Assembly: GCA_951406725.2 (NCBI GenBank)
Contig: OX597814.1
Location: 212,350,001-212,414,000, forward strand
Source: Octopus vulgaris
Lineage: Eukaryota
Direction: 5' to 3'
Length of the DNA stretch: 64,000 nucleotides
Shown here: positions 1 through 64,000 of the stretch, in pieces
Layout of the letters: each line of letters opens with the position of its first letter
Position numbering within the stretch: the first letter of the stretch is position 1
Translations under genes and position numbers: made by a program
Notes under the pieces: model-generated
The model's input: only the letters and a program-made list of their open reading frames with translations
Told to the model about the DNA's origin: nothing
Database searches by the model: none

Positions 1-500
1 GGGTGCCCCGCCACGTCGAAAACGGTAGAGGAGTAGGGGCCGAAACCGGATGTTGTTCCTCCTGGTGATATATTTAGCCACTGGATCTTATAAAGGAGCT
101 GTATGGCAGCGAACCATGAAACATGGTTGGAATTCCCCCAGTCATTGTGCCTCATTAATGGATATGTGAACTACTATAAACGCACGCATCCTACTAACTT
201 CATCCGACAGGATGAAGTTAGTAGGATGCGTGCATATTTTAACACTGTAGCATATTATGTAACATGATGAGGTTTCATTTGCTCTGTAGGGGGCGTTCGA
301 TTCCATTATATCGTACCCTACTCATTTGGAAGCAAAGCAGGTGTAACCCGAAACGATCGTCATGCTAAATAAAGCTTACAGTACAATCTGTCTCCCTATC
401 AATTATTTAATATATACTAAAATCGCAACAAGGAATTCCTTGCGTAGATCATGCGACGAAACTGCAGTACTGCCGATGACACCTAGTAGCCGTTTCAGTA
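1..500 (+). mobile_element. Cluster of PLE-terminal-like fragments with degenerate hammerhead-like motifs
   Basis: Three GAAA+palindrome motifs (GAAACCGG ~42, GAAACGATCGTC ~350, GAAACTGCAGTA ~458), each preceded by a pairable stem; AATAAA follows the second. Confidence 0.4.
182..233. repeat. Perfect 24-bp hairpin with 4-nt loop
   Basis: GCACGCATCCTACTAACTTCATCC (182-205), loop GACA, exact reverse complement at 210-233. Confidence 0.95.
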
Positions 501-970
501 AACGTGCTTTCAAAGCACACTGCTACAGTTAGGTACATAACCAAAACAAGGTTTGGATCCTACATCTTAAAATTTTCTATTTAAACTTTAATTTTAAATA
601 TAACCTATGTATATGAATACCTACACGTGGGCATGTAAATATGAATATATTACTTCTGTGCGTACATGTGTGCGTGAGCGCACGCATGTTTGCGTGTAAT
701 AAGATATTTGCTTTTGTGTTAATAGCTAATTTTAAATTGTATTTAATAATTATAATTAATATATCTCTAAACTTAGTTTCTCTATAATTCATAATTCGTC
801 GTATCATATTTTACAATTATTGAATTTCATAAAATAAAAATTGAATTCATATCCTAATGAATTCCTTATTTTTTATGAGATCATCTTGAAACTAATAAAT
901 TCAGTTATCAGCCTATTTATTCGTACATGAAAGCTCGTAAAATGTATACGTATTTATAATTTAATATTTG

Positions 971-974
<4 letters not shown>

Positions 975-1030
<56 letters not shown>
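975..1030. repeat. (TA)n microsatellite
   Basis: Pure TA run. Confidence 0.95.
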
Positions 1031-1036
<6 letters not shown>

Positions 1037-1420
1037 GGAAAACAAACACCTTTTATCAATTCAAAATGAACAATTAATTTACACCATCTAGAAAATTACA
1101 TATAAACAAAATATTAAAATAACAATAAAATGTCAATGATTAAGTAAATTACATATAATAGAAATATCAAAATTAAAATGATAATGTCATTGATTAAGTA
1201 AATGATTAGATATATTAATTTTAATATTTCTATTATATGCATTTTCTAGATGGTGTAATTTAATTGTTCATTTTGAATTAATAAAAGGTTTTTGTTTTCT
1301 AATTTTTCGTATATATATATATATATATATATTATATTATGTGAACTTTGATATAGTATTTCTAAATTGCATTTTTGTCCTTGTAAGTTTGGATTTTATT
1401 CCCTCAAATAATAATTATTA
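1031..1420. mobile_element. TA-flanked AT-rich repeat with internal inversion (family A)
   Basis: 1031-1100 is the inverse of ~1236-1306; the same sequence and the GGATTTTATTCCCTCAAATAAT end recur at 11230-11465. Confidence 0.65.
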
Positions 1421-2337
1421 TATATGTGTATATATATAGTCATATGATTTACTATATTATATTAAGTAGTGAAAATTTCATTCTGAATGGAAAAGCTTGG
1501 TATTTTTCTTGGGTTATTTATCACTCGTGTCAACTTACTTAATTCGTTGGAGCTGACGTTGTTCCTGGTTTTGTTAGTAATGTGCCTTCGTTATTGGGCA
1601 ATATTGAACACACCGTTGCCTTAAATAAATGGTTTGAATGAATTAACTTCTTCACAAGAATTGAGACGAGATTAATCACTTAGCAAATTGAACTGTGATT
1701 CATATAATTACTTTCAGCATCGACTTCAATCTTGTCTGTAAAATCCCTATCAGCGTTATGAGGTGAATGAATCTTACAGGGAGAATTATTACGATAAACA
1801 AGGTATAGGAAATAAAGAAATAATACAGCTTCCTTTTCGGATTACAAAAAGTTGTTTACATTATTTTGTACGGTGTTTGCCAGAAATAAAATCAATAACG
1901 TTACTTACTTCACTCTCCGCACAACGTCTTCTACTTGGAAAACGATTAAATTGCATGCTGTGATTTGTGGATTGTCGTGCTGTCGAGATAATTAGGTGCA
2001 GTACAACAAGTAACTGCATCTTTGCTCATACCGGAAGTTGCGGAACTTTTGGAATGAATAATCATACATTAAACTATTATCTCGTATGTTATAATATTAT
2101 GCCGTTATGATTCCCATGTAAAAGGAATGTGTATTTGTGTGCATGTATGAGTGTGTATGAGCATATGAACTTTTGAAAAACGACAGTATATATACTCAGG
2201 ATATTAGATAATATGAAGGTCTTCAAACGAGTAACTATTCCATTCCTTTAGAGACATTATGCTTACAACCTTCAGTGATATTATATTTATTTCATCATGA
2301 CTGATATATATATATATATATACATAAATAAAAGAGC

Positions 2338-3005
2338 AAAACGCCCCCCGTCCAATGGAGTTGTCAAACATTTAAACCAAATTTTCTCAAAACATTTTGT
2401 CCGATTGTCCCATAGTACTCCCATTTGAGAAAAACTTATTTAACCTAAATTTGCAGAAATAAAGATAAGTTTCTTTCTATTCCAAAGAAAAACGATTTTA
2501 TTCATACACATATGCAACCGAAGAGTTTAAATTACCAGTAATAATAAAGCTGTTGACTGGGAGAACACAAACATGGTTTAAACAGTAAGCTTGGCAGGAA
2601 AGAAACGTGCCTTTAAGCACTACAAAATCAACAAAAAATGAAAGCTGCAGTTATGTACAGGTTGATGGAAGAAAAGCAGGACCAAACCGATGCATGCAAA
2701 TGGGTTAGCTGGAGATAAATCTAGATGGAAAAGCATGACTATTTTTTTGCGCAAACTGCACGTGCATTTTTCTCGCGTACCCATAGTATTGATCGCAACA
2801 GCTGATGTACTTGCACGTACAAATGCACGTTCCCACGGCTTTATCGATCGCATTATCACTTGGAATCGATTTTTGTAATTTTTTCAAGACTTCTACCCGC
2901 ACTGATACCGTCTGTATCTACTTATCAAATTTGAGTGCAATCGGAGTGAGGATGCCCGAGATCCTAGAAGACACACACACAGACAGACAGAACAGATTTT
3001 TTATC

Positions 3006-3010
<5 letters not shown>
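2338..3010 (-). mobile_element. Non-autonomous Helitron/Helentron-like interspersed repeat
   Basis: Reverse complement of 41780-42446; internal (TGTC)/(TG) tract near one end and GC-rich terminus TTGGACGGGGGGCGTTT at the other. Confidence 0.55.
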
Positions 3011-3036
<26 letters not shown>

Positions 3037-3101
3037 CAGACAGAGAGAGAGATAGAAAGATAGATAGATAGATGTTCGATGTGTTGTTGTTGTTATTATT
3101 A

Positions 3102-3176
3102 TTCAGGTAACTGCCTAGAATCGAGATCGGAAGCTTGCGGTTAGTAGCCCTCGCTCTTAACCACTACGCCATATGC
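3102..3176 (-). mobile_element. Short tRNA-derived SINE head or tRNA pseudogene
   Basis: Minus strand TGGCGTAGTGGTTAAGAGCG (A box) ... GATCTCGATTCT (degenerate B box), followed by an (AAT)/(AAC) tail. Confidence 0.55.
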
Positions 3177-3179
3177 GTG

Positions 3180-4800
3180 AGCAATTATGGAGTGAATTTT
3201 AGAGCTTATAAATCTAATATTTCCCTATCCTTCTTTAATACCGGTTCCCATATGCTGTTCATATCTGCACTCGTTCTGCTTAGGAGGTTGTTGTGTCCTA
3301 GCATATGGGCTGCTTCTTTTCATTTTCGTATTTTCCAGTGGTGTTCTCTGTCTATTATTTTATCTTCATCCCACGGGATGAGGTGACCAGCTATACCCGA
3401 TTTATCAATATCTCCCCGTGTCACAGCTTTGCGATGATCCTTTTCACTTATTTTGAGAGTCGGCATGTTTCTCCTTTGTATAACCTACCACAGCTGCATG
3501 GGCTAGAGTACACACAGTCAGTTCTTAGTCATAATTTTGTCTATTGGTGGTTTTACTCGAAGGAGATATTTGCGAAGTTTTGTATTACTTTTGAATAGTC
3601 CTAATGGCATACGGGCCGCATATCTTTTGTATCTTGTCGGGAGGCCTTTCACATAGGATAGACACACTGTGGACAGTATATCGTTTCATCCCCTCTTTTC
3701 TTCCTATTGGAGTGGAGAGTATGCTTTTGGGGTAGTTGTTGCTTAATAGATTGTTACTGAGCTTGATCATTTCTTCGTGGTGGGTATCACGATCGCTACT
3801 TAAATTCATTGCTCGATGTATTAGGCACTGAGCAATCCCTCTCTTTACACTGTATGGATAGTGGGAGCTGAAGTTGAGGTATCGTCCAGTGAAGGTCGGC
3901 TTACGGTATACAGATGTCCTGAATCCAGACTTGCTGCATGTTATTAACACGTCCAGGAATGCTAGCTGAATGTATTTTTCGTTTTTCCACTGTCAAATGT
4001 ATGGATGGCTTTATTGCGTTCACATGATCGAACAAGACTTGGACATTTTCCTCGTGGAGCCAGAGTATGAAAGTGTCATCTACATATCGCAACGATAAGG
4101 TTGGTTTAATGGTGTTGATCCTAAATTCAAATTCTGAAAGTATTCCATGCATATATTGGCTATTATCGGTGATAATGGCGAACCCATAGCTAAACCCTCT
4201 TCACGTCGATATATATCAGTGTCCATACTGAAGTAGGTAGTTTCTACACAGAAGGTCAACATTTCAATCAAGTGTCTTCTTGGTGTACTAGTGCGCTCTT
4301 TTAGATGGGTGTCTGTCACTAGTGTTTCTTGAATCACCGATATTGCTCTACCAGCTGGGACTTTGGTGAACAGAATTATCACATCTAGACTCACCATCTG
4401 TTTGGATTCAATGGGGGTATCCTTGATCAATTCTGTCAAGTGGTTGGAATTCTTCACGTACGATGCTGACTTTCCAGCTAATGGATGAATATATCCACAA
4501 GGAAGCGGCTCAGTAGACAGCATGCTGAACCTCTACAGCTCACTATATGTCTTAATGTAATACCATCCTTGTGAATCTTAGGAAGACCGTACATATGTGG
4601 TAGTTTACTGCAGTCTTCAGTTAGTTTTCCGTACGTCATTGGTGTAAAGTTATTCTCGTACTTGATCAAGATCTGTGATAACTCCCTCTGTTTTCAAAGT
4701 AGGGTCTTTCTTTACTTTGTTGTAGCTACTATCACTTATAAGATTTGCCAGGTTTTCCGAATCGTCACACTTGTTCATCACCACTGTCGCATTTCCCTTG
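3180..4800 (-). mobile_element. Penelope-like retroelement RT + GIY-YIG, frameshifted (Penelope/Poseidon-like)
   Basis: Broken ORFs with YGLPKIHK, SLDVxxLFTKVP, GLAMGSPLSPIIAN, LRYVDDTF, VYRKPTFTGRYLNFSSHYP and GIY-YIG-like VYSSPCSCGRLYKGET. Confidence 0.9.
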
Positions 4801-5502
4801 CATTTGATATGCTTGTAAGTACGAGTGCAGATATTTGTACCAGTACGTGTACATGTGTTTGGCTTATATGCCTGTATATATCTGTTTATATAAGGAACAT
4901 TTCTAAGTTAAATATAACCGATTTTTACGTAATTATATAACCATTAAGTTTAAATGTGAGCATGGAGAAGATTCCAGATAGACAGTATTTTGAGAATGAA
5001 TGGTTGAGATGGTAGCTAGTGCCAGTAAAGTTATGTTTGAGTTAACGTCGTTAGTGAGAGTTGTAAAGATGAATGCGTTCATGAGCGCATGTTATGATAG
5101 TAACTATTTGAAAAAAAGAATATCATTTGAGTGGATGCATTATCTGTAGTGCAGATGCTGGAGTGTGTCCGTTAGAAATAGAAGGTCAATTAGCTGAGTG
5201 GATATTACACCGATGTCTACCTGCATAATGGGAGAACTATCTCAGATGCATGCTAAGTATTCTATTCATCTATATAGACTGTCAACAGATTATACGGACT
5301 GAATACTCATGGATATATTATTTCTATGGGCAGGCATGATATCTATGATAGAAGTGTTTATTTCAAAACCAACCACATTCCAAATAATAGAATACCGTTG
5401 TGTTCACTTATTAAGAATTGTGAGAAATCTAGCAAAAGCAAATATTTGGTTAACCAAGATTTTGTCCTACATATCAAATGATTAATGACGAGACTTTACA
5501 AA

Positions 5503-5713
5503 TACTCTTTTACTTGTTTCAGTCATTTGATTGCGGCCATGCTGGAGCACCGCCTTTAATCGAGCAACTTGACCCCGGGACTTATTCTTTTGTAAGCCCA
5601 GTACTTATTCTATCAGTCTCTTTTTGCCGAACCGCTAGATAACGGGGACATAAAAAAACCAGAATCGGTTGTCAAGCAATGCTAGAGGGAGAAACACAGA
5701 CACACAAACATAT

Positions 5714-5744
<31 letters not shown>

Positions 5745-5915
5745 CATATGTACGACAGGCTTCTTTCAGTTTCCGTCTACCAAATCCACTCACAAGGCAT
5801 TGGTCGGCCCGGGGCTGTAGCAGAAGACACTTGCTCAAGATGCCACGCAGTGGGACAGAACCCGGAACCATGTGGTTGGTTAGCAAGCTACTTACTACAC
5901 AGCCACTCCTGCGCC
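5503..5915 (-). mobile_element. tRNA-derived SINE, full length (family S1)
   Basis: Head GGCGCAGGAGTGGCTGTGT with A/B boxes, central TA/TG tract, tail GGCGGTGCTCCAGCATGGCCGC..CTGAAACAAGTAAAAGAG; multiple copies in the window. Confidence 0.9.
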
Positions 5916-7952
5916 TATAGCTACTTATTTGAGAATAATTTGAATAGAAATGAACAACGAACTACTCGTTATCTTATAAATACAGTATTCACTCTATTTT
6001 TGTGATTACTCATATACCTTGGCACCAAAAGTTAAACTCCATCTACCTTTAATCAGAGCCTAACTTAAATCACGAAAATGGAAACGATGCATCATGGTGT
6101 TGGATGAATTGTACTGCAGTTAGATTTGCGCTGATTGACGCCATCTACTGGGTCATTTGGTGCCTTTACCGACGTAACGCTAGGAGAACTGTAACATAAT
6201 AGTGTTTCTCTAGAGTAATGTCATTTAGGCCCCAAAGAATAGGGAGTAATGTTTTGTTAAACTGTCTTATGTAAATAAATATTACATACTTCCATACTCC
6301 AAGACATTCAATATAGTTGAAAATATATCTGATTTGTACTGCGTTCTGAACATTCCATTCAAATGCCAACTGAAAGATATTCTAGCCTCCCGTTACGATT
6401 TAATCTCCATTGGTTGTATTCATTCTATGTTTTAACTTTTTGTATCATTTACCAAAATTTCGTCCTTTTATTGACGCGAAGATAACTAAAGCATGATAGA
6501 ACAACTAAGAGTTAAATTTCAATTATTTATACAACTTTTTCCCTTTCCTATTCGTGACGAATATTTTCAGAATGACAGGGAAATTAATGATTGCGAACCG
6601 TTCTCTTCTATAATTCTGAATTTGTATCGTTATTCATTAAATGTGTATTAAAGTTCCTAGATTTTGTTTATAAAGACTTGTTTTTGAAAACCGAGAAAGT
6701 ATATGAAACAAATAATACTCATGACACATAATTTAATAGCATTATTACAGTCAGTAAGTTTATATATGAAGAACAAATTTAATTAGACTACACTCATATA
6801 TTACAAGTTATTTGTAAATTTGATTCTGAGGAAATACATCTAACAAATTTAGACGGACGCTTTTATATGTGAATTTCTTAATATCCGTACTTTGATGATT
6901 TATATAATAAATTTGCACAACAAATTTCCATCTGCTACAACAATAGGACGTCCAAATTATTTTTCTTAATGAGATACTGTCTATAACTACGGCTTCACTG
7001 TAATTACAAATAGTAAGTATTCTTGTTCACAAGAAGTTTTTAGTTTTGTTTAAATGAAGATTTATTGCCAGTTTCCTCCTCAGACTTCTGGCTCTTTTAA
7101 ATAGTAAATTTATATTATTTACAAAACTCACGCCTAGAATAATGTATCGGATGCAAGAGCTTTTCTCGGTTCTATTTTTATTAATCGAATGGCTCCATTG
7201 TTGTTATATTCCAAATTGCTGCTATTATGAAAATCCACTTGCAATATTCCCACAATCTCTCTTCAAGAGTTTTAATCCCTATTTGTGTTTCTTTGCTAAT
7301 TCCAAAACATTTTAACTGCATAGGAATACATTTCTATACATAAACTGAAATAGATTTATGTGTATTTTACATATCAAGCTAAAAATCGTAGTTAAAATAT
7401 TCAGTGGAGTTCGAATTGATAGAGTTTGCGAACTGTGCTTTGGTGCATTTCATTGAGTAGAGGTGCAATTGAATATGAAAGCTTTTTTCTTCTCAGAGTT
7501 GCCCAAAATGTTGGAAAGATTAAACAGCATATTGCGCTGAAGCGCGAACAAAGGTTAATGCTCGTACACAATAACAAGGGATTGATTCATCCTGCACTAA
7601 AACTAAGGAAAAGCAATCATTTGGAATAACTTTTCATATACATTATTTTCAGTGACAAAGCTGACGTTAAATAAGTTGATAGCATGAATAATTTGCAATA
7701 GATCATTCAAACACATTAGACGGTGGAAATTCCGTATCCCCATATTGTAAACCAATTAAAGGACCATGAACAAGCATCAACTTTCGTTTCGTCAGTATTT
7801 ATACATGGATAAACGTCTTTGGAGGTCATATCTAAAACATTACCTGGCATGTAGTTGCTAAGACAATTATGATCACATATTCTATACAAAAATTTTTACG
7901 GACTATCAGTGTGAATTAATAATTATGACACGTAACTGATAACTCTCTCTCT

Positions 7953-8337
7953 CTCTTTTACTCTCTTACTTGTTTCAGTCATTTGACTGCGGCCATGCTG
8001 GAGCACCGCCTTTAGTCGAGCAAATCGACGCCGGGACTTATTCTTTGTAAGCCCAGTACTTATTCTAGCGGTCTGTTTTGCCGAACCGCTAAGTAACGGG
8101 GACGTAAACACACCAGCATCGGTTGTCAAGCAATACTAGGGGGACAAACACAGACACACAAACATATACACACACACTTATATATATATATACATATATA
8201 CGACAGGATTCTTTCAGTTTCCGTCTACCAAATCCACTCACAATGCATTGGTCGGCCCGGGGCTATAGCAGAAGACACTTGCCCAAGATGCCACGCAGTT
8301 GGACTGAACCCGGAACCATGTGGTTGGTTAGCAAGCT
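7953..8337 (-). mobile_element. SINE S1, 5'-truncated
   Basis: Near-identical to 5503-5890. Confidence 0.9.
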
Positions 8338-8803
8338 AAGATTTATCAAAGTTTGAGAAGAGCTCAAAAGAGTGAGAAACTATTTCAGTAATCATGGCCG
8401 GCTTGTACGTCTTTCATAATTCTGCTTGGGCTGAAGGTAATTGTGTTCCCAGCAACAATAAAAAAGAAACAGAGAAAATTTGAATGTTTTTCATAACAAC
8501 TAATTGATGCGGTTAGCGTTTGAATTAGCCATCATGGCTAATGAGAAATTCTTTAGCAACAGAGTAGACGGCAAAACATTTACAAAATATAGTCACTCAT
8601 AGTACGTAAACAAAATCTGACTATATTTTGATGCAACTCAAAACCCTAAATATATATATTCGAGTATATGTCTATTTATATATGTGTGAGTGTGTGTGTG
8701 CGTGTATGTATGTATGTATGTATGTATGTATATTAATCTGATCTAATACTGTTTCCGACGCTGATATTGAATACACACAAACACACACATACACGCACAC
8801 ACA

Positions 8804-10053
8804 CATGCAGAAAGTAAATAGACACCTTTAATTTTCAAAATCTTTTATTTAAAAGCGAACAATTGAAATGTAATCAATAGGTAGGACTACATACTTTAGT
8901 ATTTAGCTGACATTCACTTTGCAGATTTTAATTCAGAAACTCTTTTTGGCATTGAACTGATGAGCTTTGTGATTGTCTCTTGTGGAATTTAGGCCTGCTT
9001 CTAGGCAACAATCGAAACAATTCATTTTACATTTTGGTTTCTGTCGAGGTTTTCGTATAGCCCTAATCTAGTATGCTCCGAAGATGTTCAATTGGGTTCA
9101 TGTAAGGAGATTGGCTCGGCCAAGGAAGCTTTTGGATCCAATCTTCAGCCAGCCGTTGTTGATTCCTTTTCGCTGTGTGGCATGGAGCCCCATCTTCCAT
9201 GAATATAAACTCATTTTTCGTTATGTTATCGTGTGAATACATTGAAAGTAGTCCTTGGTTAAGTCCTTTCGATGTATTTTTCAGAGTTTATGGTTCCAAC
9301 ACATTCGACCATCTCAGAACGACCACTGCTGGTGACAGCTCTCCATACTATTACAGAGATGCCGCTATGTTTCACAATTAGTTGGAGTCGCTTCATATCA
9401 AATTCTTGATTGGGAATCCTCCGGACACAAACACGTCCACTGTCTGAAAATAACGCACATCTGGATTCATCTGCGAAAATCCCAATCCCAAAAGGAACTG
9501 GATTTTTGTGACATCACCTTAGCCCATTTCTTTCTTTTATTTGATATTAATTGGTTGAAGGAGAGGTTTTCTTCTAGTTGCTTGTCCATAATTCCCAAGC
9601 TTATGCAGATATGTAACATACGTTCTTGGACTAACTTCTATCTAATTTGCAATGTCAGAAGACTTTCAAACGGTGTTCGTTTTCCACAATTCTCTTTACA
9701 CAGTGAAGTATCCTTTCCTAGGGTCCAGGTCGGCCGGAACGAGAATATGTTGATTATTTTCCTTGGCTTTTGAATTGCACTATAATTTTATTAACAGTAG
9801 CAAGAGGAATTTGAAGATTTTCGGCAATTTTTCGCTGGCTAATCCACCCTCAGTTTGCCCAAACATACGACCTCTTTGAAAATCTGACACTTCTGCTGAC
9901 ATTTTTGGGCGTGGCATGGTTACTCTTCGCAAATGTTTGACATATTGGTTCCTGGATTGAAAAAAGAATAATTACATTGTAAATTCTTCTCCACTGAAAA
10001 CATATTGGATCAGAAATTTTGAAAATGAAAAGTATCTATTTACTCCCTGCATG
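8804..10053 (-). mobile_element. Tc1-like DNA transposon fossil with TIRs
   Basis: ~35-bp imperfect TIRs CAG(AA/GG)AGTAAATAGA(C/T)AC.TTT.ATTTTCAAAAT at 8808 and 10049; minus-strand FMEDGAPCHTA and WPSQSPYMNPIE. Confidence 0.85.
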
Positions 10054-10075
10054 CCTGCATGTATATATATATATA

Positions 10076-10131
<56 letters not shown>

Positions 10132-10141
10132 CATATACACT

Positions 10142-10177
<36 letters not shown>

Positions 10178-10180
<3 letters not shown>

Positions 10181-11199
10181 ATACTTTGATAATTTGATAG
10201 GTTTCGGTCAATTTTGACCCAGACCATGTCTAAATGGCAGCACCTGGTGAAGTCATTCAAACCAGGAATCATGGCCCTCACGAGTAGATAGTTATTGTTT
10301 ACGGGGACATATCCGGCTGTAGGCGGTTTACTTTGGATTTCTTGAAGGAATTTGTCCCAAAACGTCTTGAACTTTATAGGGTCTGTTCCTGATTTAATGT
10401 GCTTCGGTGTAATGTTACGAGCGGGGACAATTAAGGTAAAATAATTGTGCCGTATTGTTGTTATGTGATGCGAGTATAATTTATGTCATGGGCGGTTAGC
10501 ACAGGGCCCAAGTCTTGAGTGAATGTTAAAGCTGATGCCAACATCATTTGGGCAATGCTGATGGAACATTTTCTACAAAAGGCGGATGATGTAGCATTCA
10601 CGGTGGCCTTACAGAAAATAAAGCTTGAGCTTTTCTTGTCTATCCCAAGGACTGTCATGCCATCTATCTTGTTTGTAATTTACCTCTGACAGGCTTCAAA
10701 TTTCATGATACTTTATTTCGTGTGGGGAGACTACATTGGACAACAGTATTCAAGGTGGGGTCGGGCAAAAGTGCAGAAGAGAATGATAATGGTCTGGATA
10801 TCTTTCGACTGGCAGGTTTCTGAGTATCAAGGAACATATTCTGCGGACCCTGTCAAATTTGTTCTTTACATGGGCGGCCCAGCGTATGTTGTAGTAAACA
10901 CAATTACTACCAAGTTTCTAATGCTGTTGGTATGGGAGTGTCAGGGTATTCCCTTTTACGAAGTGGATTAACTCAGATTTGTCCTTGTTTAGAGGCATAT
11001 TATTCTTTTCTGACCATTGGAAGATAACCAGTAGAGCTTACTGAAGTCATGTTCAGTAACTCACTCCACTGAATTTCTGGATCTTGGAATCTTCTGCAAA
11101 GTTTCTAATGTTGCTGTGCTTGATGATGTCAGTGATGCCATTGATGTAGCTGATGAAAAGAAGTGGGTCCAACACAGTACCTTGTGGAACACCACTACT
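10178..11199 (-). mobile_element. 5'-truncated CR1/L2-group LINE (RT C-terminal half and 3' end)
   Basis: Minus-strand SGVPQGTVLDPLLFISYIN..FAEDSKI; 3' end resembles the S1 tail; TA runs on both sides. Confidence 0.8.
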
Positions 11200-11224
11200 G
11201 ATTTATATATATATATATATATAT

Positions 11225-11470
11225 AACATATTAGAAACAAACACCTTTTATCAATTCAAAATGAATAATTAAATTACACCTAGAAAATTACATATAATAG
11301 AAAAGTTAAAATTCAAATAACAATAAAAAGTAAAGATTAAGTAAATTACAAAAATAATATAATGTATATAATAGGTAGAAAAAAAACATGTGCTTAGCTA
11401 CTTTATTATCTCCCCTTCTTCCTAGCTCTCCTGTGTCTGGATTTTATTCCCTCAAATAATTATTATATAT
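11225..11470. mobile_element. Family A copy with captured inverted fragment
   Basis: Matches 1031-1160 and 1391-1412; 11399-11434 is the inverse of 11649-11684. Confidence 0.65.
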
Positions 11471-11474
11471 ATAG

Positions 11475-12195
11475 TGTGTAAACAACAAACACATGTATTA
11501 GTTTAACGCTAGGGAAGTGAGAAAGGCGTTTACGTTTTGAACCTGCGTTCTTCGACAGAAAGGAACACAGAAATAAACAGGGAGAGAAAATAGAAAGAGG
11601 ATTAGTGGTTAGCGATGTATCATGGCGAATACCAGAGAGAATGTTCATACAGGAGAGCTAGGAAGAAGGGGAGATAATAAAGTAATGGTGATCCCGAAAT
11701 GAAGGTGCGCGTGCTTGTTTATGTGAGAGCTTGTATGTGTGTGTAGATGGTGGCTAGTAACAGTGACGTGTGCGTGTGTGCATGTGTAAGTGTGTGGATG
11801 ATAGTGTAGGTGCTGAGGACTGGTCAGTGCTAGTGTGTGCGCTGGTGTGGGTGCTAGGAAATAGTCAATGCCAGTGTGTGCAAGGGTGGTATGATGTGGT
11901 AGGGTGTGAATTGGTGGTGTATGTTGTGGTGTGTTCGCGTTGGGGTGTGGGGTAGGCGAGAGTGGGGGAAGCAAAGGTGGGGAGGGGCGAAATGAGATAT
12001 ATAGGGATGGTGGGGTTGGAATGTGTAGGGGTGGGGTAGCGATGGAGGGGTGACAATCAAAGAAGAGAGTGGAAGTGGGAAGGTGGGTAGAAGTGAAGAC
12101 AGGAAGCAGGTGCCGGAGCAAGAGAGGAGAGGTGGGTGAGAGGACGTAGATGTGAGAGGGAGACAGGAGAAAGGGGGGTGATTAGATAAAGAAGG
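11475..12195 (-). mobile_element. PLE-like 3' terminal region with low-complexity tract and minimal HHR-like motif
   Basis: Minus-strand CTGTCGAAGAACGCAGGTTCAAAACGTAA (11530-11558) resembles the motif at 17696-17725; GT/GA-rich body. Confidence 0.45.
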
Positions 12196-12199
12196 GAGA

Positions 12200-12785
12200 A
12201 TACACAACTCAGAAATAATATCAGAGACGTCATGACAATATAGCAAAGATTTCCATTGGACACTTTGCAAACAGTATGGATTTGACAGAGCATACATTTG
12301 GTACGAATATAAACACTAAGGCATCACCGAAAATGATAATGCAAAGATCCTATGGAATATGTATGATTCAGTGTGATCATGAGATAGAAATCAGGAAACC
12401 AGACAGTTTTAATAGAGAAAGAAAGCAAACTATGCTGGATCATAGACATAGCATTCCCAACTGACAACAAGGTATGCCACAAGAAAGAAAAGTCGAGAGA
12501 TATGACAGGTTAGCTTGGGAGGTTAAGCAGCTGTTGTGGCTGAAAAAGGTAGAGGTTGTACCAATAATTGTGGAGCCCTGAGAACAGTGAGTAAAAATCT
12601 TGAGAAGTACAAATAGGGGCTTCAATAAGACTCGATCGCTTGCCAAAAATATAACAGCCCAGCTTGGAACCGCTCGAATACTTCGGATGGTGCACGAAAA
12701 TTAAGGGGTGTTACTTTAGCTCTGTGGTTGTGAACAGCTGGCACCGTAGTACATCACCTGCGTTAGAGACTGTGCAAAGTCAACA
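12200..12785 (+). mobile_element. R4/Dong-like non-LTR retrotransposon 3' fragment (RLE domain)
   Basis: RRHDNIAK, HWTLCKQYG, KILW, IQCDHEIEIRKPD, KVERYDRLAWEVKQL, VVPIIVGAL; followed by an (AAT)n tail. Confidence 0.85.
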
Positions 12786-12858
12786 AATGATAATATTAAT
12801 GATAATAAGGAAAATGATAACAATAACAACAACAACAACAACAACAACAACAATAACA

Positions 12859-12932
<74 letters not shown>

Positions 12933-12948
12933 CATAAAAATAATAATA
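12786..12948. repeat. (AAC)n/(AAT)n microsatellite
   Basis: Trinucleotide runs. Confidence 0.95.
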
Positions 12949-12949
12949 A

Positions 12950-13497
12950 ATGCTCTGATGCAGTACATGCAGTATCTTTCATGGATTATCATCGTAAGTG
13001 ATTAGAAATGTTATCATGTACACTGTTTTGTTTTGGTATAAAAGATGGGCTACAGCAAATATTTTGCTCGGCACCACCGATTTGCTTGTCAGTTGTTTGA
13101 CCATAACCAGTGGATTATGTCATTTGGTGGCTGGTTATATGTACATCTCTTATCATTAGCAGATGTAGTAGAGGTGCATCATTGCCATGTGTTAAGAGAT
13201 ATTCTCTGAGGTTTGAATCATTCACTACTGGAAACAGCGTGTTTTGTTCAACATGTTGAAACAACCCTTATTCGGGGACCATTTTGAGTGGGACGAGTTA
13301 CTCGACGTGTAGAAAATTCTAACTGGGCCCCAAATGCAAGGTCATATACTGTTAACCTTGATATGAGATCACCAGGTTACGCACATATGGTTGTTATACA
13401 TGTGCATGGTGTACCCTTATCAGACAGGTAATCATGTTCGGGATACTGGGTTTAGTATATTTTACTGCAATGTCACTTCTATGGCATTCACGACTCA
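12950..13497 (+). mobile_element. Unclassified interspersed repeat (family B)
   Basis: Inverse homolog at 58310-58790 (shared GGTATAAAAGATGGGCTACAGCAAATATT..GTCAGTTGTTTGACC). Confidence 0.8.
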
Positions 13498-13539
13498 ATA
13501 ATAATAATAATAATACTATGTGATGTACGATTAAATGAC

Positions 13540-13900
13540 AAATTACTAGGAAAAATGTGCAAGTATGTGGACTATGGTGCGAGTGTCTGTCATCCCAGCA
13601 GTTTTGGGGGCACTCGAATTGTTAAGAAGCAAGTTCGTGAAATTTGTCAGAGAAGTCAGAATTGATGAGAGCAGAGCAAACACCAAAATTGCTATGTCGG
13701 GGACAGCTAGTATTTTGAGATTGGTACTTGAGTGCTGAACGTCTTCCACGATTAATAACATCCAATTATCAAAAATTGTAATGAGCGAAAAGAGACCCAG
13801 TGAGATCTCTGAAAACAGGCTGCTGTCCACTCTCACAGAATCAACGGAAGCAAACAGGAACGAGAGCTCCAAGAAGTTAAAAAGAAAAAAATAACAACAA
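13540..13900 (+). mobile_element. RLE-type LINE C-terminal fragment
   Basis: VSVIPAVLGALE and MSGTASILRLVLEC* resemble R4/Dong/NeSL C-termini; preceded by (AAT)n. Confidence 0.6.
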
Positions 13901-15729
13901 CAGCAGTACCAGCAACTACACAATGATAATCAAGCGTGTTGATAAAAATCGGCTGAGTGGAGCACTAAATGCTTTAAATCATTTAGTTTAGCTAGTTGAC
14001 GCTGGGATCCATTTTATATTTCATTTCCTCATAATCGATACAATAAATATCTCCGGAATTCGAGTTCGATTTAATCGATTGTAACATCTTCCAAATGTCT
14101 ATCAGAAATCAATAATGAATACAAAATATCTGCATTAAATTAGAGATCGCATTAAGGGCGTTTTTAAGATACGATTATCATATGGAGAATATATAGTTAA
14201 TAGAATTTTTTTAATGCTTAAATCGATGAAGTCACCGATTTTCTATCTATAATCTAAACCAATTTAAAGGGTGATTTATTGTTTGCCATATGTCGAGCAA
14301 TGCGACTAAATAGTAGGTGTATGCTATGTATTATCCTTTGCGCACTTTATAATTTAATACTTTTGAGTCTATATTATGAGATATCATGGTATATTTTTCT
14401 TCTTTAAACGATATTTGCAGAAGAATAATAGTTTAATGCACGAAAGATTTTAGCAGCCAAATACAGTACTTATTGTATATATTTATAAACATTTATATGT
14501 ACAAATACCTATCTGTTTTAATGGTGGTGTATCAGCATGTATCTTTTTTTTAGTAATGTGTGTTTGTATGTATGCGTGTAAGTGTATGCATTACAAATAC
14601 TAACTTCTCGTTTATATACTAAAATCCAGTGACTGAAGAAAGTCTAAAAACAGAGGTGAGGTGTCTGTTGATATTGCGGCAAATTTTGATTACGCTTGGT
14701 ACTTCACTGACTGCCATGACTTCTGATTTCATTGGCGACAACATATTAAATTAGTTGTTCTATAAAGAGATATTAATGTTTCAAGAGTTTGGGGGTTGAG
14801 ACAGAGCAAGCCTTAACTATAAAATTGAAATGAAAACGAAATGTTTGGACGTGACATCTCGTGCGCTATTCATTCAACACAAATTACCTTTTCTTTTGCA
14901 TTGTTTCTGAGAAGATAAAGAAGGGAAAGTACTCATTTAGTGTCGTCAAGAAACAGGTTATTAAAGAGGTGAACACATCAGAAACTTGAGGTTGTGTTAA
15001 GTAAGGATTGGGCAATAAATTTAACACAGCAAATAATAGGTGAGATACAGATAAGTGATGACTAGCTTGGAAAAGGGCTGTTGAATATATTATTTTCTCA
15101 CTTGCTTCGCAGTTAGAAATTCAACGTTAAATGTGATAAGGAGAACACATTTGTAAGTTAAAGGATCTAAGTGTTGTTCAGTGAGTTACTTAAATAGTAT
15201 TGGAGATATTTACCTGCAGAATTTCCTAACATTTTTTTCTTAGAGACAAACTAATATTCCGCTTACCAAGCCCCATCCCTCCGGGAGCATACAATATCCG
15301 TGCCTTAAGGCAATGAGATATGCGATGCTCTTTGGGCTATCGTTGAAGGAATGTGTAGCTTATCATTTTAGTCGCTTCGAGTATTCTAGGTGTAAGACTT
15401 TTTCAATTAATGCAATAAGGTACAATAATAGCCCCTTATAATGTACAAGTATTTAAGCTCGGCCATTACCGCAAATCACTTAAATCCTATTACAAACAAT
15501 TGAATACTATTACATATCATGCGTTCTGGAAAATTTGCGTAAAGGATTTCAGATAATTAGGAATTAGTTTCAACTTACTAAAGTTTTATGTTTCCTTCCA
15601 CATGATCCTATAGGTTTAGACATTTAGTAAATTAGAATCACAGGCGTACACATACATAATGCTCCTGATGTTTATAAGCCCATATGTCTTCACGTAAAAT
15701 CTAAGTATATATGTGCACTCAGTGAGAAC

Positions 15730-15800
<71 letters not shown>

Positions 15801-15801
<1 letters not shown>

Positions 15802-15911
15802 TAGAAGGTTTGGAGATGATGCTAGCACATGATTTATAAAAACATGTGACATATTGATAAATATCTCTAAATATAAAACCATCCTCATTTCTGAGTACCT
15901 TATTTCTTCTA
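15801..15911 (-). repeat. Microsatellite-flanked repeat end (family C)
   Basis: Inverse of 31545-31640 (GTACTCAGAAAT..GGATGGTTTTATATTTA..ATGTCACATGTTTTTATAAATCAT). Confidence 0.7.
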
Positions 15912-16239
15912 ATATATATATGTGTGTGTATGTGTGTGTGTGCACATATATATATATGCATATATGTATATCTTACAGATAAGAGGAAAAAATCTATCAG
16001 AAAGGAACTCTAATCTCTTGATAAGCATAACAAATGCGCAACCGGTAAAAAGAACTTTCACCTAATTAAATTACTTAAATTACTTAAATTATTTTGTCAG
16101 CATTTTCTTCATTTCTTTTTTTATATATCACAACTCGTGTTCCACATCTCCTCTTTTAAATATATATATATCCATACATATATGCATATATATATGCATG
16201 TGTATACGCATATATATGCATATGTGTGTGTGTGTGTAG

Positions 16240-16242
16240 ATG

Positions 16243-16277
<35 letters not shown>

Positions 16278-16340
16278 TGATTGATTGATTGATTTATTGA
16301 TTGATTGAATGATTGATTGATAGACTGATAGATAGATAAA
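16240..16340. repeat. (GATA)n/(GATT)n microsatellite
   Basis: Tetranucleotide runs. Confidence 0.9.
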
Positions 16341-17205
16341 TCTCCGTGAATTGCAATGTTTATATTGGTGCTAACACATTTTTTTCTTAGCTTTCTGAAA
16401 GTAGAAAAAGGATTGTTGTTGTTTTTATTTATTTATTCTTTAGTTACTCTAGGTTATATTTTCGGGGCTAGCAAGAAATCTACTTTACAAAAAAATATTG
16501 CCGGAATTAAAATTAAATATAACATCAACTATAGGAGGAATGGAATTTGAAACTTCATATTTTAAACTAATTTGCCTCCTTAAAAATTTTTAAGTATTAA
16601 TCATTAATCGATTGAATGAAATCTTCCAATAAATTGTTTATCAGAATTTTGCAGAACATGATAATATTTACTCTCTACGGAGTTATTACCCGAGTAAAAC
16701 ATTTGCTGCCTTAGCAAAATATTTAAACGAAGCTGATAGAAAAATATTAAAATGAAATCAAGACTCCTCGGAAATCTTACTGAATAATGTATGATTCTGA
16801 AAATGAAACATTGAAAACGCATAGAGAAGTTGCCAACTTATTGTTCAATAATTCTATTCAGAATGTATTCGTCATACAGACATTGTCATTCTCCTTTATA
16901 TGTAACTGAAATAATAATCACTTGCAATTTTACTTCGATACTGAATTCGAAATTAGTAGAATAAGTAGCCAGGCATGAATTACTGACTTGAGGAACATAA
17001 ATTCCCTCAGATTTGCATATTCTTTTGCAACAAATAATATGTGTATATTTAAACAAGGCTGACTCACATTTTCACAAAACATATATCATAGTAAATTTTA
17101 TCCTGAAGGGAATATCCATAAACAGATCTGTGCATACAATGTATGCACACACATATACACTTCGAAAAACGCACTCGCGTGCGCGCACTTGTTCGTGTAC
17201 ATACG

Positions 17206-17277
<72 letters not shown>

Positions 17278-17297
17278 TATATAGATATATAGATATA

Positions 17298-17334
<37 letters not shown>

Positions 17335-17593
17335 ATGTGTATGTATATATATATATAAGAGTGCATATGAGATTTGCATATGTATTAGCATTATTTAGCT
17401 ATCAGCTACAACCAGTTCTGTTTTTACCTACTGCTTACATGAATACTTTCTTATCTACAAGCTTCCCTCTTCCAGCTATATATAAGTCTCTTTAATCGTC
17501 CTTCTCTTCTCTCTCAATTTCTCACTTTTACACTCTGTCTGCCTTTTGTTATCTCTCACTCACGCTCCCAGCGATATTATTTATATATATATA

Positions 17594-17800
17594 TAATTAA
17601 TCCAAACAAGAAAGCACAAAAAAACACAACAACGTGAGGACGTGGAACAAATATAGTATTATTGGACGCTCAGGAAAGAAGGAAAGAAGGAGAGTTTAAC
17701 GTTTCGAGCGGAGCTCTTCGTCGAAAACATAGGGGGAGGAAAGATCCAGAGAAGGGAAGACAGAGGAAAAAGGAATCGCCAACGGTACACACGCGGTAAC
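17594..17800 (-). mobile_element. PLE-like terminal fragment with minimal HHR-like motif
   Basis: Minus-strand TCGACGA-A-GAGC-TCC-GCTC-GAAA-CGTTA (17696-17725); abuts (TA)n via TAATTAATC, like the adjacent array. Confidence 0.55.
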
Positions 17801-17802
17801 AC

Positions 17803-17870
<68 letters not shown>

Positions 17871-18091
17871 TCAATATAGGTGGCAAAAAAAATTTTGTAG
17901 AATTCTTTTGCCACCAGCGGCCTAGTGGGAAAAAATTAAATAGTCATAGACCATTTTTAAGTTCAACATCAACAATCAAGGAACGGCCATAATAGGCCAT
18001 TCACCTACTAGAAATAACAGCCAAAGCTTCAACCGCAAATAAAAATTAATTCCGTAAACCAGGAGAAAATTTAAAAAACATTTACCTTGTA

Positions 18092-18198
18092 ATTTCTTAT
18101 ACGATATACCGTTTCATCTCCTGATTAATGGTAAACTAACCTGATTAAATTAAATCAAGCCAATCTTCCAAAGGCCCTCAGATTCTTCAGTAAGAAAT
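18092..18198 (-). ncRNA. Type I hammerhead ribozyme (H1 copy 1)
   Basis: ATTTCTTA-CTGAAGA-ATCT..AGAT-GAAA-CGGTATATCG-TA-TAAGAAAT; one distal stem II mismatch. Confidence 0.85.
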
Positions 18199-18583
18199 AG
18201 CCCAAGTCGGAACAGATATTTTCACGAGGCAAATCCGACCTTGCCAAGGTTATATCTGACCTAAAATCTTCAAATCGTCGCACTCGCGTCAAATTTATCG
18301 GCAGCAAATAAATATAAGCCGTCGATTCCATTACGGAATTAACCAGAAAATTCATAATTAATCAATATAGGGTGGCAAAAAAAATTTTGTAGAATTCTTT
18401 TGCCACCAGCGGCCTAGTGGGAAAAAATTAAATAGTCATAGACCATTTTTAAGTTCAACATCAACAATCAAGGAACGGCCATAATAGGCCATTCACCCAC
18501 TAGAAATAACAGCCAAAGCTTCAACCGCAAATAAAAATTAATTCCGTAAACCAGGAGAAAATTTAAAAAACATTTACCTTGTA

Positions 18584-18690
18584 ATTTCTTATACGATATA
18601 CCGTTTCATCTGCTGATTAATGGTAAACTAACCTGATTAAATTAAATCAAGCCAATCTTCCAAAGGCCCTCAGATTCTTCAGTAAGAAAT
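18584..18690 (-). ncRNA. Type I hammerhead ribozyme (H1 copy 2)
   Basis: 8-bp stem I, CUGAAGA, stem II ATCTG/CAGAT, GAAA, near-palindromic stem III, GUA cleavage triplet. Confidence 0.88.
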
Positions 18691-18820
18691 AGCCCAAGTC
18701 GGAACAGATATTTTCACGAAATTTACGGAATTAATTTTTATTTGCGGTTGAAGCTTTGGCTGTTATTTCTAGTGGGTGAATGGCCTATTATGGCCGTTCC
18801 TTGATTGTTGATGTTGAACT

Positions 18821-18927
18821 ATTTCTTACTGAAGAATCTGAGGGCCTTTGGAAGATTGGCTTGATTTAATTTAATCAGGTTAGTTTACCATTAATCAGCA
18901 GATGAAACGGTATATCGTATAAGAAAT
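18821..18927 (+). ncRNA. Type I hammerhead ribozyme (H1 copy 3)
   Basis: Same intact core; predicted cut after 18919. Confidence 0.88.
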
Positions 18928-19059
18928 TACAAGGTAAATGTTTTTTAAATTTTCTCCTGGTTTACGGAATTAATTTTTATTTGCGGTTGAAGCTTTGGCT
19001 GTTATTTCTAGTGGGTGAATGGCCTATTATGGCCGTTCCTTGATTGTTGATGTTGAACT

Positions 19060-19166
19060 ATTTCTTACTGAAGAATCTGAGGGCCTTTGGAAGATTGGCT
19101 TGATTTAATTTAATCAGGTTAGTTTACCATTAATCAGCAGATGAAACGGTATATCGTATAAGAAAT
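19060..19166 (+). ncRNA. Type I hammerhead ribozyme (H1 copy 4)
   Basis: Same intact core; predicted cut after 19158. Confidence 0.88.
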
Positions 19167-19286
19167 TACAAGGTAAATGTTTTTTAAATTTTCTCCTGGT
19201 TTACGGAATTAATTTTTATTTGCGGTTGAAGCTTTGGCTGTTATTTCTAGTGGGTGAATGGCCTATTATGGCCGTTCCTTGATTGT

Positions 19287-19339
<53 letters not shown>

Positions 19340-19348
19340 TAGATAGAT

Positions 19349-19407
<59 letters not shown>

Positions 19408-19709
19408 TACACATATATATATATATGTTTGGGTTTGTACTGGTGTACTGGTTTCATCCATTGCTGTGCGAGGAAACTGCTGAACTACTGCTCTACATTT
19501 AATGCTTCTAGACAATAATACCGTCCATATTGCACAATTACGCCTAATGCATAATTTATCGAAATCTATTTGGCGAGCCACTAGTATACGATAAAAAGAA
19601 GTGCTATAACATGAACAATTCAGGATTCTAACATAATTCCCATAAACACAGAGCTGTGTGTACCTACAGACATTTACATACATATATATATATACACTGC
19701 GCTTCAAAT

Positions 19710-19892
19710 GATTAACGACAAGAATCTATGCACGGTGATCGTTCACCACGAGGGGCTGCATGCACTCCTACATTTCCTTGACCTTCGACCCAACCTCCAA
19801 CCCCCAACATGACACATCCACACTCATTCGTCTGGCCGAAATTGTGCTCTTGAAACTTAACTGTTTCTCACTTGCGGGTGAGTTTTACCAGA
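19710..19892 (+). mobile_element. PLE reverse transcriptase fragment (Neptune-like)
   Basis: [23 protein letters not shown] then (frameshift) DTSTLIRLAEIVLLKLNCFSLAGEFYQ, matching PLE RT SLYTxIPHxEG..TLxRLAExVL..NxFxF. Confidence 0.7.
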
Positions 19893-21569
19893 ATGAATTC
19901 TTGATGTGTACATGTTTTCAAAGCGTTGAAATGTATTGTAGAACAAGAAGAAAAATAAATTTCATTCGACGCGTAGATACTGAGCAGTATATATATAAAG
20001 GATAAAATCCTTCTTTGTTTCCTAAAAGTAGAAAAAATGTCTGCTTTTTCAGCTTTTAGAAAAAAACTCTCGAGCGCTAATGAAACTTATTCAACAAAAA
20101 ACAAACAACAAAAGTTGGGCAGATCCAATATTCTTTACTGGTTGAAAAATATCAAAATCATTAAGACACTACGTTAAGAAACGAAAATTGTAACCAAACA
20201 CGTGTGCTAGAAGCCGTAGTTATTCGAAAAACAATTGGCTGCAAATCTAGAGATAAATTAGGCTTCAAATAGCAGAAATTTTGTCTACAGACAAAAGACC
20301 TTGAGAACCCCGAAGCCGATTCGATAACTGTCGTCAAATGTTAAGAATTGCATTGAATATTTCAGCAATCTTCTAAAACATAGATTCTCGCCGACAAAAT
20401 AATGGATATTTACAAATGAAACAGCGCCACGCAAAAAATATTTTTACTAATGCCATTATCGGAAAACATGAGAAAATTACTATACAGCTCACAATTAAAT
20501 AAACCTTAAATCAAAGGAGCCAGATACTCTCCTAAACATATAAGCAATGAGGATAGAATGAAAACGTGCGCTCTATATCACACTTTCTTTCCAGCCCCAG
20601 TTATTTCCATCTAATAGCAAGAAAGGCATACTTTGTAAATGTATCATTGATGTCGTCATGTATGATATCAGTAAGGTGATCGAATAAGCATAATAGGATT
20701 ATAAAAGAGCAATCATTAAATAGTTGCGTGAAATCGAGACAAGAGAAAGCAGGGGTCTCAGAATAATATCTTACATTTCGTCCCATCAGACTTTCTAAAT
20801 ACCCAAGATAATGGGAGCCGAATCCCTAGAATCAGCAATATTAATATCAGAACCGATTCGCAACGCTAGGAGTCATACTTGTAAAAATGGAAAGCTGCTC
20901 TAGTTTGTGTCTGTAGATATCATACGAAAGTCACTCCTCATAATTCGGTCCTGTACAGAGGAGATATGTCAGAAAATCCATAGAGATAACTCTAGAACAT
21001 TCCCATTAGCAGCAGCTCACACGAAGACCTATTTTGGCGTTGGCGTTCACAATTTGTACAGCAAAGGAAACGTTTATATCTTTAGAAGCACCTATCACTT
21101 TCATCTGGAATGAAAAATCTAGCTGCAGGCAGCTTCAGAAAGGAATATAAAGATTGAATGAGACTATTATAACGAGGTACTAGTAAGTTGTGGTTACACT
21201 AGGAAGTACGCGTATACGGAATATTCTTCCACCGTCCTTTCAAAGCACGCGGGTGAGAAAATATCATTGAAGCTCTACCACATGGAAGCTATGCACCAAC
21301 TCAAAATACATCCTGTAGCCTAATTTTAAGATATCACGCTCAGGTGTACGGGCGTAGCAAGCAATGACATCAAGTATAGATTCTGGTATCATGTATCTTT
21401 CAGGTGCAAGGACGCAGAATACTTCACCAACCTGAACTCGCTATCTAAATGAAAACACATGAAGTATCATTGAAAGATGCAATCGATTGATTAAATTTGA
21501 TCTATAGTATTGATTAACCCAGGAGCACACAATTACCCAAAAGCCAAAGTAAACATTATACGTTAAACC

Positions 21570-22000
21570 AAATGCCATGATTGATAACGATCATTCCAAG
21601 TCAATCAGGTTCATTGTCAGGGACATCGGAGTGTTTGTGCTTGTTAGCAGACAGATAGTGTATGACGACATTCGGTAGTGATCATACAAGATGAGATAGG
21701 ATCAATTTTTGTCCCAATCCATCAAAGACAAGAGGAAAGACCGCGCCACGAAGCTTTTAAACAGACTCAAGCATCCCCGCCAATCAAACATGTTTGGGTT
21801 TTTTCTGTGTCGAGAAAAATGTTTACCAGGATCAGATGGTGAATACACAGAACAACTGTTGGCTTGCCGTGTCCCCAAAACATGTATCGAGAGTGACAAA
21901 AATAAAGCATCCAGTCAACATCATGGTGTTTGGAGAGATCACAAGTGATGGCGACATTATGCCACCATTCATGCCACCATTCATCATATCTCTGGAAATT
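21570..22000 (+). mobile_element. maT/DD37D-like Tc1-mariner transposase fragment
   Basis: FFCVEKNVYQDQMVNTQNNCWLA..KHPVNIMVFGEITSDGDIMPPF. Confidence 0.75.
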
Positions 22001-22920
22001 CATATGTGCACTATGGATTGGGTCACCTTCTCTGTGATGCTATTAAGACTTTTTTTAAAATTCTGTGATAAGACTGTACATCATCTTTAAAGAACTTGAA
22101 TGAACTTTTGAAATCTGTTTATGTTACTTAATTATCTACATTACTTCATGAGTATAGCCTCAACCACTAGGATGTCTAGAGAACTCACATGTATTTTAGC
22201 TGATGAGTACGGGACACGTTTATATGCTGTAATTTTTGCAACTTTTAATAAAACCTGTCCTTGTATGAAACGATTGTACTAAAAACCTATCCATTCTTGT
22301 TGCTTCATATATATATATATATACATATAAATGAATATATATATATACATATATATATATACATATAAATGAATATCACTATGGTTTCGACACATGGGCA
22401 CTACCATTCAATCCAAAAGTGTAGGCAATGTTAAAAACATAAACCCATTCTAGGAATCTGCCAGTTATTACCACCAGTAATAACGTCACAAAAAAAAAAC
22501 AAATATTAACTTAATCACACAATAGAAATCATAGAACAAATAAGGTATTCGAGAGGGGCATTTACATAATACAGACATAGACGACAAAGATATAATGTTT
22601 CCTTCTCTCCATCACAACACAAACTTTATATCATACCAATAAGCAAGCCTTATAAAGGCAGGTGTAACAGTGTGTCACATAATCAGCGACCTTGAATAAT
22701 GTACAAGAAAAAGAACAAGCTTAGATCAATATATATGAAGTATGCTCAATATTCGTTTCTGCTCTAGGCTTCTTTCTTTGTTTGAAAAAAAAGCACGTTT
22801 TCCATGTTTTTGCTTTTACGTTCTCGTTTCTCATTTTGTTCACGTTTTTTAACGTCCTGTACCCATATATGCATCTATATATACGTATGTATGTAGGTGT
22901 GTTCATATGTGCGTGTATGC

Positions 22921-22962
<42 letters not shown>

Positions 22963-23027
22963 TATATTATTATAGGATCGAATGCCAGGCATCCATTTCC
23001 AAGTAAGTTATATATATATACACACGC

Positions 23028-23385
23028 ACTAGCAATGAATCCCGGAGTTGCCCGGGTGTTATGACCTAGAAGAACATTGAATTATTTGGTGCTTTGTTAT
23101 GTGCAGAATTGGTATAACTGATATACAGTTAATGGAATAATGTAAGTTATTTTTTGTTTAATATTAAAGGGTGAGTGTACTATTTGCATGGGTCTGCATG
23201 AAATTGCTTTCTATTCTTAAGAAAGATCAGAAACTATGTGTTGTTTCATCATATGAAAGGTCCTTGATACGATTTTGAGCAGAAATCAATATTTTTAAAA
23301 TCCCCACCACAGTGTCTTAATTTGTAACTGTTATAATTTTCTTTTTGTTATCTACGTGCAAATATACAGATTACGAATCTGGGAT
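23028..23385 (-). mobile_element. Non-autonomous Helitron 3' end
   Basis: Minus strand ends CCCGGGCAACTCCGGG hairpin + 8 nt + CTAGT; 5' extent uncertain. Confidence 0.7.
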
Positions 23386-23386
23386 A

Positions 23387-23442
<56 letters not shown>

Positions 23443-23444
23443 TG

Positions 23445-23524
<80 letters not shown>

Positions 23525-23525
23525 T
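23385..23525. repeat. (TA)n + (GATA)n microsatellite
   Basis: Simple repeats. Confidence 0.95.
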
Positions 23526-24137
23526 ACAATGGAGGTGAACACATTTCTCCATGTGATCGTCTTGAAAAGTTGTTAAGAGACTTGGATATTTTTCTGCTTT
23601 TCTGAACAAGAAACCAATGGTTGCATTAATTCACAAATAAAGAAATTATATCCACCAATGTGTTGTTGAGCACTTACCATTTTCCTCGTTCAACATTTAT
23701 GTATATGTACATATATATATATACATACTTCTGTTTGACGCGTTGTCTCATAATTCTGTATATAGTATATTTAACAATAATTGACTAGCTCTAAGGGTTA
23801 CGTAAGAACTTATGGCATAATCACACAGCTTTCGTCAATTTCATTTGATATGCATAGTGCAGCAATCAATATAATGCATCATATATTATATTCACTTCAT
23901 TTCAGATTTTGGTGCCATTAAGTTAATTAAAGTACGTATGGTCAATTATATTTCAATATTAAGTTCTATACGTGATTTCCATTTCATGAATTATAATTTT
24001 GTATGGTTATGAGAATATTATGCGAGAATTGCATAACACGTCATATTTCTTTGATTCTGGTTTCTGTGAAAACTATTAGGAAATATGAGACTAGATAAAA
24101 TTAAAGTAGTGTTACTCACTGTATCGTATAGGAAGAT

Positions 24138-25281
24138 ATTGTGTTGGCCAAATAGTCCGTTCGGTTATTGTTCACACTAAGTCTCATGCAATTCTAAGAT
24201 GTATCTAACGTCAGTCTATCTCTCACACGTGTGCACACATTAAATACTTGATTATCAGTGTAGTTCGAGAGGCATTTGCGGCGAGACATGAATTGTCTGT
24301 AATTGAGACTAAATTGAAATTAGGCAAACAAAACAAACATTATCGCCATATCATGCTTTCTTTTACTTTTAAAAAGGCAAGAAAGCAGCAGGAACCTGCT
24401 GGAGATATGTACTATGTACAGGGAAGTGTTAATGAGTGTGTAACCGAAATGTTCTTTCAAGATTTCGGTGGAAAATTTCTTCTGTTCAGGATACGCCTCG
24501 CACTGGCCATTCAACTGAGATTAACGTCACCAATCCCCAGTATACGACCAACTTGATCACCGATATTCCCTGAATATTCATACTGTGTGTTTAAATCCAT
24601 CTTCATTTCATGAAGTTGGTTACGTCAGCAAGCTTTATCTTTTGGTTTCACATCAGTTGAATGCGCTTAGTGTCACTCAACGTATTTCTACTTATAATTT
24701 GTTGCATTAATATGAAGAAAACAAGCTTTTTTGAAGAGAATCGTGATAGACGAGATAAAATGTATTGTTTATATTACAAGAATCGAAAACAATAATGGGG
24801 GAAATCAGCGAACCACCACAAGCAAGTCCCAATGTGGGACATCACCGGAAGGTCACACTTTCAATTTGGTGGGATTGGGAGGGTGTTTTCTATTATGTGC
24901 TCCTTCTGAAGAACACGGCATTTAGTTCAAACGCTTACTTCTACCAGCTGGAGAAATTTAATGATGTGGTCCACCAAAAGATACCAGGGAATGCTGATTA
25001 TAAGAGCACTGTTTTTCTTCACAAGAACGCCAACTGCACATTTCTTTGCAAAGCGACAGAAGTTAACAGGGTCTTGACAGTTTGTCACACCTAGCAGGGA
25101 TTTTAGCAGGGATTAATGGCTCTGCTAACAAGATGGCAGAAGATACTTAAACGAAACGATAATTATAGCATTGAGTGTATAAACCACTAATGTGATTGTT
25201 TACATTGTGATTGTATACATTGCTTTTTACAACTAGTGTTTTCACTTAAAAAGCAGAACGGGCTGTTTGGCTACCACACGA
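24138..25281 (+). mobile_element. mariner (DD34D-type) transposon fossil with TIRs
   Basis: LKRIVID..KCIVY, HRKVTLSIWWDWEGVFYYVLL, VFLHKNA; imperfect TIRs GTGTTGGCCAAATAGTCCGTTC / GAACGGGCTGTTTGGCTACCAC. Confidence 0.85.
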
Positions 25282-26158
25282 CTAGATGGAGTAAAAGGGG
25301 CCAAAAAATTATTATAATCTGATAGAAATTATTTTAGCCGATGAAATCGAGAAAATCATGATAGTAGGTATAGATCAATACATTTTTGGTTGTTTTCCCT
25401 GGTACAATGAAAAATTTGACCCTGGTTTTATTTTTACTAATAGAGTACTATGTTTCGTCTAATTTCAAAATAATAATTGTGTAGAAAATCCTAATGGTGG
25501 GCATAAGAAGCGTCCTTTGTATTAACGACTTGAGAAATAGAGCGATGGAATAAAATCCAGCAACATTAAGAAACATACAGTCTGTTTTCTCAGTCGTTTC
25601 CACAGAGCAACGATTACACGTTTGGTAGAGTTCTTTTTGGGGGTTCTTTTATGTAACTGATTCTCAGACATAGGACGAGAAGAGAAATCGAACCCAGTAC
25701 TTGATAGATACGTTAACTATCAAGCCTAAAGAATAAAATGGAATTCATGACTCTGTACGTTTTGTACTTAGGAAGCTAGAACAAATACCACAAATAATTC
25801 AATAATTCTGAAAGCTATTGTAGCATGTTTTTTTTTCCTACAGGCTGTGATTTAAAGTATGGGATGTAAAGAACAGTGCTATATTTAATTAGAAAAATTC
25901 CACATGAAAGTATAAAATTACTCAGTTTCAAGTTATCCCAAAGTTGGTGATGCTGAACATGTAATGTATCAGACTGCATTCCTTTCGATTTTCCGTGCGG
26001 ATAATCCGCGTTGTAGACCGAAAATTTTGAGATACGTCGAATATCTCACTCGTATTATATACGGTACTTGAATATCACTACTGTGCTTAAAAAACCTGGC
26101 AAAAAAAAAGGTATCAATAAAATAAAAGATCCTTACTCTAAGTTACTTGTTGGATGAG

Positions 26159-26198
<40 letters not shown>

Positions 26199-26669
26199 TA
26201 GATATATATATATATACACATATGTATATACATATCAATATATATATGCATACATACATACGTATATGTGTATGCATGTATGTATGTATGTGCAAATATC
26301 ATGAAATACGTTAAGAGCGCTAAATAAATTTGAAAACAGTTGTCGGCTTTCTATCTTCAGCACATTTCAAGCATTCAGCGACAATATGAGTCTTCAAAGA
26401 CAGTTTCTCCCATAAATTCTAACATAGAATTTAAGATTTATGGATGGTCAGATTTGAGAACAAAAAATTACGGTGGAGTTATATAAGGAAACGGAGCATT
26501 ACAATGGTAACACGATGTAAACTGCATCCTAAGGATATATCTCCTGAGAGTGACTTTATTTACAAACTACAAGATGGAATACCATCCATTATAATAACAC
26601 GTTAAAATGAAGTTCTATCTTTCATTACCAGGTTTATTACATTACTTTACATTATTGTTTTTTTTTAAT

Positions 26670-26850
26670 TGTGTCTGGGGAGAGTCATTCTCTTTTAGTG
26701 CCTTATAGTGTAGCACACTCACGGTAAAATTTCCACTTATTTCTTATTTTTATTTCCAAAAATTTTCGTGGCGTCTTGCAACCTTTTCAATAGTCTTGAC
26801 TCTGTCCCTTATTTACACTGCGTTCCCTTTTGTTTGTTTGTGCGCATGTG
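26670..26850 (+). repeat. Interspersed repeat (family D) followed by degenerate (TG)n tract to ~27190
   Basis: Inverse homolog at 43385-43552 (GTGTCTGG.G.GAGTCATTCTCTTTTAG..CCTTAT). Confidence 0.7.
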
Positions 26851-27599
26851 TGTGGGTCAGTGTGTGTGTGTGTGTGTGTGCCTATACATGCATACATGTA
26901 CGTATGTATGTGTGTGTGTGTTTGCATGTGTATGTATGTATATATTTGTGTGTATGCATATGTATGTGTGTGCATCTGTATGTACGAATCCTGCATATGT
27001 ATGTGCTTGCCTGTCCGTGTTTGTGTATTTTCTATCTATGTGTGTGTGTGATAATGTGTTTGTATGTGTATGCACCTCTGTCTCCTTGTGTGTGTATATC
27101 TGTATGTGTGTGTGTTATGTAACTATGTACCATGTTTGTATGTATGGATGTGCATCTTTATATGTGTGGATCCGTGTCTCCATGTGTGTCTGTTCATATA
27201 GTCTATATACCTCTCCGTCTGGATAGCAGTTGATAATGTCCAGTAAAATGTTTTGACATAAGATTTAGTAAAAAATATTTTTTCTGGTAAAATTTTATAT
27301 ATAGTGTGGTTTGTTGGTGCTAAAAGCTACAACTAAAACCAAAACATACATGATGTACTGCCGGTACTAATTTCTCATTTTTCTATGCAATAGTAAGTAC
27401 CTGGTTAAATATACGTAGATACCCATCCAGTAGTATAATAGATATTTAACATCCCTTAGATGGTTGATAATTAAGCCTCCAAAAGAATGTAGGAATTGTA
27501 ACATTTGGTGCGAAATATATCATGCAACCATAGTAGATGCAATACAATAGTAATAACGCGATAGCTGACTATTAGTCACAAGTACCGTGATCTATCTTA

Positions 27600-27770
27600 T
27601 CAACACGGAAACAATAAATTCTGATGGAATCTATGAAAGAAAATGGAAATCAAACGCTTCGCAAACACAATTATCAACTATAAACACCGAACAATATATT
27701 GGAAACTATATCAAATAGTATGGGATTGCAATTCCAAGTACTAAACCTAGCATCGTGTGGGGATGCGAAA
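27600..27770 (+). mobile_element. Possible highly decayed PLE GIY-YIG remnant
   Basis: Weak KRFAN..KPSIVW resemblance only. Confidence 0.25.
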
Positions 27771-29926
27771 ATAATCTAAATATAAATTACAGATGTGTTT
27801 TCTCAGGAAGAAACGTCTTGGAAATGTCCATGAATATTTCCTCGTCATTTCATTTGAAACTTTATAGTAGCTGTATGAGAAATGAAACAAGCTGTTTAAA
27901 ACGAATTGCTTTATAAATGGAGATTATGTTAACATATACTCTTAGTACTTACTCATATAATTGGATAAGGAAGAAATCGTGTAGTGTTAAGGAATATGTA
28001 ATACGGAATATAATGTGTTACTTTATCCCTGAAAATACAATTCTTGGACTAATTTGTCAGTGTAACAGAATCTTTAGCTTCAATTCTTTACGCTCGCAGT
28101 TCTAATCGCATGAGACTATACAAGATTATACGTATTTATTTTTCCTATCGAAAAAAGGATAAAATGATTGTCTTTCCTGTGAAAAAAAGTCAATCTGTTC
28201 TATGCAGTTACTTTAACAATATAGGTTAAACATCTGTCAGAGAAAACTAACGTGTCTCATTAACGTGAAGAAAAACATTAACTTTTGATGACAGAGCAAT
28301 GTTTAATCATCAATCATCGTTTTACCAGAAAAACTTATTAATAGCGAAATAATTCTATGAAATTGTTTTACAAAATGCTCTTTCTTTGTACCAGACAGAC
28401 CTGCTTTTACGAAGTAAAGTTAATTTTCATTGCACAATATGTCTTAGTACAGTTTAATGTTTGACAGTGTTCATATCAATCTCTACTTGTAGCTATACAC
28501 TTTGTTCTTAAATCTATCTTGTTTATCAAAAATTTTCGAGATAGATATCACCTCGTGATTGTTATGCGACATTATTCCCATATTCCCCTTTACCCGCTAC
28601 TGAAAAAAAAAAAAGAAGATTTCTTTACTGATTTATGAGTATATCAGCCCAGGGAAATATGGACGTAGATGATTAGAATAAGAAACAAATAATCAATAAT
28701 GCATATTTTCCATTTACTGTACAGCTAATATTAGAAGACATATATCTTGAGAACTTCTTAACTATTCTAAGCTGGCATACTTAAGCGTTTCAATATGGCA
28801 TACCGAATGATAATATTAGAAATATCTCGATATTTCAGAAAGATCTAACACCATTTAGTCCAGAACAGAATTATGTTTTACCCATTTTGTTTCTAAAAAG
28901 AACGATTATTGTATGCATTTGGAAAACCAGTTGCATATTTACAACTTTGTTCAATGCATCTGCTGTTTGAGTAGCACAAATAAAGTCAGCATGTTGTTTT
29001 TAAATCTTTATATTACCATTGATATAGTTTTTAAAACTTTTGATTGATCTTAAATCTCAAAACAATATTATTTTCATTTTTCCATATACTTAATTCGTGT
29101 ATTTTCATGAATCAATAAATGAAACCACTTTGCTACAAAATCGTATTCTGTGACGGATAGAGAATAATTATGCGCAATTCATTTAAATATCTGTGTAATT
29201 ATCACATTGAATAAAAAAAGAATATCGTAGCAAACATGGCAAATATATGAATCATTACATAGGGAGGCGATAGTGAACAGAATACTAATATCATACATTT
29301 TTTTAACTATATATCGCATAAAGTGTGTTCCTGTAGGAGAAAAAAGAATTGCTGGAATGAAGATGTATATGAAATTGAAAAAGCAATCATGCAAATCAGT
29401 TCAGTGAATAACATCAAAGTTTATATTGTAAAATGTATCTACTTGTTAGCATATGAAACGAGTTGATATTTAAATATATTAAGTTTATAAAAATTATCCT
29501 AACGAACAATAAATACAAAGCTTTCGGAGCAACGGAAATTAAAATTCATATCTAAAATCGTTGCTTATACTTAAACACATAACTTAGTTATAGGCGAGAT
29601 TACGAGAACATTTGATGCAAACGGAACATCCATAATTCTACATGGATTTTGTTTAAATGATAATTATATTTTTGCAAAGGATTTTAAGTCTTGATATTCA
29701 TGCGCAGAATAATGTTATCGTTCACCATTCAAATAAATCGGAGAAAAATAGAAAAGCCAACATATAACATGCACCTTTGATTTATGAAATACTTTTTTCA
29801 AAGTGTACGTGAAATAACGCAAGGTTTTAGATCACTTACTGTAATATCTAGACAAACATAATTTACATGTTTCTGTCGAAACATATGTACGTACATATTT
29901 ATATGTGCGCTTATGTTTCTATTTTG

Positions 29927-29968
<42 letters not shown>

Positions 29969-30791
29969 AATATGTATGTATATCTGTTTGTGTATATGTA
30001 TGTGAGTTCGTGTTTTCAGTGGCATCTGCATGCATGTATGCATGCCTACACATACTTACATACACAGGCATATGTAAAGAGAAGCGAAGAGAAGAATTAG
30101 TTGAGAAATCGTTCAATGAATGACAGATTGTGCGTACACTCATGGTTAATTTATTTACAAAGCTTTTAGTTGTTTAGGGGCATTTACAAAATTATGTTTG
30201 AGAACGTTCACGAAGTCACCCACGAGAACATAACTTCCAGTTTGTGAAAGCACATTTGAAGCATGTACATAAAATTAATATATGCACGATTTAAAATACA
30301 GCTTAATCCAGATTTTAGACGCACAGCTGTAACTGAAGCCAGTTATTTCCTGTATCAATCGATCTATATATCAATTAATTTCTTTATTTCCATATTTGAA
30401 TACGCAGTATTTGCGCTATTATTTTTGTTGTTATATTATTATTTGTTTCGGAATGTATTGATATTATGATGGTATCTGAGGCCCTGCACGTAATGCATTG
30501 GAATAGTGTTTAATCAATATGTTGCGACTTTAAATATGTTGTATACGCTTCAATGTGTTCATAGTTGAGATGCTTAAATGTACATTGATGTAGCACAATG
30601 ACTCTCTATCATCTGGTTACTACACAGCGACTGGAATCTAAATACAGCCATTACGAATATCTATGTTCCCTAAAGTTTACAGTACAAATCCTGTAGAATT
30701 CTTCATTGAGATTTTTAACGGAGAAGCTGAATTTTTGCCTCGATTACTGCGATGCAGTATTCCGAAAAAAGCCAAGTAGGCTTGTAGAAAT

Positions 30792-30832
<41 letters not shown>

Positions 30833-30869
30833 GAAGAGAGAGACAGAGAAATATATATATATATACATA

Positions 30870-31242
30870 GGCGCAGGAGTGGCTGTGTGGTAAGTAGCTT
30901 TCTAACCAACCACATGGTTCCGGATGGCATCTTGGGCAAGTGTCTTCTGCTGTAGCCCCGGGCCGACCAATGCCTTGTGAGTGGATTTGGTAGACGGAAA
31001 CGGAAAGAAGCCTGTCATATATATGTATATATATATATATGTATGTGTGTGTACCCCTAGCATTGCTTGCCAGCCGATGCTGGTGTGTTTACGTCCCCGT
31101 CACTTAGCGGGTCGGCAAAAGAGACCGATAGAATAAGTACTGGGCTTACAAAGAATAAGTCCCGGGGTCGATTTGCTCGACTAAAGGCGGTGCTCCGGCA
31201 TGGCCGCAGTCAGATGACTGAAACAAGTAAAAGAGTAAAAGA
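30870..31242 (+). mobile_element. SINE S1 with internal deletion in the B-box region
   Basis: Matches S1 head and tail; lacks the GTTCAGTCCCACTGCG segment. Confidence 0.9.
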
Positions 31243-31345
31243 ATACATATATATACATATATGTATATATACATATATATATACATATATATATATACAT
31301 ATATATATACATATATATATACATATATATATATACATATATACA

Positions 31346-31399
<54 letters not shown>

Positions 31400-31468
31400 A
31401 GAAGAAGAAGAAGAAGAAGAAGAAGAAGAAGAAGAGAAGAAGAAGAAGAAGAAGAAGAAGAAGAAGAA

Positions 31469-31499
<31 letters not shown>

Positions 31500-31520
31500 A
31501 AGAAGAAGAAGAAGAAGAAG

Positions 31521-31550
<30 letters not shown>
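31243..31550. repeat. (TA/CA)n then (GAA)n microsatellite
   Basis: Simple repeats; ~50 GAA units. Confidence 0.95.
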
Positions 31551-31553
<3 letters not shown>

Positions 31554-32010
31554 TGTACTCAGAAATCTGGATGGTTTTATATTTACAGACTTTTATTAAT
31601 ATGTCACATGTTTTTATAAATCATATATTAGCGCTTGCATCTACTCTAGTAGACTCTCCAGATTTGAATTTGTTTGAGAAGATTCGTCTCTTTTTATAGC
31701 ATTATTGAGTGTGTAAGGGGTGGGGAGAGAGGATAACAAAAGAATGTGAGGAATGGGGAGAAATTGAGAGAAAGAGAGAGTGTGTGTGTTTATGTGTGTA
31801 TGTGTGTGTGTGTGTTTGTGTGTGTCTGTGTGTCTATGTATGTGTTTGTGTGTGTGTGTGTGTATGTGTATCTGAAATAAGTGACAAAGGAAAAGAGAAG
31901 GAAAGAAAGAAGGAAGAGAGAAAGAGGAAAAAATGTGTTTACATCTTTACAGCTAGTCAGCTCTTTAAACACATCTCTTTCTTCTTTCTCTCTTCCTTCT
32001 TTGAAAATTG
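31545..32010 (+). repeat. Family C repeat with purine/pyrimidine inverted repeat
   Basis: Homology to 15801-15911; AGAAGGAAGAGAGAAAGA..ATGTGTTTA / TAAACACAT..TCTTTCTCTCTTCCTTCT inverted arms at ~31908-32000. Confidence 0.55.
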
Positions 32011-32207
32011 GTTTAGATTGTCTTTCTCGCAAATTCATTTGGAGTGAGACCTTGTGAGGGATCGTTGGGTATAAAGACATTATAATGAAACACACCTTGT
32101 GTTGAATTTACTTGCAATTCTAGGGTATATTCTTCCAGCAAATTATCGAAGAATATCATAATGAATATCGCCGAAACGAAAGAAGAATGATTCGTTTAGT
32201 ATATATA

Positions 32208-35040
32208 CTTTTTCTTTTTAGTTTCAGCTCAGAGATGCCGCCATGCTGATGCACCGCCATTTCGCTACACTTTTATTACTAAGAGCCTCCTCAAATATGT
32301 GGCACTTGGTGAAGAATGATGTTTGATATAGCTACCCTCATTTGCACCTCTTGCTCAGAGGTAGGTTCATCTGGGACACTCGACAAGAAGAGGTCCAGCT
32401 TTGATTTTAAAAATCCTAAATCTACTTTGTGCAAGTTCCTCAGACTCTTTGGGAGAATATTAAAAAGCTGTGGGCCTTTGAAACCCAGGCTGTTGCAGTA
32501 ACTGGTCCTGAAGCTTGATGACATTACTGAGATATTTGGCACTATGCAGTGTCGTCCCGTTCTGGCATTGGTGTAGCTTTCAATGACAAAATTTGGCACA
32601 ATTCCTTCCAGGACCTTCCAGATATATATTACTGCATACCTCTCCCGTCTTCTTTCCAGGGAGTAGAGTCTTAGCTCTTTCAAGCTTTCCCCGTAGCTGA
32701 GCTGTTGCAAAGAGACGATCTTCTTTGTGAATCTTCTCTGGATTGCTTCAAGGTCCGCTGTTAATTTCACACTGGTGGGTGATCATAGATGTGAGCAGTA
32801 ATCCAGGCGGCTAAGGACGAATGTCTGCCAGAGGACCATCATAGTTTCCTTATCTCTGCTTCCGAATGTTGTTAGGATCCATCAGCCAGTCGTCTGCACT
32901 TTGTCGCCATCCTGGTAATGTGTACTTGAAAAGAGGTATCATCACTCATGTCGATACCCAGGTACCTCACTGACTTAGGCTGTGGGATTGAAATTCCCTG
33001 TGGACCGGTGTACCCTGTAAGTTTTATATTCAGTCTTTGATGCTGGTAGCGCAGGGCCTGGAATTTTTCAGCATTAAACTGCATATTATTATCCGCAGCC
33101 AATTTGTAAATTGAGTCCAACTCCTGCTACAGGTGTGCAACATCGCTGGGGTTCTGTATTTTCTGCGAGACTTTCGTATCATCTGTATAGTTTGCCAGAG
33201 TGGCTATGTGGGCATTTGAGGGCATATCTGAGACGGCCACTATAAAAAACAGTGGTCCAAAGACAGTGCTCTGTGGAACATTGCTTACTATTTGTGTGTT
33301 CATAGAGGTGGCTCCATTAGCCACTACTGCCAGACTCCTATCGTTCAGGAAGTCATGTGCTCACACTCCAAGTTTTCCAACTATGCCAAGGTCACGCAGT
33401 TTGTGGCATATCATACCAAGATCTACCATGTCAAAAGCTTTTGCAAACTCAAGGTATATTACGTCCACATTTGATTTGTTGAGTACTTGCCTCAACACTC
33501 AGTAACAATGTTGTTAGGGCTGGGTCGGACAGCTCCTACCTGGTCGAAAACCATGCTGGATACCCCTCAGCAAGTTATTTTCTTCAAGGAATGCGGTTAA
33601 TGTTCCTCTGACTATCCATTCCATGACTTTGCTGATGTGTGAAGTCAGAGAGATAGGCCTATAGTTTTTGGCATCTGCTCTACTTCCGCCTTTATGTATT
33701 GGGCATATTATTCTCTCCTTCAGCTTGCTTGGCAGTTTGCCATTTGTAAGAAAGCTCTGGAAGAGAATCTTAAGGGGTTTTGCCAGGGCATACTTACACG
33801 ATTTGAGGGAGATTGGTGGGAAACCATCAGGACCAGCAGTTGAGTTTGTGTCCACTTCATCTATGGCTAATAGTATATCTTCTTCGCTGATTATAGGAGA
33901 GGCGGCAAAGAAGTCCACTGGTTCGTTCACTTGTCTGTGTTCCAACGGGGTGGTAAAGGAACTTTTGCACTGGTCATTCAGTATCTCACTGATCTTAGTT
34001 GGACTTTCTGTGTGGGAGCCATCCTTTTGGAGGAGGTATCCTATCTTGTAGTGTACTGAGGCTGTTTCTTTCGCGTAATGAAAGAAGGCCTTTGGGTTTG
34101 ACTTAATTTTTTTTTATAACCCAGGCTTCTTTCTCTGCTTTCTCCCCCACATAGGATTGTTGTAGCCTTTTTTCGATCTTCATCAGTGTTGTTTTTAGGC
34201 GGGACGTTTCGCTACTTTTGGGATGTTTTTGGAGTCGATTTGCTACCTTCGTCCGTCGTCTCATGAGGATCTTCCTCTCTCTTGGAATCTTGCTCCTATT
34301 TGTGGCATATGGCTTGCACGGAAGACATGAAACATTCTAGTTTCATGTCAATGTCTGGTGTGGAGAGACATTTCGGCCAGTTCTTTCTGAGGATCTGTTT
34401 TTGGATCGATTTCCAATCTGCTTTGTGGAAGTTCAGATTGTAGAGATTTCGCGTGCTTCCTTTAGGCTGTATGTCTCTGGTTACTTTCGGCCCAAACATT
34501 GACAGCTCTAATATGTTGTGATCCGAGACTAATGTCGGTATCACTTTCACCTCATGATTGATGTCCATATTGTTCATGAAGCAGAGATCCAGAATGTTAT
34601 TCACCCTAGTTGGTCTGAATACAACTTGCTCCATGAATAGTGCATTGGTGAGGTTGAGCATGTACTCTATCTGTGCTTGCTTGCAATGAGTAATTCCTGA
34701 GAGTATGAGACCTTCGGGCCATTTGACGTTGGCGAAGTTGAAATCACTCATAAGAAATATCGTCACGTGGTGTTCCAGATTCATGAGAATCTCTTAAATT
34801 CTTGCGAGGCAATCTTCAAACTTGCCTATGTGGTTTGGAGCATCTGGTGGGCAATATGTATTGCATATGACTATATTATGTTGTCTTATGTATCCAATTA
34901 GAGTGTCACATACCGAATTTGAGTATGACAGTAAGACCTGGGGTGTGACCTCATCACGGATGTATACAGCAACTCCACCATGCCTCCTTTTACTTCCGTC
35001 TCTTCATAGAATGGCATAGTTTGGTACGTATGCTTCTGCT
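32208..35040 (-). mobile_element. CR1/L2-group LINE ORF2 (APE endonuclease + RT), disrupted, with 3' UTR
   Basis: GGVAVYI, SDFNF, ILDLCF, SDHN (EN); NYRPISLTSHISKVME, QHGFRPGRS, FAKAFD, VPQSTVFGPLFF, YTDDTK (RT); LYSLERRRERY..LDLFLSSVPDEP; many stops and frameshifts. Confidence 0.92.
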
Positions 35041-36091
35041 AGTTTACTAACAATATCTGCAAATAAAGCTCGTCAAGCATAACTGAAATGATAAAATTAC
35101 ATGATCTATACCCTTGAACGTTATTTATTGAACGTGTGCTTCTATATCAGGGCTGAGGTGAGAGACAAAGGGATAATAGTGCAGCTTCAATTTTTGTCTC
35201 TTATTTAACAGTTAATTATACAGCAAAATAGGCTTGTTAAAATGTCAGACACGTGTTTCTGTTGCTTAGAATATGTGCAGTTGCTTATGAAATCCACACT
35301 ATTCAGCTATTCGTCTTCATTTAGGGACTTATTTTTAAGCATGATCCGAAGCAAAGAAAGTTTATTTCTGCGTGGCTAGCTTATGAAGTTTCAGGACCAA
35401 AACGAAAGTGAAGGTGAGATGCTGAAAACTGATTTGGCAATAAAATTTACTATGTATTTTACCTCCTGTTAACCCTAGTTCCAGAACGAAACTGAATCTG
35501 CGTCTTCACATTCCGCGTGGAGGTTTACACATCGGTCAAACTTTCGAGCCCGAGCGGCATCAATGATATTTTCATGAGGAATCTTTAACTCGAGCACATA
35601 CACAACTTTCTTTCACATTATATTAAAATGTCCGGATTTCTCGTAGCTGTGATGGGGAAGAGTCCTGGCACACTGGTATATCTGCATCCACGTCCCATTC
35701 TTTTTCTTGAAACAGATTTGCTGCCCTGAGCGCACGAAGGTATTGAAATCTCTAGTTGATTCTACTATTAATATTCACTATTATATAATCAATTATTTTT
35801 CATAAAGTTTTCGCACTTTCTTTATTGGTGCATTCATATTATACACTTTGTTTCAATAAAAAATTACATAAACAGGGTCTAATATTTTTTACAATTATAA
35901 TTGCTTTTCTCATTATCCTAGAAATTTATTAATTTTGAAGGAAATACATATACAGGCAGGTTTCATTTAATCCAAATATTATATAACAAAGAATATTTAT
36001 TAGTTTTATTGGATTGTCTGGAAAAAAGGGTATTACAATGAAAAATGCTGTTGCATGCATGTTAATATTTTTTTAAGATATTACACGTGAA

Positions 36092-37065
36092 AAAGTACAG
36101 AACAAGATTTCTACAGAGGAATTTAGCTAATTCGTCACCTCTAAAGGAAACTAAAAAATACTTAAAATTAAAATTCTTCTGTACTTAAAATATTGCAGCT
36201 GAGAATAACATTTTAAAAAATTAAAATACATTATATTAGATAAATTTGAGATAATTTATTTTATTTATAATGGGAATCTAAAAAACAAGTCAATCTTTAA
36301 AAGTATGGTACAAAAATAATTAAAAAAAAATTTAATCATGTTTTTGAAATGTGCAATTAAAATAGTAATTTTATTTAGTTGTATGAAGTACAAGCAATAG
36401 AATGTGAGTGTGGAACTAATATTGCAGAATATTTCTTTTTCACTTGAATTGAATTGAAATCCCATTATAAAGAAAATAACTGACTGCAGTACAATGGCCA
36501 TTAAATGGATTCAAATCAACCATATGCACAGTCAATTCTTCCACATTAAAAAAAGATCAATCTGACAAATGAATCATAAGTAAAATTTATTAGTAATCAT
36601 TAATAAAGTAGAATTAGCCTAATTCGTTACTTCACCTAATTTGTCACTTTCAATTTTCTTCTAGGGATGATTAATTAGGCGAAATCTACTGTATTTTCTT
36701 TGTATTAATTTTATTTCATTTTTAAGATACTGCTTTTTACAAAAATACTTTCATGGGCTTAAATACAGACTTAAACAAGTTTAATTAATTATTTTTCTAA
36801 AAATAATAAAATTTATTAGGGCAATAAATGAAAAGACATTCTTAATGTAAACCCATAAGCTTAAAATCGGTTGGGTTTATTTTGGGAAAATCCAGTAATG
36901 TATTTTTTATAAATTTTGTTTTAATAAAATATAGTACGTTTCTAACATGTTATTCTCGGTTGCAATAATTCAAGTAGAATAAAATGTTAACGTGAAGTAC
37001 TTTTTAGTTTCTTTTAGCGGTGTCGAATTAGGCAAATTCTACAGTAGAAATCTGGTTCTGTATTT
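36092..37065. mobile_element. Inverted-repeat (pogo/Tigger-like MITE) structure
   Basis: ~70-bp imperfect inverted repeats 36093-36163 / 36995-37065; related CAGTAGATTTCGCCTAATT-type ends at 36606-36692. Confidence 0.65.
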
Positions 37066-37120
37066 TTCTAGGTGTAGTAAATTAAGAATATTAATATGCA
37101 TGTGGCCGCATTTTTAATTG

Positions 37121-37188
<68 letters not shown>

Positions 37189-37234
37189 CTGTATAGTAGG
37201 AGGAGAAACCTATGTGTATCGCACATACTATATG

Positions 37235-37312
<78 letters not shown>

Positions 37313-37689
37313 CGTATATAGGAGCACAACTAAAACTTGCTTTACTTTCCTGAGACCTTTCTGAAGCATAAATAATACGAAAGAAAATTTTGCCGAAATA
37401 TACTTTTGCTGACATAAATTGCGATTATGTTGATAACATTCGAAAATATATTTCGGCGGGATTTACTGCTCATTAGCCTCTCCGTAACTGTACAAGATGC
37501 ATGTTTCTAAAGCCATTTTTTAGATACACGCGTTCAAGGGCATATATCATGTAATTTTATCATTTCAGTTATGCTTGACATGCTTTATTTTCAGATATTG
37601 TTAGTAAACCAATTATGTGATGACGCAGTGTGTACAACTTCGGTGGAATAATTATAGATTATTACCACCATTTTCACTGGCGTATATAT

Positions 37690-37876
37690 CCTTTCTACTC
37701 TAGACACAAGGTCCGACATTTTGGGGGAGAGGACCAGTCGATTAGATCGACCCCGGTACGGATTTAATACTTTATTTATCGACTCCCGCGGAATTTGAAT
37801 TCAGAAGGTAGCGACGGACGAAATACTGCCAAGTATTTCGCCCAGCGTGCTAACGATTTTGCCAGCTCACCGCCTT
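37690..37876 (-). mobile_element. SINE family S2 with 18-bp TSD
   Basis: Minus-strand GGCGGTGAGCTGGCAAAATCGTTAGCACG..GAATTCAAATTCC tRNA-like head; flanked by TTTCACTGG(C/T)GTATATAT at 37672 and 37875. Confidence 0.8.
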
Positions 37877-39034
37877 TCACTGGTGTATATATAAACATGA
37901 ATGTAAACTACACCATATTTAAAATGCAGTATATACTACAGCATCGGGGAATCGGATAGTAGCATCTGCATATATATAGAGAGGCAGTGCAAAAAGAAAC
38001 CGCTTCCACTGCCTAGCTACTTAACTAAAACGTCATTATTGATGAAGAAATCCAACATTGGTAAAAGAGGCGCCTGTGTATATGTGTCGTTTTATTCCAT
38101 TTGAATGCTGATAGAGTGGAAACCAGTAAATATTTAACCATCCATCTGTTTTATTAGTTAACCTAAAACAGACTATAACACTCTATTTATGACGGTTGGG
38201 TATAATTTGGCTTCTACTTCTAGAAACTCATTCATAATTCCTTTTTTCAGAGATGGCATTTATTTTTAGCAACCGTAAATTTATCCATACTTTTTAAACG
38301 CACATCATATTTAGTGAGAAAATTAATGGGTTAATGGTTTATGATGGAGAAGATGCTTAAAAGGAACTCGTTTTATTCATCATAGATATCTTATAAAACA
38401 AATAATAGCAAACTCTGAATACATTGAGCAATCATGCTTCTTGTATGCATTTTATGTATGTATTCACATATTATCTATAAACAATCATCAATGTATTCTC
38501 AATGTCTCTGAAGCAATTTCTTACTGTTTCGCGAAAGCAAAGTAAAGTTATTGCATATGTATTATTTCAGAACACGGCCTCATTCATATTACTGCCATTA
38601 ATCTTAATATAAAGAATCCCTATACAGAATTAAATTCCCTCCGTGAATATCTACTAAAAATATTGATAATAGCTGAAATAATTCCACATTTGTTTTTCTT
38701 GGTTACCTTCTTTTAGCAAATGTAAGCTTGTTTTCAGTTTTTGATAGGTTTAATATAAATACATTTATAACGATACACGTGTTTTACGTATATGTTTTCA
38801 ACTGTAAAATATGTATGTACATATGTATAATTGTAATTCCTAACTACTGGTGTAGGCAAACTGTTTAGTCACCTGTATATATAAACATAAACCTTCAGCT
38901 TACAATTAACTGGTTAAATATTTACTGCTTCTACTCTATCAGAGTTCAGTGCATCTATTCCTGTAAAGTAGAAAAAAATTCAAGGTGAAATGTAGAATAA
39001 TTGATTATTCTAACTGTTACCTGTACCTTTTATA

Positions 39035-39250
39035 TTTTATTTGTTTCGGCTGTTATGTCACCGTCTTGCAAGGATTTCACGAACAAATCGTCCCCAATAG
39101 TTATGTTGTTTTCAAATCTGGTACTTATTCTACCGGTCTCTCTTGCCGAACAGCTAACTCAAGAGGACGTGACCATACCCACACGGTTTGTCAAACAGTG
39201 ATGGGGGAGAGCAGACATAGACAAAGAGACAAACACACCCACTTATACAC
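39035..39250 (-). mobile_element. Diverged SINE S1 3' half
   Basis: GGTACTTATTCTACCGGTCTC..GCCGAAC.GCTAA..TTGTCAA matches S1. Confidence 0.7.
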
Positions 39251-39272
39251 ACACGCACATACATATATATAT

Positions 39273-39696
39273 ATCGTGACGTATATTTGCCATTTGAATA
39301 TGGCTAACCCCTAAGGGTGGATGCTACTGTAGTTTGTAGCCCCAGGAAGACACCTCCTCCAGCTGGCTATAGACACACTTTCTGTGCCCTATCAGTATTT
39401 GTGAAGGGAAGTCATCCTTCCCGTCTTCAACTTATGATACACACGAACTCGAGTTTAAAGGTATTGGCCTATCATCGGCGTGTGACAATCATAGTTGTCG
39501 ACGAGAAGTCAGTTCCCCTCAGAAATACATATACTTCAATATCAGTGTCAATCGATACTGGAAAAAGTAGAGGAGGTGTCTTCCTGGGGCTACAAACTAC
39601 AGTAGCATCCACCCTTAGGGGTTAGCCATATTCAAATGGCAAATATACGTCACGATGTGTTGCCGCTACTGTTTATAACTCGCTCTGAGATCTATC

Positions 39697-39700
<4 letters not shown>
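39273..39700. mobile_element. TA-flanked element with perfect 87-bp inverted repeat and degenerate HHR (family H3)
   Basis: 39273-39359 is the inverse of 39570-39656; single-orientation homolog at 57150-57310. Confidence 0.8.
39440..39484 (-). ncRNA. Degenerate type I hammerhead
   Basis: CACACG-CCGATGA-TAGG.CCAATA.CCTT-TAAA-CTCGAG-TT-CGTGTG: perfect stem I and palindromic stem III, but U4>C and G12>T. Confidence 0.6.
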
Positions 39701-39747
<47 letters not shown>

Positions 39748-39779
39748 ACTTAATATATATATATATATATATACACATA

Positions 39780-39846
<67 letters not shown>

Positions 39847-40539
39847 TATAAACTCATATGAATACACAAGCACACGCACACACAGAGTCACACACACAGA
39901 GGCACATTATCCTAAGTATTTCATGTTTTGTGACAAAGCTGAGTTCTTGTGAACAACATATTTCGAAGCTATGGATTTCACGTAATAGGAATGAAGGAGC
40001 TGTACTCTGTTGTTCACAGTCTTTTACAAATTTCAGTATCAGGGACGGGGAGTCTAATGTTAGGGGGCCTAGTGGGGGTAATCTATACTTACGTTGATAC
40101 TTTGTTGGATAGAGTTAACTACATACTAGGTGCGCTCCGTTATGCTCCTCTCAGTTTCTACATTACTGTTACTTGAGTTGGCCGTAACTAATATTTTAAT
40201 GTCGTCTACCTACTTACAGTAAAGCACAAGTGTTGTGGACTGTTCTGCTAAGAATTGCTTAAGTTTTCTGTCCCACCAGGTCATAAAAAGGCCGGTCATA
40301 TCTCCAGCTACACTGACAAAAATGGTTGCACCTTGAACGTTTACTATATGGTTCTTGAAGGTGGTTCTTATGCTAACCCCTATAGCATGTGCAATCATTC
40401 GTTTTACCAGATTGTTGTTCTCAGGGACTTCATACCCCTATACGCAGAGTTTATATATATATATATATATATATATACAAGTAGAATAGATTGTGGGCTA
40501 TTATATAGACTTCTGCATATATGTGTGTGCCTATCTATC

Positions 40540-40596
<57 letters not shown>

Positions 40597-40894
40597 ATAT
40601 ATATATATTTAAAAATTCATATACGTATACATATGTATATACGTATATATATATATATATATATAATTAATCAATATAGGGTGGCAAAAGAAAAATTTGT
40701 AGAATTCTTTTGCCACCAGCGGCCTAGTAGGAAAAAATTAAAATAGTCATAGACCATTTTTAAGTTCAACATCAACAATAAAGGAACGGCCATAATAGGC
40801 CATTCACCCACTAGAAATAACAGCCAAAGCTTCAACCGCAAATAAAAGTTAATTCAGTAAACCAGGAGAAAATTTAAAAAACATTTACCCTGTA

Positions 40895-41001
40895 ATTTCT
40901 TATACGATATACCGTTTCATCTGCTGATTAATGGTAAACTAACCTGATTAAATTAAATCAAGCCAATCTTCCACAGGCCCTCAGATTCTTCAGTAAGAAA
41001 T
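40895..41001 (-). ncRNA. Type I hammerhead ribozyme (H1 copy 5)
   Basis: Intact core and stems as in locus 1. Confidence 0.88.
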
Positions 41002-41544
41002 AGCCCAAGACGGAACAGATATTTTCACGAGGCATTTCCGACGTTGCCAAGTTTATATCTGACCTAAAATTTTCAAATCGTCGCACTCGCGCCAAATTTA
41101 TCGGCAGCAAATAAATATAAGCCGTCGATTCCATTACGGAATTAACCAGAAAATTCATAATTAATCAATATAGGGTGGCAAAAAAAATTTTGTAGAATTC
41201 TTTTGCCACCAGCGGCCTAGTAGGAAAAAATTAAAATAGTCATAGACCATTTTTAAGTTCAACATCAACAATAAAGGAACGGCCATAATAGGCCATTCAC
41301 CCACTGACTATTTTAATTTTTTCCTACTAGGCCGCTGGTGGCAAAAGAATTCTACAAAATTTTTTTGCCACCCTATATTGATTAATTATGAATTTTCTGG
41401 TTAATTCCGTAATGGAATCGACGGCTTATATTTATTTGCTGCCGATAAATTTGGCGCGAGTGCGACGATTTGAAAATTTTAGGTCAGATATAAACTTGGC
41501 AACGTCGGAAATGCCTCGTGAAAATATCTGTTCCGTCTTGGGCT

Positions 41545-41651
41545 ATTTCTTACTGAAGAATCTGAGGGCCTGTGGAAGATTGGCTTGATTTAATTTAATC
41601 AGGTTAGTTTACCATTAATCAGCAGATGAAACGGTATATCGTATAAGAAAT
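41545..41651 (+). ncRNA. Type I hammerhead ribozyme (H1 copy 6)
   Basis: Intact core and stems; predicted cut after 41643. Confidence 0.88.
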
Positions 41652-41779
41652 TACAGGGTAAATGTTTTTAAATTTTCTCCTGGTTTACTGAATTAACTTT
41701 TATTTGCGGTTGAAGCTTTGGCTGTTATTTCTAGTGGGTGAATGGCCTATTATTGTTGATATATATATATATATATATA

Positions 41780-42441
41780 TATGATATAAAATCCGTTCTG
41801 TCTGTGTGTGTGTGTGTGTTTTCTAGCATCTCGGGCATCCTCCATCTGGTTGCGCTCAAATTTGATATGTAGATACCGACGGTATCAAGGCGTGTATATG
41901 TCTTGAAAAAAATTACAAAAATTGATTCCAGGTGAGAATGCGATCGATAAAGCCGTGGAATGCGATCGACATACCCGTGGAAACGTGCATTTGTACGCGC
42001 AAATATATATATAAATATATATAATCCGTCCATCTAGATTTACCTCCAGCTAATCCATTTGCATGCATCATTTTTATCCTGCTTTTCTTCCGTCAGTCTG
42101 TACACAACTGCACCCTCCATTTTTTTGTTGTTCTTGTCCTGCTTAAAAGCACGTTTCTCTTCTTCTAGGCTTACTGTTTAAACCATGTTTGTGTTCTCCT
42201 AGTCAACAGCCTTATCATTACTGGTAAATTAAACTCTTCTTTTGCCTATTTGTGTGGATAAAATGGTTTTTCTTTGGAATATAAAAAAGTCTATCTTTAT
42301 TTCTTCTTTTGCTCGTGTCTCAAATTTAGGTTATATCAGTGTTTCTCAAAGGGGAGGCCTATGGGACGGTCGGACAAGTTATCTTGAGAAAATTTGGTTT
42401 AAATGTTTGACAACTCAGCACCGTCCATTGGACGGGGGGCG

Positions 42442-42446
<5 letters not shown>
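41780..42446 (+). mobile_element. Non-autonomous Helitron/Helentron-like repeat
   Basis: Homolog of 2338-3010; subterminal palindrome CCGTCCA-T-TGGACGG (42421-42435). Confidence 0.55.
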
Positions 42447-42519
<73 letters not shown>

Positions 42520-42520
<1 letters not shown>

Positions 42521-42577
42521 TAAAACGCCCCCCGTCCAATGGACGGTGCTGAGTTGTCAAACATTTAAACCAAATTT
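42520..42577 (-). repeat. Inverted duplicate of the preceding element terminus
   Basis: Exact reverse complement of ~42390-42446 across a (CA)n(TA)n spacer. Confidence 0.85.
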
Positions 42578-42586
42578 AAATATAGA

Positions 42587-42640
<54 letters not shown>

Positions 42641-42644
<4 letters not shown>

Positions 42645-42832
42645 GCTAGCGTTTTTCCGATGACGGGATAACTGAAGAGATGGCGGCGTAAATTTCCACC
42701 TCGGCATCCGGAATTCGGAGTTTTATCATGGCTACTGAATAATTGACGCATATTATATTTACAGATAAATTCCTCTATTTACATAATATCGAGGTCTCTT
42801 TCTTTCTTTTGTTATCTTACCGTTTTTATCAA
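42641..42832 (+). mobile_element. TA-flanked PLE-terminal-like fragment with degenerate HHR-like motif
   Basis: CCGATGA-CGGGAT..ATCCG-GAAT-TCGGAG-TT; stem I not evident. Confidence 0.35.
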
Positions 42833-42839
42833 TATATAT

Positions 42840-43270
42840 AGGGGAAAAGAGAAAACTACGCTGAACTATTGAGAAATCTGAAGTTACTCTATCCCGATTA
42901 CAAGTTCAGGTTTATACCTGTAATTAATTAGGTCCTGGGATATGTAACACACTGCCTAAATAACAATCTTGCTTGGAGAAATTAGGCTTCTCAAAAAAAG
43001 AAAGGAGAAAGCTAATTCGAAGATCCAATCCATCTCTGGAACTGTAAAAATCTGTAAAGCTTTCCAGAAATTTATCGTTTAGAAATACATGAACATGTCT
43101 AGATATCCAATTATATCCATAAGTATAAATGCATAAAACATACACATCTGCACCTACATACATGCATACATACATACATAAATACATACATACATACATG
43201 AATGCATACATACATACATACATACATACATACATACATACATACATACATGTATGCATACATACATGCA

Positions 43271-43300
<30 letters not shown>
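42840..43300 (+). mobile_element. RLE-type LINE 3' end with (CATA)n tail
   Basis: KRENYAELLRNLKLLYPDYKFRFIPVI..LGYVT..SISGTVKICKAFQKFIV*. Confidence 0.65.
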
Positions 43301-43304
<4 letters not shown>

Positions 43305-43384
43305 CATAATACAAGAAATCTTGAAATAAACTGAATAATGACATGCGCACATATATATGTCATTGCGCACGCACACTCACTCAC

Positions 43385-43552
43385 ACACATGCGCACAAAC
43401 AAACAAAAAGTACGCAGCTAGGATAAAAGACAGAGGCTGCAAGATGCAACGAAAATTTTAGAAAAAAATAAATAAGTAAATGAGTGGAAACTGAACCGGT
43501 GAGTGTGTTAAATAATAAGGTGCTAAAAGAGAATGACTCACTCCAGACACAG
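43385..43552 (-). repeat. Family D copy
   Basis: Inverse of 26670-26850. Confidence 0.7.
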
Positions 43553-44229
43553 CAAAAATATCTATACATGTGTATGTGTGTGCGTGTATTTGTGTGTGAG
43601 CACGCACACAAGCATATGCGTGTATTGTGGGTGGCATGATAAGTAGAGGAAGTGATATATACGTTTGTTTCTGTTCTGTTAAGATTAACTTCCGTTGGAA
43701 TCTTTAGGGCAGTTATATTCATATATGTTCTCTTATTGGAAATACCTCTTAATTAGACTACATTATATGGAAATTGATGGCGGCCATTAACAATGCATTT
43801 GCCTACCATAGTTTATAGCTGATAAAGTCCTATAGCTACCAACTAATTTTCTGTGTGACCACTAGTTGATAACCTTTGAGATATACTAATCCATTTGCAT
43901 CTTTTGCAACATATACATTCGTCAGAACACTGAGTTTCAACGTAAGTTGGTCCCATTCATTTCAAAATCGATTGACTCCAAATGTGCTTTCAATATGTAA
44001 TGCATATAATATTAAAAATATTCAATTTCTGCATTTATTTTGAATAGTTTCATAGCAGAATCGTACAAATATAGTAGTAAATTTACCTACTGTTTAATAT
44101 ATCATTAATACATATTTGGTATTAAGAACAAATTACTTTAGAACTAAAGTTAAATGAAGCCTGCTTTTGTAAACAAACAAATCCATCATAGCGGCACTTT
44201 ATTCTAATAAGAAATCTGTATGTCTCCAA

Positions 44230-45450
44230 GCTCTGATTTATATGTAAGGTCTTGTAAGGTCAGAACGCATGCTATTTTCAATATCTAATCTACTTCGTTG
44301 ATTTATTTTCAGTTGCAAAAGTATTGAAAACGTTGACTCGCCAATAAATGTTGATACAAACGGAAGCGATATAAAATACCCTTTTCTTCTTCTGCTGTGT
44401 AAGAATTGCACATCAACGACCAAATATCTGTGATTTCCTTCCCATTAAATTTCCTATTAAATATATTTCTTGTGGCCGAATTAGATATTGATTCAAGGAA
44501 TTCATAGTGACATTCATCAGGAACACTTATTTCAATTGATGATTTGAATGCCTTTCACATTAAATCAACTAATCAACACAGAGTTCTGGTATGTATCGGC
44601 AGAATCCATTGTCAAGTATTATCAAATGCTCTCTAATTCCATTTTCTGCATATTTTGGCGGCTCTTGAATTAAGGACTCTTTCTCATAGATTGCACCATT
44701 TCTAATAGCGATCTTCTTCATTTTCCAGATTGCACAGAAAGTATTTCAAGGAATCTGTTAACTTATAAAGTTTGTACTCCTCCCTGCATCTGAACATTCG
44801 GTTTACGAACCTGCTAAACATTTCAAGTACATAGTGAAAACATACAATCTATTTTCAACATGTAACCAAGCAAAACCTTCTGCCACATCGTGAGTTCCCA
44901 CATGTGCGTAATTAATCGCTCGTTTACATTTTTAGAAAAACATCGTACATTTATCTGATTGGTGACGTGATTCATGCTTTGCATTCATGTGAATGCGTAG
45001 CTTCTTAAAAATGGTTGGGTGGCAATTTGAATTGCCTGTTCGGGAACGTTCACTAGAGGAGCTGTCTTTATCAAGTGACAGGTGACTGATGGTAAGTCCT
45101 ACTGTGAATGCATTTCTCTTTTGGTACTCACTTTTCACGCAAACTTGAAATCCAAAGTTTTTCCCCAACGTAGCTGGTTCTCCATCTGTATAGCACACGC
45201 AGATATTATTCCCCCAAAAAGATTTTATGAATCAAAGAAAGGTTAAATATTTTCCAAACTCTCTGAGGTTACAAAGTAAACGATACAGAAACTCCGCTTT
45301 ATATGAACATATCTTGAATACACCAAGAACTAGGATGACGATGGTACACCTCTTGATTGATCAAGCTGAATAGAACATGATCAAGCTGCTGCTTAATTGA
45401 TCTTCTGCACACCTTGATGCTTGATAGCCCTTGATCCTTCTCTTTATAGT
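44230..45450 (-). mobile_element. hAT (Buster/Charlie-like) transposase fossil
   Basis: CYTDGEPATLGKNFGF and C-terminal LPFVSTFIGESTFSILLQLK..RSRLDIENSMR. Confidence 0.8.
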
Positions 45451-46364
45451 ATTGTTCGATTTTGAAGCAACTGCTATTATTTTTCCTTTTTTTTTAATTT
45501 GATAAATTTTGATAATTAGAAATATCATCAAATTACTTTGACGAAATTTACGCTTTGGATATATTCCAAGTATTATCGTGAGATCATTGACATCCAGCTT
45601 ATATTTAGACTTAATCTCAGCCGAAAAAAATATGAGCGAATTATTTAAACTATGAAGACACTACATTTAAAAAGCAAGCACAAACATACTGCACCGTTAA
45701 ACATTCACATCCATCAGGAAGCATGTCTCTACAAAATTGCAGGATTTTTCTCCGAGTACTTCAATTTATTTATATATCTATGTATGTTTACTATACACAC
45801 ATGCTGGTATTTATGTATGTGTGTGTACAAACACGAATATAAATAAAAGTCGAAAACCAAAAATGCTACCTTGACGATACCGCTGAAATATTCTTCGATA
45901 AATAAATTCATTCAGTGAATTTTTATTCCGGATCGTGCTCTCTTAATTGTCTCTTAACCTCCGTAAAGAGTAAAGAGCGTGATTGATTTTATTGTATAAT
46001 GTATAAGAATTGGAAGGTTTTGTTCTGTCAGTTGCCAAAATAGTTTGGTGTTCAAGCAAAAAACGTAATAAAAATTAGAGCTTTATGAGTTTTGTTGCTT
46101 TTCGCAGTTGACTTCTCAGCCGTTTTCATTTCACAAGTTAAGTTAAGTTAATTTTTTGGCTCAAGAAGATGCCAATCTTGTTACTATTCACTTACAAATC
46201 GAAAAATTCGAAATCGTGACTTCCTTCTTTTAAACAACACAGTATTTTACCGGCAAAATTGAGTCATCTGTTATTCCTAGATACATGCAAATGAAGACAG
46301 GTTATACCTCGATGTGTTACATCAAATACATAAGACATAAAAAGGTAAGTGGACATAGTATAAA

Positions 46365-46600
46365 AATGTGTGTGCATGTGTGTCTTTGTACCTGTGTTTC
46401 TCTCCCATCACCGTTTGACAACCGGTTTTGTTGTTTACGTTTCTGTAACTTCGCTGTGCGGCAAAAGAGGAGAGGATTATAAAATATGTACTAGGCTTAA
46501 ATAATATGTCCTGGGGACGATTTGTTGGGATACAAATCCCTTCAAGGGTGTGCTCCAGCATTGTCAATCAAATAAATGAAGGAAGCACAAAAGCATAAAA
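46365..46600 (+). mobile_element. Diverged SINE S1 3' half
   Basis: TTGACAACCG..GTACTAGGCTTA..GTGTGCTCCAGCAT. Confidence 0.7.
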
Positions 46601-46759
46601 GAATACAATTCGAAGAAATCAGATATATATAAATTTATAAATATATAATCTAGTACAAACGTGTAAAAGCAGTTCTAAGTATACATTTTTAGCCCCAGTT
46701 ATGTATTAGGTTTTACTTTTCAAGCCACAGGTTCGTGTAAATAAAGTAAATTAACAGGA

Positions 46760-46916
46760 GGCGGAGGAGTGGCTGTGTGGTAAGTAACCAACCACATGGT
46801 TTCGGGTTCAGTCCCACAGCGTGGCATCATGGGCAAGTGTCTTCTGCTATAGCCCCGGGCCGACCAATGCCTTGTGAGTGGATTTGGTAGACAGAAACTG
46901 AAAGAAGCCTGTCATA

Positions 46917-46965
<49 letters not shown>

Positions 46966-47190
46966 ATGTGTGCGTGTGTTGTGTGTCTGTGTTTGTCCCC
47001 CTAGCATTGCTTGACAACCGATGCTGGTGTGTTTACGTCCCCGTCACTTAGCGGTTCGGCAAAAGAGACTGATAGAATAAGTACTGGGCTTACAACGAAT
47101 AAGTCCTGGGGTCGATTTGCTCGACTAGAGGCGGTGCTCCAGCGTGGCCGCAGTCAAATGACTGAAACAAGTAAAAGAGTAAAAGAGTAA
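46760..47190 (+). mobile_element. SINE S1, near full length, flanked by a 109-bp direct duplication
   Basis: S1 head and tail; direct repeats at 46646-46754 and 47188-47296. Confidence 0.9.
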
Positions 47191-47587
47191 TCTAGTACAT
47201 ACGTGTAAAAGCAGTTCCAAGTATACATTTTTAGCCACAGTTATGTATTAGTTTTTACTTTTCAAGTCACAGCTTGGTGTAAATAAAGTAAATTAAGAGA
47301 AATAACGAAAATATTTAGACAAGCTATACGCTGTAATGATCGGTTTGACGGCGTTATAGTGGGTCATACATCTGAAAACACACTCCTGAGCTGAAGCATT
47401 AGCTTTTATACATGCAGCCAAACAAACACACACACACACAGTAACGCATATATTCATGTGTGTGTATGTGTACGTGTGTGTGTGTGGTTGTGCTTTATTT
47501 GAATGTTTCAATATAAAATGGACGACATGTTTTGAAAATCTGAGGGCAAAAGAAATATTAGTTTGTTACCTGTAATTTATTTACCAG

Positions 47588-47625
47588 TTGTAATATTTCG
47601 GGACTAAAACCCTTCATCAGAAGGC
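47588..47625 (-). ncRNA. Minimal PLE-type hammerhead-like motif
   Basis: Minus-strand CTGATGA-A-GGG-TTTTAGT-CCC-GAAA-TATTA; stem I not evident. Confidence 0.5.
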
Positions 47626-47914
47626 TGAGGGGAGGAACAGTTTGGAGCTGTGTGTCACTGTTATTATAGTCTCATCTTGTTGCTGTCTCTGTTTTTAAGT
47701 TTTTTTCTCATTGTAGTCGCCAGGAATATGAAGATGAAATCATGTGTGGACTGTCAGAAAATAGTGTTCGCATGGTACAAAAGTGCGCATTTTTGAAGCC
47801 TTCGAATAATGCACTACTTTATACGTACATTACACACAATGTTTCAAGCAAGCTATATATATATATAAGAATGAATGTTTTTATATATAATGAACGTGAA
47901 ATACAGGAAGGGAC

Positions 47915-48060
47915 GAACACGGAACACAGACAAATCATTCGAAGCCTTCAATCTTCAGTCAGACACCGAATCATCATAGCAAATTTCGGCTGTTCAATTC
48001 TGATATTTGCTCCAACTCGGCCAGCCCCAAGAAAAAAAACTAAGCTGTAAGCATTAGATT
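47915..48060 (-). repeat. Interspersed repeat (family E)
   Basis: Inverse homolog of 50747-50870 (CTAATGCT.A.AGCTTAG..CTGGCC..TTGGAGCAA..CAGCCGAAATT..GACTGA.GAT..AAGGCTTC). Confidence 0.75.
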
Positions 48061-48286
48061 TCTTGGTAGAAGACAGGAATGTGAACGCACAAGACGGATG
48101 TGAATACAAGAGACGAAAACGAAATTGAAAACAGTAATGAATAAACAAAATATATATAACGGTGGTTGTCATACGACTTTAGACCAAATGAGACAAAAAC
48201 AGCAACAACAACATAGCTGGCGTAGAAATAATTACCGTTTCGGTAGCGGGGACACATGTTGGTCGAGATGTTTGTATGTATGTATG

Positions 48287-48319
<33 letters not shown>

Positions 48320-48770
48320 GTATTTATAGTCACACGGATATATATATTTATATAGATATATATATAAAGGGCGGAAGACCTCATGAGCAGTCAACGATCA
48401 TCAAAAAATATGTATACATGTGCATGTATGCATGTATGTATGCGCTGGTACTTAGAAATATACGGGTTGATGTTGTAGCTTGCGGTTGGCCCACTCGGAG
48501 TGTGATGTCGACGTGTTGTTGTTACATTTCCCTAGGAAAAGGCCACCCTGAGAGAAAAACTGCGACATTGAAAATATTCGATGATGTAGACTAGTTTTGC
48601 TTTTCGAGTTTCATGTTCAGAAACTGGAATTGCGCAAATTCTCTCCCGAAAGTTAAAAAAAGATCATCATGCATCAGCATTGCTTGAAAACTGAAAGTAA
48701 GGTCTATCACATGGCTGGTCGTATATTTCGCATTGCGATGGCAATACTCGGACGCGAGTTTGTGGCAATC

Positions 48771-48811
<41 letters not shown>

Positions 48812-48994
48812 TATTAGAGGGGAATCACTATGTGGACACCGTTATGCTAGAAAGAGATCCGCTATGGTCTTACCAATAAGAAATGTTCTCAAGAAAAATT
48901 TAGCAAAACAACCAAAACGTAATCGAGCAAGACAAATATATATATATCATATAGGCGAAGAAATCGACTCCATGACTTCTTTGTATGCCTAGTC

Positions 48995-49159
48995 TTCTAT
49001 GAGAGCCATTTGCCGAACCGCTAATTTAACGGTTATATTGCCAAAGGAACATCGGTTGTCAAGCGATGATGAGAGGGACGAGCACCGACACAGACGCAAC
49101 TACACACATACACACACGCACACATACACATATAGACACATACACATATACACACACAG

Positions 49160-49191
<32 letters not shown>

Positions 49192-49225
49192 GTACGACAG
49201 GCTTCATTCGATTTCCATCCACCAA
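48995..49225 (-). mobile_element. SINE S1 internal fragment
   Basis: TTTGCCGAACCGCTAA..CATCGGTTGTCAAGC..TACGACAGGCTT..TCCATCCACCAAAT. Confidence 0.7.
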
Positions 49226-49404
49226 ATGTTGGTGTATAAAGAAGTACAGTGGCGAAAGTAAGGACAACCTTCGATGTGGCAGTGACCACAGTCAGATGCA
49301 AAAGGGCTAGCAGCCTTGCCTATCATCGGTATTCTTCCCTCTGTCCACACACGCCACCTGAATTCAATTCGTCCCCAGTCGAAAGACGGCTAGTGTTATG
49401 TCAT

Positions 49405-49408
49405 GTTA

Positions 49409-49469
<61 letters not shown>

Positions 49470-49474
49470 CATCA

Positions 49475-49544
<70 letters not shown>

Positions 49545-49546
49545 CA

Positions 49547-49595
<49 letters not shown>

Positions 49596-49638
49596 CATTA
49601 TTATCAATATTACTATCAATATTATTATTATTATTATT
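49405..49638. repeat. (TTA)n microsatellite, tail or target of the adjacent LINE
   Basis: ~75 TTA/TCA units. Confidence 0.95.
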
Positions 49639-50530
49639 CAGTAGTATATTTTTATAGCGTGCCTTCACTTCACTACCGAGCACAGCTCTGTGCGCCTTGG
49701 CTATGTGCTGTGATTTGTTGTGGTAGGATGTATCCAGTGCCTAGTAGTGCACTTTTTTGTATGTTATATGTGTTTGTAAGTCCTGGTGTTTTTGTTATGT
49801 CTGAATATTTTTTTTATCATGCCTAATGCACCTACTACGATAGGAATTGTTTCTGTTTTTAGATTCCACATTCTAGTTACCTCTGTTTCCAGGTCTTTGT
49901 ATTTTGAAAGTTTCTCCATTTCTTTTAGAGACACGTTGTCATCCGCTGGTATTGATACATCAATTAGAAAGCATTTTTTCTTCATGATCTCTGACAACTA
50001 TATCTGGTCTGTTGGCCTTAATTTCTCTATCTGTGTGTATCGGCATATCCTAGAGTATGGTTGCTTTCTCGTTTTCTGTGACCTTTTCTGGTGTGTGCCT
50101 ATACCATCTTTTTTCTGTTGTTATTCCATAATGTTGGCATAGTTTCCAGTGTATATAGGTTCCAACTCTGTCATGTCTGTGAATATATTCATTCTTAGCC
50201 AGGACTGGGCAGCCAGAGATAATATGATTTATTGTTTCTTGTCCATCTCCACAAATTCTGCAGTTACTTGTTATATTTCTTTTCATTACATGTTTTTGGT
50301 AATTTCTGGTGGGGAGGTTTTGGTCTTGTGCTGCAATTAAAAATCTTTCTGTCTCTGCTTTGAGACCTGAGCTTCTCAACCATTGTTGGGATTTTTCTTT
50401 GTCTATTTCTTTTGCATTTAGTTTAGTCCAGTATTTGCCATGAAGGGGCTTTTCTTGCCATCGTTTTATCATGGCTCGTTGCTGTTCTATTTTTAGTTTG
50501 GATTTCATTTGTTTTATAGCTTTTGTTGTT
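49639..50530 (-). mobile_element. R4/Dong-like retrotransposon, 5'-truncated (CCHC zinc knuckle + RLE)
   Basis: WQEKPLHGKY, AAQDQ, CRICGDGQETINHIISGCPVLA, YIHRHDRV, FLIDVSIPAD, EKLSKYKDL, IPIVVGALG; (TAA)n on both sides. Confidence 0.92.
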
Positions 50531-50593
50531 TCTTCATCTTCTTCTTCTTCTTCTTCTTCTTCTTCTTCTTCTTCTTCTTCTTCTTCTTCTTCT

Positions 50594-50672
<79 letters not shown>
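50530..50672. repeat. (TTC)n + (TTA)n microsatellite
   Basis: Simple repeats. Confidence 0.95.
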
Positions 50673-50673
<1 letters not shown>

Positions 50674-50744
50674 TTTATTGTATGTTGAATTTATATTTGT
50701 GTAACTTCGTCTATTTTTCCGTCCTTGTTTCCGTATATATTCGA

Positions 50745-50949
50745 TACTAATGCTCATAGCTTAGGTTTTCTCTTGAGACTGGCCAGATTGGAGCAATCTC
50801 AATATTAATCAGCCGAAATTGCGAGAATGATCCGGTTCTTGACTGAGGATAAAAGGCTTCCAATGACCCTTCTGCTTTTTTTGTATCGTCTGTCCCTTTT
50901 TTTATCACCTAGTTGTCCGGATGATTTGCGTTCTTTGTTTCTTTTTGTA

Positions 50950-50950
<1 letters not shown>
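50745..50950 (+). repeat. Family E copy ending at (TA)n
   Basis: Homolog of 47915-48060; a weaker inverted relative lies at ~51080-51220. Confidence 0.7.
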
Positions 50951-51038
<88 letters not shown>

Positions 51039-51329
51039 CGGCGCACGTACGCTTTGTTCTCTTATATATATATATATATTAAAAAGTCGAACAAAAACAC
51101 AATAGAGGACAATAAAACGTTCGGACAGATAGACGATACAAAGGAGGACAGAAGAAACAACAATTAGAAGGGCTGGTAAGAAAATTGACGGGTCCTTCGT
51201 GGCCTTCTTTCTTCAGTCATATATGTTGGTGTGTGTAGGCATGTATGTATGCATACATGTGAACGCAAACAACTTACAAACATAATGCACACAACTAAAT
51301 TCAAATAAACAGACAGAGAGATACAAATT

Positions 51330-51415
<86 letters not shown>
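51330..51415. repeat. (GATA)n microsatellite
   Basis: Pure run. Confidence 0.95.
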
Positions 51416-52469
51416 CATGGATGGATTAATTGATTGATTGGTAGATTTACAGTATTGGTAAACGCAATGTCTGGTTATTGTTACTTTTGTCGTTCTTCTT
51501 GTTTCCTATTGTCCCTTGCCAATTTAACTTCTTTTCGTCTATGTAGAAGTTTTAATTAAATAATTGATTAATTAGTTACTATTCTTGACGAAATTTCAAC
51601 TGTCTGCAAATCATAGACTGTGAACTGTAGATTTAAAGTGTCCGTTGTGTACATTCAATCTGTTAATCTTTGGTCCCAATGCCCCATTGAAGCTCTGGTT
51701 CCATTCAGCCTGCGGTGATTTACATGGGTTGAAGATCAGGGTTGTAAAGTCATTTGAAACTAACTTAGAATAGAACGAATATCAAACGTTATATATTTTT
51801 GTTATGGTAATGTTTTATATTTTCTTGATACATTTTAAGATTTGAGTCAGCAGGAAATTTGCAATATATTAGATTTTTTGTCATGTGTTAAACTATTCAA
51901 GACATTGAAGACTGCATGATATTAGAAAATATTGTCACGATCTAAACTCTTGATAATATTTTCATGCTGCATTTGCGTTTTCTACAAAGAGTTCACATTC
52001 ATAGGTGTGAATAATGTTTCTTCCGAATCATGGAGGAAAATACGTTATTATAGAGATTAATGGAAAGATCCACTTGAGAGCTAGCCTCTTCAACAACGTA
52101 TCTGAAAATCGATCCCTCGTATCAGTGTTCCTCCTGCAAAGTATATATTGTTTCCAAAGACATGATCTTAAATACGAAAGCTTCTTCCCACTTATATCTA
52201 GCGAGATGTTGAACGCTAAGGTCGTAAGGATGCGTAAGGTAGGAACCATATTAATCGGAAATGGATTCTATTTTGCTGCGATATTGATTTTCACGTAACA
52301 CACGGGGATAAAATGAAGAAGATGGGAAAGTTTTAGCAAGCAAAAGCATCTTTTGCGATATGCATCATACTGCAAAACTTATACGTGGCATTTTCACGCG
52401 CGTACATATACGAATATGTTGATAGAGGGATAAATAGACGTGATGTATGTGTGTGTGTATACATATATT

Positions 52470-52773
<304 letters not shown>

Positions 52774-52778
52774 GCTAT

Positions 52779-53457
52779 AATAGCTATAACTCTTTGACTG
52801 CTATTTCTAAATTCGGTCTGTGGTAAGGCAATTCGTTGCTAAACCCTTTATTGCTTAGTATTACTTAAATTTTCCTCGAATGAGGCTTTTAGATGCCGAA
52901 GACTACTTGGTGTAATTGATAATTATTCCAAATTAATTAATTTCACCCTTCATTATTACGGATAACCATATTTTATCTCAGTGGATGACCATAGCATCTT
53001 GTTTTGGCTACACGCGGGTGGGAAGGGGCTGGTGACACAATCCTTTCATTCACACTTTGAGTTTGGTGATACTAGTTGCGGATTCTAGCTCGCTCTGATA
53101 CTGAGTTGAGTTGGTGCCTTCTAGTATCTCAAAATTCAATATATAATCATTTATGATTATAGTATTCTACGCTGAAAGAAAAGAAGTTTGGGTAACGTAG
53201 AATTATTTAATATTTAATTCTTATGCTTTCCTAAAAACTTGATTTCGAAACGTGCGTCCGTAGATAACTTAAAATTGTATGATAGATTGCCGTCAATTCA
53301 TTCTCTCTTACCTGTTTGTGTCTGCCTTCCAATTGCTGTGTGTTTTTTACTGAGATCTCCTTTTTAGTAGAAGAAATAGCTATAACTCTTTGACTGCTAT
53401 TTCTAAATTCGGTCTGTGGTAAGGCAATTCGTTGCTAAACCCTTTATTGCTTAGTAT
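52779..53457 (+). mobile_element. 596-nt unit with ~82-nt terminal redundancy and an HHR (family H2)
   Basis: 52780-52861 is repeated exactly at 53376-53457; TA-rich flanks on both sides. Confidence 0.85.
53166..53264 (+). ncRNA. Type I hammerhead with a 1-nt core deletion
   Basis: TCTACG-CTGAA[G missing]A-GAAAAGAAGTTT..AAACTTGATTTC-GAAA-CGTGCG-TC-CGTAGA. Confidence 0.7.
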
Positions 53458-53484
53458 ACCTATATAAATATATATATATATACC

Positions 53485-53540
<56 letters not shown>

Positions 53541-53772
53541 GTATATGTATAAGTATATGAGCCAAAAACAATTTTGATAAGTTTAACAGATAAATGAGCG
53601 ACAAGATTTCATTAAAATATGCCACCGGTTTCAATATTATTTATATCGTAGCAGTACAATATCAAAAGGGAAATATATTTAATGAAATTAATCTTGTATG
53701 GTCATACATTTTCCATGCAAAATTCACATCTAAGTAGTCGCAGGTCTTACTCTGGAGGTCATTGGCACACTG

Positions 53773-54090
<318 letters not shown>

Positions 54091-55621
54091 AATGGTGGAT
54101 TGATTCTGCTTGTGGTAACAATGGCTTTGGTTGTTTTCACTTCACTCGTGTGTTTGCTATTGAGGGATGGCTCGTAACTGTGGGTAGTAATAATGCAAGT
54201 GACTGGTCGTCGGTGTAGTGGCTGTATCAGCCTTTCCATGTGATAGGAGAAATAGCAGCATAGGCAGAAATTTTAGTCATAATTGCGGAAATGGTAGAAG
54301 TCATACATGTAGTTTAGCAACCCCCTTCAGTATAGTGGATAGATGAAAGGGTCTAGTTGCAATAATTAAGAAGCAGTAGTAGTAGCAGTAGAAAGTCTTA
54401 TAAGATTGATACTGTAAACCAGTACAATAGAGATTTTGTAAGGAAAACAAATGAAATATGAAAACTTTCATTCAGGCATTGCATGAGTAAAGCATCTTTA
54501 AAAAATTGAAATTGGTAGAATGTTTTAACAAAAATGTGAATATTCGTCTCCTTTTGCCATGATACATTCCTCGAAGCTTTTCTTTTTTTTTTAATTTATG
54601 CACATTCGCTATATATTTGATCTACATTTTAAGCTTTATTATCGCAGTTCTTTCGTCAGAGCAAGTGTGACTGAAGAGCTATGATAATAAAATTAAAGTG
54701 AAGATGAAATATGTAATGTCCAAAACATGTGGCAGTCATATAAATATTGAAATCCAGCTACCAAAAGTCGTTGCAGCTTCTAGAATCTCAATAATATAGT
54801 GGACTCGTATCATTTTTGTACGACATTTTTGTACTTATACAATAAGCTTTCAGAACGGTGATATAGTGCTCACATTCATGTTGCACTTTATTTACAGTGA
54901 AAGGTGATAGAATAACTGTCGTAGGAATCACAAGGCGACTCTTTTCTTTGCCAGTTGCATAATGAAGGAGAAATGTTTATGAAGAAGAAAATGTCTTTAT
55001 TTTGTGTTGGAAAGAGAATCTCTGGAAATTTTTATCGTTGAAGTCACACAAAAGACAACGAGAAATAGCTAACAATTGCTTATGTATATTCGAGAAAAAA
55101 GCGAGCACTATGTATCATTGGGAATTGATACTGATACAATATCTTCTGTCAAACTTCCGATGTCAGCAAGTCGCTCACAAAATAATTGCTTTGTGGAAGA
55201 GAAGTTGTGCACACCTCTACAATACAAGTGATTTACAGACTTGCATGTTTGCCGAGTGGATTAATTAGCACCAAAGCAGTGTGCGTCAGAGAGCTGCAAG
55301 CAAAATCTGCCGGTAAGAACTAAAACATTAATTCCAGGTAAAAGCTATGAGGCTATATCTCATCTACTGATATATACGGACATAAGATATAGTCACATCT
55401 ATTCTCATGCACAAATATACACAGAGATGCGTACTCATAAATATCTAAAAATACGAACACATCTAAAAATATGTATGTGTGAGAGAGTGCAATTGAGTTC
55501 GTATACATGTGGAGCTAAACACACACGCTACTGTATTCATTGTCATATTCTTTGTATCGAATCCATTCCAGTTAATAAATAAAATGACAATTTCCTCATA
55601 AACCGTGCGCTTTGCATTACG

Positions 55622-55702
55622 TTAATCTCTAGAAATTACACCAGTTGGTGAAGCTGGTGTCGCTGGTGTCGCTGGTGTCGCTGGTGTAATTTCTAGGTTT
55701 AA
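55622..55702. mobile_element. Tiny TTAA-flanked inverted-repeat element (piggyBac-like MITE?)
   Basis: TTAA..CTAGAAATTACACCAG / CTGGTGTAATTTCTAG..TTAA with internal (GCTGGTGTC)x3. Confidence 0.55.
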
Positions 55703-56683
55703 TGGTCTTGGAATAGAAATTGATAAAATAAAAATATCTCTTAGATTTTGGATAAAATGTTTATTATTTTTTTTTTTTTAGTTTTGACTATTCAATTTTA
55801 AGATCGTGATATCTCGACCAAAACCTAATCCCAATGCTTAAAACTATAGTCAAAGATTATATATGATCGAAATAAAATTTATATTGATCATTTACAATGA
55901 TACGCATCCATATTACCAGTAATTCACCTCCCACTACTGTTCATTCATTCGACATTGAAGAGCAGTAAAATATTAATATTCACTAAAATAATGTGCGCTC
56001 ATAGTAAATATTCTCTACTATAATTTGTTTCCTATTTTTATGAACTCTAGTACGAGTTAGCAGAATATCGGCATCCATAACGGAAGGATAATCTTCGGAA
56101 GCACTGCAGTGTGGACGTCTTTGACACGCACGTTTCATTGGGAAAATCCAATGTTATAATGAGATACTACAAGGTAGTTTTATATGGAACTTTTCAAAGT
56201 GTCAGTAAATCCAATAAGCTATTGATATATTGGATTATAGAACTTGTTCAATGCCTATTTATCGATACATTTATTCTGCGAAATCTGTTTCGCAACTACG
56301 GTATTCATTTATTTATCTTTGTTTCATTTTTATGGCATTTACAACATGGACAACGAAGATTATAAATACTAAGAGAAGTCTGTATGTTGCAACAATAATG
56401 TACTGGTTCTGCCGAATGCTGTGAAAATTAAAAAGGTGAACATTCCTTCCTGATCCGTAAGCAAAACGCCGTGGATTGCACAGATGAGCAAAAATCATTA
56501 CTGAAAGCTTGTGAATCGCACAAACACACGATATATTTTTTTCTATACACGAAATATTGGATATAGTAATTGTGAATACGAATATATAATCTGACATGTT
56601 GAATTGTCCCATATTCTGAAGTGATAATAAACCTAGTCTTTAGTATCCAGAGGGAGATTATTTTTACAAACAAATAGTAAATA

Positions 56684-57053
56684 GGCGCTGGCGTGGCTGT
56701 AGTAAGGAGATTGCTTTACAACCATACGGTCTCAGCTTCAGTACCACTGCACGGCATCTTGGTTCTGTGTCTTCGACTATACCCTCGGAACGTCCAGAGT
56801 CTTCTCAATAGGTTTGGTAGACGGAAACTGAAAGAAGCTCGTCGTATATCTATATACTTGTTTGTGAGAGCGTGTAATGTGCGTGTTTGTGCACGCGCGC
56901 GTGCGAGTGTGTTTGTTCCACACCACCGCTTCACAACATGTGTTGGTGAGTTTACTTCCCGTAACTTAACAATTCGGCAAAACGAAACGATATAATAAGT
57001 AATAAGCTTAAAAAATAAGTTCTCTAAGATCGATTTGTTTGACTTCAATATTC
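56684..57053 (+). mobile_element. Diverged SINE S1
   Basis: GGCGCTGGCGTGGCTGTAGTAAG..TTTGGTAGACGGAAACTGAAAGAAGC. Confidence 0.8.
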
Positions 57054-57149
57054 GATATATGAATATATATATGTATGTGTGTGTGTGTGCGTGCGTGTGT
57101 GTGTGTGTGACTATGTATGTATGTGTGTGTGTGTAAGTATGTATATAAG

Positions 57150-57310
57150 CAATGATACATCTCCGAGCAAGATTCAAACAGTAGCAGCACGAAATCGTGA
57201 AGTATATTTACCACCTAAATATGTCTGACCCATAATGGACGATGCTACTGTAGTTTATAGCCCCAGGAAGACATCTCCTCCAGCTGGCTATTGATACACT
57301 GTGCCCAAGC
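57150..57310. mobile_element. Family H3 terminal fragment
   Basis: GATGCTACTGTAGTTT.TAGCCCCAGGAAGACA.CTCCTCCAGCTGGCTAT matches 39273-39385 and the inverse of 39570-39700. Confidence 0.8.
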
Positions 57311-58127
57311 ATTCAGTAAGGATTTTGCACATCTTTGTAATCTACAGCATTTGTAATCTGCACATGAGTATTGAGTTTATATCCCCTTCATGGTGCGGAG
57401 ATTTGTTTTAAATTTTGAATTTATTAGTAATACAACTCTTTATTCATTGAGCAGAATTGCAATATTCCGTAGGATAAGAGACACAACGTATCATTGATGC
57501 CAAGTGCATACGATATATTATAGTTTGGCTCCTGAATCCCCTTATGTTGAATGGCGCCGGTATTGATTTAGACATTTATTAGAATGCGATATATTATGTA
57601 TGGATATTAGTTATATATTGAAATTGATTCAAAGTGGTTTTATCCCCTCCCTCTCTTAACAAATTAATTATCATTGAAGAATGACCATTTGGTTGCGTTG
57701 TTGAAAGCTAAAATATCTATTAAAGGCAGTAATAAGTTGAAAATGTTGTAGCTGAATTGTAATATATATTGCAATACACTCTCCATTCACAATATGATGT
57801 AGACGATTTTCGACATAATAACACGTGGATTGATTCAATTACAAAACTAACAAAAAATGCACTTAAAATAATGCAAGCACAAATGCCGCTTATTTCTAAC
57901 GTTTGTATTTATACTTGTTTCGCATTTCTACCAATCTTGAACAGTATTTGTGATTCTAGTTATATGTAAGTGATTTTTCTGCATAAGTGTTTGTTAAAGT
58001 ACATTTGGTTAAAACTGAGGAAATATATCAATATTCTATCCAGGTTGCCGATATATTACACTCACATAATTATGCGTGTGAGTACATTTGTGAAAGCTTG
58101 TGTAAGTGCCTAAGTGTGTGTGTGTAC

Positions 58128-58169
<42 letters not shown>

Positions 58170-58309
58170 ACATATACACAGTCATACATACATGTTCGTG
58201 GTCTACTCCTTATGTAGAGTGTGACCACCTCCTGTAGTTATACCATACATTTATCATGGCGTCCGATGTGCTTTCTAAAACCAGATAATGTTTTGAAGAA
58301 AAGATATCC

Positions 58310-58790
58310 AGAAAGATTGCCTGATGAGGGTACACTAGGCACATGCATCACAACCACAAGTGCGTGACATGGAGATCTCATATCAAGATAAACTGCACAT
58401 GATTTTGCAGGTGGGGCCCAGTTAGAATTGTCTTCTCGTCGAGTAACCAATCCCGCTCAAAAAGATCCCTGAATAAGGGTTGTTTAAGGATGTTGAACGA
58501 AACATCCATGTTTCCAGGGGTGAATTATTCAAACCCCAAAGAATCCCTCTCAACACATGGCTATGATGCTCCCCCACTACTTCTGCTCGTGATCAGATAT
58601 GCACATATCCTCAGCCACCAAGGGACATGCTCAACTGGTTAAGGTCAAACAACTGACAAACAAATCTGTGCTATTGAGCAGAATATTTGCTGTAGCCCAT
58701 CTTTTATACCAATACAAAACAATGTACATGATAACACTTCCACTCAGTTAAGATCAGAAGCCACGAGAATCACTGCCTGGTACTGCAGTT
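58310..58790 (-). mobile_element. Family B copy
   Basis: Inverse of 12955-13430. Confidence 0.8.
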
Positions 58791-59279
58791 GTTGTTGTAG
58801 TTATTGTCATTATTATGCTAAAAGTTTAATATATTTTGGCGGGAGATAGTCGAAATCATCCGCAGCAGTTCATTTGCATTATTCTGTAGATTTTGAGCTC
58901 AAAACGAGATTTTTGGATTATATATATCGAAAGACATATCGCTCAACTTCTAAAATTCTCTGCAAAATAATTTCCGTAGACTTGTATGTATAGCACCAGT
59001 TATTAAATGCAACAGTCAGTGCAGTTTTAAACGATTTGGTTGCACATAGTTGTTTACGGTTGGTATTTTTATTTTCTGTTGTATGAAAAATGCATGTGCA
59101 CCAAGCTAATCATTTCCACTAGGTGAGTAGGTATATGTTTGTGGATGTGTGTACATGCGCGATCGGTGAGAGGGTTATGTCTGTGTGTAACATGTGTATG
59201 TGTACAACGTGTATCATTTCAGTGTACAAGTTATGCTAGTCTTTGTTTCATTGTTCATCTCTGAACTCTTTATATCTCT

Positions 59280-59830
59280 AGGTTTCGTAACGTCCTTATA
59301 AAGTCGTGTTATTGAAAGTTCCTTGATGTATCCGCCTTCATGTTCGCTAGATTCTATGCCGCACTCAATAATCTATCTTCGCTTTCTGGAATTCTCAGCC
59401 AGTGCAGCAAATCTTTTATGTCTTTTTCCAAACAATACATATTTTTCGGATATTAGTCTTATAGGATTTATTTAGCATACATGCGACTACATAACTGATA
59501 AGAGATCAAGAGTAGGATCCACGGATGAATAAGTATGTCAAAGGCTTTCTGGTATATAATCAGTCTGATTTTCTGTAGTATCTTTAAAATTTTCTGTCAA
59601 GGAGTCATTTGGAATTAACTGATATTTCTAGGCAGATTTTCTCTTGTATTTTAGTATGCATGCTTTGATTGTCGTTTGTTTGGGCTTTGATATCGTATCG
59701 CGCAGATTTGGGGAATTATCCTTTCAATTTTGGAATTCCCTCCTTTACACGGATGGTTTTCTTCTTTATCCTGGTGGATTTCCCTTCTTTTGTCATTGAT
59801 ATAGACAGGTTTGCGCTCATTTTATCGTTG
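59280..59830 (-). mobile_element. Decayed RLE-type LINE RT fragment
   Basis: Minus-strand YQKAFDILIHPWIL resembles the RT motif DYxKAFDSVxHxWI; the rest is eroded. Confidence 0.45.
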
Positions 59831-59941
59831 CTGCTATTGAATAAGTGAACCATTCCTTTGGGTAGTACTATAAGTGTTTCATAGTTAAATCTACCATTAA
59901 TTGTAAGTATCGAAATATATCTTCTTTCAAGTATCGAATAT

Positions 59942-60347
59942 GCGCAGGCGTGGCTCTGTGGTAATAAGCTTGCTTATTACCACATGGTTCTGGGTCCAGT
60001 CCCACTGCGTGGCACATTAGGCAGATGTCTTCTACTATAGCCTCGGGCCGACTAAAGACTGGTCAGTGGATTAGGTAGACGGAAACTAGAAGAAACCCAA
60101 TGTAAATAAATAAATATATATATATATATATATATATAAACACATTTGTGTGCCTGTTTGTTCCCCCACCATTGCTTGACAACCGAGTTTGGTGAGTTTA
60201 CGTCCTCGTAACGTAGCGGTTCGGCAAAGATCGTGATAGAATAAATACTAGGCTTACAAAGAATAAGTTCTGTGGTCGATTTGTCGGCTCAGCGCGGTAC
60301 TCCAGCGTGGCCGCAATCAAATGAATGAAGCAGATAAAAGAATAAAA
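59942..60347 (+). mobile_element. SINE S1, full length, diverged
   Basis: GCGCAGGCGTGGCTCTGTGGTAA..GGGTCCAGTCCCACTGCGTGGC..GCGGTACTCCAGCGTGGCCGC. Confidence 0.88.
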
Positions 60348-61169
60348 TAATATTAATTATGCCAATCTTCAGAATTACTTATTCTGAAATCTTCTTCAAA
60401 CATTGCATGGTCCAGAAGAATAAGTTAGGTAGACTCCACGTAGAAGTTTCCTAAAGGAGCCTAGGATTACAAAACTTTCAGGGTGCAAACATAATCGTGA
60501 AAGAAGCGCCTTCATTTTCTCTGACGTGTATACTAAAGGATACTTTGTAATGGACAAAAATATCAAAATATTTCAGTATCAAAATATTTCAGTGGTTTGT
60601 GAATGTCTTCACTGGAGAAATCCTCAACGATATTTTCAGTCACCATTTAATTAAGTCTTCGGATAATATATATGTAGCCGGGTGTTGTCCCTGCTTTTTT
60701 ATGAAAAGCTCAGTAAGAATTGTTATGGGAACACTCCAAATGTACGACTTAGAAACCATAATCTGATGGTGGGAAATTTAATTCTGATGAATCCCTTTGA
60801 TCCAGATTACAGAAGGACTATTCTTCCCAATTGCGTTCCTTATCTTGATATTTCTTTGTTAAATATTATTTTGTGATTTTTTACTGTCTTTTAGCTAGGT
60901 TCAAATTCCTATTGATTTATGTTGCTTCAGTGTATTGTCTCAAAGTACTTGGACACCTGTAGTATCTTATTTAACAAATAGTATTAATACTACAGAATTA
61001 AGAGATAAATCGAAACGTCTCGATCAGAATAGCTTAATAGGTATCGACCTCATACGAGAAATGTAAGAGAAGCCGAGTTTAACGTTTAAAACTGGAACAC
61101 TTATTTTCATTCAACAGTATACAGACATTGACAACAATGATGGAAATAAGAATAATGTTGAAATCTTTG

Positions 61170-61222
<53 letters not shown>

Positions 61223-62727
61223 TTTCCATTTTATATCATTGCTTGTCTTAAATTACCCTAATTTCTTTTGGTTTGGTAATCTTAGCCATAAAATACATGC
61301 GACTTGAGTGTGTGTAATTAACATTAGTCTAGCGTAGAAAAACTGCATCAGTTGTTAATAGAATTACTTATTGATATTTTCGTAAGACAGGAAAATTAGC
61401 ATTGCTCTATGTTAAAAGAGAAGACATATGGAATATGAGCAATTCAGAGCTTAAAATAAACTTCTATGCAAATGGTTCTGTCATGATCTTTTCTTAATGG
61501 GTTTACTTTATCTAAGCATAAAGATACATTTATCAACATGATCTGAAAGGACAAGCATTATTCAGGATGAATGATTTAGGCAAGTTGTGTCGATTCCTTT
61601 TTAGAGCGATTCTGAATCATCGATGTATGCTTAACAGATGGAATTACTGATGCTAAATCCTGCATATTACGAATAGGAATATATGGATGTTTTGAGAAAA
61701 CTTCAGAAAAGCTATTAAAGTGTCTACAAAGATATGGAAAAGTTTTATTTACAAAGTCTATGATTGGATATCTGTCCTAAGAATTTTAGCTATAACTTAT
61801 AATGTTTTACGGGAGACATCACATGAAACATTTTCTGCGTATTATCTAATCATTATATAGAACACTAAATCACTTATATTATTTTGAAATATTTTAAAAC
61901 TTGACTCAAGTTATATTACTCACACATTTTCTGAAAACTTTTCTTTCCGATTATTGTTTTGCCATGCTTTTATAGCGTGTGCTTTATGCCTATACTCATG
62001 CAGCAAGAACGGAGAAATCAGTATAAATAGTTTTCTTATTTTGTATACTTCTGTAGTAATTGAATTGCCTTTCAGAGCTTAATCATCTAACTCAGTTTTT
62101 GAACTAAGGGCAAAACTATTCTCATAATATTATTATTTTGTTACAAATTTTGGGAAACAGAAATGTTCCTTATTTGAAAAATACAAACATCACTTTTATG
62201 TTTTTCACTGGATTGGTTTGACAGGAATTTAAGTGTTGAATGTTAATTATAAATCATAAAAAAGACCATCATTCTTAGTCATATATGTTATAGCATATAT
62301 ACCGCAAAATGCACGTCACGTACCTCAGACAGTATTCAAAGTGTACTCAATACAAATTGTGAACGAAATCTTAACTTGATTCCATTCCGACAAGATGAAA
62401 TAACTAACATGTAGACCGATGATATATTTGAAATCTACGTACATAAAAATTATCATAATTGCATTCTTTTAACGTTATTGCACTGAATTAAGATACCAGA
62501 CAAACAGCAGGAAGTAACTGTTTAGTAACTATTCTTTAATACCAAATATGCTTGTTTTGTTAGACGAAAGCTTACGGTGGCTAAAATTGGCATTTTGAGG
62601 CAAAGTATTTCACATCTATTTATGTGTTTCAATGAATTTTGACACAAAGAAACTCCGAAGATCTTACAAATCTTTGGCTTGAACACTTTGTTAATGTTGG
62701 GGGAGTCATTCCTAGTGAACCAAAAAT

Positions 62728-62900
62728 GACGCATGGCCATGTCGCTAAGATGTTGCACACACGATCGTGATATGATGGTTTCAATTTCTAGAGCGGGTGG
62801 TGCGTTGCTTTCTTGAAGAAGACACTTCATCTCGCGTTGTTCTGTGATCACTTCGACACTAGACGTTTGGTACACCGTGCACTTGTCCAGTCAATGTCGA
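62728..62900 (+). mobile_element. Old tRNA-derived SINE (family S3)
   Basis: TGGCCATGTCGCTAAG..GGTTTCAATTTC..TTCTTGAAGAAGACACTTCATCTC; degenerate A/B boxes plus CORE/V-like segment. Confidence 0.45.
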
Positions 62901-63278
62901 TTTGATGAAGAGAGTGCCCAAATGTACAACACATACATTTGACCACTATAAACAAACCAATTGTGCAGGTCGTTCGCTGCAATCCAAATATGATGATTTC
63001 ATGGTTCATCATTATTGGTGTCTCTCTGTCAAAATACGGGTGCATCCTTTCAGTTTAGTCTCTTATATATTCATTTAAATTCCTACTGGCAACATGCGTT
63101 GAAGTACGGTTATTGTGAGCCTCGCTTTCACGGGTTATATTTGACTATATGGCAGAATTTTAGTCGTTCGCATTATCTATGGTAGAATAAAATCTGATCC
63201 CAGTAATATTCCCTGTAAAATAGTTTTCGAATTTTACCACTATTATAATTAGACAATCGTGCGATAAATTTTAGAATA

Positions 63279-63561
63279 TAGTAACCCCTCACCATATTGC
63301 GGTTCACATATCACGGTTCCCCTAACGCGGTTAACCTATCGCGCTTCACCTGTCGCGGTTCACCTATCGCTGTTCACCTACCGCTGTTCACCTATCGCCG
63401 TTCATTATTTAAGCTCACACCGATTCCTCTGTGGGGTTGTTTTGCATTTTTAATAAAATATACCGTATTATACAGTATTATACTGTATTATACTTCGTGG
63501 ATTTTCACCTATCGCGGGATGTTTTAGTACGCAATAACCGCGATAGTAGAGGGATTACTGC
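63279..63561. mobile_element. Tigger/pogo-like MITE with internal 14-bp minisatellite
   Basis: Imperfect TIRs TAGTAACCCCTCACCATATTGCGGTT / AACCGCGATAGTAGAGGGATTACTG; ~7 copies of GCGGTTCACCTATC at 63299-63404. Confidence 0.7.
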
Positions 63562-64000
63562 ATATAATCTCGATTTCGCAGTTTATTTTCGTATTCATAT
63601 CACTTCATATATATCAAATTAGCTACAGTCAGTTTATGTCACAAGTCCATTTTCACATGCGACGGAATAAAATGCCAAACCTTGCTTTTAAATATACTTA
63701 GTATAATTTCTTTGAGGCGCACAATAGTAATTATCTCTGGAACACTAATGCAAATAAGAAAAGGATGTAAAAAGATGTGAAAATAAGAAAAGGATGTAAA
63801 AGTTGAAACTGATGGAGGGTAAGTGTGAAGAGAATCAATAAGAAGGCGAAGATCAACAGCATGAAGAAGAACATTAATAGCAATGATAATACGTTGTCAT
63901 TGTAGTGGTAGAAATATTGATCGTTCTGTTTGTTGTGTTAGAGGTACTCTTGACGGTGATTATATTGTTACCGCGTAGATTAATATTTAAGGAAACAATA

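Follow-up and report, generated by a model that had tools for sequence, protein, structure and literature searches.

Tandem copies of a 239-nt sub-unit in one arm of a young non-LTR retrozyme insertion in Octopus vulgaris

Layout of the insertion

The window analysed here is a 64,000-nt stretch of the Octopus vulgaris genome (assembly GCA_951406725.2, contig OX597814.1, positions 212,350,001 to 212,414,000), and all window positions are counted from its first letter. At 17863–19290, between two (TA)n tracts, the window contains a young copy of a common retrozyme. It is a single tail-out inverted insertion of a 492-nt non-LTR retrozyme, the right arm of which is an array of 239-nt copies (Table 1). 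Positions within the retrozyme are given with the prefix U and refer to the reference 492-nt unit, which is the reverse complement of window positions 17867–18358.

Table 1. Features of the array-bearing insertion, its flanks and the second insertion in the window (".", no strand)
Feature	Position	Strand	Basis
(TA)n target microsatellite, left side	17805..17865	.	sequence
Left arm, with 1.74 units of 492 nt; inner terminus U132, outer (3') terminus at site B (U492+4)	17863..18719	-	
Distal full 492-nt unit (reference U)	17867..18358	-	
Distal left type I hammerhead with a single mismatch in stem II	18092..18198	-	
Proximal left type I hammerhead in its native flank; cleavage predicted between 18592 and 18591	18584..18690	-	
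Inversion centre: 2 extra bases (AA) separating the two inner ends	18720..18721	.	
Right arm: 2.38 exact 239-nt copies; outer (3') end at site A (U391)	18722..19290	+	
Joint 1 (U399 to U161, CT overlap)	18819..18821	+	sequence
Type I hammerhead core, ~60-nt stem II insertion; predicted cut after 18919	18821..18927	+	
Joint 2, same as joint 1	19058..19060	+	sequence
Type I hammerhead core; predicted cut after 19158	19060..19166	+	
(AT)n target microsatellite, right side	19289..19426	.	
Second independent tail-out insertion, same family, other subfamily; B end left, A end right	40660..41760	.	

Differences from the subfamily are confined to the distal left unit (17867–18358), which has four substitutions and a 1-nt deletion that are absent from L096, a locus of the same subfamily. 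One of these five differences falls in hammerhead stem II, at window position 18120. The remaining 930 nt of the insertion match the subfamily, and the right arm shows 0 differences from it at the scored sites. The allele that marks the subfamily at window position 18579 is almost absent in the contigs of two public DNA-like runs. Over 18690–18960, contigs from four public runs have only canonical continuations among the loose ends listed at the joint. Over 18430–18719, the joint is not listed in the contigs of three runs, and one raw RNA run has 0 reads there. Because the two DNA-like runs are almost wholly without the 18579 allele, they do not carry this subfamily, which may be very young or population-specific, and their contigs count neither for nor against the joint. 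The 239-nt unit is absent from the second insertion (40660–41760). Directly ahead of its site-A end, that insertion has a short deletion.

A hammerhead ribozyme with an enlarged stem II

Examined by hand, the motif in the unit is a type I hammerhead with an 8-bp stem I and the core stretches CUGAAGA, GAAA and GUA. Stem II comprises 5 bp and carries about 60 extra bases, whereas stem III is short and closed by a palindromic loop, TATA, replaced by TGCA in older copies. The family core is CUGANGA, GAAA and GUA/GUC, with N7 being any of the four bases across subfamilies. Covariation was assessed in 16 family copies, hand-chosen so that the subfamilies are represented: pairing is kept in 99% of cells, and in 6 of the 33 pairs both sides vary. 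Shuffled controls average 1.4 such pairs, with 0 of 500 reaching 6, and slid controls give 0. At the gathering threshold, Rfam returns 0 hammerhead matches for this sequence, likely because of the long stem II insertion; at E ≤ 10, it reports eight weak snoRNA/miRNA matches. The hammerhead is real despite this silence of Rfam.

A family of 492-nt retrozymes with two preferred ends

The 492-nt family is a non-LTR retrozyme. Searches of the assembly (2.8 Gb, 227 contigs) yielded 1046 first-look candidates, 815 exact hammerhead 23-mers and 420 exact site-A ends. The arrays contain from 1 to ~11 units and are found on many contigs, the insertions lying in (TA)n with their 3' ends pointing outward. 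GC content is 0.339 over 18001–20000, flanks included, where <45% is the criterion for retrozymes. The longest ORF in the sense frames is 66 aa, and no ORF with RT and GIY-YIG domains is present in the 492-nt unit or in the insertion.

Head-to-head inversions number 56 across 70 loci. The outer ends have two preferred positions, site A (U391) and site B (U492+4, that is, U496), 105 nt apart. Ends were counted in 58 loci drawn from the top matches, the first 100 hammerhead matches and the gapped matches, which is not a random sample, after dropping four rows (L003 and L004, which each show part of one locus; L113, which shows L111 again; and the degenerate L087). In this set, 38 loci combine A with B, 9 have B with an unclassed end, 9 have A with an unclassed end and in 2 both ends are unclassed, a class that includes arrays cut by the fetched window; there are 0 A/A and 0 B/B loci. 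The pairing is family-wide (e.g. L067–L106) and points to an RT that works as a dimer, with one site for each DNA end. Within the first 100 site-A ends listed, a single complex locus has more than one such end within 10 kb. The count of site-B ends, 603 forward and 1361 reverse, is not comparable to that of site A, since its variable gap inflates one strand. A-type arms elsewhere end at U393–397, indicating that the register near site A is flexible. The complex locus L111/L113 (G000:C4:46.28 Mb) has two oppositely oriented copies of a site-A end with 27 nt of its flank and of a jump from U445 to U360. Ribozyme-cut monomers were considered as the usual template of the family and rejected, because only 1 of 139 inner ends lies at U260.

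The 239-nt array and its joint

The first-pass annotation of the window described the right arm as about 2.4 exact copies of a deletion-derived 239-nt sub-unit, joined over a CT microhomology immediately 5' of hammerhead stem I. The sequence bears this out. The array at 18722–19290 amounts to 2.38 exact copies, with 0 mismatches at 330 compared positions, and has the composition U301–399 + U161–399 + U161–391 on the plus strand. Both occurrences of the joint read ...GATGTTGAACT/ATTTCTTACTGAAGA, the slash standing at 18820/18821 and 19059/19060. The overlap is the 2-nt CT (U398–399 = U159–160), which can be assigned to either side. In each round, 253 nt of the 492-nt unit are skipped, and the joint is placed directly 5' of stem I. 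The hammerheads of the array recur every 239 nt, as the annotation had it, and the cuts it gave after 18919 and 19158 coincide with the cuts predicted after GTA. Back-splicing as the origin of the joint is ruled out, since GT/AG is absent at the joint on both strands.

The ribozyme had likewise been called intact. This is correct for the core and for the 8-bp stem I, but the 5' strand of distal stem I and loop 1 are altered, as the joint swaps CUUG-GGCU for GUUG-AACU. In a 136-nt window, both the 239-nt and the 492-nt contexts are predicted to fold well, with stem I pairing of ~0.96. When whole circles are folded, predicted stem I pairing is ~0.0 in the 239-nt circle versus ~0.65 in the 492-nt circle, and the predicted cost of the hammerhead fold is 5.6 versus 1.7 kcal/mol. 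On these predictions, the complete 239-nt circle disfavours the hammerhead.

Distribution of the joint in the genome

The 19-mer spanning the joint has two matches in 2.8 Gb, both at this locus. The first-pass annotation had proposed looking for the joint at other loci, and had set against its own view the case of a unique joint better explained by one local DNA duplication; the first half of that case is what the assembly shows. Gapped patterns, in which the same anchor recurs within ~465 nt, gave 4, 12, 16, 8 and 3 matches for five unit positions. No other locus with a repeated joint is found among the mapped gapped-pattern matches, and hammerheads less than 400 nt apart occur in this search only at the present locus; its exact anchors would miss arrays with mutated anchors and units without any of the five anchors. 

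Same-sense jumps were mapped in the same 70 loci, in a set biased by the anchors used: there are 27, of which 26 are distinct, and only the jump of this locus occurs twice. In 17 of the 27, the joint overlaps by 1–3 nt, as here, while 8 have inserted bases and 2 are blunt. Single skips of this kind number 25 besides the present one. L064, L110 and a match at G000:C7:115.546 Mb represent independent skips with a common breakpoint at U36, a possible jump hot spot. One candidate for a propagated short subfamily, L065, was discarded, being a single unit with ~11 small deletions. We consider the array very probably a one-off that has not spread in this assembly.

The annotation went further and read the sub-unit as a defective or minimal replicon that would delimit the cis elements needed for replication. 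This is not supported, since the joint is found only here, site B is absent and the hammerhead fold is disfavoured in the predicted 239-nt circle. Site B, which is one end of all 38 loci with both ends classed (38 of the 58 counted), lies inside the deleted 253 nt, and here it is the 492-nt arm that supplies the B end. With a unique joint and site B in the deletion, the 239-nt unit has not spread in this assembly and does not have all the cis sites that insertions use. No propagation apart from the parent was seen, the joint being present at this locus only in one haploid assembly. The 239-nt array does not define a minimal retrozyme. The absence of the joint elsewhere, together with the missing usual end, makes a copying accident during insertion likely, rather than a miniature replicon. 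The annotation is borne out in part: the array most likely arose because one delimited stretch of template was copied more than once. A separate small circle is less likely.

Templates of the two arms

At 18 diagnostic sites, the arms of one locus agree fully in 38 of 42 loci, compared to 192 of 1676 cross-locus pairs (4.9 of 42 expected), a count that leaves out L003, L113 and L087. The 239-nt arm carries the haplotype of its own left arm, which is found in 1 of 35 loci from the C1/C2 set. This shared rare haplotype and the general agreement of arms suggest that both arms likely derive from a single template. Alternatively, one master may have been dominant at a given time, or the inverted arms may have been homogenised later. 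Units of two subfamilies are found within one insertion at L153 (G000:C7:219587–222931), reflecting either two RNAs or later conversion; the mixture suggests that two-template insertions occur. Family arrays also contain variants common to some, but not all, units. In the right arm of L102 (G000:C12:88.82 Mb), variants follow a three-unit period (145C+287T, 147C, none), due to a trimer template or a block duplication, whereas the left arm has no period. Such partial sharing fits later duplication at the DNA level or mixed multimeric templates.

Origin of the array

We favour, with a probability of roughly 0.45, the reading that the RT, working on ordinary element RNA, came to a halt at a predicted helix on two occasions, each time priming anew next to site A. 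Both strands of (TA)n would be cut by a Penelope-like RT/endonuclease provided in trans. Synthesis would then start from the two DNA ends on a single RNA, from one at site B (U496) and from the other at site A (U391), accounting for the two outward arms seen in the insertion. The strand begun at site A would halt at U159–161, at the foot of a stable helix or at a broken RNA end, and its terminal AG would re-pair with CU at U398–399, in the small hairpin carrying site A. The putative restart point lies 8 nt past the usual start site, and the helix just upstream of the ribozyme. An identical stop and restart would follow, after which the strand would have been completed at U301, where the arm ends and joins the left arm via 2 extra bases. 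The outcome is likely a dead-end by-product.

Both breakpoints coincide with helix edges in the predicted 492-nt circle. U148–159 is predicted to pair with U115–125 (mostly p 0.84–0.99), with U159 being the first base of this helix met by the RT after stem I, and U396–398 closes a predicted hairpin that holds site A in its loop and U398–399 at its foot. Of the 261 nt that separate site A from stem I, the deletion takes up 253; for two random points, P is ~0.0013, a post hoc value. The position of the breakpoints at helix edges and this span favour a stop at U159–161 and re-priming via AG:CU. A stop hot spot at U159–161 is not clear, as U156–166 holds 6 of 139 inner ends plus jump donors, two of them from this locus, and no enrichment of landings near site A is established among the 27 jumps of the anchor-biased set from 70 loci. 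Given that no other jump is repeated, reiteration by the RT must be rare if it occurs. Long-range pairing that would bring U159 and U399 together was also considered and is absent from the predicted 492-nt circle. 

A bolder proposal, which we hold to be rather doubtful, is that Penelope-like RTs, the sister group of telomerase, re-copy a helix-bounded segment by re-priming beside the start in a telomerase-like manner. The locus would then be a fossil of this activity, and the strict A/B ends would reflect an enzyme dimer that uses a single RNA to prime both DNA ends, at two fixed sites 105 nt apart.

The same arm could have arisen from one RT skip, from U161 to U399, giving U301–399 + U161–391, if slippage or unequal exchange, during repair or later, subsequently doubled the 239 nt. 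The direct repeat of 91–99 nt, 239 nt apart, would yield exactly the observed structure. Single skips with a 1–3 nt overlap are common in the family, as the 25 others attest, and the uniqueness of the joint and the block-wise sharing of variants in the long arrays L102, L104 and L106 are also consistent with doubling of DNA. However, 0 of those 25 skips have been doubled, many of them in older arrays with far longer flanking repeats, and an arm without subfamily differences at scored sites implies that little time has elapsed. Doubling also leaves unaccounted for the breakpoints hugging stem I and site A, and we regard it as somewhat unlikely. Two exact rounds would be expected, too, had the right arm been copied by rolling circle from a covalent 239-nt RNA circle and the left arm from 492-nt RNA, the circle originating through two-hammerhead excision from a donor locus with one such joint or from a ligated RNA fragment; this is the model of the first-pass annotation. 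A circle of this kind would keep the hammerhead core and site A (9 of 239 registers containing U391 hold the whole core), and its ribozyme is predicted to fold in the short local window. Monomer circles have been demonstrated for other animal retrozymes (PMC7229834), and a young donor could be missing from a haploid assembly. Against this, neither a donor nor a daughter copy is present in the assembly, two templates of the same rare haplotype would be required, and the predicted cost of the hammerhead fold is raised in the whole small circle. Without site B, even a real circle would make no normal insertion alone; we consider this origin unlikely.

An artefact of assembly at the long inverted repeat, producing a false joint or a false second copy, would find its precedent in L065 (G000:C8:20.717 Mb) and L181 (G000:C18:15.183 Mb), both of which contain runs of many small deletions that vary among units, reminiscent of RT slippage or of read errors in inverted repeats. 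The arm studied here has no subfamily differences, its joint is exact twice, and the locus shows normal family A and B ends in (TA)n, making an artefact improbable.

Relation to known systems

Animal non-LTR retrozymes are composed of tandem hammerhead units, and copying of their circles by a Penelope-like RT has been proposed (Cervera and de la Pena 2020, PMC7229834; Li et al. 2026, bioRxiv 10.64898/2026.07.22.740005). The octopus family likewise consists of short, AT-rich units in tandem, each with a single type I hammerhead, and is dispersed over many loci; its short helix III with a palindromic loop is like that of animal hammerheads (PMC4209133). Unlike in known animal retrozymes, the 492-nt unit has a ~60-nt insertion in stem II, which likely keeps Rfam from recognising it. 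The available text of these sources, in which size variants are family-wide (20-nt indel), does not describe an insertion where a shortened unit is repeated next to full-length ones. In the literature as represented by titles and abstract openings, mostly non-subscription and with supplements such as Supplementary Figure S9 of PMC7229834 aside, there is no repeated sub-unit joint in a retrozyme insertion, and in the same titles and abstract openings strict pairing of two start sites is undescribed. Ribozymes and retrozymes are unmentioned in the available portion of PMC13282606.

Insertions of Penelope-like elements have an inverted truncated arm and a microsatellite target, often with a tail at one end (Craig et al. 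2021, PMC8557442). In the work of Frangieh et al. 2024 (PMC11167929), AT-rich DNA is cleaved on both strands, and both are extended, by a purified Penelope-like protein with two internal start sites, for which a dimer is predicted. The retrozyme insertions resemble those of endonuclease-bearing Penelope-like elements in their partial tandems with an inverted 5'-truncated copy, their (TA)n targets and the tail at one end. In contrast to Penelope-like elements, the 492-nt unit has no ORF with RT and GIY-YIG domains, its tail is ~105 nt rather than 30–40, and the pairing of ends appears strict (38 A+B, 0 A/A and 0 B/B in 58 loci). A candidate helper is a young intact 781-aa ORF with RT and C-terminal GIY-YIG domains, present in many copies (L165–L174, e.g. 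L172:2206–4548). This Penelope-like family also has inverted truncated arms in (TA)n. In the loci compared, its DNA has nothing in common with the 492-nt unit, and the hammerhead pattern has no match in three of its loci. When the unit was compared with 40 GIY-YIG loci (30 of 148 matches and 10 widened stretches), the only matches were one neighbouring family fragment and three weak ones of 14–27 nt.

In repeat addition by telomerase, a bounded stretch of RNA is re-copied via short pairing to the start register. The RT of DRT2 copies a bounded RNA stretch several times (PMC12039810). Reiteration in DRT2 and telomerase is programmed and essential, whereas here it would be an accident seen once, with the step deduced from one locus. 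Viruses and viroids also give rise to RNA replicons that are defective or subgenomic and carry internal deletions. Like these, the 239-nt unit has an internal deletion that keeps the ribozyme; unlike them, it gives no sign of independent propagation and has lost one terminal cis site.

The value of the array is as a clue to RNA copying by Penelope-like enzymes, a cycle termed undefined in the available text of the cited literature. The better lead is the family itself, with hundreds of young insertions, one arm per fixed start site and mostly a single haplotype shared by the two arms. It offers a short, apparently non-coding template for in vitro study of twin priming by a dimeric RT, of circle versus multimer templates and of reiteration.
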